Position numbers and translations under genes: made by a program. A model generated the notes under the pieces. That model was not told the origin of the DNA. It was given only the letters and a program-made list of their open reading frames with translations, and made no database searches. DNA of 62,105 nucleotides, filler included. It is 5 parts of 5 records of this genome, joined end to end, with 100 filler letters (N's around TTAATTAATTAA, not from the genome) between each part and the next. Parts side by side here need not be neighbours in the genome. Positions count along the whole stretch, not along the records: positions 38,055 to 46,687 come from SRR20825010_4863; 4 more parts are not named here. One strand, 5' to 3'. Positions within the stretch are counted from its first letter, which is position 1. Each line of letters begins with the position of its first letter. Below are positions 1-62,105 of the stretch, one piece after another.

Positions 1-359
1 CCTTGGTCTTGCAATTCAGGCATAATCACCTGAGAGAAATGAGTATGTTGATCCGCATGAAACGTGTGACTCTCATTCATCAACTTAGCCTTGAAAGGGT
101 CTTCTCTCAATCCTGAGTAATCGACTCGTTCCTTATCGTAATCCAGATAATTATATAGTGATCCTACGCGAATCATAAAAAATTCGTCCAGATTGGATGC
201 CGTTATCGCAAGAAACTTAAGTTTTTCAAACACACTACGATGTGCCTTTTTGGACTGATCCAACACTCGTTCGTTAAACTTCAACCAACTTAAATCTCTG
301 CTTACCAGATCACTCTGTTGTATAATCGAATCGTATTTTTCTACAACTTCCAATTTCAT
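1..359 (-). CDS. ppk1: Polyphosphate kinase 1, N-terminal part (runs off the window start)
   Basis: Not in the ORF track. Manual translation from ATG at 359 gives [35 protein letters not shown]...[22 protein letters not shown], containing the PPK1 N-terminal signatures RxLSWLxFNxRVL and [11 protein letters not shown]. Confidence 0.93.
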
Positions 360-365
360 CGCATT

Positions 366-373
366 CAAAGTTA
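366..373 (-). promoter_or_regulatory. Bacteroidota -7 promoter element TAACTTTG for ppk1
   Basis: Exact match to TAnnTTTG on the minus strand, 6 nt upstream of the ppk1 ATG. No well-spaced -33 TTG was seen. Confidence 0.45.
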
Positions 374-435
374 ATATTCAGAAGGCAAGTTAAGTTATGC
401 TTTCTTACTTTGGGTTTATCAATGTGTTAACAATT

Positions 436-462
436 AAAAAAAGGGGCTAGAAAGCCCCTTTT
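436..462 (-). terminator. Intrinsic terminator after gyrB
   Basis: Stem AAAAGGGGCT (439-448) / AGCCCCTTTT (453-462) with a 4-nt loop and a T-run on the minus strand, 6 nt after the gyrB stop. Confidence 0.85.
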
Positions 463-468
463 GAATGA

Positions 469-2445
<1,977 letters not shown>

Positions 2446-2593
2446 TCAAATTGGGTCTAAAAGGGTGATTTTATGTTCTTTTTAAGATGTGGCAAGATAG
2501 GTAAAAAAAGTGACTTTTCACAGGCTTTCGCTATACACAGTTACACAAAAACCCATTTGAAATACAACCTTGCAAAACTTTGCCTCTAGGCTG

Positions 2594-2965
2594 TTAATAT
2601 TGATTTGAACCCAACATAACTAACGTACAACCATGCATTGCCTCAATACCTGCCGCCTTTGCTCTCTGAAAAAATATTGGATTTTCTGTCCCAGGATTGA
2701 AAATAATCCTTTTTGGGGTCAGGCTGATTAAATAATCAAGCCATTCTTCCTGATTTGCTGTGCCAATATAGAGCGTTATGGTATGGATGTTTTCTAATGC
2801 AGGTCTTGTGCGTAGATCAAGAATTTTCTCTCCAAAAACCTCACCTGATTTGATTCCAATTGGGATAAAAGGAACACCAGCATTGGCCAATCTACTGGCT
2901 GCAAAATATGCATACCTAGACGGATTAGTTGTTGCGCCTACTATTAAAGTAAGCTTCTCAGACAT
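2594..2965 (-). CDS. CoA-binding domain protein (YccU-like)
   Basis: Start moved to MSEKLTLIVGATTNPSRY, just after the upstream gene's stop. Contains the RIIFNPGTEN and GCTLVML family motifs. Confidence 0.8.
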   Translation of the reverse strand: MSEKLTLIVGATTNPSRYAYFAASRLANAGVPFIPIGIKSGEVFGEKILDLRTRPALENIHTITLYIGTANQEEWLDYLISLTPKRIIFNPGTENPIFFQRAKAAGIEAMHGCTLVMLGSNQY

Positions 2966-2969
2966 CTTA

Positions 2970-3929
2970 CTACCTACTTCCATAGATTTTATCTCGCTCA
3001 AATGTATCCATATGTCTATGCTTTTTGGTTTCGTAAATATCCGCAAGCGTGATCAATATCCCAGTTTCCTCAACCTCTCCAAATTCATCATTCAGCGCTG
3101 TGCCGAAAGTCATCATAGTAGGCGATAAATTCATGTAGGTATTGATCAGTGGTGGAATATTTTCACCATATGTCCTAATACGTCCATTCAGTAGCTTATA
3201 CCCTTCTTTGTATTCTAATCCTTCAAAAGGATTTCCAGCTTTAGGCAAATCTGTTTCATAGCCTAACATTAGATCCTCCTTAGGCTTCACCAATCCATCC
3301 TTGTCCGGAAAATAGTAATTCATAAACATCAACAACAGGTCTCTCCCTTCACGACTGAAGTGCGGATACATGGTGACTTTACCAAATAAATACTTGACAT
3401 CTGGGTTCATTAAAACAACTGCTCCCAATCCATCCCATAGGTTGTCAAGACTAAAAATACCTTTTCTATTATCAAATGCAGGCTGGTACTTAGGCTGAAC
3501 AAATGATCTGCCTAGCTCAATAGTATAAGGGATATAATCCTTAACAAACCGCTCTGTAAAGTCAAACAAATGGGTGGTAGAAAGATTTAAGCTACCATCT
3601 GCCTTTACTGAATTCTTACAATTGATTAACCTGTAGCCTGCCACAATCTCCTCATCCTCAGGATTCCAAGTAACTAATTGCTCATAGCAATTTTCACAGA
3701 TATCATTTTCATCCAAATCAAGTTCTAGACCTGTTCCACCTCCTGCAGCTCTGAAAGTTAACTCCCGGAGTCTACCTATCTCACGAACCACATTCGGAGC
3801 ATTATGAAAGTTAACCAAGTAGACTAGGTTGTCTCCATTGTTTGTATATCGTAAAAAACGCTCCGGAATCAACTCAGCCTTTAATAGCTCTTTGTCAATT
3901 GCCGGAATTATTGCTGCTTCTTTATTCAT
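2970..3929 (-). CDS. GNAT-family N-acyltransferase (OlsB/GlsB-like amino-lipid synthase, often annotated 'hemolysin')
   Basis: EIGRLRELTFRAAGGGTG, VAGYR, IELGRSFVQP and IPPLIN.Y motifs. Overlaps the upstream acyltransferase by 4 nt. Confidence 0.8.
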   Translation of the reverse strand: MNKEAAIIPAIDKELLKAELIPERFLRYTNNGDNLVYLVNFHNAPNVVREIGRLRELTFRAAGGGTGLELDLDENDICENCYEQLVTWNPEDEEIVAGYRLINCKNSVKADGSLNLSTTHLFDFTERFVKDYIPYTIELGRSFVQPKYQPAFDNRKGIFSLDNLWDGLGAVVLMNPDVKYLFGKVTMYPHFSREGRDLLLMFMNYYFPDKDGLVKPKEDLMLGYETDLPKAGNPFEGLEYKEGYKLLNGRIRTYGENIPPLINTYMNLSPTMMTFGTALNDEFGEVEETGILITLADIYETKKHRHMDTFERDKIYGSR

Positions 3930-4744
3930 TCTTTTTTACCAAGTTCGTAAACTACATCCTTCAAATGATCTGCCCATTGTCCATCTGTTTTAGAGGAATT
4001 GAGGCTTTGATAGGAAATTTGTTCACCTACAGTGATCACCACTTTTTGCCCTTGCTGCTTGTATAATTCATCAGCGAGGTAAAACATTTCGATATTAGCC
4101 TTGATGCCAATCTTCTTTCTCCAATAAGCCAAATTGTAAAAAAATTTGGAATTTTTACCTCCTATAAAACAAGGTAAGATATCTTTCTTGTATTTCTTCG
4201 CTTTGCTTACAAAGCTCTTTTTCCATTGCAAATCACGAATTCCTGATTCATCTTTCCTTGAAACAAGACCTGCAGGGAATATTAAAACTGCATATGACTC
4301 AGAATAAGCTGATTCAATAGCAGCCAAGGTATCCCCTGAGTTTTTACCATGTTTATTGATAGGAACAAATAAGGTATTGAAATTCTTGAAAGCCATTAAT
4401 AGGTCATTCACCAAAAACCTTACATCTGCCCTTACCTCTCCTATTGCCTGAATTAATGCAATTCCATCAATTCCTCCAAGTGGATGATTCGCTGCAATGA
4501 TAATCCCACCTGTCTTAGGAATATTTTCTTTTCCTTTCAGCTCCACCTCTATATTCAATTCTCTCATCAAGCCCTTTGCATAATCAATCCCATGCAAATG
4601 ATCAACTCTGTCTAGGACATCATTCATCCAAGCTTCGTGAGTTACCCGCTTAATATAGTTGAGCATAAAGCCAGGCATCCATTTCAAAAGCGCAGGATTT
4701 TTGGAATCAATGGCTTTTTCTATATCGATAAATTTCTTGGACAT
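3926..4744 (-). CDS. PlsC-like O-acyltransferase (OlsA/GlsA-like)
   Basis: NHPLGGIDG (HxxxxD) and IFPAGLVSR motifs. Confidence 0.8.
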   Translation of the reverse strand: MSKKFIDIEKAIDSKNPALLKWMPGFMLNYIKRVTHEAWMNDVLDRVDHLHGIDYAKGLMRELNIEVELKGKENIPKTGGIIIAANHPLGGIDGIALIQAIGEVRADVRFLVNDLLMAFKNFNTLFVPINKHGKNSGDTLAAIESAYSESYAVLIFPAGLVSRKDESGIRDLQWKKSFVSKAKKYKKDILPCFIGGKNSKFFYNLAYWRKKIGIKANIEMFYLADELYKQQGQKVVITVGEQISYQSLNSSKTDGQWADHLKDVVYELGKKE

Positions 4745-5072
4745 TTATACTCTTTGGTGATTGTAAGTTGGTTGAAAACAGAAGAAATAGTTCTTTTTCA
4801 AATTCAAAATAAACCTAAAAGTACAAAAAAACAGATTTAACAGTAAGATTAAGCTATACGTATTGAAGTACTACCCTGAGTACCAATCAACTTAATTTGC
4901 ATAACGGTAGTTTGACCTTAAGCTAAGTTGTTCATTTCTACTTTTCAACCCAAGTTTTGACTTCTAGATTAAATATGGTTCATCCTATGAAGTTGTAAAA
5001 CCGATTCTAAGGGCTACATCCAACCTCCCTCCAATTAATTCCCTATTTTTGCTTTCTGAAAAACGACACCCT

Positions 5073-5969
5073 ATGAGCGAATCCATCTTATCACTTTGTC
5101 CTGGCCCTTGGAATGACTACGAACTCATTGACACTGGAGGATTTGAGAAACTAGAGAGGTTTGGAGAATTCATTTTAAGCCGACCAGAACCTCAGGCGAT
5201 TTGGGATAAAACTCTTCCTGAAAGTGAGTGGAGAAATCTGGCTCATGCGCATTTTGCTAAAGAAAAAAGCAATCCTGAAAAGGGAAATTGGGAGCAATTG
5301 AAAAAAATGCCGCATAACTGGGCCATTGAATATTCTAATCCTGATGGATTGAATCTGAAACTCAACCTAGCCCAAACTTCCTTTAAGCATATCGGTCTTT
5401 TCCCTGAGCAAGCCGTGAACTGGGACTATTTATACAGAACCATCAAGCGCTCACCGGTAGCAAAACCTAAAGTTCTTAATCTTTTTGCCTATACAGGCGC
5501 TTCGAGTGTGGCTGCCAAAGCTGCAGGAGCTGATGTCACACACCTAGATTCGGTAAAGCAAGTAGTCACTTGGTCAAGACACAACATGGAGTCCTCTGGT
5601 CAAACGGACATCCGTTGGATGGTGGATGATGCGATGAAATTCATCAAAAGAGAAGCCCGTCGTGGAAATAAGTACAATGGAATTATTTTAGACCCTCCTG
5701 CCTATGGTCGCGGACCAGATGGGGAAAAGTGGGTGCTCGAAGAGCAAATCAATGAAATGCTGAAAGTCTGTGCTGAGATTCTTGACCCGAAAGATCATTT
5801 CCTCTTGCTCAACATGTATTCCCTGAGTTTCTCTTCTCTGATCGCAGCGAACTTGATCAATACTACGTTCAAAAATGTACAGAACGCAGAGCATGGCGAA
5901 CTTTACCTTCAAGACAATCAAAACAAAAAACTACCATTGGGGATCTTCTTCAGATTTTCAAGCTTTTGA
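5073..5969 (+). CDS. Class I SAM-dependent methyltransferase (RlmI/RlmK-like family)
   Basis: HIGLFPEQ, VLNLFAYTG (SAM binding) and IILDPPAYGRG motifs. ATG start chosen at 5073. Confidence 0.8.
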   Translation: MSESILSLCPGPWNDYELIDTGGFEKLERFGEFILSRPEPQAIWDKTLPESEWRNLAHAHFAKEKSNPEKGNWEQLKKMPHNWAIEYSNPDGLNLKLNLAQTSFKHIGLFPEQAVNWDYLYRTIKRSPVAKPKVLNLFAYTGASSVAAKAAGADVTHLDSVKQVVTWSRHNMESSGQTDIRWMVDDAMKFIKREARRGNKYNGIILDPPAYGRGPDGEKWVLEEQINEMLKVCAEILDPKDHFLLLNMYSLSFSSLIAANLINTTFKNVQNAEHGELYLQDNQNKKLPLGIFFRFSSF

Positions 5970-5983
5970 TTTAAACACCAATC

Positions 5984-6281
5984 ATGAATAACCGTCAGCT
6001 TTTCTTACAACACTTAGCTCAAACAACAGATTTCCCTTTGATGATCGAAGTGGAAAAAGCGGAAGGGGTATATCTGTACGGCTCCAAAGGAGAAAAGTAC
6101 ATCGACTTAATCTCAGGAATTGGCGTAAGCAATGTGGGTCATCGCCATCCAAAAGTTCTGGAAGCGATCCATGGGCAACTGGATAAATACCTGCACCTTA
6201 TGGTGTATGGCGAATATGTGCAAAGTCCTCAGTCACATTTAGCTAAAGCACTTTGCGACACCTTACCAGAGAAATTAGACA
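5984..6281 (+). CDS. Class III PLP aminotransferase (acetylornithine aminotransferase-like), truncated by the contig end
   Basis: KAEGVYLY..GEKYIDLISGIGVSNVGHRHP is the typical class III N-terminus. Confidence 0.8.
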
Positions 6282-6381
6282 NNNNNNNNNNNNNNNNNNN
6301 NNNNNNNNNNNNNNNNNNNNNNNNNTTAATTAATTAANNNNNNNNNNNNNNNNNNNNNNNNNNNNNNNNNNNNNNNNNNNN
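6282..6381. other. Artificial contig linker
   Basis: N44-TTAATTAATTAA-N44, with stop codons in all frames. Base composition changes sharply across it. Confidence 0.98.
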
Positions 6382-6667
6382 CGTCAGCGATATGAATTTC
6401 CCGATCGACTACATCTTCGCCGATCTTTCCCGTCACATTACGTTCTTACCTGGCGATGTGGTCCTGACTGGAACGCCTGCCAATTCACGCCCGATGAATA
6501 TCGGTGATGTGGTTGAGGTGGAAGTGACGGGCGTTGGCCGCTTGACCAACACTGTGCAGGAAATTCCTGCTCCTGCACATAATGTCGGCCATGAGCCTAC
6601 TGATACTGAAGCCGTGCGTCGTGTTGCACTTGGCCAGTTTCCTCCGCGAGGCAATGCCGCTCAGTGA
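6382..6667 (+). CDS. Fumarylacetoacetate hydrolase family protein, C-terminal fragment
   Basis: TFLPGDVVLTGTP and GDVVEVEVTGVGRLTN are the FAH C-terminal motifs. The 5' part is missing. Confidence 0.85.
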
Positions 6668-6755
6668 AAGGTATCGGTATAGCTGCCAAATGCGTTGGTC
6701 GCTGCCTTTGCCGCTCGCCAGAAGATGTAACAAGACTGAGGAGCAGGAAATAAAA

Positions 6756-7991
6756 ATGTCCCAGCCGATGACTTACACAAACCTTCTTGATGCCAATATT
6801 TTTCCTGCGGAACGTGGAGCGCCGCATGAATTGTTCGATATGTGGCGTGAAACTGATCCTGTTCATTGGAATCCCGCAATCACCTCCTATGTTTCGGCGC
6901 AGCCGAACTCGTCGATGACAAAGGGGTTCTGGGTACTTACTCGATATCAAGACGTCTTTGATGTCTCCCGGGATCAGGAAAAGTTCAGTTCATACGAAGA
7001 TGGCTTTGTCATTTGGGATCCGGGTCCGGAAGAGCTTTTCCGGCAGCGCGCAAATATGATGGGAATGTTGCCTGAGGATCACAGAAATACAAAACAGGTT
7101 GTGCTCCCTGCTTTTTCTCCAAAGGCTTTGAACGCTCTGGTTCCAGAGATTGACAAGCTGGCGGAAGAGATTGTGGACGGAATTGTTGAGAAAGGTAAGT
7201 GTGAGTTCGTCTTCGATGTTGCCTCGAAGCTGCCGGTTTATACATTTTGCGAACTCATGGGTATCCCGGAAGAGATGAGATCAAGGGTGGTGGATTTGGG
7301 CAATGCGATGGCGGATGCGGAGTCGCCAAGGCCGCTTGAATTTGATCCGACAATGGAACTCTTCGCGATCTCCGAGCAAGTATGTGCGCAGAAGCGTCAG
7401 CATCCCGATGCGTCGCTTCTAAGCACCCTCGTTCATGACAAATCTGGCAATCTGGATCAAATGAACATCAATATGTTGTTCCTTGTCTTCGCGATTGCCG
7501 GACACGAGACAACACGAAGCACCGCTGCGCATTTTATGTACCTGATGAAGAGCTATCCTGAACAATATCAGTTGCTACTGAGCGACATCGATAAGTATCT
7601 CGAGAACGCCATCGAAGAAGTCCTGCGTTATACCTCTACGACAACCAACTTTGCGCGTACAGCAACAGTGGACACAGATATCGGTGGCCAGCCTGTGAAG
7701 AAGGGCGACAAAATCTATTTGTCTTATGCGGCTGCCAATCGCGATCCAGACGTGTTTGACGAGCCGCATGTTTTCGACATCACACGAGACAATGCGCGAA
7801 AGCATCTTGCATTCGGAACAGGCCCGCATGTTTGCATTGGCGCGCGGTTGGCGCGTATGGAACTCAGCGCACTACTTAGGCAAATTATCACACGCATTCC
7901 GGATTTTGAGATCGCTGGCGAACCGCAATGGCTCCGCTCAATTTGGTTTAATGCCATCATGCGCTTGCCGATTAGTTTTAAATCGCATTGA
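6756..7991 (+). CDS. Cytochrome P450
   Basis: AGHETT (I-helix), EEVLR (ExxR) and HLAFGTGPHVCIG (heme-ligating Cys). Start at ATG 6756 after the purine-rich GAGGAGCAGGA. Confidence 0.95.
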   Translation: MSQPMTYTNLLDANIFPAERGAPHELFDMWRETDPVHWNPAITSYVSAQPNSSMTKGFWVLTRYQDVFDVSRDQEKFSSYEDGFVIWDPGPEELFRQRANMMGMLPEDHRNTKQVVLPAFSPKALNALVPEIDKLAEEIVDGIVEKGKCEFVFDVASKLPVYTFCELMGIPEEMRSRVVDLGNAMADAESPRPLEFDPTMELFAISEQVCAQKRQHPDASLLSTLVHDKSGNLDQMNINMLFLVFAIAGHETTRSTAAHFMYLMKSYPEQYQLLLSDIDKYLENAIEEVLRYTSTTTNFARTATVDTDIGGQPVKKGDKIYLSYAAANRDPDVFDEPHVFDITRDNARKHLAFGTGPHVCIGARLARMELSALLRQIITRIPDFEIAGEPQWLRSIWFNAIMRLPISFKSH

Positions 7992-8246
7992 GCGCCAGCC
8001 CGCGTTTAATGCGATCGAACTCATTTCGCATTTGGTATGACTGAGTGAGATGAGTTGCGACTAGCAAAACTCTTTAATGTCTGCTCATAGCGCAGAACGG
8101 ACGTAAATAACGGTATTCGTGCGTCGGGTTCGTCTAAACTCTGATGAGCGAAATCAGGAACTTATGACGTGTGACCTAACTAGGCTTATATGAATGACCT
8201 TTTGAGTCACGTCCGGTCTGTGCCCACAATAGTCGGTATGGTCTTT

Positions 8247-9023
8247 CTACGCCAAAACAATGGCCTTGCCGTTTTTTCTGTGCATGACCTCCACCGGAAC
8301 ATCGAAGCATCGTTCCAGATTGTCGGCGGTCATAGTCTCTTTTGTCGGTCCTTGCATGAATATGCTGCCCCCAACGAGTAAGGCTATGTCGTGAGCATAG
8401 TCGGCGGCGAGATTGAGATCGTGCAAGACGGCTAGCACTCCCACACCTTGATCGGCGAGCTCGCGGACGGATTTGAGAAGAACGCGACGGTGGCGCAGGT
8501 CTAGCGCCGATGTCGGCTCGTCCAGAAAAAGATATCGTTGCGAGAGATCGTTTGATCGTCGCCATATCTGGGCGAGTGCGCGGGCATATTGAACGCGTTG
8601 GCGCTCGCCGCCGGACAGGGTTTGGTAGAGGCGCGGTAGCAGTGAAACAATGTCGGCCATCCTACATGCGGCTGCGACTGCTTCGTCGTCATCCAGCGCA
8701 TCTTGTGTTGTGGCATAGGGCAGGCGGCCGAGATTGACGACTTCGCTAACGATGAAAGCAAAGTCGAGCGATGAGTTTTGCAGCAACACGGCGCGTTGGC
8801 GGGCGAGGGCCATTGGCGACAATTTGCCTAGCGGCGTATCGGCAATTTTGATTTCGCCTTCATCGGGCTGGCGCTCCCCTGACAGAACGGAAATGAAGGT
8901 CGATTTGCCTGCGCCATTAGGGCCGAGCAGAGCCGTCAAGCGTCCCGGTTTGATCGTCAGCGAGCAATTGCGAAGCAGATATTTGTCGGAGGCTTGAACA
9001 GAGATGTTTTCGGCGACGATCAC
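8247..9023 (-). CDS. hmuV: Heme ABC transporter ATP-binding protein
   Basis: GPNGAGKS, LSGGERQRV and LDEPTSALD motifs. GTG start overlaps the hmuU stop. Operon context. Confidence 0.9.
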   Translation of the reverse strand: MIVAENISVQASDKYLLRNCSLTIKPGRLTALLGPNGAGKSTFISVLSGERQPDEGEIKIADTPLGKLSPMALARQRAVLLQNSSLDFAFIVSEVVNLGRLPYATTQDALDDDEAVAAACRMADIVSLLPRLYQTLSGGERQRVQYARALAQIWRRSNDLSQRYLFLDEPTSALDLRHRRVLLKSVRELADQGVGVLAVLHDLNLAADYAHDIALLVGGSIFMQGPTKETMTADNLERCFDVPVEVMHRKNGKAIVLA

Positions 9024-10078
9024 GATTTTAATCCCTTGCGACGGAGGAGAAGCCAAAGGAAGAACGGGCTGCCAATGAGGCTGGTGACGAGGCCGATAGG
9101 GAGCTCGGCAGGTACGACAATGATGCGGGCCACGCTATCGGCGATGAGCAATATCGATGCGCCCAGAAGTGCGGAGCCGGGCAGGACGATACGATGATCG
9201 GGACCAGCGGCCATGCGCACCAGATGGGGAACGACAATGCCGACAAAGGCGATGATGCCGGTGACGGCGACAGATGCGCTGACGGCCAGAGCGGCTGCCA
9301 CCATCAGAATGCGCTTAAGCCTTTCGACGGACACACCAAGGTGCATAGCTTCGCGTTCGCCCAGTAATATGGCGTTGAGTGCGCGGGCGGTTGGCAAGAT
9401 CATCAGACAGGCGATAATAACGAATGGTCCGGCGAGAAGCACACCCGACCAGCCGCCTTTGGCAAGGCTACCCATGGTCCAGAATGTGATGTCGCGGAGT
9501 TGCTGATCGTTGCTCATGAAAATGAGGATACCCATTAGCGCACCGGCCAATGCGTTGATGGCGATACCTGCCAGCAGCAGCATGGCTGTGGAGGAGTTGC
9601 CACCGTGCCGAGCAATCCGCTCGGTGGCAAAGGTTGCTGCCAGACCGCCGAAGAAAGCAGCAACGGGCATGAGGAGCGGGCTGGACGCCATTGGAATCCA
9701 TGCTGCTAGAATATGTCCGAGAACAATGACAGCAACGGCCGCCAATGCCGCCCCGCCAGAAATCCCGATAAGGCCGGGATCAGCCAAAGGGTTACGAAAC
9801 AGCCCTTGCAGCGCTGCGCCCGATAATCCGAGGCCCGCACCGACAATGATGGCTAGGACCGCACGCGGAAACCGCAGGCCCCAGATAATAATGTTGTTCT
9901 GGGTGTTCCCTTCCAGACCTGACAGGATATGAAGCACTTCACCAAGCGGGATCGGCATGGCTCCTACGCCAAGTGCGACGAGAAATGACAGACCCAGAAA
10001 AATGGCAAGCCCGCCAAGTATGACGGGCTGCCGTAGGACCCTGAGAGGAGGCACGGTCGATTGTGTTATGTCTGTCAT
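9020..10078 (-). CDS. hmuU: Heme ABC transporter permease (FecCD family)
   Basis: LRFPRA, LQGLFRNPLADPG, FVGIVVPH and PAELPIG motifs. Confidence 0.9.
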   Translation of the reverse strand: MTDITQSTVPPLRVLRQPVILGGLAIFLGLSFLVALGVGAMPIPLGEVLHILSGLEGNTQNNIIIWGLRFPRAVLAIIVGAGLGLSGAALQGLFRNPLADPGLIGISGGAALAAVAVIVLGHILAAWIPMASSPLLMPVAAFFGGLAATFATERIARHGGNSSTAMLLLAGIAINALAGALMGILIFMSNDQQLRDITFWTMGSLAKGGWSGVLLAGPFVIIACLMILPTARALNAILLGEREAMHLGVSVERLKRILMVAAALAVSASVAVTGIIAFVGIVVPHLVRMAAGPDHRIVLPGSALLGASILLIADSVARIIVVPAELPIGLVTSLIGSPFFLWLLLRRKGLKS

Positions 10079-10968
10079 TCGGATTTGGTCCATGGACGTT
10101 CGGGCAAAGGTGCGAATTCGGTCTCGGGGTGGAATTCAGCAGCCATGTCGCGCATGGCATGGGCAAGCCGCGGTCCGAACCCGAGACTGTAAAGCCCGTC
10201 CAGCACCAACAGCTTCTGGTTCTGTGCGGCGCGGGTGTGAGCGATTTCCGGGGTCGTGAGAACAGCATCGCGACCACCCATTGCATCAACAGTCTGGGTC
10301 ATCATCATCAGGATATCCGGTTCCATGCCGATGGCCGCTTCCGGTGACAATGGTTTATATCCCTGTATGGCGCCGGCAGCATTGACGCCGCCTGCCAGTT
10401 TGATCATGGCGTCGGCGGCTGTGTGTTCACCACCGGCCATGGGCACTCCGCGACCGGCGGAGAGAAGGAACAAGACGCGCGGGTGCGATGCCGATTTTGC
10501 GATCTCGGCTTTTATCGTTTCCAGATCTTCGGCAAATGTTATTGCCAGTTCGTCGGCTTCTTTTTCGCGGTCAAGTGCTTTACCAATCTGATGGAAGTTT
10601 TCGATCGCGATTTCAGGGGAGTAGCCTTCTTTGAGTTGCACCACTTTCAATCCTGCTTGCGACACTTGCTCAAGAATTTGTGGCGGGCCTGCTTCCGGTC
10701 CGGCAATCAGAATATCCGACTTGAGCGAGAGCAGCCCCTCGGCGGCCAGTGCACGCACATAGCCGACATTGGGCAGTGTGCGTGTGGCAGACCATGGGTA
10801 GTAGCTGGTCTGGTCTACCGCGACGACGTTCTTGCCTGCGCCTAAGGCGAAGATGGTCTCTGTTACAGATCCCCCGACGGAGAGTATCCTTTCGGGAGTC
10901 TCTGCATGGGCGTTGATGGCTGTCAGTGAAACAGTGAGTGCCAGAGCTATCGAAGTTATAAAACGCAT
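10075..10968 (-). CDS. hmuT: Heme ABC transporter periplasmic binding protein
   Basis: Signal peptide, GGSVTETIFALG, and LPNVGYVR carrying the heme-ligating Tyr. ATG overlaps the hmuS stop (TGATG). Confidence 0.9.
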   Translation of the reverse strand: MRFITSIALALTVSLTAINAHAETPERILSVGGSVTETIFALGAGKNVVAVDQTSYYPWSATRTLPNVGYVRALAAEGLLSLKSDILIAGPEAGPPQILEQVSQAGLKVVQLKEGYSPEIAIENFHQIGKALDREKEADELAITFAEDLETIKAEIAKSASHPRVLFLLSAGRGVPMAGGEHTAADAMIKLAGGVNAAGAIQGYKPLSPEAAIGMEPDILMMMTQTVDAMGGRDAVLTTPEIAHTRAAQNQKLLVLDGLYSLGFGPRLAHAMRDMAAEFHPETEFAPLPERPWTKSE

Positions 10969-12005
10969 CAGGCAGCTTCCTTGGCACAGAGGTCTTCGAC
11001 AATTTCGCGCCATCCCAAATCTTCCGGTTGACCCGGCTTGCGCTTGCCAAAGAGAGTGGCAATTGTCTCGCCATCGGCGTCGAACAGTTCGAGCGACGTG
11101 ACCATGCCGTCATCGGTTGGCTTTCGCACCACATAGGCGCTGGCAATGTGGTCTTCGCGCAAATGCAGGTTGAAGGCTTCATCCATGACATTGAACCACG
11201 GACCCATCGGCTTCAGGTTGGAAACAGGGCCTGTGTGGATCTGGATCATGCCGTGATTGCCGACAAAAACCATAATCGGTGTTCCGCGATCAGCGGCTGT
11301 CATCAATACGCGCCGAAGGGCTTGCGCCGGAACGGGTGTCGAACGCTGTTGACCGGCCAAGCGGAGAGCCTGCACACGAGATAGCTTGTATTTGCCGAGC
11401 AATCCGTGGAACTGGTGGGTGTCAGTCAGCGCATCCCATGAGCTGTGGAAAGCCGGAATATCTATGTTGCTATCAGGTAAGGGGGCTGCCTTGGGTGTTG
11501 CGGCAACAATGTCGAGCGGTGCGTTATCGGTAAGTGTGAAGTCGGTGATCAGTTTGTCGAAAGCGGCAAGGTCTGTCGTATCTGTCGTGTAGATTTTGTG
11601 AACGGCCATACCGCTTGCATCAAAAAACTGCAACGAACGACGCGCACCCTCAACGACAGCAAAGCCGAAACGCCAGGGGCCAAAGAAAATCCGAAGATCG
11701 ATATCGTCGCCGACGATCAGACCGACATGGGCGCCGCCTTCGAGTTTCCCGTAAACGCCTTTGCGTTCATGGACGCAGGATTCATTGCGTGTCAAAGCCA
11801 TGACGCGCCCTGTGCCGCCGACAGCGGTGATGATGGCAGGCCAGTCGGCCTTGAGGCGGGTTGTCGTCGCGCCTTCTTTGCCAAGCGATACCAGTTCGGC
11901 TTCAGTGATTTCGAGTTTCTGTGCGAGATCGCGTGCACGCATTCTTGGCTCTTTGGCGATGAGGTCGCGATGTCTGGCGATAAGGTCGGCGTTGGTGTGA
12001 GCCAT
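10968..12005 (-). CDS. hmuS: Hemin-degrading/trafficking factor HemS/HmuS
   Basis: VMALTRN, RSLQFFD.SG.AVHK, DTHQF and IMVFVGN.GMIQIH motifs. Confidence 0.93.
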   Translation of the reverse strand: MAHTNADLIARHRDLIAKEPRMRARDLAQKLEITEAELVSLGKEGATTTRLKADWPAIITAVGGTGRVMALTRNESCVHERKGVYGKLEGGAHVGLIVGDDIDLRIFFGPWRFGFAVVEGARRSLQFFDASGMAVHKIYTTDTTDLAAFDKLITDFTLTDNAPLDIVAATPKAAPLPDSNIDIPAFHSSWDALTDTHQFHGLLGKYKLSRVQALRLAGQQRSTPVPAQALRRVLMTAADRGTPIMVFVGNHGMIQIHTGPVSNLKPMGPWFNVMDEAFNLHLREDHIASAYVVRKPTDDGMVTSLELFDADGETIATLFGKRKPGQPEDLGWREIVEDLCAKEAA

Positions 12006-12026
12006 GGATTTTTTCCTTGCTGGTAG

Positions 12027-12836
12027 TCAGTGGAGTGAGAAGCGCACTGGGATTTTGACCCAGGCAATTACGGCTCTGCCGCCGCGACGTTCAGGTTCGA
12101 ATTCCCAACGTCTTGCGGCAGCCAATGCGGCATTATCAAGGAGCACGTAGCCGGAGCTTTGCCAGACCAGTATTTCCTCGGCTTTGCCCTGAGGGTCGAG
12201 GCGGATGTGAAGCAGGGCTTCACCTTGCTGGTTCAGCTCGCGCGATCGCTTGGGATATCGGGGTGGTGTTGGGGGGGAGCGGTATCGGGCTTCATTGATG
12301 ATCGTGAGATCAGGTCTTTCCGGCTGTCCGGTGGAAGTTTGTGGGGCAGCAAGCGAGCCGGTGTGATCAGCTTGCAATGAGCTGACGGCCGCATCGCTCG
12401 CCTCAGGCGATGCTAGCTGCGCATTGGACGGCGGTGAAACGGGTTCAGATATCTTTGGCGCCGGTGCAGGGGATTTTTTGGCTATTGGTACTGGGCGCGG
12501 TGCCTCAACGGGATTGACCGGAGGTGTCACAGCTTTTCGTGTGACGGCGGGGAGCGGCTTTGCAGCGGTGTATTGTTCGGTCTCGGCAGGTGCTGTGATT
12601 TTCGGCGCAACATCGGGTGTGTCGAGATTGACTAGCGTGATGTTGAAAGCTTTGGCAGAGGTTGCCGTATTAATGCCATGCGGGGCGATGGCTGTTGCCA
12701 GATAGGCGGCAATGGCAATGTGGGCGGAAAAAGATGCCGCCATCGAAAGACGCATACGCTTGGAGGCAAAGAGCCGGATCGAGGAACAATCAACCGGTCC
12801 TTTATCGTCTGCATTTCCGATGGCGGCGAGGGTCAT
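12027..12836 (-). CDS. tonb: Energy transducer TonB
   Basis: N-terminal transmembrane segment with SAHIA (S-x-x-x-H-like), a Pro-rich linker, and C-terminal YP..SR...QG and SSGY.LLD.AAL.AARRW motifs. Confidence 0.85.
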   Translation of the reverse strand: MTLAAIGNADDKGPVDCSSIRLFASKRMRLSMAASFSAHIAIAAYLATAIAPHGINTATSAKAFNITLVNLDTPDVAPKITAPAETEQYTAAKPLPAVTRKAVTPPVNPVEAPRPVPIAKKSPAPAPKISEPVSPPSNAQLASPEASDAAVSSLQADHTGSLAAPQTSTGQPERPDLTIINEARYRSPPTPPRYPKRSRELNQQGEALLHIRLDPQGKAEEILVWQSSGYVLLDNAALAAARRWEFEPERRGGRAVIAWVKIPVRFSLH

Positions 12837-12845
12837 GAGAGGCCC

Positions 12846-15065
12846 TTAGAAACGGATCGTTGTATTGACGCCGAAATTGCGGCCTGGCTGTGAGTAGCGA
12901 TCAAGCACAGTCGAGTTTGCGGCAACGCCACGCACGTCTGTTGAGAGGTAGTATTTTTCGTCCGTCAGATTGAAGACGCCGGCATTGATGGTGAATGTCG
13001 GCAGGACTTCGAAATAAGCGGTGAGGTCGAAAACGGTATAGTTGGGTGCCGAGAAGTTGGTCGCGCTTGAGTTTCGGCTATGTGTCCAGGCATGGGTCAT
13101 GGTCAGTTCGCTGCCCCAACGCTCAGTCTGATAGCGAAGACCGCTGACAAGTTTAACCGGGTCCACACTATCAATTGCCTGATGGGTACCTTCATCTTCG
13201 CCATAGGCATAGGCGATGCTGCCCAGAAGCGACCATTCTGGCGCGAAGCGATATTCACCGCGTGCTTCTGCTCCGTAGATCACGACATTGGCGATGTTCT
13301 GGTATTGGTAAGCCATCAGGCCACCCGGAAGTGAACCAGTGGGGAGGGTGACTGTGTCGATGAAGTCTTCGTACTTGTTATAGAAGAGGGATGTGCTGAA
13401 GCTGCTTCCGCTTGCGAATTTTCCACGAAGACCGGTTTCGATGCCGTCACTTGATTCAGGCTTCAGGTCGGGATTGGGCAGGATGCCGTAGAAGTAAGCG
13501 AAGTTGCTGAAGGTCTGGTTAGCGCTGTCATAAGGCGGCAGGCGGAAGCCGTGTGAGTACTGGACGAAGCCCGTGTATTCGTCTGAGAGTTTATAGGTTG
13601 TGGCGAGCTTGGGCGATATGTGCCATTCGGACAATTCACTGACCGGCGCGCCACCGGAGTTGAGGAACATCTGGTCAACTTGGGGTGACATCTTGAAATA
13701 GTCGATGCGCGCACCGGGCGTCACAGTCCAGTTGCCTGAGCTGATTTTATCCTGTGCGTAAAAGCCGACCTTCGTTAGGCTGTTGTCCGGGAAGGTTTTG
13801 TTTGGATAGGTTTCGCCGCCGACCACACTTGTTGTGCCGGTCATGGAAGGGTAGTTGGACTCGGTACGCGTGCGTGGCCGCTCTGTTTCTGAATATTCGC
13901 CGCTTACACCATATGTGAGTTCGTTGAGCGTATTGCCGATATTGAATGCGCTGTCGAATTGCGCTTCCGCGCCGAAGATGTCTTGCGTGTAGCCGAAGTC
14001 GCTGAGACGGATTCTTGTGCCTGCTGAGCGTATCTGTTCGGAATGCTCATTGCGATAAAGTTGCGTATAGAATGCTTTGAGCTGAAGCTTGTCGATAAAG
14101 CCCATTCTCGCATCATGCGTATAGTCCAGAGCAACCCGTTTGCGCTCTGTTTCGTCAGAACCCGTTGACGAAATGACTGTTGTTGATGGTGCGACGCTGA
14201 CATCAGTTAGCACGTTAACGTTCAGGTTTTTTTTGTAATATTCGCCTGTCAGTTTGAGCGTGGCGGCGTCAGTGGCATGGTAGATCAGCTTTGTAAGAAA
14301 GCTTGTCGTGTCATAATCCATGGGATTGTTTTTGACAGCGTTGCCGGATGAAACCGATCCCTTCGTTTCGATTTCGCTGCCATCACGACGGGTGACAAGT
14401 CCGAGAATTTCAAACTTTCCAGCACGGGCGGCACCCGTCAGCGATTCCAAATAGCTATCGTCGGCGCTGGAATAACCAAGTTTGAGTGAGCCGTACCAGT
14501 CTTTGCCGACCATATCGAGATAATCGGACGGATCCTTGGAAACATAGGAGACGATACCGCCGACAGCATCGCTGCCATAGAGCACGGAAGCTGGTCCGCG
14601 GATGATTTCGATCTGCTTGAGGGATTCGATGTCAACAATATCGCGTGAATACCCGCCCGGTGTGTTGAAATTTGAACCTGGAAAGTCGGGTACTGATTGG
14701 CCGTCGAGCAGGATCAGGACGCGGTTGTTTTCGATGCCGCGAATGGAGTAACCCGCTGTGCCACCACGTGTCGGTTGATTTGCAATGGAGACACCCGGTT
14801 CATAGCGGATAGCATCTCGGATGGTATTGGCGTTGTTGCGTTCTAGCTCGTCTGAACCGATGACCGAGACAGTACCTGCAATGTCGTTGATCGATTCAGG
14901 GTTGCGCGTCGCAGTGGTGGTAACGGCATCAAGCTGTGTCGCCTGAACGGCAGGTTTTTTGGCTTCTTCTGTTTTTGTGCTTATGTCTTCGGCGGCATAA
15001 GCCGTCGAGATCGCTATGAATGATGTGGCCGCCAAAAGGGCAAGTGTGAATTTAGTCCGTGCCAT
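12846..15065 (-). CDS. hmuR: TonB-dependent heme/hemoglobin receptor
   Basis: Signal peptide, TonB box LDAVTTTATR, plug motif EIIRGPASVLYGSDA, FRLP and PNPDLKPE (FRAP/NPNL-like) motifs, terminal Phe. Confidence 0.9.
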   Translation of the reverse strand: MARTKFTLALLAATSFIAISTAYAAEDISTKTEEAKKPAVQATQLDAVTTTATRNPESINDIAGTVSVIGSDELERNNANTIRDAIRYEPGVSIANQPTRGGTAGYSIRGIENNRVLILLDGQSVPDFPGSNFNTPGGYSRDIVDIESLKQIEIIRGPASVLYGSDAVGGIVSYVSKDPSDYLDMVGKDWYGSLKLGYSSADDSYLESLTGAARAGKFEILGLVTRRDGSEIETKGSVSSGNAVKNNPMDYDTTSFLTKLIYHATDAATLKLTGEYYKKNLNVNVLTDVSVAPSTTVISSTGSDETERKRVALDYTHDARMGFIDKLQLKAFYTQLYRNEHSEQIRSAGTRIRLSDFGYTQDIFGAEAQFDSAFNIGNTLNELTYGVSGEYSETERPRTRTESNYPSMTGTTSVVGGETYPNKTFPDNSLTKVGFYAQDKISSGNWTVTPGARIDYFKMSPQVDQMFLNSGGAPVSELSEWHISPKLATTYKLSDEYTGFVQYSHGFRLPPYDSANQTFSNFAYFYGILPNPDLKPESSDGIETGLRGKFASGSSFSTSLFYNKYEDFIDTVTLPTGSLPGGLMAYQYQNIANVVIYGAEARGEYRFAPEWSLLGSIAYAYGEDEGTHQAIDSVDPVKLVSGLRYQTERWGSELTMTHAWTHSRNSSATNFSAPNYTVFDLTAYFEVLPTFTINAGVFNLTDEKYYLSTDVRGVAANSTVLDRYSQPGRNFGVNTTIRF

Positions 15066-15106
15066 AAGTCCCAGTCCTAAGAGATGCTGAATTGAAAGCG
15101 CATTCC

Positions 15107-15154
15107 TGGCTGGCTACCGGTGAGTGTCAGGGACAAACGTGCGGATGGCTGGCT
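15107..15154 (-). repeat. Two direct repeats AGCCAGCCA in the hemP-hmuR intergenic leader
   Basis: TGGCTGGCT on the + strand at 15107-15115 and 15146-15154. A degenerate copy (ACCAAACCA) lies at 15176-15184. Confidence 0.6.
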
Positions 15155-15190
15155 TGGTAGCTTGATTTTGCTGTGTGGTTTGGTCGCTGG

Positions 15191-15364
15191 TTATTTGATC
15201 AGGATCAGCTTGTTGTTTGCAGTTATGCGAAGGCGGTACTGTTCGATCCCATGTTCAATGATGACTTCTTTGCCTCGCCTGAAGAGGTCTGCACTGGAAA
15301 TCTTCGTTAGGTTTCCTTGCTCGACTTTGTTCGCATCGGCTGGCGGGACCCCACCGGGTTTCAT
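15191..15364 (-). CDS. hemP: Hemin uptake protein HemP/HmuP (57 aa)
   Basis: Below the ORF-track cutoff. Manual translation MKPGGVPPADANKVEQGNLTKISSADLFRRGKEVIIEHGIEQYRLRITANNKLILIK matches the HemP pattern S..LF....EV.I.H....YRLR.T...KLIL.K. Confidence 0.92.
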   Translation of the reverse strand: MKPGGVPPADANKVEQGNLTKISSADLFRRGKEVIIEHGIEQYRLRITANNKLILIK

Positions 15365-15397
15365 TGTCTGGTTGCCATTGCGTTACTCGCTGTCGTT

Positions 15398-15416
15398 AAT
15401 AAGAATGACTCTCAAT
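15398..15416. promoter_or_regulatory. Fur-like iron box upstream of hemP
   Basis: AATAAGAATGACTCTCAAT. The minus-strand core TGAGAGTCATTCTTA is an imperfect 7-1-7 palindrome resembling Fur boxes, about 35 nt upstream of hemP. Confidence 0.65.
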
Positions 15417-15559
15417 AGCATAATGAGGTCGTGAACAGCAATGGGCATTTTGGCTATTTTCTTCGCCAAATTGAGAGGCGAGCAAAATGTCGCGCAAGTT
15501 GTTGAATTTGCTGAAAATTATTTCAGGTCGTGATTTCAATTCAAACCGAGCGTGCGCGC

Positions 15560-16939
15560 TCAGGTTCGTTGACCGGTTTTCTTGAGGCCGGATTGAATTT
15601 CAGAATGTTTGATGCGATCGAGGGGGTACTTCCACAACGCGATGGCTGCAATGGAGAAAAACACTGCTGGCAGCAAGACAAAGGTCCACAGAAGACCGGA
15701 TGTAGCCGCTGGGCTGTTTGATGATGCAGCCGGATCGAATCCGATCCAGCCCAGAATTGCATAGCAAATAGAGACTGACAGCGCCGCACCCACCTTATTG
15801 GTTGTCGTGAGCAGCGCAAAGAATAGCCCGGCTCGTTTTGTGCCGGTTTCCAACTCGTCCATATCCGCAAGGTCGGCCATCATGGCGCGCAGTATCATGG
15901 GGCCGGCACCGAATGCGGAGCCGTAAAAGATGGTCGCGATGAGGAGGCCCGTGAAGTTTCCCTCTGAAGCGACGAAAGGAAAGATGAGAAGTGACAGGCA
16001 GGCATAAACCATGGCGCTGGCGAGGGCGGCGTGTTTGCTGACGCGATATGCCAATGCCATCCAGATCGGCATCGAAACAAGGCCTGACATGAAATAGGAT
16101 AGAAGGATCAGACTTGCAAATTGGGCCTGATTGAAAACCCATGTTGCCAAGAAGATATAGGTGGAGCCTGCTACACCGATAGCAAATGCGATCGATATGT
16201 CGGCGACCAATACACGGCGCAATGGCTGGTTTTTAAGGATCGCAATGATTGCTTTGCCAATTGGAATGGTGGCAGGCACATGTGCGCGGCGCTCCGGAAC
16301 GATGGAGAGAATTATGACGGCTGTGATCGGCAAGAGGATCAGCAAATACCAGCCCATGCTTGCGACTTTGGTATATGTGTCGCCGCCTGTTCGCTCGATG
16401 ATCGCAGGTAGGACAAGAACTGTGACCATGCCCACAATTGAAGCGATTTCGCGCCAACCATAGAGGCGCGAGCGTTCGTTGTAGTCCGTTGTGAGTTCCG
16501 TGCCCCAAGATTGATGAGCGATGGTTAGAAATGTGTAGCCAAGATAGAGAATAACCAGCCAGACGAGGAGATAGCTCCCGTTATGGGTGCCTGCACTTGG
16601 CATATAGATAAAATAGGCGGCTAGCATCAGGATAGGGACAGAGAGTGCTATCCAATGTTTGTGCCGTCCCCAGCGTGAGGGGAAGCGGTCGACGAATGTG
16701 CCCATGATCGGATCGGTAACAACGTCCCAGAGGCGGGCCAGAGTGAAAATCAATCCCACCGTTGCCAGACCCAAGCCTACTTCATTGGCGAAAAAGGGTG
16801 GGAGATAGACCGTGATCGGAAGACCCAGCGCAGCTGTCGGGAGGGTTAGCGATGAATAAGCCGCGACGATACGTCCAGACAATTTCGTATTCTTTGAATT
16901 TCCGGATGTATTGCTCTCTGAATGTGCTTGCTGACTCAC
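15560..16939 (-). CDS. MFS transporter, GPH/MelB family
   Basis: ARLWDVVTDPIMG..VDR..SRWGR and ELTTDYNERSRL motifs, about 12 hydrophobic segments. Confidence 0.85.
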   Translation of the reverse strand: MSQQAHSESNTSGNSKNTKLSGRIVAAYSSLTLPTAALGLPITVYLPPFFANEVGLGLATVGLIFTLARLWDVVTDPIMGTFVDRFPSRWGRHKHWIALSVPILMLAAYFIYMPSAGTHNGSYLLVWLVILYLGYTFLTIAHQSWGTELTTDYNERSRLYGWREIASIVGMVTVLVLPAIIERTGGDTYTKVASMGWYLLILLPITAVIILSIVPERRAHVPATIPIGKAIIAILKNQPLRRVLVADISIAFAIGVAGSTYIFLATWVFNQAQFASLILLSYFMSGLVSMPIWMALAYRVSKHAALASAMVYACLSLLIFPFVASEGNFTGLLIATIFYGSAFGAGPMILRAMMADLADMDELETGTKRAGLFFALLTTTNKVGAALSVSICYAILGWIGFDPAASSNSPAATSGLLWTFVLLPAVFFSIAAIALWKYPLDRIKHSEIQSGLKKTGQRT

Positions 16940-17232
16940 TGATTTTCCGCCTTGCTTCCGGGAGATTTTGGTCTTTGCCGCTCCGATGGTTTTCGACTGT
17001 TACATAGTGAATACAGTCATAGAACCAATTGTAAAAGCGCCATCCGGGCAGCATTGGAGAGGTGATTTCCAGCTATATGGCGAATCACCCGTGCAGTAAA
17101 TTGTATGGTCTCGGAATGAATTGGACCGGAATTCTATAGAAGAGCTGCATTATCTGTTGTGAGCGAATGTTTTACTTGAAGGTCGGCGTTTCAAATGATC
17201 AATTTCTGGAATTCAATTAGGGGGTGTTTGAA

Positions 17233-17700
17233 ATGAAAAATCTGACCGGATTTGTTTCGGCGGCAAAAGTAGCGCTCTTGACAGCGGTGCTTTTGGGAGC
17301 CGGGGCTCACGTAGCGCAGGCGCGCGATACAAAGCATTTGATGCCAGTTGCGGCTGCGCTGGGATCGGCAGATGGCCAGAAGGCGCTCGACGGGTCTGTA
17401 GCTTTTTATTTTGGGAAGACCCCGCATCCTGCTGTAGCTCGTTCGCTGGGTGTCTATTCGACGAATAAGAAAACAAACAGCTTTAACAAAACGGATTTTG
17501 AAGCATGCAATTGGGTATTCCTCTCGGCGATGATCACTTTGCAGGATCGCGCTAAGAAAGAGGGCGGTGATGCTGTGATCAACATAAAAAGCTATTACAA
17601 GAAGAATGAGCAATCCCATGACACTGAGTTCGAGTGTTATGCAGGTTCGTTTGTGACGGGTGTTGCTTTGCAAGGCGAAGTTGTGAAGCTGGCCGAGTGA
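17233..17700 (+). CDS. Small exported protein associated with aryl polyene clusters (often misannotated 'excinuclease subunit')
   Basis: Signal peptide ending AQA, conserved TNKKTN.FNK.D.EAC.W.FLSA and NI.SYYKK...FEC.AG. First gene of the operon. Confidence 0.7.
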   Translation: MKNLTGFVSAAKVALLTAVLLGAGAHVAQARDTKHLMPVAAALGSADGQKALDGSVAFYFGKTPHPAVARSLGVYSTNKKTNSFNKTDFEACNWVFLSAMITLQDRAKKEGGDAVINIKSYYKKNEQSHDTEFECYAGSFVTGVALQGEVVKLAE

Positions 17701-17711
17701 AGGAGGCCACA

Positions 17712-18443
17712 GTGTTGAACGCAGTCTATGTAAAGTCTTGGGCTGCGGTCATCTTGGATCAAGCAAGCGGGGAACTGCAGGCATTCGGGGATTTTGAGCA
17801 GAAAGGTATCATTCCTGCCGCAACCAACAGGCGTCTTGGTGTATTTGGCAAAATGGCAATCGGTTGTGGGCTGAGTATCGCGGGCGCTGACAGTTCAGAT
17901 CTGGTGTTTTGTTCTCGATTTGGCGATCTGGATATTGCATACCGGCTGCTTAGCGATCTTTCGTCCGGTGGGCTTTTATCACCGGCTGCGTTTTCGAATT
18001 CGGTTCACAACGCTGTGCCCGGGGTGATGGATCTGGTTCGGAAAAGTAAAGTTGGTCACACAGCTATAGCTGCGGGAACGCAGAGCTTGTCAGCCGGGTT
18101 TGCCGAATGCTGGGCGAAATTGGTCAATAATCCAGATCAGGACATTTCTCTGGTTTTAGCCGAAGGTGTTTTGCCGGAAGAATTGCGTCCGTTTTCGCCT
18201 GATGACTCGAATGGCATTGCGCTTGCGATGACACTTTCGACCCATCGCTCTGCAAATGTTGTCGGGCATTTCACGCTTACTTCCAATGCTCCTAGCAGCA
18301 TTTTGGAAGAGCCTGTTTCAACGTTACTCGCACTGGCAATCGTGGATGAATTGGATCGGCAAGCTCCGTCTGGTGCGGGGCTCTTTTGGCGTTCGCGTGG
18401 ATTGTCTTGGTCGTTGGGGGCAGGACCAGATGCGGCGGATTGA
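17712..18443 (+). CDS. apeC: Beta-ketoacyl synthase chain length factor
   Basis: RRLG, SRFGD and LSPAAFSNSVHNA motifs, no KS catalytic Cys motif. AGGAGG RBS at 17701-17706. Confidence 0.85.
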   Translation: MLNAVYVKSWAAVILDQASGELQAFGDFEQKGIIPAATNRRLGVFGKMAIGCGLSIAGADSSDLVFCSRFGDLDIAYRLLSDLSSGGLLSPAAFSNSVHNAVPGVMDLVRKSKVGHTAIAAGTQSLSAGFAECWAKLVNNPDQDISLVLAEGVLPEELRPFSPDDSNGIALAMTLSTHRSANVVGHFTLTSNAPSSILEEPVSTLLALAIVDELDRQAPSGAGLFWRSRGLSWSLGAGPDAAD

Positions 18444-19200
18444 GCAAGCGTGGCGGCTGGTCTTCACAGGTCTAGCTTTTGTACTATTCGGTGTCGGCGG
18501 TTTATTGCTGTCGATCACTGTGTTTCCGCTGCTGAACATTTGTGTGAGTGATCGCGAGAGACGCATAAATTTGGCACATGCCGTCGTCCACTGGGCGTTT
18601 TGGACACATGTGCGTTATATGGTTTTGTTTGGCGTTATCAGCGTCGAGTTCAAGGGAGCGGAAAAGCTAGAGAGTGATCAAGGCACATTGATGGTCGCCA
18701 ATCACCCCTCCTTGCTGGATGTCGTCTTCCTAATTTCTGTCATCAAACGCGCGCAATGCATTGTGAAATACCAGATTTGGCGCAATCCGTTCATGGGAGG
18801 GGTGGTGTCTGCAGCTGGTTTCATCCGTAATGACGGGGATCCGGAATCGCTCGTTGCTGATTGTGCAGCTGATCTGGCTGCTGGTCGCAATATCGTAATT
18901 TTCCCCGAGGGTTCGAGAACGGTACCCGGCGAGCCAATGAAGTTGCAGCGCGGGGTCGCTAATATTGCTGTGCGGACTGGGGCTCCAATTCGCCTGATTA
19001 CCATCAGTTGCGAACCGCCTTCACTTATGAAGGGGCTGAAATGGTATGAAATTCCGCCGGTTCGATCACATTTTACAATTACAATCCATGAGTTGATTGA
19101 AATGAATAGCTTTATGGGTGATTTTAGCCCTTCGGTGGCTGCTCGGCATTTGAATACCTATTTGCTGGAGCGATTAGACGGGGGAAATAGGGGTGGCTGA
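18430..19200 (+). CDS. apeD: Lysophospholipid/glycerol-3-phosphate acyltransferase
   Basis: ANHPSLLD (HxxxxD), IFPEGSRT and L.KG.KWY.IP motifs. Confidence 0.88.
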   Translation: MRRIEQAWRLVFTGLAFVLFGVGGLLLSITVFPLLNICVSDRERRINLAHAVVHWAFWTHVRYMVLFGVISVEFKGAEKLESDQGTLMVANHPSLLDVVFLISVIKRAQCIVKYQIWRNPFMGGVVSAAGFIRNDGDPESLVADCAADLAAGRNIVIFPEGSRTVPGEPMKLQRGVANIAVRTGAPIRLITISCEPPSLMKGLKWYEIPPVRSHFTITIHELIEMNSFMGDFSPSVAARHLNTYLLERLDGGNRGG

Positions 19201-19468
19201 GATTGAGGATCGAATTCGGCGACTGATTGTCGAGACGCTGAATCTGGAAGATATTACGCCGGATGAAATCGATTTGGATGAGGCTCTGTTCGGGGACGGG
19301 CTTGGTCTGGATTCTATTGATGCTCTGGAAATCGGTGTCGAAATCCAGAAGGCATTTGGCGTCAAAATCGATACACAGGATGAGAAACTTTCCAGCTATT
19401 TTTCAAGCGTGAGATCGTTGGCAAATTTCGTTACGGAGCGGCAGGAGCCGCAGGAGCAGGCGTCATGA
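19193..19468 (+). CDS. apeE: Acyl carrier protein
   Basis: LFGDGLGLDSIDALE phosphopantetheine attachment site. Confidence 0.92.
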   Translation: MAEIEDRIRRLIVETLNLEDITPDEIDLDEALFGDGLGLDSIDALEIGVEIQKAFGVKIDTQDEKLSSYFSSVRSLANFVTERQEPQEQAS

Positions 19469-19716
19469 CTCGCGACGAGATTCATGCAAAGTTGAAAGAG
19501 TTTCTCGTGGAATTGTTTGAGATTTCACCGGATGCCATTTCGGCTGACGCACTGCTTTCTGAGGATCTTGACCTTGATAGTATTGATGCCGTTGATCTCA
19601 TTTTGAAGCTTCAAGAGTTCACTGGACGTAAAGTTTCTGCCGACCAGTTTCGTACAGTGCGCACCGTAGGCGATGTTATAGATCAGGTTCATGACCTCCT
19701 CGGCCAAGCGGCTTGA
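19465..19716 (+). CDS. apeF: Acyl carrier protein
   Basis: EDLDLDSIDAVDL motif. Confidence 0.92.
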   Translation: MTRDEIHAKLKEFLVELFEISPDAISADALLSEDLDLDSIDAVDLILKLQEFTGRKVSADQFRTVRTVGDVIDQVHDLLGQAA

Positions 19717-20272
19717 TCCTTGGGCCGCGATCCTTGCGGCAACCACTCTGCTTTTTCCGCCACTTGCGGCAATAGGTATGCATTGGATTGGTCCCTGGCC
19801 CATCGTCGGTGGACTTATTCTGGTACTTTTGTTGCGTGTCGTCGTTCCCTCAGCGGCACCAATGCCGGTTGCTATGACATTTTGCCTGCTTGGTGTTGCC
19901 GGCGGCGAGCTTTTGGTCGGGTTCTGGGATCCGGAGTTGGCCGCGCGGCTCTATCCGGTCTTTATGAATATGACAATGCTGCTTGCTTTTGCGATTACCC
20001 TTTGGAAGCCACCCAGCATGATCGAGAGGTTCGCACGGATTGCAGAGCCTGATCTCGACGCGCATGGCATTGCCTATACACGAAAAGTAACATGGCTCTG
20101 GATGGCATTTTTTGTGGTGAATGGTGGCATCGCGCTTTGGACGGCGCTCCATGGAAGCTGGTTGCAATGGGGCGCTTATAATGGCGGCATATCTTATCTT
20201 CTGGCCGGAACTCTGATGGCGGGAGAATATCTCGTTAGAAGAAGAGTGCGAGTAAGAAAGTCTGCGCCATGA
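19691..20272 (+). CDS. apeG: COG4648-type membrane protein
   Basis: RLYPV, MIERFAR, YTRKVT..W..FF..NG and YNGGISY motifs. Confidence 0.85.
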   Translation: MTSSAKRLDPWAAILAATTLLFPPLAAIGMHWIGPWPIVGGLILVLLLRVVVPSAAPMPVAMTFCLLGVAGGELLVGFWDPELAARLYPVFMNMTMLLAFAITLWKPPSMIERFARIAEPDLDAHGIAYTRKVTWLWMAFFVVNGGIALWTALHGSWLQWGAYNGGISYLLAGTLMAGEYLVRRRVRVRKSAP

Positions 20273-21945
20273 GTGATGCTGGGTGGCATTTTCTTTCTGA
20301 GTTTTCTCCAAATGATCCGTTGATTATGCGTGAATCCGGTCATCTCAGTGCGCGGGATGTGTTCGCCGGTGTGTTGCAGCTTGTGTCGCAGATCAGCGGG
20401 TCAAAGGAGCCGCTTTTTCTTTATTGCGAAGATGCAGGAAATTTTCTGGTTGGTCTGTTGGCTGCAATGCAAGCTGGTCGTGATGTCCTTCTTCCAGGGC
20501 ATGCCGCGAGCGGATTTCTTTCAGAAATTGGTGCGGATGCCGAGAGCCTTGTGACGGACGTGGATGAGCTTCCGAGTGAATATCGAATTTCACTCGAGCG
20601 GGCTGCTGAAGATGCTCCGTTTATCGTCCCTTTGATCAAGGATAGTTCAAAAATCGGGTTCTTCACGTCCGGTTCAACGGGTGTGCCTAAGCTTTGTCTC
20701 AAATCTCAGAGGCAACTCCTGTCCGAAGCTTTGGTTCAATTGGACCTTTGGGGGGCCCCGTCCGGGCCAGTGATAGGAACGGTATCGCATCAACACATTT
20801 ACGGCCTTTTGTTTCGGGTGCTTTGGCCGCTTATGGCCGGAAAGCCATTTCATGCCGAGCGAAAGGATATATGGGAGTCCGTGGCTCAATTTGCCGATCC
20901 GGAATGTGTGATTGTTTCGAGCCCGGCGCATCTCAGTCGTATTCCTGACCTCAGCCGTTTTGTCATTCGCCCGCGTTACATTTTTTCATCTGGTGGACCA
21001 TTGAGTTTCGCGGCTGCGTCGGATGCTGCCAAGAAGTTTGATGTCTTTCCCCTAGAGGTTCTTGGAAGCACCGAAACTGGTGGTGTCGCATGGCGTCAGC
21101 AGACGACGGAGGGCGCTGTTTGGGCCCCTCTGCCTTCGGTTGAGATAGGTTCCGATGTTCATGGCGCATTGATGGTGCGTTCGCCTTTTGCAGGCGGGGC
21201 CGAGTTTGTTGTCATGGGCGATCAGGTGAAACGATTGCCTGATGGTCGGTTTTCGCTGCATGCGCGATTGGACAGAATTGTGAAGGTTGAAGGCAAGCGT
21301 GTGTCCTTGCCACGTGTTGAGGAGGCCCTGCGTGGCCTGCCGGGTGTATATGATGCTGCATGCGTGGATATTCTTTCCCGGAAGGGGGCTTTGGGGGCCA
21401 TTGTCGTTTTGCAGGAAGACACGCTAAAACGTCTTGATGATATGGGACCCTTTCGATTTTCTCGTCAGCTAAGATCGGCTCTGGCGGAGCGTCTGGAACC
21501 GATGGAGCGCCCCCGGTATTGGCGATTTGTTCGCGCTATTCCTACAAATACACAAGGAAAGCGGCCAGTTGAGGATTTGCGAGTTTTGTTTGAGGAGGCT
21601 TCATTAGAATTACCCACCATTCTTGATCGGCAGGTCATTGATGGAAACGCACAATTCTCTATGGCGCTGAAAGCTGATTTGTGTTGGTTCGACGGTCATT
21701 TTCCAGGGCAACCTATTTTGCCTGGCGTCGCGCAAGTGCATATTGCCTCTCTTCTCGCAGAAGACATTTGGGGATTTGTCGCAACCGGTTCTGAAATGGC
21801 GAGAGTTAAATTTCGTCGCGTTATGCAACCCAATGACTTGGTGACGCTAACTCTTTCCCATACGGATGCGATGCGCGTGGATTTTCGCTATCTGGTCGAT
21901 AATGAAATTACAGCGAGCGGCACAATTAAGGGGATTGTCAAATGA
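20269..21945 (+). CDS. apeH: Acyl-ACP synthetase (AMP-binding) fused to a C-terminal FabA/Z-like dehydratase (ApeH-ApeI fusion)
   Basis: FTSGSTGVPK, GSTETGG and RLDRIVKVEGKR motifs, followed by WFDGHFPGQPILPGVAQ in the same frame. Confidence 0.88.
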   Translation: MSDAGWHFLSEFSPNDPLIMRESGHLSARDVFAGVLQLVSQISGSKEPLFLYCEDAGNFLVGLLAAMQAGRDVLLPGHAASGFLSEIGADAESLVTDVDELPSEYRISLERAAEDAPFIVPLIKDSSKIGFFTSGSTGVPKLCLKSQRQLLSEALVQLDLWGAPSGPVIGTVSHQHIYGLLFRVLWPLMAGKPFHAERKDIWESVAQFADPECVIVSSPAHLSRIPDLSRFVIRPRYIFSSGGPLSFAAASDAAKKFDVFPLEVLGSTETGGVAWRQQTTEGAVWAPLPSVEIGSDVHGALMVRSPFAGGAEFVVMGDQVKRLPDGRFSLHARLDRIVKVEGKRVSLPRVEEALRGLPGVYDAACVDILSRKGALGAIVVLQEDTLKRLDDMGPFRFSRQLRSALAERLEPMERPRYWRFVRAIPTNTQGKRPVEDLRVLFEEASLELPTILDRQVIDGNAQFSMALKADLCWFDGHFPGQPILPGVAQVHIASLLAEDIWGFVATGSEMARVKFRRVMQPNDLVTLTLSHTDAMRVDFRYLVDNEITASGTIKGIVK

Positions 21946-23660
21946 CAATCAGTGTCTGTGCGCTTTTGCCGACTTATAGGCACGTAGATGCTTTGGAGAA
22001 AACCATCCTTCGGCTTCGGTCTTTTGGCCTCGATGTGTTGGTGGTCGATGATGGTAATGAACTTCCTGTTGCGACAAAGATTGCCTCAATTTGCAAGGAT
22101 CATTCTGGGGTCACGTGTTTGCGTCGGAAGGAAAATGGTGGAAAAGGTGCTGCCGTTCTAGACGGATTGCACCTTGCCCGGTCTTTGGGATTTACCCATG
22201 TTTTGCAGATTGATGCGGACGGCCAGCATGATCTTGAGAGTGTGCCGGATATTCTTACTGCTTCTGCAGAGCATCCCTCGGCATTCATAACTGGCAAGCC
22301 TGTCTTTGATGCGAGTATACCTCGCGGGCGACTAATCGGAAGATGGGTGACCCATATTTGGGTTTCAATCAATACATTGTCATCGCGTGTGATAGATACG
22401 ATGTGTGGATTTCGTATCTACCCGCTCGCTGAAACGCTCGCGGTGTCGGAAGGACAAAAGCTTTCTCTCCGCATGGGATTCGATACGGAAATTGTTGTTC
22501 GCTTGCGGTGGTCTGGTGTCGAGGTTCATGCCCTGCCAGTAGATGTGATTTACCCCGAAGGCAACATCTCCAATTTTTCTCTGAAGGAAAATTGGCGCTT
22601 GTCTGTTATGCATGCGCGAATGTTTTTCGGCATGCTGCTACGTATGCCTCGAATAATTGCGAGACGCATTTTCGGGGAAGGTCGTCGTTCCCGGCATTGG
22701 GCGCAATTGGGTGAGAGGGGCGGGGCGTTGGGCTTGTCATTTTTGGCAGCAGTCTATCGCCTTTTTGGCCGCCGAATTTGCCTGCTGATTATGTCGCCGG
22801 TGGTACTTTTCTTTTTTCTCTCAGGAGGTGAGCAGCGTCGCGCCTCAAAAGACTATCTCCATCGTCTGTGGCTGGCGGGTGGTCTGGAAAAGAAGCCCGG
22901 ATGGTTTATGTCTCTGAAGCACTTCATGTCTTTTGGCGCTGCCGCCTTGGACAAGCTTGCCGCATGGACTGGTAATATTTCTGTGGATGACGTCGAAGGG
23001 GCGTCTCATAGCGTCTTCGATGAGCTTCATGCCAGTGGCAAAGGTGGCCTCATGCTGACGGCGCATTTGGGAAATCCGGAAGTAATCCGTGCAATCGGAA
23101 GCCTTAAAGGGCGTATTCGGGTTAATGTCCTTGTTCATACTGCACATGCTTTGCGGTTCAATGCCTTGCTTCAGTCAAGTTCTGCACAAGCATCAGTGCG
23201 TATGATACAGGTGACAGAAGTTGGCCCCGATACAGCTATCATGCTCAAGACCGCTATAGATAATGGTGAATTTGTTGTCATTGTTGGTGACAGAATACCG
23301 GTGACAGGCCATAGCCGTATTTCATGGGTTCGTTTCTTGGGGGATTTGGCTCCATTCCCCCAAGGGCCCCATATTCTGGCTGCCATTCTCAAGGTTCCGG
23401 TCTATCTTTTGTTCTGTGTGCGTCAGGATAAGAAGTATCGGATCTTCTTTGAACCTTTTGCCGACACGATTTTACTGCCACGTAAGGAGCGGGACGCGGT
23501 GCTCTCAAGGTCCGTTCAGCGATATGCTGAACGGTTGGAATATTTTACGAAGCAGGCGCCGTTGCAATGGTTCAATTTTTTTGACTATTGGCGCCCTGCG
23601 GGATTGCTGCCTTCAGAAAATTATCCGCCTTCTAATTCAAAAAGTGAGATGGCACAGTGA
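21942..23660 (+). CDS. apeJ: GT2 glycosyltransferase fused to a lipid A acyltransferase-like domain
   Basis: VVDDG, NGGKG.A, DADGQH and DTMCGFR in the N-terminal half. AHLGNPE, GDR and PLQWFNFFDYW in the C-terminal half. Confidence 0.9.
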   Translation: MTISVCALLPTYRHVDALEKTILRLRSFGLDVLVVDDGNELPVATKIASICKDHSGVTCLRRKENGGKGAAVLDGLHLARSLGFTHVLQIDADGQHDLESVPDILTASAEHPSAFITGKPVFDASIPRGRLIGRWVTHIWVSINTLSSRVIDTMCGFRIYPLAETLAVSEGQKLSLRMGFDTEIVVRLRWSGVEVHALPVDVIYPEGNISNFSLKENWRLSVMHARMFFGMLLRMPRIIARRIFGEGRRSRHWAQLGERGGALGLSFLAAVYRLFGRRICLLIMSPVVLFFFLSGGEQRRASKDYLHRLWLAGGLEKKPGWFMSLKHFMSFGAAALDKLAAWTGNISVDDVEGASHSVFDELHASGKGGLMLTAHLGNPEVIRAIGSLKGRIRVNVLVHTAHALRFNALLQSSSAQASVRMIQVTEVGPDTAIMLKTAIDNGEFVVIVGDRIPVTGHSRISWVRFLGDLAPFPQGPHILAAILKVPVYLLFCVRQDKKYRIFFEPFADTILLPRKERDAVLSRSVQRYAERLEYFTKQAPLQWFNFFDYWRPAGLLPSENYPPSNSKSEMAQ

Positions 23661-25213
23661 GTGCGAGTGAGATGGTTCTTTTTGGAAATGCGCCATTAAC
23701 GCTGGAGCAAGTGGCTGGCATTGCATTGGGGAATGTCCATGTGGACGTGAACCGGTCTGCCGAATTTCAGGATCGCATTGCGTCTTCTACGCGGCATGTG
23801 GACCGGACACTTGAGCGTGAAGGTGTGATCTATGGTGTGACTACTGGATATGGGGATAGTTGTACAACAGGTGTCCCGGACGATCTTATTACGGAGCTTC
23901 CGCTTCATCTCACTCGGTTCCATGGCGTGGGGATGGGGAGGATTCTTTCTCCCGAAGAGACGCGCGCTGTGATGGCTGTTCGGTTGGCGTCACTGGTGCA
24001 CGGTTGGTCCGGTGTCAGTGTTGAACTTGTCGACCTCCTGTCTGAAATGTTGAAGCGAGATATATTGCCAATGATACCGGCTGAAGGGTCGGTCGGGGCG
24101 AGCGGCGATCTCACCCCGTTGAGCTACATTGCAGCTACGCTGGTTGGTGAACGTAGGGTGCGCTATCGGGGAGAGGAAATGAATGCTGCCGACGCTTTGG
24201 CGAAGGCGGGTTTGAAGCCTATTAGATTGCGCCCCAAAGAAGCTCTGGCGATCATGAATGGAACAGCCGTCATGAGTGGCTTGGCGGCTATCGTTTTTGT
24301 GCGCAGTCAGAAGTTGTCGCAATTGGTGACGCGTCTGACCGCGCTAGCTTGTATGGCTCTGAAGGGAAATCCTGCGCATTTCGATCAGCGCCTGTTTGCG
24401 GCAAAGCCTCATCCGGGTCAGGTGAAAGTGGCTGCGCGGATAAGATCAGATTTGTCTGTATTCGCTGCTCGGCATGCGCCATCGCGTTTGCAGGATCGTT
24501 ATTCGATCCGCTGCGCCCCTCATGTAATTGGTGTTTTGGAAGATATGTTTCCCTCCTTCAGGCAAATGCTTGAAACGGAAATCAATAGCGCAAATGACAA
24601 TCCGCTGATTGATCCAGAAAGCGGAGATATCCTGCATGGCGGCCATTTTTATGGCGGTCATGTCGCATTTGTCATGGACAGCACCAAGAACCTTATTGCC
24701 AATTTGTCTGATCTTATGGATCGTCAGATGGCTCTTATTGTTGATGCGAAGTTCAATAACGGGATGCCTGCCAATTTGTCTGGTGCGGTTGGCGAGCGCT
24801 CGGCGATTAACCATGGTCTGAAAGCTCTGCAGATTGCGATGTCTGCCTGGACCGCTGAGGCGTTGAAGTTGACAATGCCGGCGAGCGTTTTCTCGCGCTC
24901 AACCGAATGTCACAATCAGGATAAGGTCTCTATGGGGACAATTGCCGCGCGTGATGCGACGCGGGTTCTGGAATTGACGGAGCAGGTTGCCGCGGCCCAT
25001 TGCATTGCTTGTGTGCAGGCTATTCGACTGAGATTGCGAGATGGTGATTTGAGTGAAGCTGACCTCTCTGACGATGTTTCGGCTTTTCTGAATATGCTGA
25101 AATCGCAAATTCCGTTTGTTGATGAGGATCAGCCTCTTGATGAGGTTCTCAGGATGCTGGCAGGTCAGATGGCAAGCCAGGCATGGCCGGATTTTTGGGA
25201 GGAGGGGCATTGA
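23657..25213 (+). CDS. MIO-dependent aromatic amino acid ammonia-lyase (HAL/PAL/TAL family)
   Basis: IYGVTTGYG, GSVGASGDL (MIO-forming ASG), LQDRYSIRC and ANDNP motifs. Confidence 0.93.
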   Translation: MSASEMVLFGNAPLTLEQVAGIALGNVHVDVNRSAEFQDRIASSTRHVDRTLEREGVIYGVTTGYGDSCTTGVPDDLITELPLHLTRFHGVGMGRILSPEETRAVMAVRLASLVHGWSGVSVELVDLLSEMLKRDILPMIPAEGSVGASGDLTPLSYIAATLVGERRVRYRGEEMNAADALAKAGLKPIRLRPKEALAIMNGTAVMSGLAAIVFVRSQKLSQLVTRLTALACMALKGNPAHFDQRLFAAKPHPGQVKVAARIRSDLSVFAARHAPSRLQDRYSIRCAPHVIGVLEDMFPSFRQMLETEINSANDNPLIDPESGDILHGGHFYGGHVAFVMDSTKNLIANLSDLMDRQMALIVDAKFNNGMPANLSGAVGERSAINHGLKALQIAMSAWTAEALKLTMPASVFSRSTECHNQDKVSMGTIAARDATRVLELTEQVAAAHCIACVQAIRLRLRDGDLSEADLSDDVSAFLNMLKSQIPFVDEDQPLDEVLRMLAGQMASQAWPDFWEEGH

Positions 25214-25629
25214 AAGCCCTCGTTACAGAGACAGCCCGTATTTCGGCGCAGTTTTATGATCTGGATCCAATGAATATTGTTTGGCATGGAAACTATGCCA
25301 AATTCTTTGAGATAGGCCGCTGTGCGCTGCTGGCGAAAATTGGCTATGATTATCGCGCTATGGTGGCTTCTGGATATGCTTGGCCTGTAATAGATATGCA
25401 TGTGCGATACTATCGTTCTCTGCTTTTGGGGCAGGAGGCGGAAGTTGTCGCGGGCATAAAGGAATGGGAAAATCAGCTCAAAATTTCCTATTTGATCCGC
25501 GATCTTCAGTCGGGAAAGCGGATTACCACCGGACACACCACCCATGTGGCCCTCGATATGACCAGCAAGGAAATGCTATGGGAAACTCCGCCAGTATTGC
25601 GCGAAAAGCTGTCTCCCTTTCTGTCTTGA
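25210..25629 (+). CDS. apeK: Acyl-CoA thioesterase (4HBT-like hotdog fold)
   Basis: FYDLDPMNIVWHGNY.KFFE motif. TTG start after GGAGG. Confidence 0.88.
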   Translation: MKALVTETARISAQFYDLDPMNIVWHGNYAKFFEIGRCALLAKIGYDYRAMVASGYAWPVIDMHVRYYRSLLLGQEAEVVAGIKEWENQLKISYLIRDLQSGKRITTGHTTHVALDMTSKEMLWETPPVLREKLSPFLS

Positions 25630-26159
25630 TCTGGATTGCCGGAGGGCCTTCGGCTTGGGCATGTCCGGCTCCGCAGGATATTCGTGTGGAGAAATTTGAA
25701 CGTCATTTTCAGCAAGAGAAATTCTTGTCCGGGCTGGATCGACCTTTGCAATCCGAGGGGCAGTTGGTTGCTGCAGACAACCAAGTCATTTGGCATATGC
25801 AAAAGCCCTTTGATGTAAAAACAATGATCGGGCCTGAAGGTATCACGCAGTCCGTTGATGGAGCTGCCGGTCAGCCGGTGGGTACTGGCGTATCTGAAAT
25901 TTCGGGTATGATTGCGAGTGCAATGGCCTCAATGATGCGTGGAAATTGGAACGCATTGGACGCGATGTTTGCCACCAACTTTCCTGAGCATGCGGCCAAT
26001 GGAGAGAATTGGAATGTTGTTCTGACTCCCCATGACGATAGATTGAAGGATTTGCTCGGAACAATTTCGGTACATGGATGCACCGATGTCTCCAGCGTTG
26101 ATATTGTTCGTCCGTCGGGTGATCGGGAACACATTCAGTTTGCGCCCTCTGTACCATGA
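25578..26159 (+). CDS. apeL: LolA-like carrier protein
   Basis: Signal peptide, FQQEK.L.GL.RPL.SEG and W.MQKPF motifs. Sits between the thioesterase and MMPL genes. Confidence 0.8.
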   Translation: MGNSASIARKAVSLSVLIWIAGGPSAWACPAPQDIRVEKFERHFQQEKFLSGLDRPLQSEGQLVAADNQVIWHMQKPFDVKTMIGPEGITQSVDGAAGQPVGTGVSEISGMIASAMASMMRGNWNALDAMFATNFPEHAANGENWNVVLTPHDDRLKDLLGTISVHGCTDVSSVDIVRPSGDREHIQFAPSVP

Positions 26160-28393
26160 ACCTAAGGCGCATCTTCATCGGCATCCTTCTCGCTGCCTTT
26201 CTCATATCGGGAGGTCTTGTTGTGACAAGGATTTCCGACAGCGTGGATACCGACATCCTTTCTTTGCTGCCGGGGGATTCCCATGATCCAGTTGCGGCAG
26301 CTGCAGTGCAGAAGGCCAGTGCGGATGCGTCGAACCGTGTTGCATTTGCAATTGAAGGTGGATCAGCGGATGACCGTAGGCGCGCTGCCGTGCAACTTTC
26401 TGATTTGTTGATTGCAGCCGGTGTTTTTCATTCATCAGACCGAGATGCAAAGGCCTTTTGGCAATGGCTTTTTGGTAATCGTATATATCTTCTTTGTCCG
26501 TCAGACAGGGCGCTGCTGCAGACGGGGCGCGGTAAGGATCTGGCTGATGCGGCATTGGCTCAATGGTATGCGCCGATGGGTGCCGCAAATGGCGGGTTGC
26601 TGAAAACGGATCCATTGTTGCTTACAAACCGTTTGCTGGCTTGTCTCATGCCAAATGGAATGGGAGTGCCGTCGGGCCATGATGTCGATTTTGTTTTCGG
26701 CAGTGTCGACGCATCGGTCTTCCGCCTTGATGTTCAAGACAAGATCGGTGACGCAGTAATCCAGTGGAAACTCGCTTGGGGTGATAAAGGCCTTGTCCTA
26801 AGCCGTGCAGGTGCGGTCTTTCATGCCGCCTATGGAGCAGAGCATGCTCGAAGTGAAATGACAGTGATTGGAGTTATTACGACCTTCGCTGTTATTCTGT
26901 TCTACTGGATGATGTTTCAGTCATTTCGTGCGCCGCTTATTGCGATTGGTATGGTGGGCTTTTCACTCACAATAGGTTTGGCGGCTGCACTATTGATCTT
27001 TGGTCGTGTTCACGCAATGGCGCTAGTTTTTGGCGCTGCCCTGATTGGGATGGTGGTGGATTATACGACTTATTTTTTGGTAACTGGTCTAGCGAGCCCT
27101 GACGCGTCTGTTGAAGAACGACAGAGGCGAATATTCAAACCTTTGACTATGGGTATGCTTACATCAGTAGGTGCTTTTGCCGCTTTGATATTTTTCCCAG
27201 TTCCTGCCTTTCAGCAAATCTCTGTTTTTGGCGGTGTCGGTTTGTTTGTCGCTTGGTCTGCAACATTGTTGCTTCTGCCTATCCTCGAAGGAGGTGCGAT
27301 GAAGCGCGGCCCTGGTGCTTTGTTGGCCAAGCGGTTTGTCGTTGGATTTCTCGCTGAAAGGCCGAAGCGGCGTGTCGCCATTTTTTCTATTGTTCTATGT
27401 GGCATTGTGTCTGGTGTCGGTTTTTGCCTTTTACAGACATTAGATGATGTAAGGCAGTTTCAGGCGCCTTCAGCGCAACTTGTGTCGGAAGAGGCGCGGA
27501 TAAGGGAACTCATAGGATTTGCGCCGTCTTCATCATTTTTTCTAGTGCAAGGACAGAGCAGGGAAGAGGCGTCTCAACGTGAAGAGCAACTGATAGGTGA
27601 TTTGTCCTCTCATGGTGAAGAAAGTTCCGTTCTTATTGCCGCCAGTGCGTTTTCTCCTTCCAGTGATCGCCTTGGTGAAAATCGCAAGTTGATAGAAGAC
27701 GAGGTGCTGGGCCCGTATTTGGGGTCATTGCTCCAGTCTCTCGGGCTGTCAGGGGCATCGCCTTATGGTTCGGTGGCAGGCGATCGCGCTGACCTACCGG
27801 AATTTATCACCAGTCTGCGTGGGGAGACGAATGGCATCTGGTGGTCCATAGTGCCGGTTGTTGGAACAGCGGATTTTAGACCGGATTTGGCGGGCGTATC
27901 CTATGTCGAGCCGGCTTCGCGTTATTCCGATCTCCTCAGTGCATATCGTCATCTAGCCTCCTATGGGTTGGCCGCAGCCGTTATGGCAACCGCGCTCATT
28001 CTCCTTGCATTCTATCGGCGCTTGGGCGCATTGCGTATTTTGCTGCCGACGGCCATTGCCCTGGTGATCACTCCTGCGCTTACCAGTCTTGTTGGGGTGC
28101 CGTATTCTTTTTTTTCTGCAATGGCTTTGTTCCTTGTGGCGGGTGCCGGGGTGGACTACGCAATTTTCCAATGGGAAAGTCAGGAGAAGTCCAGTGACTG
28201 GACCCGTGTCGGGATCGTTTTGGCCGCGTCGATGACTTGTATTTCTGTCGGTCTTCTGGGGCTAAGTTCGGTCTTGCCTGTTCGCAGTTTCGGGCTAACA
28301 GTTGCCATTGGGATTCTAGTGTCTTTGCTATTGTCGCCCTTGGCTCGGAATTGGGCTACGGGGGAGGTTTCCGGGGGGAAGCGCGATGATTGA
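26156..28393 (+). CDS. apeM: MMPL/RND-family exporter
   Basis: TDILSLLP, DPLLL, FGAALIGMVVDY and GAGVDY motifs, two transmembrane clusters. Confidence 0.88.
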   Translation: MNLRRIFIGILLAAFLISGGLVVTRISDSVDTDILSLLPGDSHDPVAAAAVQKASADASNRVAFAIEGGSADDRRRAAVQLSDLLIAAGVFHSSDRDAKAFWQWLFGNRIYLLCPSDRALLQTGRGKDLADAALAQWYAPMGAANGGLLKTDPLLLTNRLLACLMPNGMGVPSGHDVDFVFGSVDASVFRLDVQDKIGDAVIQWKLAWGDKGLVLSRAGAVFHAAYGAEHARSEMTVIGVITTFAVILFYWMMFQSFRAPLIAIGMVGFSLTIGLAAALLIFGRVHAMALVFGAALIGMVVDYTTYFLVTGLASPDASVEERQRRIFKPLTMGMLTSVGAFAALIFFPVPAFQQISVFGGVGLFVAWSATLLLLPILEGGAMKRGPGALLAKRFVVGFLAERPKRRVAIFSIVLCGIVSGVGFCLLQTLDDVRQFQAPSAQLVSEEARIRELIGFAPSSSFFLVQGQSREEASQREEQLIGDLSSHGEESSVLIAASAFSPSSDRLGENRKLIEDEVLGPYLGSLLQSLGLSGASPYGSVAGDRADLPEFITSLRGETNGIWWSIVPVVGTADFRPDLAGVSYVEPASRYSDLLSAYRHLASYGLAAAVMATALILLAFYRRLGALRILLPTAIALVITPALTSLVGVPYSFFSAMALFLVAGAGVDYAIFQWESQEKSSDWTRVGIVLAASMTCISVGLLGLSSVLPVRSFGLTVAIGILVSLLLSPLARNWATGEVSGGKRDD

Positions 28394-29603
28394 TGTTGCA
28401 ATAATCGGTGCCGGTCCTGCGGGGTCTGTCGCTGCCGCTATTCTGGCTGATGCAGGCTTGAGCGTGGGGGTTCTCGAACGGGCACATTTTCCGAGGTTCT
28501 CGATTGGGGAAAGTTTGTTGCCTCAGGCGATGGAGTGGTTGGAAGAAGCCGGACTATTAAAGGATGTGGTCGAGGCGGGCTTCCAGCACAAAAATGGCGC
28601 GACTTTTCGCTGGGGAGAGCGGGAGGAGACATTTGATTTTCGCTCGAAGACTTCCGCAGGATGGGGTACGACCTATCAGGTGCAACGTGAGAAGTTTGAC
28701 CAAATTCTTGCCCGTGGTGCGGAGCGAAAAGGTGCTCGTATACTTTTTGGTCAGACGGTCACAGCCATCAGTCCAGACCCTTTGTCACCCTCTTTGACTG
28801 TGTGCGATGAGGCAGGCAATGAACGTGCAGTTAATGCTCGCTTTATTCTGGACGCCAGCGGGTTCGGGCGTGTTCTGGCCAGACTCTTGGATCTGGAATC
28901 ACCGACCAATGTGCCGATGCGGAAGTCCGTTTTTACGCATGTCACGGATAACATTCCTCATGGCAGGCATGACCGGAACAAAATTATTGTATCGATAAAT
29001 AAAAAGAACCCTGAAGTCTGGTATTGGTTCATTCCGCTTGCAGACGGACTGACCTCTATAGGTGTTGTCGGGCGGCCCGAGCATCTTGAGGCATATGGTA
29101 AGACAAGTGACGAACAGTTGAATGGCGCTATCGCTGATAGTGGCCACATGGCTGAATTGTTGGTGAATGCCGTTCAAGTAAGGCCAGTTGGAGAGATTGC
29201 GGGATATGCATGCAAGGTGAGCCATCTGTATGGGCCTGGGTATGCGTTGCTAGGTAATGCGGGCGAGTTTCTTGATCCTGTTTTTTCGTCCGGCGTCACC
29301 ATTGCTTTGAAGTCTGCATCACTGGCTTCCCGTTTGGTGATCGAGCAGTTGAAGGGTGGTTCTCCTGACTGGCAACGTGGATTTGTCGAACCTTTAGGTC
29401 GTGGGGTGGAGACATTCCGGGCTTATGTAAATGGCTGGTATGATGGCTCATTGCAGCGGGTGATTTTTGGTTCACCTGCAGATCCGAGTCGCGTGAAGGC
29501 GATGATCACTTCTGTTCTGGCGGGATATGCTTGGGACGAACAGAATCCGTTTGTCATGCAGCCGCAGAAGTATCTGGTTATGCTTTCGGAACTCTGCCGA
29601 TGA
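28386..29603 (+). CDS. NAD(P)/FAD-dependent oxidoreductase, flavin-dependent halogenase-like
   Basis: GAGPAG, FPRFSIGES, GFQHKNG, WYWFIP and FLDPVFSSG motifs. Confidence 0.85.
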   Translation: MIDVAIIGAGPAGSVAAAILADAGLSVGVLERAHFPRFSIGESLLPQAMEWLEEAGLLKDVVEAGFQHKNGATFRWGEREETFDFRSKTSAGWGTTYQVQREKFDQILARGAERKGARILFGQTVTAISPDPLSPSLTVCDEAGNERAVNARFILDASGFGRVLARLLDLESPTNVPMRKSVFTHVTDNIPHGRHDRNKIIVSINKKNPEVWYWFIPLADGLTSIGVVGRPEHLEAYGKTSDEQLNGAIADSGHMAELLVNAVQVRPVGEIAGYACKVSHLYGPGYALLGNAGEFLDPVFSSGVTIALKSASLASRLVIEQLKGGSPDWQRGFVEPLGRGVETFRAYVNGWYDGSLQRVIFGSPADPSRVKAMITSVLAGYAWDEQNPFVMQPQKYLVMLSELCR

Positions 29604-30169
29604 TGCGGTTTGCTTTTCTTCTTTGTGCGTTGATGTTGAGTGCTTGTGCCACCGATGCTGGTAGTTTGAAAGTGACCCGGCCTTTGGCCCCCGGCGTTAC
29701 TTTGGCTATTCCTGAGAGTTCGGTTTTCGGGAGCGGGTTGGATGTTGTCCAGCTTGTGCAGGCCCGTTATCAGGATCGACACCAGATGTTTCAGTCCTTT
29801 TTGCAGTCGGACGGAAATGGTTTGAATGTGGTTATGACGGTTCCATCAGGCCCGCGCATTATGCGAATTGTCTGGGGATCCAATGGTGTGACAGCAACCA
29901 GGGATCCTATAGCACCTGATGCACTGGATGCGTTCCACATTATCGCCGATTTGATGCTGGTCTATGCTCCTCTCAATGAGTTGCAGAATTCTATTAGCGG
30001 TGCCGTTGTGACAGATATGACAGACGGCACACGGCGGATTTTGCAAAATGGGAAAGAAGTCATTTCTGTCCAGCGTCCGCGGCAGGATCCGTGGGATGGT
30101 TCTGCGCGTCTTGAGAATTTTTCTTTCGATTATGTACTGAATATTCAGAGCCAGCGCGCAAGGCAGTAA
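29600..30169 (+). CDS. apeN: DUF3261 lipoprotein
   Basis: Lipobox LSAC and IIADLMLVYAP motif. Positioned just before the KS. Confidence 0.8.
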   Translation: MMRFAFLLCALMLSACATDAGSLKVTRPLAPGVTLAIPESSVFGSGLDVVQLVQARYQDRHQMFQSFLQSDGNGLNVVMTVPSGPRIMRIVWGSNGVTATRDPIAPDALDAFHIIADLMLVYAPLNELQNSISGAVVTDMTDGTRRILQNGKEVISVQRPRQDPWDGSARLENFSFDYVLNIQSQRARQ

Positions 30170-30171
30170 CG

Positions 30172-31350
30172 ATGGCGAGTGAGCAACCAATATATCTGAA
30201 CGCGATGAGTGCTGCGAATGCGCTGGGTGCGAATTGGAGTGACGTGTCGGATGCTCTTTTTGCTGCCAAGCGTGACGGGCTTGAACATACTCATAAGCTC
30301 AATGATGGACGTGAGGTGCCGGTCGGTGCGCTGGGGTTCGATCTCAATCCTCTGCCGAATGAACTGGCAGGCTGGAGTAGCCGCAATAACCGATTGGTCT
30401 ATCATTGCTTGCAACCTCTCTTGCCGGATATTGAGGCCGCCCGTGAGCGCTTTGGAGCGAGCCGTATTGGTGCTGTTATCGGTACCAGCACATCGGGCAT
30501 CGACAATAGCGAATATGCGGTGGCCGAACATTTGAAGTCAGGTGTCTGGCCAGCTGATTACCAGTTTTCTCGCCAGGAACTGGGTGACCCGTCTGCTTTC
30601 ATAGCGGCTGCTACGGGTATTGAGGGGCCATATTTTAGTGTTTCCACAGCCTGCACTTCGGGGGCGAAAGCCATAGCCAGTGCTGCTCGTTTATTGCGGG
30701 CAGGTTTGTGTGATGCAGTTATAGCCGGTGGTGTGGATACGCTATGTGGGTTGACCTTGAACGGCTTCTCGGTGCTCGATTCAATTTCTGCTGAGCGATG
30801 CAATCCATTCAGCATGAAGAGAAATGGTATCAATATTGGCGAGGGCGGAGCCCTATTTTTAGTGACACGTGATGAGGCTGGCCTGCGTGTTGCCGGATGG
30901 GGTGAGAGCGCGGACGCACATCATATGAGTGCGCCGGACCCAGAAGGTGAAGGTGCAAGTCTTGCTATTCGTCGCGCTGTCGAAGCGTCTCAAATTGAGG
31001 CCGCTGACATCGCCTATCTCAACTTGCATGGCACAGCGACGCGATTGAACGACGCTATGGAGGCGCTTGTTACACATTCAATTTTCGGTGATCGGCTGCC
31101 ATGCAGTTCCACGAAGTCCCTAACCGGACACATGCTGGGAGCCGCAGGGTCGAGCGAAGCTGCTTTCGTGGCAATGGCACTCATGCGTGGCGAGGCACCA
31201 CCGCAGGTTTGGGACGGTGAAATCGATCCTTCAATGCCCAGCATCCAGCTCATAGATCAGATTGGCGAACGCGTTTCGGGGCGGTATATGATGAGTTGTT
31301 CCTATGCCTTTGGCGGTAATAATATTTCACTCATTCTGGCTCGAAGTTGA
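30172..31350 (+). CDS. apeO: Beta-ketoacyl-ACP synthase (chain-extending partner of the CLF)
   Basis: SRNN, GTSTSG, STACTSG, NLHGT, GHMLG and AFGGNN motifs. Confidence 0.92.
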   Translation: MASEQPIYLNAMSAANALGANWSDVSDALFAAKRDGLEHTHKLNDGREVPVGALGFDLNPLPNELAGWSSRNNRLVYHCLQPLLPDIEAARERFGASRIGAVIGTSTSGIDNSEYAVAEHLKSGVWPADYQFSRQELGDPSAFIAAATGIEGPYFSVSTACTSGAKAIASAARLLRAGLCDAVIAGGVDTLCGLTLNGFSVLDSISAERCNPFSMKRNGINIGEGGALFLVTRDEAGLRVAGWGESADAHHMSAPDPEGEGASLAIRRAVEASQIEAADIAYLNLHGTATRLNDAMEALVTHSIFGDRLPCSSTKSLTGHMLGAAGSSEAAFVAMALMRGEAPPQVWDGEIDPSMPSIQLIDQIGERVSGRYMMSCSYAFGGNNISLILARS

Positions 31351-31808
31351 TGTCTCAAACCCTTCCTCCAATTGAAACCCTGATCCGGCATAGGGGACGG
31401 ATGTTACTGGTCGACCGTCTGCTTGAGGCAAGTGCCACCCATGCTGTGGGCGAAGTCACTATCAATGAACAGTCGAGCTTTTTCAGAAAGGGATGCGGGG
31501 TTCCGGCCTATGTGGGGCTTGAATATATGGCGCAGACCGTAGCCGCATTTGATGGAGCATTGCGCAACATATCCGGTGAAGAACCCGCAATCGGGTTCTT
31601 GCTGGGATCTCGGCGTTACGAAGCAACGCAAGCTTATTTTCCGGCCGGTAAAACGCTCACAATCCATGTCGATATGGTGTTCAGCGAGGGCGGTATGGCA
31701 TCTTTTGACTGCCGGATTAAACAAGAAGATGAGACGATCGTTACAGCACCGTTGAATGTATATAGACCCGAGAGTGGTGAATTTACGTTGCCGGAAGGAG
31801 CGACATGA
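31350..31808 (+). CDS. apeP: Hotdog-fold dehydratase
   Basis: LIRH.GRMLLVD, GLEYMAQ and GFLLGSR motifs. Confidence 0.88.
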   Translation: MSQTLPPIETLIRHRGRMLLVDRLLEASATHAVGEVTINEQSSFFRKGCGVPAYVGLEYMAQTVAAFDGALRNISGEEPAIGFLLGSRRYEATQAYFPAGKTLTIHVDMVFSEGGMASFDCRIKQEDETIVTAPLNVYRPESGEFTLPEGAT

Positions 31809-32545
31809 AGAAGGCTCCAATGAGAAAAACCATACTTGTGACCGGTGCAAGTAAGGGTATCGGCCGTGCAATCGCCATCCGTGTGGCGCGGGCCGGTTTT
31901 CCAGTCACTGTGCATTTCGGGCAGGACCAAGCCGGTGCAGAAGAGACGCAACGTCTTATCGAAGCCGAGGGCGGTGAAGCACGTGTGCTTGGTTTTGATG
32001 TAGCTGATCGGGATGCCGCGCGTGCAGTTCTTGAGGGTGATCTCGAAGAGTTCGGACCGTACTGGGGTATTGTGCTCAATGCGGGAATTGCGCGGGACAA
32101 TGCTTTTCCTGCACTTGATGGCGATAGTTGGGATCAGGTTCTGACAACCAATCTTGATGGTTTTTTTAACGTCGTGCATCCGCTTACTATGCCCATGATA
32201 AGGCGGCGGGACGGGGGACGCATTGTGACTATTTCGTCGGTCTCCGGCATTATCGGGAACCGAGGGCAAGTGAATTACAGTGCTGCAAAGGCCGGGATTA
32301 TCGGTGCAACCAAAGCATTGGCAGTGGAACTTGCAACACGCAATATCACAGTAAATTGCGTTGCTCCCGGCGTTATCGAAACGGCGATGATTGAAAATGC
32401 GCCAGTCGAAGAAATTTTGAAAATGATTCCGATGCAGCGTTTGGGAAAGGTGGATGAAGTAAGCGGGATTGTTGCTTTTCTTCTTTCGGACGAAGCTGGG
32501 TACATGACGCGGCAAGTGATCTCGGTCAACGGAGGCATTTGCTGA
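31805..32545 (+). CDS. apeQ: 3-oxoacyl-ACP reductase (FabG-like)
   Basis: TGASKGIG, NAG, YSAAK and VNCVAPG motifs. Confidence 0.93.
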   Translation: MKKAPMRKTILVTGASKGIGRAIAIRVARAGFPVTVHFGQDQAGAEETQRLIEAEGGEARVLGFDVADRDAARAVLEGDLEEFGPYWGIVLNAGIARDNAFPALDGDSWDQVLTTNLDGFFNVVHPLTMPMIRRRDGGRIVTISSVSGIIGNRGQVNYSAAKAGIIGATKALAVELATRNITVNCVAPGVIETAMIENAPVEEILKMIPMQRLGKVDEVSGIVAFLLSDEAGYMTRQVISVNGGIC

Positions 32546-33771
32546 TGCGTCGCGTGGTGGTTACAGGCATGGCCGGGATGACGCCGCTTGGTGATAAGTG
32601 GGGCGATATTCGAAGTGCAATGTCTGAGGGTCGCAACGGTGTTCGCTATATTGATGAATGGGATAAGCTTGGTGATATGCGAACACGGCTAGGTGCGCCG
32701 GCTTCCTATTTTGAACACGAGAAGATTTTTCCCCGTAAGAAAATGCGTTCCATGGGCCGGTGCGCTGCTTTTGCAGTCAAAGCGTCGGAGATGGCATTGG
32801 CGCAAGCCGGGCTGACAGATAGCCCGGTTTTGCAATCCGGTCGAACAGGTTGCGCATTCGGATCATCATATGGATCGACGGAGCCGACCAAAGGCTTCGT
32901 TAAATTCATGGATACCGGCGAAGCCACCGGCTTGACGGCGATGAGTTACATCAAGATGATGAGCCATACAGCTGTTATCAATGTCGGCATTTTCTTCGGA
33001 TTGCGTGGCAGGGTGATTACAACGTCTTCTGCCTGCACATCCGGTTCGCAGGCGATTGGTTATTCATACGAAGCGGTCAAATATGGCCATGCAGATGTCA
33101 TGCTGGCGGGTGGCGCTGAGGAATTGTGCCCAACGATGGCGATCGTGTTTGATACGCTTTTTGCTACAAGTTGCCTAAACGAGCGGCCAGATCGCGCACC
33201 ACGTCCGTTTGACAGAGACCGCGATGGTTTGGTGATTGGCGAAGGCAGTGCGGCCTTGGTGCTTGAAGAGCGCGAACATGCGCTGGCGCGCGGAGCTACC
33301 ATTCTCGCCGAGATTGTTGGCTTCGGAACCAATATGGACGGATCTCATGTCACAGATCCACAATCGGAGACGATGGGTGGCGCATTGAAGCTGGCGCTTG
33401 CCGATGCTTCACTTGCGCCCGAGCAGATCGACTTTGTGAGCGGACATGGCACAGCAACCATTCAAGGTGATATTGCTGAGACCATTGCAACATCGAATGT
33501 GCTTGGTCCGGATATGCCTATTCATTCATTGAAGGGATATTTCGGACATATGCTCGGCGCATGCGGCGCGGTAGAAGCTTGGCTTTCTATTGAAATGATG
33601 CATGACAAGAAGTTCGCGCCCAATCTCAATCTCGAAAATCGTGATGAGAAATGTGGTGAGCTTGACTATGTGACCGGAGCATTTCGAGAAATTGATGCGA
33701 CCTATATCATGTCGAATAATTTTGCTTTTGGCGGTGTCAATACATCGCTCATTTTCAAGCGTCCGGACTAG
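32545..33771 (+). CDS. apeR: Beta-ketoacyl-ACP synthase
   Basis: RRVVVTG, SSACTSG, GHGT, GHMLGACG and NNFAFGG motifs. Confidence 0.92.
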   Translation: MRRVVVTGMAGMTPLGDKWGDIRSAMSEGRNGVRYIDEWDKLGDMRTRLGAPASYFEHEKIFPRKKMRSMGRCAAFAVKASEMALAQAGLTDSPVLQSGRTGCAFGSSYGSTEPTKGFVKFMDTGEATGLTAMSYIKMMSHTAVINVGIFFGLRGRVITTSSACTSGSQAIGYSYEAVKYGHADVMLAGGAEELCPTMAIVFDTLFATSCLNERPDRAPRPFDRDRDGLVIGEGSAALVLEEREHALARGATILAEIVGFGTNMDGSHVTDPQSETMGGALKLALADASLAPEQIDFVSGHGTATIQGDIAETIATSNVLGPDMPIHSLKGYFGHMLGACGAVEAWLSIEMMHDKKFAPNLNLENRDEKCGELDYVTGAFREIDATYIMSNNFAFGGVNTSLIFKRPD

Positions 33772-33810
33772 AGCGCCAGTTCGAACGAGGATTGGTTGCA
33801 TGGTGTGAAA

Positions 33811-35217
33811 ATGACGACAGGTGATGAGACGCCTGACGGCTCGCGAGGCTGGTCGCAGTTGTTTGTCGAAGGGCGGCTAGCGCGTTTTGCGTTAATCTGC
33901 CTCGGCATTTGGCTTAACGCCGCAGATAGTTTGATGACTGCGACTATCATGCCGAGTGTTGCCGCAGAAATTGGCGGATATGCCTATTTCGCATGGACAA
34001 TCGCAGGTTTCATTCTTGGCGCCATTCTAGCCGGGGCGACTGCGGGGCAGATTTCTCTCCGCATGGGATTGCGATCTGGCATGGTTTTGGCCGCAGCGAT
34101 TTATGTCGTGGGTTGTATCGCCAGTGGTGCTGCTGCAAATATTGAAGTTTTTCTGATTGGGCGTTTGTTGCAAGGTATCGGCGCAGGATGGATTGTCGGG
34201 CTTTGTTATGTCGCAATCGGAACAGTTTTTCCTGAAGTCCTTTGGCCACGTATTCTTGCCACCATTTCGGGCGTATGGGGTGGGGCGACCCTGCTCAGCC
34301 CCTTAATCGGTGGACTGTTTGCCGAAGCGGGGCATTGGCGTTGGGCATTCTGGTTTTTTGCCGCACAAGGTGTGGCATTCGCCGCTGTATCCTATCTGCT
34401 TCTTTCACCGGTTCATCTTCGTGATCGTGAAGGGCGCTTGCCGTTAGTTCAGCTTGCGGTTCTGACGGCTGCCATTGTCGCGATCGCGGTGGCTGGTCTG
34501 CTGCCGAATGTTGTTCTGGCGGTCTTGCTCGGTGGTGCCGGGTTGGGCGCACTGGCCTTGTTTTTGCGCTTTGACTCTCGCTCAACTTCGTCCTTGTTGC
34601 CGCGTGCCAGTCGTAACTTGCTCAGTGCAGCGGGCTCGGGTTTTGCCATGATATTTGCGATGGCGGCCTCGGCGATAGCTTTCTCGGTTTATGGTGCGGC
34701 GATCATACAGGCGGTCTATAGGCTCTCGCCTTTGGCGGCTGGGTATATTCTTGCGATTGAATCGATGGCATGGACAGTGGCTGCTCTATGCGTCGCGGGG
34801 CTGGGTGTTCGCTGGGAAGGCCTGTTTATAAAACTGGGTAGTGTGTCGGTTTTGCTCGCCAGTATTCTTCTTGCGCTTACATTGGGCGTTGGTCCGCTTG
34901 TGGCTGTTTGTGTGGCCGCGGCATTACTTGGCAGCGGATTTGGCTTTGCATGGGGCTTTATTACGCGAAGGATTATTGTCTCCGTTCATGGCGATGAACG
35001 CGCATTGGCATCTGCCGCAGTGCCGACAATGCAGATGATAGGATATGCTACAGGGGCGGCATTAGCCGGTGTGATGGCGAATTTTCTCGGCTTTGCCAAT
35101 GGTATCGACGCACCAACCGCTGAGGCCGTGTCGTTCTGGCTTTTTGCGGGGTTTGTGCCTGTGGCTTTACTCGCTGTGCTTGCTTCTTGGCGGCTCGCAT
35201 CGCCAGAATTTGACTAG
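33811..35217 (+). CDS. MFS transporter (drug:H+ antiporter-like)
   Basis: GRLLQGIG, PLIGG and WRWAF motifs, about 14 hydrophobic segments. Start could be 33796 or 33811. Confidence 0.8.
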   Translation: MTTGDETPDGSRGWSQLFVEGRLARFALICLGIWLNAADSLMTATIMPSVAAEIGGYAYFAWTIAGFILGAILAGATAGQISLRMGLRSGMVLAAAIYVVGCIASGAAANIEVFLIGRLLQGIGAGWIVGLCYVAIGTVFPEVLWPRILATISGVWGGATLLSPLIGGLFAEAGHWRWAFWFFAAQGVAFAAVSYLLLSPVHLRDREGRLPLVQLAVLTAAIVAIAVAGLLPNVVLAVLLGGAGLGALALFLRFDSRSTSSLLPRASRNLLSAAGSGFAMIFAMAASAIAFSVYGAAIIQAVYRLSPLAAGYILAIESMAWTVAALCVAGLGVRWEGLFIKLGSVSVLLASILLALTLGVGPLVAVCVAAALLGSGFGFAWGFITRRIIVSVHGDERALASAAVPTMQMIGYATGAALAGVMANFLGFANGIDAPTAEAVSFWLFAGFVPVALLAVLASWRLASPEFD

Positions 35218-36248
35218 ATCAAACCGCGGTTGGTTAGTTCGTCTTTGAGATAGGCATAAAAAATCGGCGCTGCGATGATGCCCGGCACACCGAACCATGC
35301 TTCCATGACCAACATCGCCACAAGCAACTCCCACGCTCTTGCGCGGATACGCGTGCCGATGATGCGGGCATTGAAGAAATATTCGGCTTTGTGGATAGCG
35401 ACTAGAAATACCAGTGAGGCTATTGCGACGTAGGCTGACAGGCTCAGGCTTACGACAACAATGACTGTGTTGGAAATTAGATTACCGATGACGGGAAGTA
35501 ATCCTGCGATGAATGTCACCGCAATCATGGTCTTGATGAAAGGCAGGTGGATTCCGAACGCCGGAAGAATGATCGATATGTAAAGTCCGGTGAGTATCGT
35601 GTTGATCAACGAAATACGTACTTGTGCAAAAACAACTCTCTGAAACGAAGTTCCTAGCATTTGAGCTCGGGCCAACAAGGCACCACGCAGCGGCGGGAGA
35701 CTCTCGATCGGGTTCGCCGATGGTCCAAGTGCAGCCAACCCGCCGACCACGGCACCTACAATGATGTGAAACAAGATGCGTCCGAAATTTTCTCCCAGTG
35801 ATTGCAGCTGACCCGCATTTTCGCGAAGCCATTGCGAGGCTTGCACTTGCCAGTCGGCAGCGCTTGCAGGGATATACTGATGCGTCCAATCGGGTAGGTA
35901 TGACTTTGCCGCTTGCACAACATCTGCCATTCGGCGGAGGAGGACGACGACGTTCTCTGAACTTCCTGTGAGCATGGAAGTGAAGCCGGCGACGGCAGCG
36001 GCAAAAAGCAATATGAAAGCAATAGATAGGATGGCGAGAGCGACGATTTTGCCGGTGCGGTGCGAGACGCCCCGATTCAGCAATATAGGGGCCACCATAT
36101 GCACAAGCACATAGACGAGGATACCGGCCAGAAAGGCCGGCAATAGTCCAAGCGCCAGAACGGCGTAAAGCGCCACAGCAGTGAGAGCCAAAGCGGCCGT
36201 ATCATAGTGATTGTATCTGGCGACTTGAGAACCTGGCTGGCTATTCAT
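35214..36248 (-). CDS. AI-2E family transporter
   Basis: AQVRISLINT, GLLPVIGN and GIIAAP motifs. Start chosen at MNSQPG. Confidence 0.82.
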   Translation of the reverse strand: MNSQPGSQVARYNHYDTAALALTAVALYAVLALGLLPAFLAGILVYVLVHMVAPILLNRGVSHRTGKIVALAILSIAFILLFAAAVAGFTSMLTGSSENVVVLLRRMADVVQAAKSYLPDWTHQYIPASAADWQVQASQWLRENAGQLQSLGENFGRILFHIIVGAVVGGLAALGPSANPIESLPPLRGALLARAQMLGTSFQRVVFAQVRISLINTILTGLYISIILPAFGIHLPFIKTMIAVTFIAGLLPVIGNLISNTVIVVVSLSLSAYVAIASLVFLVAIHKAEYFFNARIIGTRIRARAWELLVAMLVMEAWFGVPGIIAAPIFYAYLKDELTNRGLI

Positions 36249-36451
36249 TGAGTGTGCATTTCGTATGACTGGGGGGCAGGGGGGCGACCTTAGCAGGCCG
36301 GGAAGATTGGTGAAATGCCGCAAAACACAATGCAGAGACATGACTCGATAGACCGCCTTGGGGCTGATGGCTATCTGACATTGCCGCCTGCGGCCTGATC
36401 CGCTAGAAGTGGCGGCTAATCCATCAACATCTATCCAAGAGTGAGCGGCAC

Positions 36452-37954
36452 ATGGCCTCCTATCAATATGTCTATGTCATGGACCGACTGTCCAAGACCT
36501 ATCCCGGTGGCAAGCAGGTTCTGAAGGATATCCGACTGTCCTTTCTCCCCGGCGTGAAGATCGGTGTTGTCGGTCTTAATGGTGCGGGTAAGTCGACGCT
36601 TTTGAAAATTATGGCCGGCGTGGACAAGGACCACACGGGCGAAGCTTGGGCCGCAGAAAGTGCCAGAGTGGGATATCTGGCACAGGAGCCGGAACTGGAT
36701 CCTACTAAGGATGTGCTCGGCAACGTCATGGAAGGTGCTAAAGAAAAGAAAGCGCTGATGGATCGCTACAACGAATTGGCGATGAACTATTCCGACGAGA
36801 CAGCGGAGGAAATGGCCAAGCTGCAGGACATTATCGACGCACAAAATCTTTGGGATCTGGATAGTCAGGTTGAAATGGCGATGGATGCATTGCGTTGCCC
36901 GGAGGGTGATGCAGATGTGAGCAAGTTGTCGGGCGGTGAGAAGCGTCGCGTCGCGCTTTGCCAGCTTCTGCTTGCTGCGCCCGATTTGCTGCTGCTTGAC
37001 GAACCGACCAACCATCTCGACGCCGAGTCCGTTGCTTGGTTGCAGTCCTATTTGAAGGAATACACAGGCACCGTGGTTCTCGTTACCCATGACCGATATT
37101 TCCTCGACAATGTGACGGGTTGGATTCTTGAACTCGATCGTGGTTCTGGCATTCCTTATGAGGGCAACTACTCGTCGTGGCTGGAGCAGAAGTCCAAGCG
37201 TCTGGAGCAGGAAGGTCGTCAGGACGAAGCAGTACAGCGCACCCTGTCGCGCGAACTTGAATGGATCCGTCAGAGTCCCAAAGCTCGACAGGCCAAGAAC
37301 AAGGCGCGTGTGCGGGCTTATGATGAATTGCTGGCAGAGGCGGGTAGGCAGCAGGATGGCAAGGCACAGATCATCATTCCGGCAGGGCCGCGTCTTGGCG
37401 GCAATGTGATCGAGGCGGAGGGGCTCTCAAAGGCCTTCGGTGACCGTTTATTGATCGAGGATTTGTCGTTCCAGCTGCCACCGGGCGGTATTGTCGGCAT
37501 TATCGGTCCTAATGGTGCGGGTAAGACGACGCTTTTCCGTATGCTGACAGGACTGGAAACCCCTGATGCAGGTACGTTGAAGATCGGTGACACTGTCGTC
37601 ATGGGGTATGTCGACCAGAGCCGCGATGATCTCACGTCCACGAAAACTGTCTGGGAAGAAATTTCAGGCGGAACCGATATTATCGAGCTTGGGAAAACAA
37701 CAATGCCAAGCCGCGCCTATGTCGGTGCGTTTAATTTCAAAGGTAGTGACCAGCAGAAGAAGGTGGGGTTGCTTTCAGGTGGTGAACGCAACCGAGTGCA
37801 TCTGGCCAAGATGTTGAAATCGGGGGCAAATTTGTTGCTTCTCGACGAACCGACCAATGACCTTGATGTCGATACATTGCGTGCGCTGGAAGATGCGCTT
37901 GTGGCGTTTGCAGGCTGCGCCGTCGTCATCAGCCATGATCGCTGGTTCCTCGAC
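36452..37954 (+). CDS. ettA: Energy-dependent translational throttle protein EttA (ABC-F), truncated at the contig end
   Basis: Two ABC domains, linker [18 protein letters not shown], and [12 protein letters not shown]. Confidence 0.93.
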
Positions 37955-38054
37955 NNNNNNNNNNNNNNNNNNNNNNNNNNNNNNNNNNNNNNNNNNNNTT
38001 AATTAATTAANNNNNNNNNNNNNNNNNNNNNNNNNNNNNNNNNNNNNNNNNNNN
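37955..38054. other. Artificial contig linker
   Basis: N44-TTAATTAATTAA-N44. Confidence 0.98.
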
Positions 38055-40877
38055 GAACCACGACTGCCCGAATCGGTAAAAAGGTTGGGAATCACCACCA
38101 AAAAGATATCACCGGATATGCTTCTTGTAGTGAACATGTATTCTCCGAAAAAGACCTACGATCAGACCTATATGGGGAACTATGCCGTGCTCCAACTCAA
38201 AGATGAACTAGCCCGTATCAAAGGGGTTGGGGATATACAGATTTTTGGAGCGGCCGAATATGCCATGCGCATTTGGCTCAATCCCGATAAAATAGCAACA
38301 TTGGACATTACTGCTGGAGAAGTGGTCGCAGCCCTAAGGGCTCAGAACGTACAGATTGCCAGTGGTACGTTGAACGCCCTCCCTTCCGGAAGTCAATCGG
38401 CCTTTGAGGTGAATATACAGACCCAAGGAAAACTGGTGACCACGGAACAGTTTGAAAATGTGATTATCAAATCAAGTGGGGATGGGAGAATTGTTCGCCT
38501 TAAAGATGTTGGCCGTGTAGAACTTGGTGCGCAAAACTACGCCACAAAGGGGTATTTAGGTAAGGACCCAGCCATAGCCATGCCTATTTTTCAACAACCG
38601 GGCGGGAATGCCTTGGAAACTGCTTCTCAGATTCAGGACAAAATGGAGGAACTGTCCAAAAGTTTCCCGAACGATCTTGAATATAAAATAGCGTACAATC
38701 CCACAGAATTTATCCAAAAGTCGGTCGATGAGGTGTACCGTACCATTTTTGAAGCAGTAATTCTAGTGGTCTTGGTAATTCTCTTGTTCCTCCAATCCTG
38801 GAGGGCAGCCATCATTCCGATTCTTGCCATACCCGTTTCGCTCATCGGTACCTTTGCCGTTATGCAGGCGATTGGGTTCTCGCTGAACAACCTTACCTTG
38901 TTTGGATTGGTTCTTGCCATCGGAATTGTGGTGGACGATGCCATTGTAGTGGTCGAAAATATGGAACGCTATTTGGCAAAGGGGCTTTCTCCAAAAGAGG
39001 CGGCTTTTAAGACGATGGATGAGGTTGGCGGAGCCTTGGTCGCCATTGGGTTGGTTTTGATAGCCGTGTTCATTCCAACTGCATTTTTAGAAGGTATTTC
39101 CGGACAATTTTATAAGCAGTTCGGGATGACGATTGCCGTGGCCACTGCCATATCAGTTTTTGTATCCCTTACTTTGAGCCCGGCCATGGCCGCATTGCTC
39201 ATGAAGCACGAGGATAGATCTTCAACAAAGAAGACGGCGATATGGCTGAGACCATTGGCCTTTATCGGAAACCGTTTCAACGGTTTTATGGATTGGGTTT
39301 CCGAACGCTATGGTAAGGCGGTGCAAAAATTGGTACGTACCGCCACCATGGTCATGGCAGTCTATTTTGGACTGATTGCCATTACAGGATTTGAGTTCAA
39401 TAGGGTGCCCCAAGGATTTATCCCGGCCATGGACCAGCAGTATTTCATTACCATTGTCCAACTTCCCCCGGGTTCCTCGCTGACCAGAACCGATAAGGTT
39501 GTACGTGAGGTACTTGACTTGGGCTTGGATATTGATGGTGTGGAAAATGCCGTTTCTTTCACAGGATTTGATGCAGCATCGTTTACCAATGCATCCAATG
39601 CAGCAGCCGTGTTCTTGACCTTGGAGGATTTTGACATTAGAAATGAAAAAGGCCTGGCATATGAAGATTTGTTGGGAACTGTAAGAGCAAAGTTTAGCCA
39701 AATTGATGATGCCATTGTATTGGTTATCCCGCCACCATCGGTAAGGGGTATCGGTAATGCAGGTGGGTTCAGGATGATGGTCCAGGATAGAGGGAACCTG
39801 GGAACGGAAGAACTCCTCAAGGCTACCAATGAGCTGGCCATGGCGGCCAATCAGGACCCTATATTGAACAACGTGTTCAGCTTTTTCAACAACCAGACCC
39901 CGCAATTATTCTTGGATATCGACCGCGTAAAGGCCGAAAAATTGGGAATCGATGTGGGGGATATCTTCCAATCCTTGGAGATTTACATGGGTTCCGCCTT
40001 TGTAAATGAGTTCAATTACTTGGGAAGGACTTTTCAGGTGACCGCCCAGGCCGATGCTCCAAACCGATTGACGCCCGATGATATTTCAAGGATCAAGGTG
40101 CGCAATGATAAAGGAGAGATGGTACCGTTGGGTACGGTCTCACAGCAAGAGGATATTTCCGGGCCTTCACGAATCCCTAGGTTCAACCTATATCCATCCG
40201 CTTCGCTCAACGGGGATTTTACGCCGGGATATAGTTCAGGTGAAGGGTTGGACCGGATGGAAGAATTGGCTGCGGAAATACTGCCACAAGGCTTATCCTA
40301 TCAATGGACGGAAATTGCCTATCAAGAAAGAAAAGCGGGCAATACCGCAGGTATAGCATTTTTATTAGCGGTCGTGTTTGTATTCCTTTTGTTGGCCGCT
40401 CAGTTCGAGAGCTTGGTATTGCCATTGGCAGTAATCTTTATTGTGCCTATGGTATTGTTATCCGCAATGATCGGGGTCGATTTGGCCGGATTGGACAATA
40501 ACATCATGGTACAGATTGGACTGGTAGTGCTTGTGGGACTGGCGAGTAAGAACGCCATTTTGATCGTGGAGTTCGCCAAACAATTGGAGGACCAAGGGGA
40601 AGAACTGAAAACCGCGGTAATTGAAGCATCAAAACTGCGATTGAGACCTATACTAATGACGGCGATGGCCTTCATCCTGGGTGTTGTTCCATTGGCCATT
40701 GCTACAGGAGCAGGTTCGGAATTACGCGTGTCCTTGGGTATCGCCGTATTCAGTGGAATGCTCGGCGTGACCGTTTTCGGAATTTTCTTGACCCCTGTAT
40801 TCTATTATTTGGGCAGAAAATGGTCATTAAAAAGGGCTGTAAGGGAAAATAAGGAGCTGGTTCATCAATTAAATTAA
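38055..40877 (+). CDS. RND efflux permease (HAE1/AcrB/MexF-like), 5'-truncated
   Basis: AIGIVVDDAIVVVEN, LTLSPA, GLASKNAILIVEFA and RLRPILMT motifs. Confidence 0.93.
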   Translation, partial: EPRLPESVKRLGITTKKISPDMLLVVNMYSPKKTYDQTYMGNYAVLQLKDELARIKGVGDIQIFGAAEYAMRIWLNPDKIATLDITAGEVVAALRAQNVQIASGTLNALPSGSQSAFEVNIQTQGKLVTTEQFENVIIKSSGDGRIVRLKDVGRVELGAQNYATKGYLGKDPAIAMPIFQQPGGNALETASQIQDKMEELSKSFPNDLEYKIAYNPTEFIQKSVDEVYRTIFEAVILVVLVILLFLQSWRAAIIPILAIPVSLIGTFAVMQAIGFSLNNLTLFGLVLAIGIVVDDAIVVVENMERYLAKGLSPKEAAFKTMDEVGGALVAIGLVLIAVFIPTAFLEGISGQFYKQFGMTIAVATAISVFVSLTLSPAMAALLMKHEDRSSTKKTAIWLRPLAFIGNRFNGFMDWVSERYGKAVQKLVRTATMVMAVYFGLIAITGFEFNRVPQGFIPAMDQQYFITIVQLPPGSSLTRTDKVVREVLDLGLDIDGVENAVSFTGFDAASFTNASNAAAVFLTLEDFDIRNEKGLAYEDLLGTVRAKFSQIDDAIVLVIPPPSVRGIGNAGGFRMMVQDRGNLGTEELLKATNELAMAANQDPILNNVFSFFNNQTPQLFLDIDRVKAEKLGIDVGDIFQSLEIYMGSAFVNEFNYLGRTFQVTAQADAPNRLTPDDISRIKVRNDKGEMVPLGTVSQQEDISGPSRIPRFNLYPSASLNGDFTPGYSSGEGLDRMEELAAEILPQGLSYQWTEIAYQERKAGNTAGIAFLLAVVFVFLLLAAQFESLVLPLAVIFIVPMVLLSAMIGVDLAGLDNNIMVQIGLVVLVGLASKNAILIVEFAKQLEDQGEELKTAVIEASKLRLRPILMTAMAFILGVVPLAIATGAGSELRVSLGIAVFSGMLGVTVFGIFLTPVFYYLGRKWSLKRAVRENKELVHQLN

Positions 40878-40889
40878 AATCAAGCAACA

Positions 40890-42359
40890 ATGAAAAATTC
40901 AATAATAGTAACCATAATAGCATTCCTGTTGGCTTCTTGTGGAATCACAAAAAGAGATTACAATGTTCAAAATGATGCTGGTGTGAAGCAGGATTTTCTA
41001 GCAAAGGAAATTAGTGAGAAAGCGTATACCGAAGCAGCGATAACAAAAGAATGGTGGTCAGAATTTAATGATCCCATTCTTGATACGCTCATTGAAAAGG
41101 CCAGAAGACACAATTTGGATATTAATTCGGCAGTGGCCAATTACAAGGCATCACGGGCTTTTCTCAAAGAAAATAAATGGGACCGATTGCCAACGGTGAC
41201 CGCCAATGGCAATTATACCCGTACCCGTTTGGGAGAGAATGTATTTGTTCAGGGCAGCAACCCTACCTTTAATACGTATAATGCAAGTTTTGACGCTTTT
41301 TGGGAAGCTGACCTTTTCGGTAGGGTAACCAATAGAATCAAAGGGGCGTATGCCAATAGTAATCTTGCCTTGGCTGATATGCACGGAATGTACGTAAGCA
41401 TATTTGCCGAAGTGGCCAATAATTACATGGAGCTTCGCGGTACACAATATTTGCTCGATATCGCCCAACGTAACTTACAGGGGCAACAGGAAACTTATGA
41501 GCTCACGGTCAAATTAACGGAAGCGGGTACCAGTAACAGCCTTGATGTATCCCGGGCATTGGCCCAATTGGAAAGTACCCGTGCCAGTATTCCACCTTTG
41601 GAGGCCAGGATAGAGGCATTGAAGAACAGTTTGAGCGTACTTATTGGAGAGGTTCCCGGAAATTTGGGAAATGAAGTGGTTGACAAAAAGCCATTGCCAA
41701 GCCTACCTCCAACAGTAGCTCTGGGCGATGTCAGGGAAATGCTCAGAAGAAGGCCCGATGTCCGTAGGGCGGAGGCTACACTTCAGGCGCGCATTGCTGC
41801 CTATAATATCTCTGTGGCCGACCTCTATCCAAAGATCGAGTTTGGAGGATCCGTTGGATTCTCGGCAGTCGATTTTGCGAATTTCGGTGAAAAACCATCT
41901 TTTACTTGGACCTTGATGCCCAGTATCAGTTGGGCCGCTTTTAATCTGGGTCGTGTAAAACAACAGATCAAGCGAAACGATGCACAGGCCATTGCCGCCC
42001 TCAATCAATATGAAAAAGCGGTACTGCAGGGACTGGAAGATATCAAGACCTCCTTGGCAAACTATACCAAAGAGCTGGAACGAAGGGAGATCCTGCGTAT
42101 TTCATCCGAGGCAAGTGCTCAGGCAGCAACCTTTGCCAGGCAGCGCTTTAACTCTGGATTGGACAGTTTTATTGATTACCTAAATGCTGACAACGCTTTG
42201 TTGCAGGCCGAGAATGCGTTAGCTTTAAGCGAGATTTCGTCGGCAACCTCCCTAATAGCCATTTACAAGGCCTTGGGCGGCGGTTGGGAAATCATTTCAG
42301 AAGAAGAATTGGATACTAAATATGAAAACCTGCATCTGGCCAGTGCCGATGCCAATTAA
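40890..42359 (+). CDS. Outer-membrane efflux lipoprotein (NodT/OprM family)
   Basis: Lipobox LASC, WE.DLFGR, RRRPDVR.AE and YKALGGGW motifs. Confidence 0.92.
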   Translation: MKNSIIVTIIAFLLASCGITKRDYNVQNDAGVKQDFLAKEISEKAYTEAAITKEWWSEFNDPILDTLIEKARRHNLDINSAVANYKASRAFLKENKWDRLPTVTANGNYTRTRLGENVFVQGSNPTFNTYNASFDAFWEADLFGRVTNRIKGAYANSNLALADMHGMYVSIFAEVANNYMELRGTQYLLDIAQRNLQGQQETYELTVKLTEAGTSNSLDVSRALAQLESTRASIPPLEARIEALKNSLSVLIGEVPGNLGNEVVDKKPLPSLPPTVALGDVREMLRRRPDVRRAEATLQARIAAYNISVADLYPKIEFGGSVGFSAVDFANFGEKPSFTWTLMPSISWAAFNLGRVKQQIKRNDAQAIAALNQYEKAVLQGLEDIKTSLANYTKELERREILRISSEASAQAATFARQRFNSGLDSFIDYLNADNALLQAENALALSEISSATSLIAIYKALGGGWEIISEEELDTKYENLHLASADAN

Positions 42360-42424
42360 AACTTAGGTTGTAAGGTGAATCGGATATTTTGGACAAAAAA
42401 TAGCACCGATCCACTACAAGATAT

Positions 42425-43312
42425 ATGAACAAGGCCGATATACCTGTTTTTGAAAATACGAACGATTTACATGAGGCCATTGGTTTTGCCCATAGGAGCC
42501 ATATGCCTAATTTTGATGTGTTTCCAGTAGAAGATATGGAAGCTTCATCGAGAAGGTGTATGCCGCCCTATCGTCAGGGATTTTATCAGATAGGGTTGTT
42601 GAACTATACAGGAAAAAGTCAACTCAATCTCAATACCGATACCTTGGAATTGAATGAGTTTCCTTTATGGTTTGTGGTTCCGGGACAGGTGTTCTCTTGG
42701 TTTAGGGACGAAAAGATGTCAGGATATTATGTGATGTTCAGAAAAGAGTTTTTGATCAATACTTTTCCGGATTTGCAGAAAGATTTTCCTTTTTTGAAAA
42801 TGTCCGAAAACAATGTGCTGATGCTCACCAAAGAAGAACATGAGTCGTTGTATTTTGATATGGAACGGATGCATTCGGTATTTAAAAACCCGCATCCGTA
42901 TCAAGAGAAAATGTTGGAGGGAATGCTCGGTTCCTTACTGTATTTCTGTAAGGCAATCCATGAGCGCCATAAAACAACGGAAAATCACCTGAGCAGGTCA
43001 CAGATCATTGCAAATCAGTTTGAAGCGTTGGTGGACAAAATGTATGTGGATACCAAAAACGTGAGCGACTATGCCTAAGAATTGAACATAACACCGAATT
43101 ACCTGACCACGACCATTAAGAAATTGACAGGCAAGAGTGCCAAGGACATTATTCAGGAACGGCTTTTGATGGAAAGTAAAAGCCTGTTGAAATATTCAGG
43201 GTTGGATATTGCTGAGATAGCCTATCGCCTAAATTTTCAAGAACCGACACATTTTACTAGGTTCTTTAAAAATTTGAGCGGAGTAACGCCAAATCAATTT
43301 AGGAGAATGTAA
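42425..43312 (+). pseudogene. AraC-family regulator interrupted by an in-frame TAA (43076-43078)
   Basis: The 217-aa and 76-aa ORFs are in the same frame (...VSDYA*ELNITPNYL...). Together they form one typical ~295-aa AraC protein, and the stop falls inside the HTH domain. Confidence 0.8.
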
Positions 43313-43411
43313 ATAGTTTTATACCGATTTGACCAACAATAAATTGAGAAAAGAAATACTATTAAGAATGAAAAACCATATGCTAAATTTGTAACATGAA
43401 ATAAATGAGTA

Positions 43412-44092
43412 ATGAAGAATGATAAATATGTTGCCGTTGTAACGGAAGCAGGTAACGGACTGGGCCACAAGTTTGCCAAGATTTTATTGGAGAATGGGTA
43501 TGAGGTTGTGCTTGCGGCATGCGGGAAAAGCTTTGAATTACTCTCCAAGGACGGGGAGGATTTACACGGATATCAGCTTTTGAAAATCGATTTTAGTTCG
43601 GAAGAGAGTTTACGTGTGCTTGAACATACCATTAGGGAATCATACGGCAAATTAGATCTGCTGATCAACAATGCTGAAATTGTCAATGGTTTTGGCCACA
43701 AGATAGATCAGATCAATATCGAGGATATAAAGGAGGTCTATGAGATTAATTTTTTCTCTATCATTCGAACCATACAAACACTTAAGCCTTTATTGAATCA
43801 GAGTGACGAACCTAGAATCATTAACATCACAAGCTCGTTGGGTGACATCAATAAGATGAAGGATGAAAGTTTTTGTTATTCTGGATATAGTCTTACCGCT
43901 TATTCCACTTCCAAAGCAGCACTTAGCATGTTTACTCATTTGCAGTGCAAGGAATTTAAGCCTTCTAAGATAAAAATGTACAGTTTTGATCCTGTAAACA
44001 TGAAAAACTGTACTTACAACTCCGTAGCCATTTGTGATGGCATCAAAGATGACTTTATTTCCCTCATTGAAAGAAAGCAAAAGAGAGCGTAG
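43412..44092 (+). CDS. Short-chain dehydrogenase/reductase (atypical Gly motif)
   Basis: LDLLINNA, IINITS and YSTSK motifs. The cofactor motif reads TEAGNGLG. A TAAATTTG promoter element lies at 43384-43391. Confidence 0.8.
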   Translation: MKNDKYVAVVTEAGNGLGHKFAKILLENGYEVVLAACGKSFELLSKDGEDLHGYQLLKIDFSSEESLRVLEHTIRESYGKLDLLINNAEIVNGFGHKIDQINIEDIKEVYEINFFSIIRTIQTLKPLLNQSDEPRIINITSSLGDINKMKDESFCYSGYSLTAYSTSKAALSMFTHLQCKEFKPSKIKMYSFDPVNMKNCTYNSVAICDGIKDDFISLIERKQKRA

Positions 44093-44532
44093 ATTGCCTC
44101 ATTGAAAATATTATGTAAGCGCAACTTGTATTTGTACAGCTTAAGTTAGACTACCTTTCTACATCCAACAATTTAATTTTCGCATTCAATTGGTTCATAA
44201 ATAGATATGGATGATTATGTGTCTGAATATGAAAATCGATAGGGATGCGATGCGTTCTTCATTTTTTTTATAAAAAATATTAGAAAAAAGCAAAGGTAAG
44301 CAAAACGGCGAAGTCCGTTCATATACAGTGGTTTATAAAATGTGGGGCTGAAATTGGAGGTCACTGTACTTTAGGTTTTAGGCTTAAAATGACAAGGTTG
44401 GGTTACTAAATCGTTACTGGTAACCAATCTATCGCATGAAGCATAATTACTTATATTTCAGTCTTTTGCATTCCTTTTCATCTTTCCCTGTAACTCATTG
44501 AAAGTTAATTTTAAACATTAAAAGATTGAGTT

Positions 44533-45798
44533 ATGGAACAGACGAAAAGGTCAACGTTTAAGCTCCTTTTCTACTTAAAGAAAAACGAGCCGAAGAAGAA
44601 TGGCACAGTTGCCATTATGGGGCGTATCACTATTGACGGAAAAGCTGCATCATTCAGTACAAAGCTGGAAATTGACCCCAATAATTGGGATTTGAGACAT
44701 GGAAGGGTCGCCGGGAAAAGCAAAAAGGCATTAAGCACCAATACAAAATTGGACAATATCCGGTTACGGATCGACAGGTATTATGAGGAATTGCTCAAAT
44801 ACGATGGTTTTGTCACCCCGCAAAAATTGAAACTTGCTTTTTTGGGTGTGGGTATTATGGAAGATGCCATTCTAAAGGTATTCCAGGCACACAATGACGA
44901 TTTTGCAAAAATGGTAGCCAAAAAGGAGCGTTCCCAAAGCACCTATGATAAATATAAAATCGTGTACAACCACCTTGCAGAGTTTATCAAGCTACGATAT
45001 TTAAGGGAAGACATGGCTTTCAAAGAGCTTACTTCCGATTTTATCCGTGAATTTGATTTCTACCTGCGTGTGGACAAGGAATGTACCCATAACACGGTTT
45101 GGGTTTACACCATGCCCGTTTTACGTATGGTGGAGCTGGCCATCAAAAAAGGCATGATCCGCAATAATCCTTTCGAGGATTACGAAATCACCATGAAGGA
45201 GGCTGACAGGGGTTTCCTATTGAAAGAAGATGTTGAGAAAATTATGCTTTGCCAACTTCCGAAGAAAAGGCACGAACTTGTCCGAGATCTCTTTGTTTTC
45301 AGTTGTTTTACGGGCTTGTCCTATGCGGACATCAAAAAACTGAAGCGGAACAATATTCAGAATTTCTTTGACGGCCATCAGTGGGTTATCAGCCGGAGAA
45401 AGAAAACCGATGTTTCGTCCAACGTCCGTTTATTGGAAATACCCAAGAAAATCATTGAGAAGTATTTCGGTACAACAAGGAACGAATTTGTTTTTCCGGT
45501 TCCATCCAATGCAACCTGCAACAATCATATCGCCAGGATTATGGCAATTGCAGAGATTACTACCGAGCAAAAGGTAACCTTCCACACGGCACGCCATACG
45601 TTTGCTACAATGGTGCTTACGGCTGGTGCCTCACTTGAAAGTGTACAAAAAATGATGGGGCATACGAACATTACCACCACTCAGATCTATGCCAAAATAC
45701 TCAATGAGAAAGTTGGTATGGACATGGATATTGTTGCCAGAAATTTAAAGGCAATGGAAGTTTCCTTTAGTGCGATGGAAGAAAAAATTGCAGTTTAA
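44533..45798 (+). CDS. Tyrosine site-specific integrase (Bacteroidota transposon type)
   Basis: N-terminal arm-binding STFKLLFYLK..RITIDG, then FSCFTGLSYAD, FHTARHTFAT and MGHTNITTTQIYA. Confidence 0.93.
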   Translation: MEQTKRSTFKLLFYLKKNEPKKNGTVAIMGRITIDGKAASFSTKLEIDPNNWDLRHGRVAGKSKKALSTNTKLDNIRLRIDRYYEELLKYDGFVTPQKLKLAFLGVGIMEDAILKVFQAHNDDFAKMVAKKERSQSTYDKYKIVYNHLAEFIKLRYLREDMAFKELTSDFIREFDFYLRVDKECTHNTVWVYTMPVLRMVELAIKKGMIRNNPFEDYEITMKEADRGFLLKEDVEKIMLCQLPKKRHELVRDLFVFSCFTGLSYADIKKLKRNNIQNFFDGHQWVISRRKKTDVSSNVRLLEIPKKIIEKYFGTTRNEFVFPVPSNATCNNHIARIMAIAEITTEQKVTFHTARHTFATMVLTAGASLESVQKMMGHTNITTTQIYAKILNEKVGMDMDIVARNLKAMEVSFSAMEEKIAV

Positions 45799-45825
45799 TC
45801 AGATTCATTCCTTTCCAACAATTAT

Positions 45826-45854
45826 AGAGCAGGATTTTATGATCCTGCTTTTTT
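45826..45854 (+). terminator. Intrinsic terminator after the integrase
   Basis: Stem AGCAGGAT (45828-45835) / ATCCTGCT (45842-45849) followed by a T-run. Confidence 0.8.
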
Positions 45855-46128
45855 ATTCCCCATACTTCCTATAGCCAAAGCACATTTACCTTCCGATCCG
45901 ATCCCTCCGCTGTAAAAGAGCTTATGGCTATTTCCCGGACAGAAGATTGAAAAATGTTGCCCTGTGCCTTTCCCTTGCATAACAATTTTTCAAACCTCTG
46001 TAGGTGCGGCTTTCACAGCCACACAACTAAAAAAGGATTTAAAAAATTCTGGAATTGGAAGTGTTATTTCAATTCATCCCGGACCATTTCCCAATGCCAT
46101 CTTCCCGGCTTCCACACCTTTTTTATCC

Positions 46129-46321
46129 AAAGAGCCAGTATGCTTTATTGTTCCATTTCAAGAGCAAAGGTATTACCGTGTCCTTAACGCATCCCCAAGG
46201 TCAGGACAAGTTTGGAAAAAAATCTCCACCCGTTGGGTAGTATTTCCCTCCAAAACCTTGGTGCTGCTATACACGGACCTTTTATGCTCGTGAAACGAAA
46301 CATAGCATACTCCGGCTCTTT
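46129..46321. repeat. Long imperfect inverted repeat (~190-nt rod-like hairpin) upstream of ssb
   Basis: Nested pairs AAAGAGCC/GGCTCTTT, AGTATGCT/AGCATACT, TTTCA/TGAAA, GAGCA/TGCTC, AAGGT/ACCTT, CCGTGT/ACACGG, CCAAGGT/ACCTTGG, TTTGGA/TCCAAA and ACCC/GGGT. Confidence 0.85.
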
Positions 46322-46458
46322 AAACGAATAAAAAAAATGTCAGATATGAAGATTACAAGCATTGGAAATGGTAATGAAACGAAACAGCACCTCCTCTCAT
46401 TACCGAATAAATCAAACAAAAAAACAAATCAAAATCAATCTCTAAAAATTCAAAAATC

Positions 46459-46687
46459 ATGAACATCACAGGAAGACTAACAAGGGATGCGGAAGTAAAA
46501 ACCCTTGACGACAACAGACAGGTGGTAAACTTTTCGGTAGCGGTAAACGACAGCTATCAAACCAAACAGGGCGAACGGGTAGAGCAAACCGCCTTTTTCG
46601 ATTGCTCTTATTGGATAACCCCGAACGTAGCCAAGATACTCACCAAAGGCTCTTTGGTAGAACTCACAGGCAGGGTAAGCGTAAGGG
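46459..46687 (+). CDS. ssb: Single-stranded DNA-binding protein (mobile-element type), truncated
   Basis: MNITGRLTRDAEV..VVNFSVAVN..LTKGSLVELTGR is an SSB OB-fold signature. Confidence 0.9.
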
Positions 46688-46787
46688 NNNNNNNNNNNNN
46701 NNNNNNNNNNNNNNNNNNNNNNNNNNNNNNNTTAATTAATTAANNNNNNNNNNNNNNNNNNNNNNNNNNNNNNNNNNNNNNNNNNNN
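46688..46787. other. Artificial contig linker
   Basis: N44-TTAATTAATTAA-N44. Confidence 0.98.
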
Positions 46788-48853
46788 CTATTGTACACTC
46801 CTCCCACATCCGGAGTATTCGCATACTGATAATTGCTCACGTTATTTAGGCTCAACAGATTGCTTACGGAAAAGTAAAGGATTTTTTGTTGGTCGATAAG
46901 ATAGGCCCAGTTAAAGCTCAAGTTATTGTACGATTTGGTTTTTTCCTGCATGAAACCAGGGTTATTGGGATTGTGATAAGGCCTTCCCGAACCGTAAGAA
47001 TATGACAACCCCACTTGCGAGCGCAACTTGTCCACCCAATATTTGGTCACTAATGAAGCATTGTGCTTTGGTGCAAAGTTGGGAGTGGCCCGTTCAGGAA
47101 AATTTTGGTAGTCTCGCTCGGTATTCAAATAAGAATAGGAAAACCAGTAATCCAAATTTTCGATGCTCTTACTATCCCTCCAAAATACATCAATACCTTG
47201 GGCATATCCATTTCCAGAATTACTGTATTCGGAATTAAACTGTGGCATCTCGGAATCATATTTTATCAATTGGTCATACGACTTATGGTAGACCTCTGTT
47301 CTAAAGGTTTTACCGTTGTTTATGTGTTGATAGTTTAGAATGTAGTGGGACGCTTTCTCCATGGACAGGCTTTCATCAAACTTGACAACATCCGCAATTG
47401 GTCTTTGATAAAAATCACCGTAGGCCAAGGAAAACTGGCCGTTCTCGCCCGCTTTGTATGCCAGTGATAGTCTTGGGGACAATTTAAATTCATCCAATAA
47501 ACTACTGTGTGTGCCTCTAACACCCAGTTTCATGGCAAACTTGTTGCTCAAATAGATATCGGATTCAGCAAAACCGGCCCAAAGTCCATCGGTATAATTA
47601 TTTTCAAATTCATCAATATTTACATCTGTGTAAGTTTCATCAAATTTGGTATGAAAATATTCGGCGCCAAAGCTCAAATCATATCGATTGCTAAAGTTTT
47701 TACGAGCCTTTACCTTAAGGTGCGAAGACGTTTCCTTACTGTCAACATTGGCCTCATTAATGCCAATATCGTTAGTATCCCATGCAATGGAAGCGCCTGA
47801 TGTTAGGCTCCAGTCATTCTCAAAATAGTATTTATAGGATGAGTTAAAATATAAGTTGTTGTTCTTCAGACCAAAGCGTACAAAATCATCAAAATTGATG
47901 TCTTCCTGTTCAATATCCAAATTGGAATGGTTAAAACCCGTGTACAGTTTGAACATGCTTTTTTCGCCTTTGCTCCTAAAGACAGCTTCACCCGAAATGG
48001 ATTCATAAGGACTTTTCCAACGAACGCCTTGTGTGGAAGGAATCAAGGCTTCATAAGGCGCCAGGTTCATATAAGAGGTGTTGATACTCAACGATTGGTC
48101 TCCCCAAATCTTGGTATGCCCTAGCCCACCCCCAACGCTCATAATGGATATATCGGTTTTCTCCTGTAACGGAACATCCGTAGTGTTCAATAATAGTACA
48201 CTGGAAAGCGCCTGACCGTACTCTGCAGAATACCCCCCGGTGCTAAAGGATATACCCTTGAACAAAAATGGGGAGAACCTTCCGCGGGTAGGTGTATTAT
48301 TGGCCGTAGCGTTGAATGGCTGAAAAACCCGAAGTCCATCGATAAATACCTGGGTCTCGCCCGCTGTACCCCCCCTTACGAACAAGCGTCCATCCTCGTT
48401 CACCGTTGTTGTTCCCGGTAGAGTCTGCAGTGCGGCCACAAAATCACCGGTTGCACCAGCCGTGGTCACGATATCGAGTGGTTTCAATACGGATGCCTTG
48501 GAATTGTTACCGGCTTCAAACGTACCGGCGGTCAAAGTAACCCCTGACAATGAATTTATGGATTCCATTAATTTGATGTGTAAATTTTTGAAATAGGAAA
48601 CGTCACCCACCTCATAATGGGGCTCAAAAGATAACATGGAAACAACAAGCGTTTGTGTGCCCTCTTCATTTGTCTCAAAGCTAAAATGTCCATTGATGTC
48701 TGACGAGGCTCCGTCGTAAGTGCCTTCCAAATAAACATTGGCCCCTTCTATGGGGATGTTTTTGGCATCTGTGATTTTTCCAGAGATTGTGCGCTGCGAA
48801 AAAATAGTGCCAGTGCAAAATAAAAAAGTGATAATGTTGATAAAGGTTTTCAT
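46788..48853 (-). CDS. TonB-dependent receptor with N-terminal carboxypeptidase-like regulatory domain, 3'-truncated
   Basis: Signal peptide, TISGKITD...PIEGANV, ALQTLPG, VRGG and TGGYSAEYGQALSS plug motifs. Confidence 0.88.
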
Positions 48854-49065
48854 GACTAATCGTTTAGATTGATGCCACAAAATTGCTTGGATGCAGGTTG
48901 CCAAACCAAAAGGAAATGCCCAACTGTAGATTTTTATAACCGAATTGATTTCCTTATTTCCGACTGCAGTTCACTCCAAAAAATCAACATTTCGGTAAGT
49001 AGAAATTTTTTCAGAACCTCTTCTTTCGGAGATTTGAAGCATACAAAACATCAAAAACAACCATT

Positions 49066-49485
49066 ATGAAAACTGTAACACTAGCATTAAGTCTATTTTT
49101 AGTAAGCATCGTTGGCCTAGCACAAGAAAAAACCGGCGTGGATATTACCGTTACCATTGATAATATTACTAACGACGAAGGCAAAGTTCTCGCAGGTCTG
49201 CATACAGAAGAAACTTTTATGAAAGGACAGGGAGTACAAAATTTACAAAGTGAAATTAAAGAGGGTAAAGTCACACTAACTTTTACCAATGTATTGCCTG
49301 GCAATTATGCCATTATGGCCATGCACGATGCAAATGAAAACAATCGAATGGACTATCAATCCAACGGAATGCCCAAAGAAAGCTATGGCATGTCCGGTAA
49401 CGATATGACCATGGGGCCACCTAGCTTTAATAATGCAAAGTTTACTGTTGGCGAGGAAGATTTGGAATTCACCATTAGGTTCTAG
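49066..49485 (+). CDS. DUF2141 domain protein
   Basis: Signal peptide and PGNYAI.AMHD.N.N..MD....GMPKE.YG.S motif. Confidence 0.85.
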   Translation: MKTVTLALSLFLVSIVGLAQEKTGVDITVTIDNITNDEGKVLAGLHTEETFMKGQGVQNLQSEIKEGKVTLTFTNVLPGNYAIMAMHDANENNRMDYQSNGMPKESYGMSGNDMTMGPPSFNNAKFTVGEEDLEFTIRF

Positions 49486-49512
49486 CCTAGAAAAAACATC
49501 ATCGATCAAAAG

Positions 49513-49540
49513 AAAGCCTGCCATAGTGCAGGCTTTTTTT
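49513..49540 (+). terminator. Intrinsic terminator after DUF2141
   Basis: Stem AAAGCCTGC / GCAGGCTTT with a 6-nt loop and a T7 tail. Confidence 0.85.
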
Positions 49541-49626
49541 ATCCGCTATAATAATTCAGGATTACGTTTTTTCTATAGATTAACCTGATGGTTTTTCATA
49601 CTTTTATACCCTAAACTTATAATTGA

Positions 49627-50568
49627 ATGACCATTACCCAGCTTCAATATGTGTTAGCTGTTGCCGAACACAAGAACTTTACCTTGGCCGCTGAAAAAAG
49701 CTTTGTTACCCAACCCACACTGAGTATGCAGGTTCAAAAGTTGGAAGACGAACTGGATGTACTGATTTTTGATAGGAGCAAAAAACCTATAACCATTACA
49801 GAAGTTGGTAAAAAAATAGTGGCCCAAGCTAAAAACATTGTTGCCGAGGCTGAGCGCATCAAAGATATTGTAGATCAGGATAAGGGATATATCGGTGGGG
49901 ACTATACCTTGGGAATCATACCCACTGTAATGCCAACATTGCTCCCAATGTTCTTGAACGCATTCATTAAGAAATATCCAAAGGTCAACCTTATTATTAA
50001 GGAACAGTCCACCCAAACCATGATCAAAAATATTATGGACGGACATTTGGATGCCGGGATTGCTGCAACTCCGTTAGAAATTGAATTTATAAAAGAACGA
50101 CCCCTTTATTATGAACCCTTTGTAGGATATGTTCCAAAAAATCATCGCTTGGCTGCAGAAAATGAACTTACCACGAGTGATTTGGATGTCAATGATGTGC
50201 TCTTATTGCAAGATGGACATTGTTTCCGCGAAGGTGTAATCAACTTATGCAAAGCTTCTAAAAACCTACGTGGCGAACACTTTAAAATAGAGAGCGGAAG
50301 CTTTGAAACTTTGGTAAGCTTAGCTGACGAAGGTATGGGAATGACCTTGTTACCTTACTTAAACACCCTGCAGTTGGATAAAGAAAAAATTATAAACCTT
50401 AAATCTTTCCAAACCCCTTCCCCTGCCCGAGAAATAAGTATGATATACCATAAAAGCGAACTAAAAATACAGATAACCGACGCCCTAAGAGAAGTTATCT
50501 CCAGTATTGTTCGTGGGGCAATTGCATTTCAGGACGTAAAAATCATCAGTCCGTTGTCCAAAAATTAA
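49627..50568 (+). CDS. oxyR: Hydrogen peroxide-inducible genes activator OxyR (LysR family)
   Basis: LysR HTH (FVTQPTLS) and DGHCFR.GVINLC carrying the two redox-active Cys. Confidence 0.9.
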   Translation: MTITQLQYVLAVAEHKNFTLAAEKSFVTQPTLSMQVQKLEDELDVLIFDRSKKPITITEVGKKIVAQAKNIVAEAERIKDIVDQDKGYIGGDYTLGIIPTVMPTLLPMFLNAFIKKYPKVNLIIKEQSTQTMIKNIMDGHLDAGIAATPLEIEFIKERPLYYEPFVGYVPKNHRLAAENELTTSDLDVNDVLLLQDGHCFREGVINLCKASKNLRGEHFKIESGSFETLVSLADEGMGMTLLPYLNTLQLDKEKIINLKSFQTPSPAREISMIYHKSELKIQITDALREVISSIVRGAIAFQDVKIISPLSKN

Positions 50569-50592
50569 AAGAGCCGCTTTTCAGCGGCCCTT
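50567..50592 (-). terminator. Terminator between convergent oxyR and a hypothetical gene
   Basis: Stem GCCGCT (50573-50578) / AGCGGC (50583-50588) with a T-run on the minus strand. Confidence 0.65.
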
Positions 50593-50600
50593 GTTAGTGT

Positions 50601-50798
50601 TTAAGTTTTTAATAATAAAATTGTTGAATGTAATTCCGGTTTGTCCACAACGTAAAATTGCAACCAGATTTTCAATTCTTCTACTTCATTGGGTAACAAT
50701 CTAGAAATTGCTTTCTGAAGCTCCCTAGCGAAGAGTTTAGCATCAAAACTCACCTTTTGAAGGATTGTTTTGGTGTAATCTAACATAGCTCTGGGCAT
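50601..50798 (-). CDS. Small hypothetical protein (65 aa)
   Basis: MPRAMLDYTKTILQKVSFDAKLF..ELQKA...L resembles a small protein recurrent in Bacteroidota. A terminator follows. Confidence 0.7.
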   Translation of the reverse strand: MPRAMLDYTKTILQKVSFDAKLFARELQKAISRLLPNEVEELKIWLQFYVVDKPELHSTILLLKT

Positions 50799-50918
50799 AT
50801 CAATTTGATTAAATTGGGTAAATAGGTTGTGACCTAAATTACTAAAAAAGAGGTTTAAAAAAGCTAACTTCCAGTTAAAAATTGAATATCTTGTTGTTAA
50901 ACCTGACCAAAGAATCAT

Positions 50919-52202
50919 ATGCTCAAAATATATAAAAACCAATTCAAAAAACTGATTTTCAGATATTTTATAGTTTCCACCTTACTGACCAGTTGCAGTT
51001 CCATCAAGAAAACACTCAATTCAAAAATAGCGGACGACAAATTTCAAAATTCTTTCCATGGTTTGGTTGTCGTCGATGCAAGTAGTAGAAAAGAAGTCTA
51101 TAATTTGAACGGGGATAAATACTTTACCCCTGCCAGCAACACTAAGATTGTGACTTTCTATACAGGCCTTAATTTGCTTCCCAAAAACATCCCTACTCTA
51201 AAATATTTGATTGTCAATGACACCGTATTTGTGGAAGGAACTGGTGACCCATCTTGGCTTCACCCTTATTTTAATGACAGTACTGCGGTAAATTGGCTCA
51301 AAAATCAAAAAACCATTGCACTCTACACCAAAAATCATGATGAGCAACGATACGGACCCGGCTGGGCATGGGAAGATTACGACACCTATTTTTCGCCCGA
51401 GAAATCTACGTTGCCACTCTACGGAAATGTAGCTACCATTTCAAACAAAGGTGATTTAGAGGTTTCCCCAAAATATTTTGAAGACCAAACCATGGTAAAG
51501 GACACAACCATAAAAAGAGTGGAGTTCAAAAACCAATTCTATATTTCCCCAATGGAGCAGGACACTTTGGAAGTTCCTTATATGACCAGTGATAGTTTGA
51601 CGAAACATTTATTGGAAATAGCCACGGGAAAAGAGATTTTCTTGACCCAACATTTCCCCGAAGGCGAAAAACAAACATTGTACGGCATTGAAACGGACTC
51701 CATTTATAAAAGAATGTTGTTGAAGAGCGATAATTTTTTGGCGGAACAATTATTGTTGGCAGCGTCGGGAATTGTCTCCGATACCTTGAGCACCCAAAAT
51801 GCCATTGATTATATGTTGGACAATCATTTCAAGGACTTGAAACAGCAACCGCGATGGGTAGATGGTTCCGGGCTTTCCCGATATAATCTGTTTACACCGA
51901 GGTCCTTTGTCCAAATCCTCCAAAAAATGTACGATGAAACCCCGGAAGAACGCCTATTCGGAATTTTTCCGATGTGGGGACCCGAAAATACTGTTGATCA
52001 ATGGGAAGACTCCTCCACAGAGCCTTTTCTATTTGCGAAATCTGGTTCGGTGGGCAACAATTATAATTTAAGTGGCTATGTGAAGACGAAATCGGGCAAA
52101 TTGCTCATCTTCAGTTTTATGAACAACCATTTTAGGGTGCCTTCCAAAGAAGTCAGGCAAACAATGTATGCCACATTAAAAAGTCTTCACAAAAACTACT
52201 GA
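50919..52202 (+). CDS. dacB: D-alanyl-D-alanine carboxypeptidase/endopeptidase (PBP4, peptidase S13)
   Basis: PASNTK (SxxK), KSDN (SxN), DGSGLSRYN and AKSG motifs. Confidence 0.9.
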   Translation: MLKIYKNQFKKLIFRYFIVSTLLTSCSSIKKTLNSKIADDKFQNSFHGLVVVDASSRKEVYNLNGDKYFTPASNTKIVTFYTGLNLLPKNIPTLKYLIVNDTVFVEGTGDPSWLHPYFNDSTAVNWLKNQKTIALYTKNHDEQRYGPGWAWEDYDTYFSPEKSTLPLYGNVATISNKGDLEVSPKYFEDQTMVKDTTIKRVEFKNQFYISPMEQDTLEVPYMTSDSLTKHLLEIATGKEIFLTQHFPEGEKQTLYGIETDSIYKRMLLKSDNFLAEQLLLAASGIVSDTLSTQNAIDYMLDNHFKDLKQQPRWVDGSGLSRYNLFTPRSFVQILQKMYDETPEERLFGIFPMWGPENTVDQWEDSSTEPFLFAKSGSVGNNYNLSGYVKTKSGKLLIFSFMNNHFRVPSKEVRQTMYATLKSLHKNY

Positions 52203-52783
52203 TCAAAAATTCCTTGGATTTGGGCATATTGTAGCAGCATGATGGTTTTGGCATCCCGTATCTCACCAGATTCCACCATGGCAATGGCTTTTTCAAAATC
52301 CAGCTCCAACACCTCAATGTTCTCCGTTTCATCATCCGCACCACCGCCTTCACTTATTTTCATCCCATCTTCGTAGGCCCCTATAAAAAAGTGGAGTATT
52401 TCCGTAACCGAACCCGGTGACATGTAGGATTCAAAAACCTTTTTCACCATATCAATTTTATAGCCAGTTTCTTCCTCGACCTCCATTTTGATGGTCTGCT
52501 CGGCATTGCCCTTTTCCAACAGTCCAGCGCACACCTCGATCATCATCCCATCATCGTTACCGTTTACATATGTGGGCATTCGGAACTGCCTAGTGAGCAC
52601 TACCTTTCCCTTATCAACATTATATAATAAGATAGCGGCACCATTGCCACGGTCATAAGCTTCGCGGGTTTGCTTTTCCCAAACACCATCATCCCGTAAA
52701 TATTCAAAAGAGATTTTCTCAAGCGTGTACCAATTATCCGAAAGCAGCTCCCGCTGCATGTTTCTGATTCTGTCGTTAGCCAA
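52196..52783 (-). CDS. nudK: GDP-mannose pyrophosphatase NudK (Nudix)
   Basis: LLSDNWYTL, REAYDRGNGA, LTRQFR.P, EVEEETG and DAKTIMLLQY motifs. Confidence 0.88.
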   Translation of the reverse strand: MANDRIRNMQRELLSDNWYTLEKISFEYLRDDGVWEKQTREAYDRGNGAAILLYNVDKGKVVLTRQFRMPTYVNGNDDGMMIEVCAGLLEKGNAEQTIKMEVEEETGYKIDMVKKVFESYMSPGSVTEILHFFIGAYEDGMKISEGGGADDETENIEVLELDFEKAIAMVESGEIRDAKTIMLLQYAQIQGIFDQ

Positions 52784-52905
52784 AATGCATAAATTTTTCT
52801 AAATATAATACTAATCCATTTATCCGGATGAATCACTTCTCCTTTTGACACCATCACAATAATGTCGATATTTATGCTTTGATGAAACCGACCAAACCTA
52901 ATAAT

Positions 52906-54462
52906 ATGCGTAAGCCTCTACTTTATCTATTTCTTTTTGCCATTCTGATAAGTTGTGAAAAGAACACTGAAAAAAAACTGCCCCGAATAGCCATTGCAGG
53001 CCTAGGGATTGAATCAAGTACCTTTTCACCCGCCCTAACCCATGAAGAAGCCTTCCATCCCAAAATCGGGGACTCCATATTCAACCGTTATCCTTTTATG
53101 GATGCTGATTCTTCCCTGAGAAAACGGGCCGAATGGGTTCCCACTTTAGTGGGGAAATCATTGCCGGGCGGAACCGTTACCCGTGAAGCCTATGAATCGT
53201 TGGTAGGAAAGACCCTGACCATGCTGGAAGAAAACATGCCCTATGATGGTCTTTTTTTTGATATTCACGGTGCGATGAGTGTTGTTGGATTGGACGACCC
53301 CGAAGGCGACCTCATTAAGAGAATCCGTGAAGTGGTCGGTACTGATGTGTTGATTTCCACTTCCATGGACCTGCACGGAAATGTTTCGAAACGATTGGCT
53401 CAGCATTCTGATTTGATTACTTGTTACCGTATGGCTCCCCATGAGGATGCCACGGAATCACGTAAAAGAGCCGTGGAAAACTTGGTCACTAGATTGGAAA
53501 ACGGAAAAGGCAAACCAAAATATAAAGCGTGGGTTCCCGTACCCATCTTGCTCCCGGGAGAAAAAACGAGTACCCGAGTGGAGCCCGGGAAAAGTCTGTA
53601 CGCCCAAGTGCCCGAAGTAGAACAAAAAGAAGGTGTGATCGATGCTGCCATTTGGATTGGCTACGCCTGGGCGGATGAGCCTCGAAACCATGCCGTGGTC
53701 ATGGTGACCGGTGATGATCAAAAACAAGTGACCGAAGGGGCGGAAAAACTGGCCAGTAGTTTTTGGGATGTACGCGAGGAGTTTGAATTTGTTGCTCCAA
53801 CCAAACCTTACGACGAAGCTTTGGAAATTGCACTGGCAAGCGACAAAAAACCATTTATGTTGAGCGATATGGGCGACAACCCCACCGCAGGTGGTGCTGG
53901 CGACGTCACTTGGACCTTGACAGAACTTTTAAAACGTAAAGAATTCCATGTGCCAGATGGCAAATCTTTGATTTACGCATCCATTCCAGGGCCCAAATTG
54001 GTTGAGGAAGCTCTAAAAGTTGGAATTGGTGGAGAAGTTAGTGCTCCAGTAGGCGCTGAAATAGATGACCGATACGCTTCGCCTTTAGAATTGATGGGGG
54101 AAGTGACCGCCATAAAACATGGCGACGTTCATGCGGAGACCGAGGTCGTGGTAAAAGTGGACAATGCTCATATCATCGTGACAAAAAAGAGGAAACCATA
54201 CCACAGAAAATCGGATTTCACCAACTTGGAACTTACCCCGAGTGAAACCGATATCATCGTGGTAAAAATTGGCTATTTGGTACCCGAACTGTACAACATG
54301 CGTGGCGACTGGATCATGATGTTGACTCCCGGCGGCGTAGATCAAGACTTGGAGCGTTTGGGGCATAAAAGAATCATTAGGCCCATGTTTCCGTACGATA
54401 AGGATATGGAACGTCCCGACCTATCCGCACGTTTGATCCAGGCTTCGGATGAACTTGACTAA
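52906..54462 (+). CDS. M81 family metallopeptidase (MlrC-like), lipoprotein
   Basis: Lipobox LISC, ESSTF, DIHGAM, DLHGN, YR.APH.D and DMGDNP motifs. Confidence 0.85.
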   Translation: MRKPLLYLFLFAILISCEKNTEKKLPRIAIAGLGIESSTFSPALTHEEAFHPKIGDSIFNRYPFMDADSSLRKRAEWVPTLVGKSLPGGTVTREAYESLVGKTLTMLEENMPYDGLFFDIHGAMSVVGLDDPEGDLIKRIREVVGTDVLISTSMDLHGNVSKRLAQHSDLITCYRMAPHEDATESRKRAVENLVTRLENGKGKPKYKAWVPVPILLPGEKTSTRVEPGKSLYAQVPEVEQKEGVIDAAIWIGYAWADEPRNHAVVMVTGDDQKQVTEGAEKLASSFWDVREEFEFVAPTKPYDEALEIALASDKKPFMLSDMGDNPTAGGAGDVTWTLTELLKRKEFHVPDGKSLIYASIPGPKLVEEALKVGIGGEVSAPVGAEIDDRYASPLELMGEVTAIKHGDVHAETEVVVKVDNAHIIVTKKRKPYHRKSDFTNLELTPSETDIIVVKIGYLVPELYNMRGDWIMMLTPGGVDQDLERLGHKRIIRPMFPYDKDMERPDLSARLIQASDELD

Positions 54463-55112
54463 ACAGTTACAGCTTGATTTAAATATTGCCTAAAGGGAAG
54501 CATTTCCTTGTATACGGCAACGATTTTTTCCTTGAAATCATCGCTGAGGACGTCGGCTCTGGTCAATTGATATTCCACAGCGAATGTTTTGTTGCGCAGC
54601 AATTCGATATACGGGTGGTCGTTGGAAAACCCTTTGGGCGATGACACCAGTTTTTCATCATCGTAGAGTCCACCGAACATTTTTTTGAAGGATGGTTTGT
54701 CCAAAATCTTTTGCAACTCTTCACCATTATAATCGATGGCATCGCGGATACTGCGCAGCGTTTTGGAATCGGGCCGCCAGCGACCACCTGCCAACAAGCA
54801 GTGCTTTAGTCCAATTTCGATATAAAAATCGGCAGAATTGGGGGCTTTGTCCAAACCTGCCCCAAAATGGTCTTTGTAGATGGGCTTGTTAGGGTGGAAC
54901 ATCAAATTATTGTTGACACGATTGATGCCTTTTTTGCCGGGAGTTGGGTAATAATCATCATGGAGCTGGGCCATTGTCATATCCAAATCGTCCAGCCAAG
55001 CGATGAAGTCGTTGCGGAGGGATTTGTACCATTTACGGTTCGCATCCATCCATTCCTTGTTGTTGTTTTGTTGCAATTCTTCCAGAAAGTGGAACAGGTC
55101 ATTGAAATTCAT
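54459..55112 (-). CDS. DUF2461 domain protein
   Basis: L..NNNKEW, K..YK.H, IRDAID and PKGF..DHP.IELLR.K motifs. Confidence 0.85.
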   Translation of the reverse strand: MNFNDLFHFLEELQQNNNKEWMDANRKWYKSLRNDFIAWLDDLDMTMAQLHDDYYPTPGKKGINRVNNNLMFHPNKPIYKDHFGAGLDKAPNSADFYIEIGLKHCLLAGGRWRPDSKTLRSIRDAIDYNGEELQKILDKPSFKKMFGGLYDDEKLVSSPKGFSNDHPYIELLRNKTFAVEYQLTRADVLSDDFKEKIVAVYKEMLPFRQYLNQAVTV

Positions 55113-55164
55113 GGATTGCTTGATGTTGGATGTTGGATGCTCGTTGTTAAAAGTCTTTAATGGT
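55113..55164. repeat. Left arm: tandem heptamer array plus inner inverted repeat
   Basis: GGATTGC-TTGATGT-TGGATGT-TGGATGC-TCGTTGT followed by TAAAAGTCTTTAATGGT. Confidence 0.75.
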
Positions 55165-55170
55165 GTGAAG

Positions 55171-55533
55171 CTATATCTTGTTTCGAAAAGCTATAATCAT
55201 GTTCATTAACCTGAAACAACAATCATATAATTTTTCAAATTCTCTATCGGAAATATATGTCCTATTACTGGCCTTATACAAACAAGTCACCACTTCTGCC
55301 AGTGAACGCACAGAATAACCCAGAAACTTTCTAAACTCAAGCTTTGATTGAACGATGGAACCTTCAGAAATATTAAGGGCCACCGAATCTGCTGCTCGAC
55401 AAATTTGGGATGATAAGTTATATGCTTCTTTCTTGGGGAAATCATCGGCAATCAAGTTTATTTGTTCTCCCAAATTCATGGCGTCCTGCCATATATGTAG
55501 TTTTTCAAATTTAAACTTCGCTTTTTCAACCAT
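55171..55533 (-). CDS. Four-helix-bundle protein (23S rRNA IVS protein/TIGR02436 family)
   Basis: FKFEKL.IWQ.A, FPK.E.Y.L.SQI.RAADSV.LNISEG and SL.EV motifs. Confidence 0.92.
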   Translation of the reverse strand: MVEKAKFKFEKLHIWQDAMNLGEQINLIADDFPKKEAYNLSSQICRAADSVALNISEGSIVQSKLEFRKFLGYSVRSLAEVVTCLYKASNRTYISDREFEKLYDCCFRLMNMIIAFRNKI

Positions 55534-55603
55534 ATTAAATCTTTTGAACAATGGACATTTTGCATCAAGCACCTAACATCGAGCACCAAACCTCCTGCAA
55601 CTT
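55529..55603. repeat. Right arm: inner inverted repeat plus tandem heptamer array, inverted relative to the left arm
   Basis: ACCATATTAAATCTTTTGA followed by ACAATGG-ACATTTT-GCATCAA-GCACCTA-ACATCGA-GCACCAA-ACCTCCT-GCAACTT. Confidence 0.75.
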
Positions 55604-56310
55604 AAAACCTATTATCACCATCGAGCAAATCACCAAGACCGCCCAAGATACTACCTTCACCTTTATCTTTTCCACCACCACGGGGTGCAGCGGCCCAAAC
55701 TCGGCTGGCCAATCTACTAAATGGCAAGGATTGTATATAAACGGTTCCAGGACCGCGAAGCGTTGCAAAGAAAAGTCCTTCACCTCCGAAAACAGAATTT
55801 CGGATACCTCCTATGAATTCGATATTATAATCCACGGTTTGGGAGAATCCGACGATACAACCGGTATCTACTTTTAACACCTCTCCCGGAGCCAGCACCT
55901 TTTTGGCCATGGTTCCGCCTGCATGCACGAAGGCCATTCCGTCGCCTTCCAATTTTTGCATAATGAAGCCTTCACCACCAAAAAAACCGCGTCCCAAACG
56001 TTTGGAGAATTCGATGCCTACGGAAACGCCTTTGGCGGCGCACAGAAATGCATCTTTTTGACAGATGAACTTTCCTCCTTTTTCAGATAGGTCGATGGGC
56101 ACAATTTTACCGGGATAAGGCGAAGCAAAGCTTACTTGTTTTTTTCCTTGACCAATGTTCAAAAAAGCGGTCATAAAAAGGCTTTCGCCAGTGAGCAAAC
56201 GCTTCCCGGCAGAGAACAATTTGCCCAAAACCCCCGTATCTTGATTGGAACCATCACCGAAAATGGTGTCCATTTTAATATCGGAATCCATCATCATAAA
56301 ACTGCCTGCT
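55602..56310 (-). CDS. TIGR00266/AIM24 family protein, 5'-truncated
   Basis: LTGESLF, CQKDAFL, FFGGEGFIMQ, VDTGC and GPG.V.IQSLP motifs. Confidence 0.88.
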
Positions 56311-56410
56311 NNNNNNNNNNNNNNNNNNNNNNNNNNNNNNNNNNNNNNNNNNNNTTAATTAATTAANNNNNNNNNNNNNNNNNNNNNNNNNNNNNNNNNN
56401 NNNNNNNNNN
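56311..56410. other. Artificial contig linker
   Basis: N44-TTAATTAATTAA-N44. Confidence 0.98.
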
Positions 56411-57141
56411 CTACCAATTTCAATCATATCAGGCAAAATGGTATGCTCGGTACCTCCAAGTTTCTTAACTCCTTCAATAGTAAGTAAGTTAGAACCAACG
56501 CCTGTTATTTTAGCGCCCATTCTATTTAGCATATTACACAGCTGCTGTAAATAAGGCTCACAAGCAGCATTGTAAATGGTAGTTGTACCTTCTGCAAGTA
56601 CCGCTGCCATAACTATATTTGCAGTACCGGTTACAGAAGCTTCATCTAAAAGCATATATGTCCCTTTTAGTCTTTTGGCTTCTACTCCATAGAAATACTC
56701 CTCTCGATTGTATCTAAATTTTGCGCCTAACTTTATAAAACCTTCAAAATGTGTATCTAGTCTTCTTCGTCCAATTTTATCTCCTCCTGGTTTTGGAATG
56801 TATCCTTTACCAAAACGTGCTAATAATGGCCCAACAATCATAATGGATCCACGTAAGCCGCGACCATCTTTTTTAAATTGTTCCGATTGTAAATATTCTA
56901 AATGAAGATCATCTGAAACAAAAGTATAAGAAGAAACTCCTATTTTTTGAATCTTAACGCCTAAGTTTTCTAGAAGCTCAATAAGTTTATTGACATCTAT
57001 TATATTTGGAATATTGTGTATGGTAACTTTCTCGTCGGTAAGTAAAACAGCACAAAGTATTTGCAATGCTTCATTTTTTGCACCTTGTGGAGTGATCTCT
57101 CCTTTTAATTGAGCTCCACCTTCTATTTTAAATGTTCCCAT
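56411..57141 (-). CDS. murA: UDP-N-acetylglucosamine 1-carboxyvinyltransferase, 3'-truncated
   Basis: [33 protein letters not shown] and PDMIE motifs. Confidence 0.95.
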
Positions 57142-57159
57142 GTAAAATTTAGTATGCTT

Positions 57160-57816
57160 TTAGTATCGTTTTTTACTTCTTCCTTTATTGTTATTGTTAT
57201 GGTGTTTTCTAGTATTTGTAGTTCTAGACTTACTATTTGTAGGCCTACTACGTACTAAATTTTTACTTTCTGTAAGATCTTCATCAAACCTTGCTAAGTT
57301 AATTTTACCATCACTCAATTCATATAAATGATTAAAAATAGCTTTATCTTCCACCGTATCTTTGTTCCAATTAAGGTAACTTTTTTTCATGTGGTTTGCT
57401 ATGGTAAACTTTAGTGCATCTTTCAACTCTCCCTCTTCCCAGCTTATACAAACATCTATCATCCGCTTAATATTATTTCCATAGAAACGATATTTAGGAT
57501 GGTTTTGTGGATATTCTAAAGGCTGTGGGCGCTCTTCCAACAATTCTCGTGTTGGTTTTGGGTATGGTGAATCTGCATCCAATTTAAAATCAGAAATTAT
57601 AAATAACTGATCCCATAGTTTATGCTGAAAATCTGAAACGTCTCTAAGATGCGGATTCAAATTCCCCATCACTCCAATAATAGCTTGCGCTACTTTGTTT
57701 CGTTCTTCTCTATCTTCAATTGAAACGGCATAATCTACCATTTTCTGTATATGACGTCCATATTCAGGAATAATTAGTTTAGGACGTTCGCTGTTGTATT
57801 CTATATTTTCAACCAA
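57160..57816 (-). CDS. DUF4290 domain protein
   Basis: EYNSER..L..PEYGR.IQ, HKLWD.L and IANHMKK.YL.WNKD motifs. Lies directly upstream of murA. Confidence 0.85.
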   Translation of the reverse strand: MVENIEYNSERPKLIIPEYGRHIQKMVDYAVSIEDREERNKVAQAIIGVMGNLNPHLRDVSDFQHKLWDQLFIISDFKLDADSPYPKPTRELLEERPQPLEYPQNHPKYRFYGNNIKRMIDVCISWEEGELKDALKFTIANHMKKSYLNWNKDTVEDKAIFNHLYELSDGKINLARFDEDLTESKNLVRSRPTNSKSRTTNTRKHHNNNNKGRSKKRY

Positions 57817-57912
57817 AATTAAAATGATATTATTTAAAATGAAGTATAAAGATGCTTCAATACATCTTTATTGTTATGCAAAATAACAAATTTTATGGTG
57901 TATTAAAGAAAT

Positions 57913-58209
57913 TTATAAAGAAATAACTCCTTCTACTGCACTAACTTCTTTGTATTTGTGTATTACGGCATCAGAACTATCTAAATTCACTTCAATAGAT
58001 AAGCTTGTATATTTTCCGTTTGATGAAGTTTTTGTTTTTATAACCGCCCCAGTATTGTCAAAAATAGTTTCTATTTGCTTGATTTTCTCATCACTAGTTG
58101 GCACAATAAATTTATAAAGATATAACGCTGGCCAAGTGGTTGTTCTATCCAACTCCACTTTTAGTCTCTCATAAAATTCTTCTACTTCTTTTTTATCTTT
58201 CTCTTGCAT
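57913..58209 (-). CDS. DUF493 (YbeD-like) protein
   Basis: WP..Y.YKFIVP, SSNGKYTS and GVISL motifs. Confidence 0.85.
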   Translation of the reverse strand: MQEKDKKEVEEFYERLKVELDRTTTWPALYLYKFIVPTSDEKIKQIETIFDNTGAVIKTKTSSNGKYTSLSIEVNLDSSDAVIHKYKEVSAVEGVISL

Positions 58210-58415
58210 TTTCTATCTCTTTTCTGCAAAGATAGGATTTACGAATCAATTTTTTAATTCCGATATCATTTAGTTATTTTGCTCTTTAGAAATCAACTCC
58301 CTTAGGGCAAGCCTAGAGGTAGTTAAACAAAGGAAATTTAACTTATTTCGACTTAAAGCCCTTCCATAAACTCAGGAAAGCTTTGAAAAAATATACCTCT
58401 ATGAGGGATTTAATT

Positions 58416-58952
58416 ATGAGTACAAACAAAAAAATAGTTATTACTGGAGGTCCAGGAACTGGAAAAACATCTATAATTGATTTTTTAAAAGAAAATGGAC
58501 ATCAGTGTTTATTAGAAATTTCTAGACAAGTTACCTTAGAAGCACAAGCTCAAGGCATTGAACAGCTTTTTCTTACCGACCCACTATTGTTCAGTAATAA
58601 ATTACTAGAAGGACGTATAAATCAGCATAAAGAATCTGAAATCCTTTCTGGAACTATTTTTTTTGACCGTGGAATTCCAGATGTTGTTGCCTATATGGAT
58701 TATGCAGAAGACAATTATCCTTCTTATTTTAAGGAAGCTTGCTTGAATTACCGGTATCATCAAATATTTTTACTCCCTCCTTGGGAAGCAATTTATACTT
58801 CTGATAACGAGCGGTATGAAAATTTTGAGCAAGCAACCGAGATCTATCATCATCTAAAAAAGACATATTTAGATAGCGGATACGAGCTTTTAGAAGTTCC
58901 TCAAGGAAGTATTTCGGAAAGAGCTAACTTTGTATTAAATAATCTTCGGTAA
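58416..58952 (+). CDS. AAA-family ATPase (NadR/AAA_28-like)
   Basis: ITGGPGTGKT (Walker A), FFDRGIPD and PPW..IY..D.ER.E motifs. Confidence 0.82.
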   Translation: MSTNKKIVITGGPGTGKTSIIDFLKENGHQCLLEISRQVTLEAQAQGIEQLFLTDPLLFSNKLLEGRINQHKESEILSGTIFFDRGIPDVVAYMDYAEDNYPSYFKEACLNYRYHQIFLLPPWEAIYTSDNERYENFEQATEIYHHLKKTYLDSGYELLEVPQGSISERANFVLNNLR

Positions 58953-58964
58953 AATAGCTTATAA

Positions 58965-60872
58965 ATGGAGTCGAGAAAAAGTCCTCATGAGGTTTTAAAA
59001 AAATATTGGGGTTTTTCTTCATTTAGAGAACCACAAGAACAAATTATTCAGCAAGCTTTAGACAAAAAAGATTCTTTAGTTTTATTACCTACAGGAGGCG
59101 GAAAATCGGTTTGTTTTCAAGTTCCAGCGCTTATTAATGACGGAATTTGCATTGTAGTTTCTCCTTTAATTGCCCTAATAAAAGACCAAGTAAATGCTTT
59201 AAAAGACAAAGGAATTAAAGCTATTGCTCTAACCAGCGGATTAAAATATACAGAAGTAGATTCGCTTCTTGATAATTGTATCTACGGAAATTATAAATTT
59301 TTATACCTCTCTCCAGAACGCCTTCAACAAGATTTGGTTCAAGAACGTATTAAAGCAATGAATGTTAATTTAATTGCTATAGATGAAGCGCATTGTATTT
59401 CTCAATGGGGAAACGATTTTAGACCCGCCTATAGAAATACGGCAGTTTTAAAAGAGCTTTTACCAGAAACTCCAGTAATGGCACTTACTGCTTCGGCTAC
59501 AAAAATGGTTGCTGAAGACATTATTGAAAATCTTCATCTGAAGAATCCAATTACCATAAAAAAATCATTTAAAAGAGAGAATATATCGTATCGTGTATAC
59601 CACTCTGAAGATAAAATTTCTAAACTAGAACAGCTCCTTAAGGAAAATACCGGCGCAGCAATTGTTTATGCAGGCACAAGAAGAACAACCGTAGAAACAA
59701 GCGAAATACTTAATAAAGTAGGAATAAGCGCTACTTTTTTCCACGGAGGGATTTCTAATACCGAAAAAAATAAAAAGCTCGACGCTTGGCTAAACAACCA
59801 AACTAGAGTAATGGTTGCCACAAATGCTTTTGGAATGGGAATAGACAAAGCAGATGTTGGAGTTGTAGCGCATCTTGATTTTCCAGATTCTTTAGAAAGT
59901 TATTATCAAGAAGCAGGACGAGCGGGAAGAAATGGAGAAAAAGCCATTGCCGTAATTATAAAAAATCAAAGCGATGAAGAAAGTCTTAAAAATCAATTTA
60001 TAAAAACATTACCTAGTGTTGATTTTATAAAACTGCTGTACAAAAAGCTAAACAATTATTTTCAAATTTCATACGGAGAGGGTTCAAATCAAACGTATCC
60101 TTTAAATTTTAATTTGTTTTGCCACACCTACAAACTCAATTTACGGATTGCCTATAACGGACTCAAAATGCTCGATAGGCATTCTGTTATTTCATTATTA
60201 GAAACCCACTTAAAAAAGACAACTGTACAGTTTATTGTAACCAATTCTCAATTATTCTATTATTTAGACCAAAATCCTTCTGTAGAAAAAATAGTACAAC
60301 ATATACTAAGAACCTACGGTGGAATTTTTGACTTACCAACCAATATTAATCCGCTTGCAATTGCAAAAAAAATTGGCACCTTCGAGCAAAAAATCTTGGA
60401 TGTTCTTACACAATTACAAAAAGATAACATTATTACGCTTGAAGGATCTGACACAGATGCCACAATAACATTTTTAGTTCCGCGAGAAGACGACAAAACA
60501 ATAAACGTTATTAGCAAGCTTATAACACAACAAAACGAACTTAAAACCCAGCAAATTACGCAGGTTTTAAGGTATGTTAATAACGACAAAGTTTGTAAAA
60601 GTATTCAACTCCTTACCTACTTTGATGAAAAAGTAAATGAATCCTGTGGTATTTGCTCGGTTTGTTTACAAAAGAAAAGTAAGATTTCTTCGGATGTTTT
60701 ATCTATTGCCAAAGAAGAAGTTTTAAAATGCTTAAAAAAAGCGCCACTTAGCTCTAAGGAATTATTAGAAAACATCACTTTTAAAGAAATGTATGTTCTT
60801 GAAGCCTTAAAAGAACTTTCTTCAGAAGAAATTATAAGTGTAAACCAAATTAATCAATATTACATTCTGTAG
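58965..60872 (+). CDS. recQ: RecQ-family ATP-dependent DNA helicase
   Basis: PTGGGKS, DEAHCISQWG.DFRP.Y, ALTASAT, ATNAFGMGIDK, QEAGRAGR and the CGICSVC zinc motif. Confidence 0.93.
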   Translation: MESRKSPHEVLKKYWGFSSFREPQEQIIQQALDKKDSLVLLPTGGGKSVCFQVPALINDGICIVVSPLIALIKDQVNALKDKGIKAIALTSGLKYTEVDSLLDNCIYGNYKFLYLSPERLQQDLVQERIKAMNVNLIAIDEAHCISQWGNDFRPAYRNTAVLKELLPETPVMALTASATKMVAEDIIENLHLKNPITIKKSFKRENISYRVYHSEDKISKLEQLLKENTGAAIVYAGTRRTTVETSEILNKVGISATFFHGGISNTEKNKKLDAWLNNQTRVMVATNAFGMGIDKADVGVVAHLDFPDSLESYYQEAGRAGRNGEKAIAVIIKNQSDEESLKNQFIKTLPSVDFIKLLYKKLNNYFQISYGEGSNQTYPLNFNLFCHTYKLNLRIAYNGLKMLDRHSVISLLETHLKKTTVQFIVTNSQLFYYLDQNPSVEKIVQHILRTYGGIFDLPTNINPLAIAKKIGTFEQKILDVLTQLQKDNIITLEGSDTDATITFLVPREDDKTINVISKLITQQNELKTQQITQVLRYVNNDKVCKSIQLLTYFDEKVNESCGICSVCLQKKSKISSDVLSIAKEEVLKCLKKAPLSSKELLENITFKEMYVLEALKELSSEEIISVNQINQYYIL

Positions 60873-60938
60873 AGAATCCCTCTCAAAATTTCTTAATAAT
60901 CTCAGTATCTTTGACACTAAATTTTCAGAATAGATATT

Positions 60939-61892
60939 ATGAGCGAGCAATTACGAATTGTATTTATGGGAACCCCAGATTTTGCGGTGGCTACTTTAAA
61001 AAACATTGTAGCGTCTAATTATAAGGTTGTTGGAGTTATTACAGCTCCCGATAAACCTGCGGGAAGAGGTAGGAAATTACAGCAATCGGCAGTAAAGAAA
61101 TATGCAGAAGAGAATAATTTAAACGTATTACAGCCAACCAACCTTAAAGACCCCAATTTTTTAGAGGAATTAAAAGCTTTAGACGCCAATCTACAAGTTG
61201 TTGTTGCCTTTAGAATGCTCCCAGAAGTGGTTTGGAGTATGCCTACACATGGCACATTTAACCTTCATGCATCCCTCCTACCAGATTATAGAGGAGCTGC
61301 ACCTATAAATTGGGCACTTATTAATGGAGAAACTAAAACAGGAGTTACCACTTTTTTTATTGACGAAAAAATAGACACAGGTGCTGTTATTCTTCAAAAA
61401 GAAATTCCAATTGAAGCAGACGAAAATGCAGGTGCACTCCACGATAAATTAATGAATCTTGGAGCAGACTTGGTAACAGAAACTTTAAAAAATATTGCAG
61501 AGGGCACTGTTACCACAAAATTACAGTTACAAACAACCGATTTAAAAACGGCATATAAATTAAATAAGGACAATACTAAAATAGACTGGAATTTAAATAC
61601 TGAAACAATTTATAACCTTATTAGAGGGTTAAGTCCATATCCAACTGCATGGAGTTTTCTAAAAAATAGAGAAGAAAATCCTATAAATGTCAAATTTTAT
61701 GATGTAGAAAAAGAAATTAAGCTACATAATGAAGATCCTGGAGCTATTTTAGCCGATAAAAAAGAAGTAAAAGTAGCCACAAAAGATGGATTTATTAATC
61801 TGAAAGAGATACAGTTACCCGGTAAAAGAAAAATGAATATAAAAGACATCCTTAACGGATACGAATTTGACAAAAAAGCCAAAATGCTGTAA
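60939..61892 (+). CDS. fmt: Methionyl-tRNA formyltransferase
   Basis: RIVFMGTPDFA, PDKPAGRG, NLHASLLP.YRGAAPI and IDTG motifs. TATCTTTG promoter element at 60906-60913. Confidence 0.96.
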   Translation: MSEQLRIVFMGTPDFAVATLKNIVASNYKVVGVITAPDKPAGRGRKLQQSAVKKYAEENNLNVLQPTNLKDPNFLEELKALDANLQVVVAFRMLPEVVWSMPTHGTFNLHASLLPDYRGAAPINWALINGETKTGVTTFFIDEKIDTGAVILQKEIPIEADENAGALHDKLMNLGADLVTETLKNIAEGTVTTKLQLQTTDLKTAYKLNKDNTKIDWNLNTETIYNLIRGLSPYPTAWSFLKNREENPINVKFYDVEKEIKLHNEDPGAILADKKEVKVATKDGFINLKEIQLPGKRKMNIKDILNGYEFDKKAKML

Positions 61893-61992
61893 CACCGCAC
61901 TCTGATTGGCATTAGCGATTTGTAGTAAAAAAACACCTACTTTATTAACAATACACCAAAGTTATTAACAAAAACCCCGATTTCCTTTGATA

Positions 61993-62026
61993 TTACTTGC
62001 GTGGCAAGTAAATCCGTATAATTTTG
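61993..62026 (+). promoter_or_regulatory. Bacteroidota housekeeping promoter for HU with an overlapping palindrome
   Basis: TTG (61997-61999), a 19-nt spacer, then TAATTTTG (62019-62026). Perfect inverted repeat TTACTTGC-gtg-GCAAGTAA at 61993-62011. Confidence 0.75.
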
Positions 62027-62080
62027 TGTAGCAAATTAAATAAATGTTTAACCTTAATATTCATTTAAATCTTTAAAATT

Positions 62081-62105
62081 ATGAACAAAACAGAATTAAT
62101 CGATG
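62081..62105 (+). CDS. HU-family DNA-binding protein, start only
   Basis: MNKTELID is the typical HU N-terminus. Only 8 codons are visible. Confidence 0.7.

Follow-up and report, generated by a model that had tools for sequence, protein, structure and literature searches.

Single-strand origins (sso) of rolling-circle plasmids and of ICEBs1 are strand- and orientation-specific hairpins that start complementary-strand synthesis, some of them via RNA polymerase. The Frpo element of the F plasmid was reportedly described by Masai and Arai in 1997 as both a promoter and a primer site. According to passages of PMC9849209, the Frpo stem-loops rebuild −35 and −10 boxes, with Frpo2 lying upstream of ssb; they are needed for early expression in recipients, and second-strand synthesis turns them off. 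The literature searched contained no paper linking Bacteroidota to single-stranded DNA (ssDNA) promoters, and the term "Bacteroid-" does not appear in the main text of PMC11541004.

Here, we describe a hairpin of about 190 nt in an integrative conjugative element (ICE) of Bacteroidota. It resembles Frpo on every point that sequence can show and is outside the Frpo sequence family. As with Frpo1 and Frpo2 (ssi-type elements of F-like and IncI plasmids, following the sections of PMC9849209 and PMC11541004 that describe them), a long imperfect stem-loop of the template strand would hold a host promoter in its stem, upstream of ssb or other establishment genes and facing them, and this promoter is predicted to be off in duplex DNA. 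The differences are that BLAST against plasmid records finds no sequence similarity; that the box is of the Bacteroidota −7 type, whereas Frpo has sigma-70 −35 and −10 boxes; that the hairpin sits in an integrative element at one copy per element, whereas Frpo is present in several; and that it lies 17 to 34 kb from the presumed oriT, behind the tra operon, with a −33 partner that is not established. A distant BLAST of positions 46100 to 46345 against 72,556 plasmid records returned a single Prevotella record and no enterobacterial plasmid. With the sso as generally described, the hairpin shares its strand and orientation specificity and its residence on a mobile element; it differs in that its position is fixed, immediately upstream of an operon whose leader is conserved. 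A first-pass annotation of the locus had interpreted it as an ssDNA promoter, an interpretation that is partly supported by our analysis; the computational tests that the annotation suggested all turned out to favor it.

Setting of the hairpin

The stretch of DNA that was analyzed (the window; 62,105 nt) consists of contigs joined at 6282 to 6381, 37955 to 38054, 46688 to 46787, and 56311 to 56410, each joint being made of 44 N's, TTAATTAATTAA, and another 44 N's; features are not readable across the joints. The contig with the hairpin spans 38055 to 46687, and its end cuts off ssb at 46687, with the N linker following from 46688. Using the upstream integrase as the query, we collected 60 loci in named Bacteroidota genomes. 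The best of these, locus L001 in Zunongwangia pacifica (genome G001), has 96% integrase identity and about 98% spacer identity to the window and served as a proxy. The features that frame the hairpin are as follows.

44258 to 44263, no strand: approximate left end of the ICE, where similarity to related elements begins
44533 to 45798, plus strand: tyrosine integrase, 421 amino acids (Pfam Arm-DNA-bind_5, Phage_int_SAM_5, and Phage_integrase; 96% identity to the L001 integrase)
45829 to 45854, plus strand: terminator-like 7-bp stem and T run 3′ of the integrase gene, read from the sequence, with the stem kept in relatives
46129 to 46321, minus strand: imperfect hairpin of about 190 nt, with selection for structure on this strand, identified by single-strand folds, a helix check, and covariation
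46322 to 46458, plus strand: conserved leader between the hairpin and ssb, identified by alignment, which accompanies the hairpin family whichever gene comes next
46459 to 46687, plus strand: 5′ part of ssb, 76 codons (Pfam SSB, E = 5e-15; the full gene in L001 encodes 129 amino acids)

BLAST of the window's contig against the loci gave matches to nine listed elements that all begin between 44258 and 44263, and we thus place the left end of the ICE there. The hairpin is 1.9 kb inside this end, between the integrase gene and the ssb/DUF932/PRTRC operon, the order from the left end being integrase, terminator-like stem, hairpin, conserved leader, and ssb. In L001, ssb is followed by DUF932 and then by the PRTRC cassette (PRTRC_E and ubiquitin-like, E2-like, and ThiF-like proteins). 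A weak Rfam match to L20_leader at 45829 to 45854 is based on the 7-bp stem alone. To the left of the element, 38055 to 44257 appears to be ordinary host DNA, judging from a list of its ORFs, which include an outer-membrane efflux-type protein, an AraC-type regulator, and a short-chain dehydrogenase-like protein; the Rfam scan reported no tRNA gene in this interval.

Within the leader, an ORF of 41 codons (46337 to 46462) begins 16 nt past the hairpin and overlaps the ssb start (ATGA). Among 38 homologs, its first codons (MS.MK) are kept and the conserved downstream nucleotides are read in differing frames; as the frame is not kept, the conservation of the leader is at the nucleotide level, and the ORF is probably not a conserved protein. 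The leader also includes CACCTCCT, which we take to resemble the 3′ end of 16S rRNA. On the other side of the hairpin, the plus-strand sequence TTCCACAC at 46110 to 46117 precedes it and has a counterpart in locus L008 at about 7505 to 7515. The plus-strand motif TTCCACA, whose minus-strand form GTGGAA lies immediately 3′ of the hairpin, precedes both of the hairpin families described below. It is nearly invariant across 39 sequences and may be a separate recognition site. Locus L008 also has an Rfam Flavo-1 RNA on the minus strand at 2539 to 2632 (65 bits; gathering score, 42), located 3.4 kb upstream of the integrase and outside the conserved part of the element.

The minus strand folds best, and the fold is conserved

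All nine nested helices listed in the first-pass annotation were recovered, with 54 of 54 pairs being Watson-Crick complementary. We folded both strands of 46110 to 46340 as ssDNA with DNA parameters, as that annotation had proposed. Both folds are far beyond those of shuffled sequences (0 of 200 shuffles as good in either case), with the minus strand folding best, at −52.6 kcal/mol (z = −9.4) compared to −43.5 kcal/mol (z = −7.4) for the plus strand. In a scan of 1,397 windows across 77 kb of the G001 element, the hairpin was the top minus-strand outlier (z = −6.0) and also gave the largest difference between the strands. It is single copy per element.

To define the family to which the window's hairpin belongs, we combined the window, 7 sequences from genomes, and 31 metagenome loci found via the DUF932 gene, giving 39 distinct sequences. 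The minus strand is the more stable one in 38 of these 39 and, when the second family described below is included, in 76 of 77 distinct copies. The consensus fold (alifold) of the window's family shows the same asymmetry, reaching −64.0 kcal/mol with 63 pairs on the minus strand and −35.2 kcal/mol with 51 pairs on the plus strand. Of the alignment cells in the consensus structure of the minus strand, 183 hold G-T pairs versus 8 with A-C, an A-C being a G-T on the plus strand. As the consensus structure had been predicted with G-T pairs allowed, we also built a Watson-Crick-only scaffold, and at its symmetric interior positions, the counts were 44 G-T versus 0 A-C.

The covariation anticipated in homologs was also present. 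Of 2,393 cells in the named structure, 97.0% are paired, compared with 41 to 50% when the partners are slid by one to three columns. Double-sided changes occur at 15 of 63 pairs (148 cells), and the covariation score is 0.196, versus 0.096 in shuffles (0 of 500 as high) and 0.04 to 0.08 in the slid controls. The structure of the hairpin and its strand specificity are solid. The changes are not spread evenly: the distal helices covary freely, and on both arms no sequence change is seen in the proximal helices, where the promoter-like box lies. This contrast indicates that the sequence of the hairpin is read as well as its shape. Invariant alignment columns also cluster at the apex.

46216 to 46245, minus strand: apical stem-loop of near-invariant sequence

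Two simple readings of the region can be set aside. Protein-coding selection, which the annotation had named as a possible objection, is out: ORFs 45964 to 46293 and 46337 to 46462 have no Pfam match, the alignment of the hairpin region contains many single-base indels, and the frame of the leader ORF is not kept. An intrinsic terminator is likewise out, a T run being absent after the hairpin on either strand. A suggested search of Rfam 15 matched no family to the hairpin, either in the window or in L008, L011, and L153.

A second hairpin family occupies the same slot

In about 40 genome loci with a 70 to 72% identical integrase, only the first ∼95 nt past the integrase are common with the window; the loci then carry a different long hairpin at an equal distance. 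This second family is unrelated in sequence to the first. Its outer stem is common to its members, and the inner part occurs in at least two versions. Each of its 38 distinct sequences folds more stably as the minus strand, with a margin of 1.4 to 11.2 kcal/mol. The outer stem has double changes at 12 of 28 pairs and a covariation score of 0.208, versus 0.02 to 0.03. When this heterogeneous alignment is folded as a consensus, the two strands are alike (−24.0 versus −24.1), as the inner parts do not align, and the strand asymmetry of the second family thus rests on the folds of the individual sequences.

Both families occupy the slot after the integrase, 110 to 140 nt ahead of the gene that opens the operon, be it ssb or DUF932. 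The hairpin family and the downstream gene are freely combined, with both families found before ssb and both found before DUF932 without ssb. A match to one of the hairpin types is present in 69 of the 75 metagenome loci that extend 300 nt or more upstream of DUF932; five of the six others have <600 nt upstream, and L107 has none in 1.3 kb. A relative of the window's hairpin that shares its box and has a similar apex is found in the Prevotella nigrescens record. There it follows an integrase module, and the genes immediately downstream are a hypothetical gene, PcfK, and PcfJ. Since elements whose operon begins with DUF932 or carries PcfK/PcfJ have it, the hairpin marks the head of the operon rather than ssb. 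The tie to ssb made in the first-pass annotation thus holds for the window, where ssb is the next gene, but more generally the hairpin belongs to whichever gene comes first in the operon.

Several observations concern the elements themselves. The P. nigrescens record (L153) is filed as a 164-kb plasmid and includes a 5S rRNA gene at 7239 to 7350; therefore, it may be a chromid or a piece of a chromosome. A 1.2-kb segment (7200 to 8400) is identical in L002, L003, L004, L005, and L046, from five genomes of different genera (Chitinophagaceae, Pedobacter twice, Filimonas, and an unclassified member of the Bacteroidetes), which points to a very recent spread of one element. L023, L024, L025, and L027, from Pedobacter, Leadbetterella, Flavobacterium, and Flavobacteriaceae, form a second such group. 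In Niabella defluvii (G006), contig C1 holds at least six DUF932 gene copies or fragments, several of them split or with stop codons and each with a relaxase nearby, i.e., many decayed copies of the element family. A protein search of plasmids with DUF932 gave 117 records, mainly from Actinomycetota and Burkholderiales and all with <60% identity, and no published link between DUF932 and a leading region was found in the literature searched.

A one-sided −7 box in the stem

In flavobacteria, the −7 box of sigma-A promoters has the sequence TAnnTTTG at positions −12 to −5, as given in the part of PMC9723704 used here. The stem of the hairpin contains the following promoter-like features.

46165 to 46172, minus strand: TACCTTTG, which matches TAnnTTTG exactly and lies on the 3′ arm of the folded minus strand, the would-be non-template arm
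46196 to 46198, minus strand: TTG, a candidate −33 element (not established) on the arm of the −7 box and 23 nt upstream of it
46290 to 46293, plus strand: putative +1 of a plus-sense RNA, assuming that the box functions once the minus strand has folded

The motif positions agree with those previously annotated, including a degenerate copy, GACCTTTT, on the plus strand at 46276 to 46283. Within 45800 to 46460, i.e., the ∼660-nt spacer between the integrase and ssb, TACCTTTG is the sole exact TAnnTTTG on either strand. Six of seven related loci likewise have a single exact box, and L039 has one extra that is not conserved. Among the distinct members of the window's family, 38 of 39 have the exact TACCTTTG, and it never occurs on the plus strand.

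The second family presents its box at a fixed place on the same arm, as TAACTTAG, TACCTTAG, TACTTTGG, or TACATT[A/C/G]G in 37 of 38 sequences. Here, T1, A2, T5, T6, and G8 are constant, variation is seen at positions 3 and 4, which the consensus leaves free, and position 7 is A, G, or C and, in our reading of the alignment, varies with its partner on the other arm. The exact TAnnTTTG was never found among the 38 distinct sequences of this family. When the motif is relaxed to TAnnTTnG, it is present on the minus strand of 76 of 77 distinct hairpins from both families and on the plus strand of 1 of 77. The asymmetric conservation that had been predicted for TAnnTTTG is thus borne out on the minus strand alone in the window's family, but in the second family it applies to TAnnTTnG. 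Compared with a Bacteroidota sigma-A promoter, the likeness lies in the exact box of 38 of 39 members of the window's family and in the same five fixed letters in 37 of 38 members of the second; the differences are that the box is on the strand opposite to that of the genes, that no −33 is conserved, and that the second family lacks T at position 7.

The canonical spacing between TTG and the −7 box in Bacteroidota promoters is roughly 19. In the window, the spacing is 23 nt on the box-bearing arm, as the annotation had it, and 15 to 16 nt on the opposite arm (where it had given 15). Manual counts in the alignments give about 20 to 23 nt in the window's family and 24 to 27 nt in the second, and a −33 element at a conserved spacing was not found in the alignments of either family. 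Of the two promoter boxes expected in a stem that faces the downstream genes, the −7 box is thus seen, one sided and correctly oriented, and a −33 box at a fixed spacing was not found.

The minus strand is probably the strand transferred

The operon is read from the minus strand as template, ssb being encoded on the plus strand. Across G001 to G006 and the Prevotella record, DUF932 or ssb shares its strand with the nearest relaxase gene in 13 of 13 copies, a count that leaves out one copy with no relaxase on its contig. The relaxase lies 17 to 34 kb downstream in 11 of the 13; in the other 2, which are broken copies in G006, the nearest co-oriented relaxase is 5 to 6 kb upstream. In G001, a tra operon (TraG/VirB4 to a ParA-like TraA) is on the opposite strand between the PRTRC and mob genes, and a PF03432 relaxase and a coupling protein are on the strand of ssb. 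The point from which the two operons, tra and mob, diverge is about 28 kb away from the hairpin.

In CTnDOT-type elements, oriT is at the point where tra and mob diverge, according to part of a review (PMC3809561); the same part does not give the direction of transfer. By analogy, we presume that oriT is in the spacer that separates traA from the mob genes. In G001, this spacer is poorly conserved, matching one of five other relaxase loci over 59 nt, and no nick motif could thus be derived from it. The second most structured region of the G001 element, at about 36411 to 36690 (joined coordinates of L069 to L072; offset C12:253686), lies between a small mob gene and the relaxase gene and is a candidate part of oriT or of a relaxosome site.

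Given the co-orientation of the relaxase and the general rule that the relaxase gene enters last, the minus strand is probably the transferred strand. The annotation had left open which strand is transferred, with the plus strand counting against its proposal; the 13 of 13 relaxase orientations favor the minus strand, although through a general rule. The operon is not a classical leading region, since it is 17 to 34 kb from the presumed oriT and behind the tra operon.

Proposed mechanism and alternatives

It is likely that the hairpin functions in ssDNA, whether as a promoter or in priming only. The best-supported mechanism, which we favor by a modest measure, is an Frpo-like ssDNA promoter, with the binding of RNA polymerase and the start site inferred from the arrangement of the stem. 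The minus strand would fold as it enters the recipient or when it is displaced in rolling-circle replication. The folded 3′ arm would then offer TACCTTTG as the non-template strand over the 5′ arm, and RNA polymerase would start near 46290 and proceed past the hairpin base to transcribe the leader and then the operon. With the box taken as −12 to −5, +1 is predicted opposite about 46160 on the box arm, a base that is paired with about 46291 in helix 46156-60/46291-95. With the box on the 3′ arm, the polymerase would copy the 5′ arm toward higher coordinates, so that the RNA would be plus-sense, that is, ssb mRNA. SSB and other establishment proteins would in this way be expressed early, before the complementary strand is made, and the same transcript may also prime complementary-strand synthesis. 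As the box is on the strand opposite to that of the genes it would serve, it would work only through the fold; in duplex DNA, the promoter would be off because the plus strand has no −7 box in the direction of the operon.

The main rival is a single-strand origin, in which the folded minus strand recruits RNA polymerase or a primase/primosome and has no role in the operon. The two roles are not exclusive, and Frpo itself was reportedly described as both a promoter and a primer site. An origin of this kind would suit a single-copy hairpin that is the most stable strand-specific one in 77 kb and whose fold is strand and orientation specific in 76 of 77 distinct copies, and the near-invariant apex could be a recognition or stop signal. 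Nevertheless, the hairpin is always found at the head of a co-oriented operon, 110 to 140 nt upstream of its first gene, and this in three gene contexts, a position that a pure origin would not need. A conserved leader travels with it, and no second consensus −7 box is available to the operon in about 660 nt. We therefore consider priming alone to be unlikely.

A structured minus-sense RNA, for instance a regulatory RNA lying antisense to the leader of the operon, is in our view quite improbable. G-U pairs in such an RNA would produce the same strand asymmetry and covariation as those observed, and contigs from RNA libraries do cover the region: in four of four RNA runs examined, from three studies, strand-less contigs making up small shares cover relatives of 46052 to 46497. 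One of these contigs spans the integrase terminator region to ssb, with DNA carry-over possible; if the contigs are RNA, the duplex element is transcribed across the hairpin too, which would speak against a promoter confined to ssDNA. As the contigs show neither ends nor strand, we give this coverage no weight. Against a minus-sense transcript, no exact minus-strand −7 box lies on the right side of the hairpin, whether in the window or in six of seven family loci, and the one in L039 is not conserved. Moreover, no T run follows the hairpin on the minus strand, Rfam has no match, the invariant box inside the stem would lack a role, and the placement of the hairpin would be unexplained.

An ordinary duplex promoter reading leftward from TACCTTTG, or a protein-bound palindrome or cruciform with a secondary hairpin potential, is very unlikely: the box does point to 46160 and on to 45860, where blocks of the spacer are conserved across both families, but neither the wobble pairs on one strand only (183 versus 8; 44 versus 0) nor the compensatory changes across about 60 pairs would be explained, and the TTG-TA spacing of 20 to 27 bp is above the canonical value of roughly 19.

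Implications for conjugation in Bacteroidota

We tentatively hold a broader possibility: conjugative elements of Bacteroidota may carry a modular switch that operates only in ssDNA, with at least two unrelated hairpin families presenting the sigma-A −7 box on the transferred strand. A similarly tentative range for such a switch would take in Flavobacteriia, Sphingobacteriia, Chitinophagia, Cytophagia, and Bacteroidia. If this is true, the switch would activate the establishment operon (SSB, DUF932, the PRTRC ubiquitin-like cassette, or PcfK/PcfJ) in the minutes that precede synthesis of the second strand. It would then be the first ssDNA promoter outside the sigma-70 −35/−10 type and the first in integrative elements of Bacteroidota.

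Conjugative elements of Bacteroidota spread resistance and metabolic genes among gut, soil, and marine bacteria, and their establishment in recipients is little studied. The hairpin offers a concrete and cheap experimental target for asking whether early expression from ssDNA is general in conjugation or a peculiarity of enterobacterial plasmids. It also bears on how the unusual sigma-A of Bacteroidota reads a promoter shown in a hairpin and on the roles that DUF932 and the PRTRC cassette may have in establishment.
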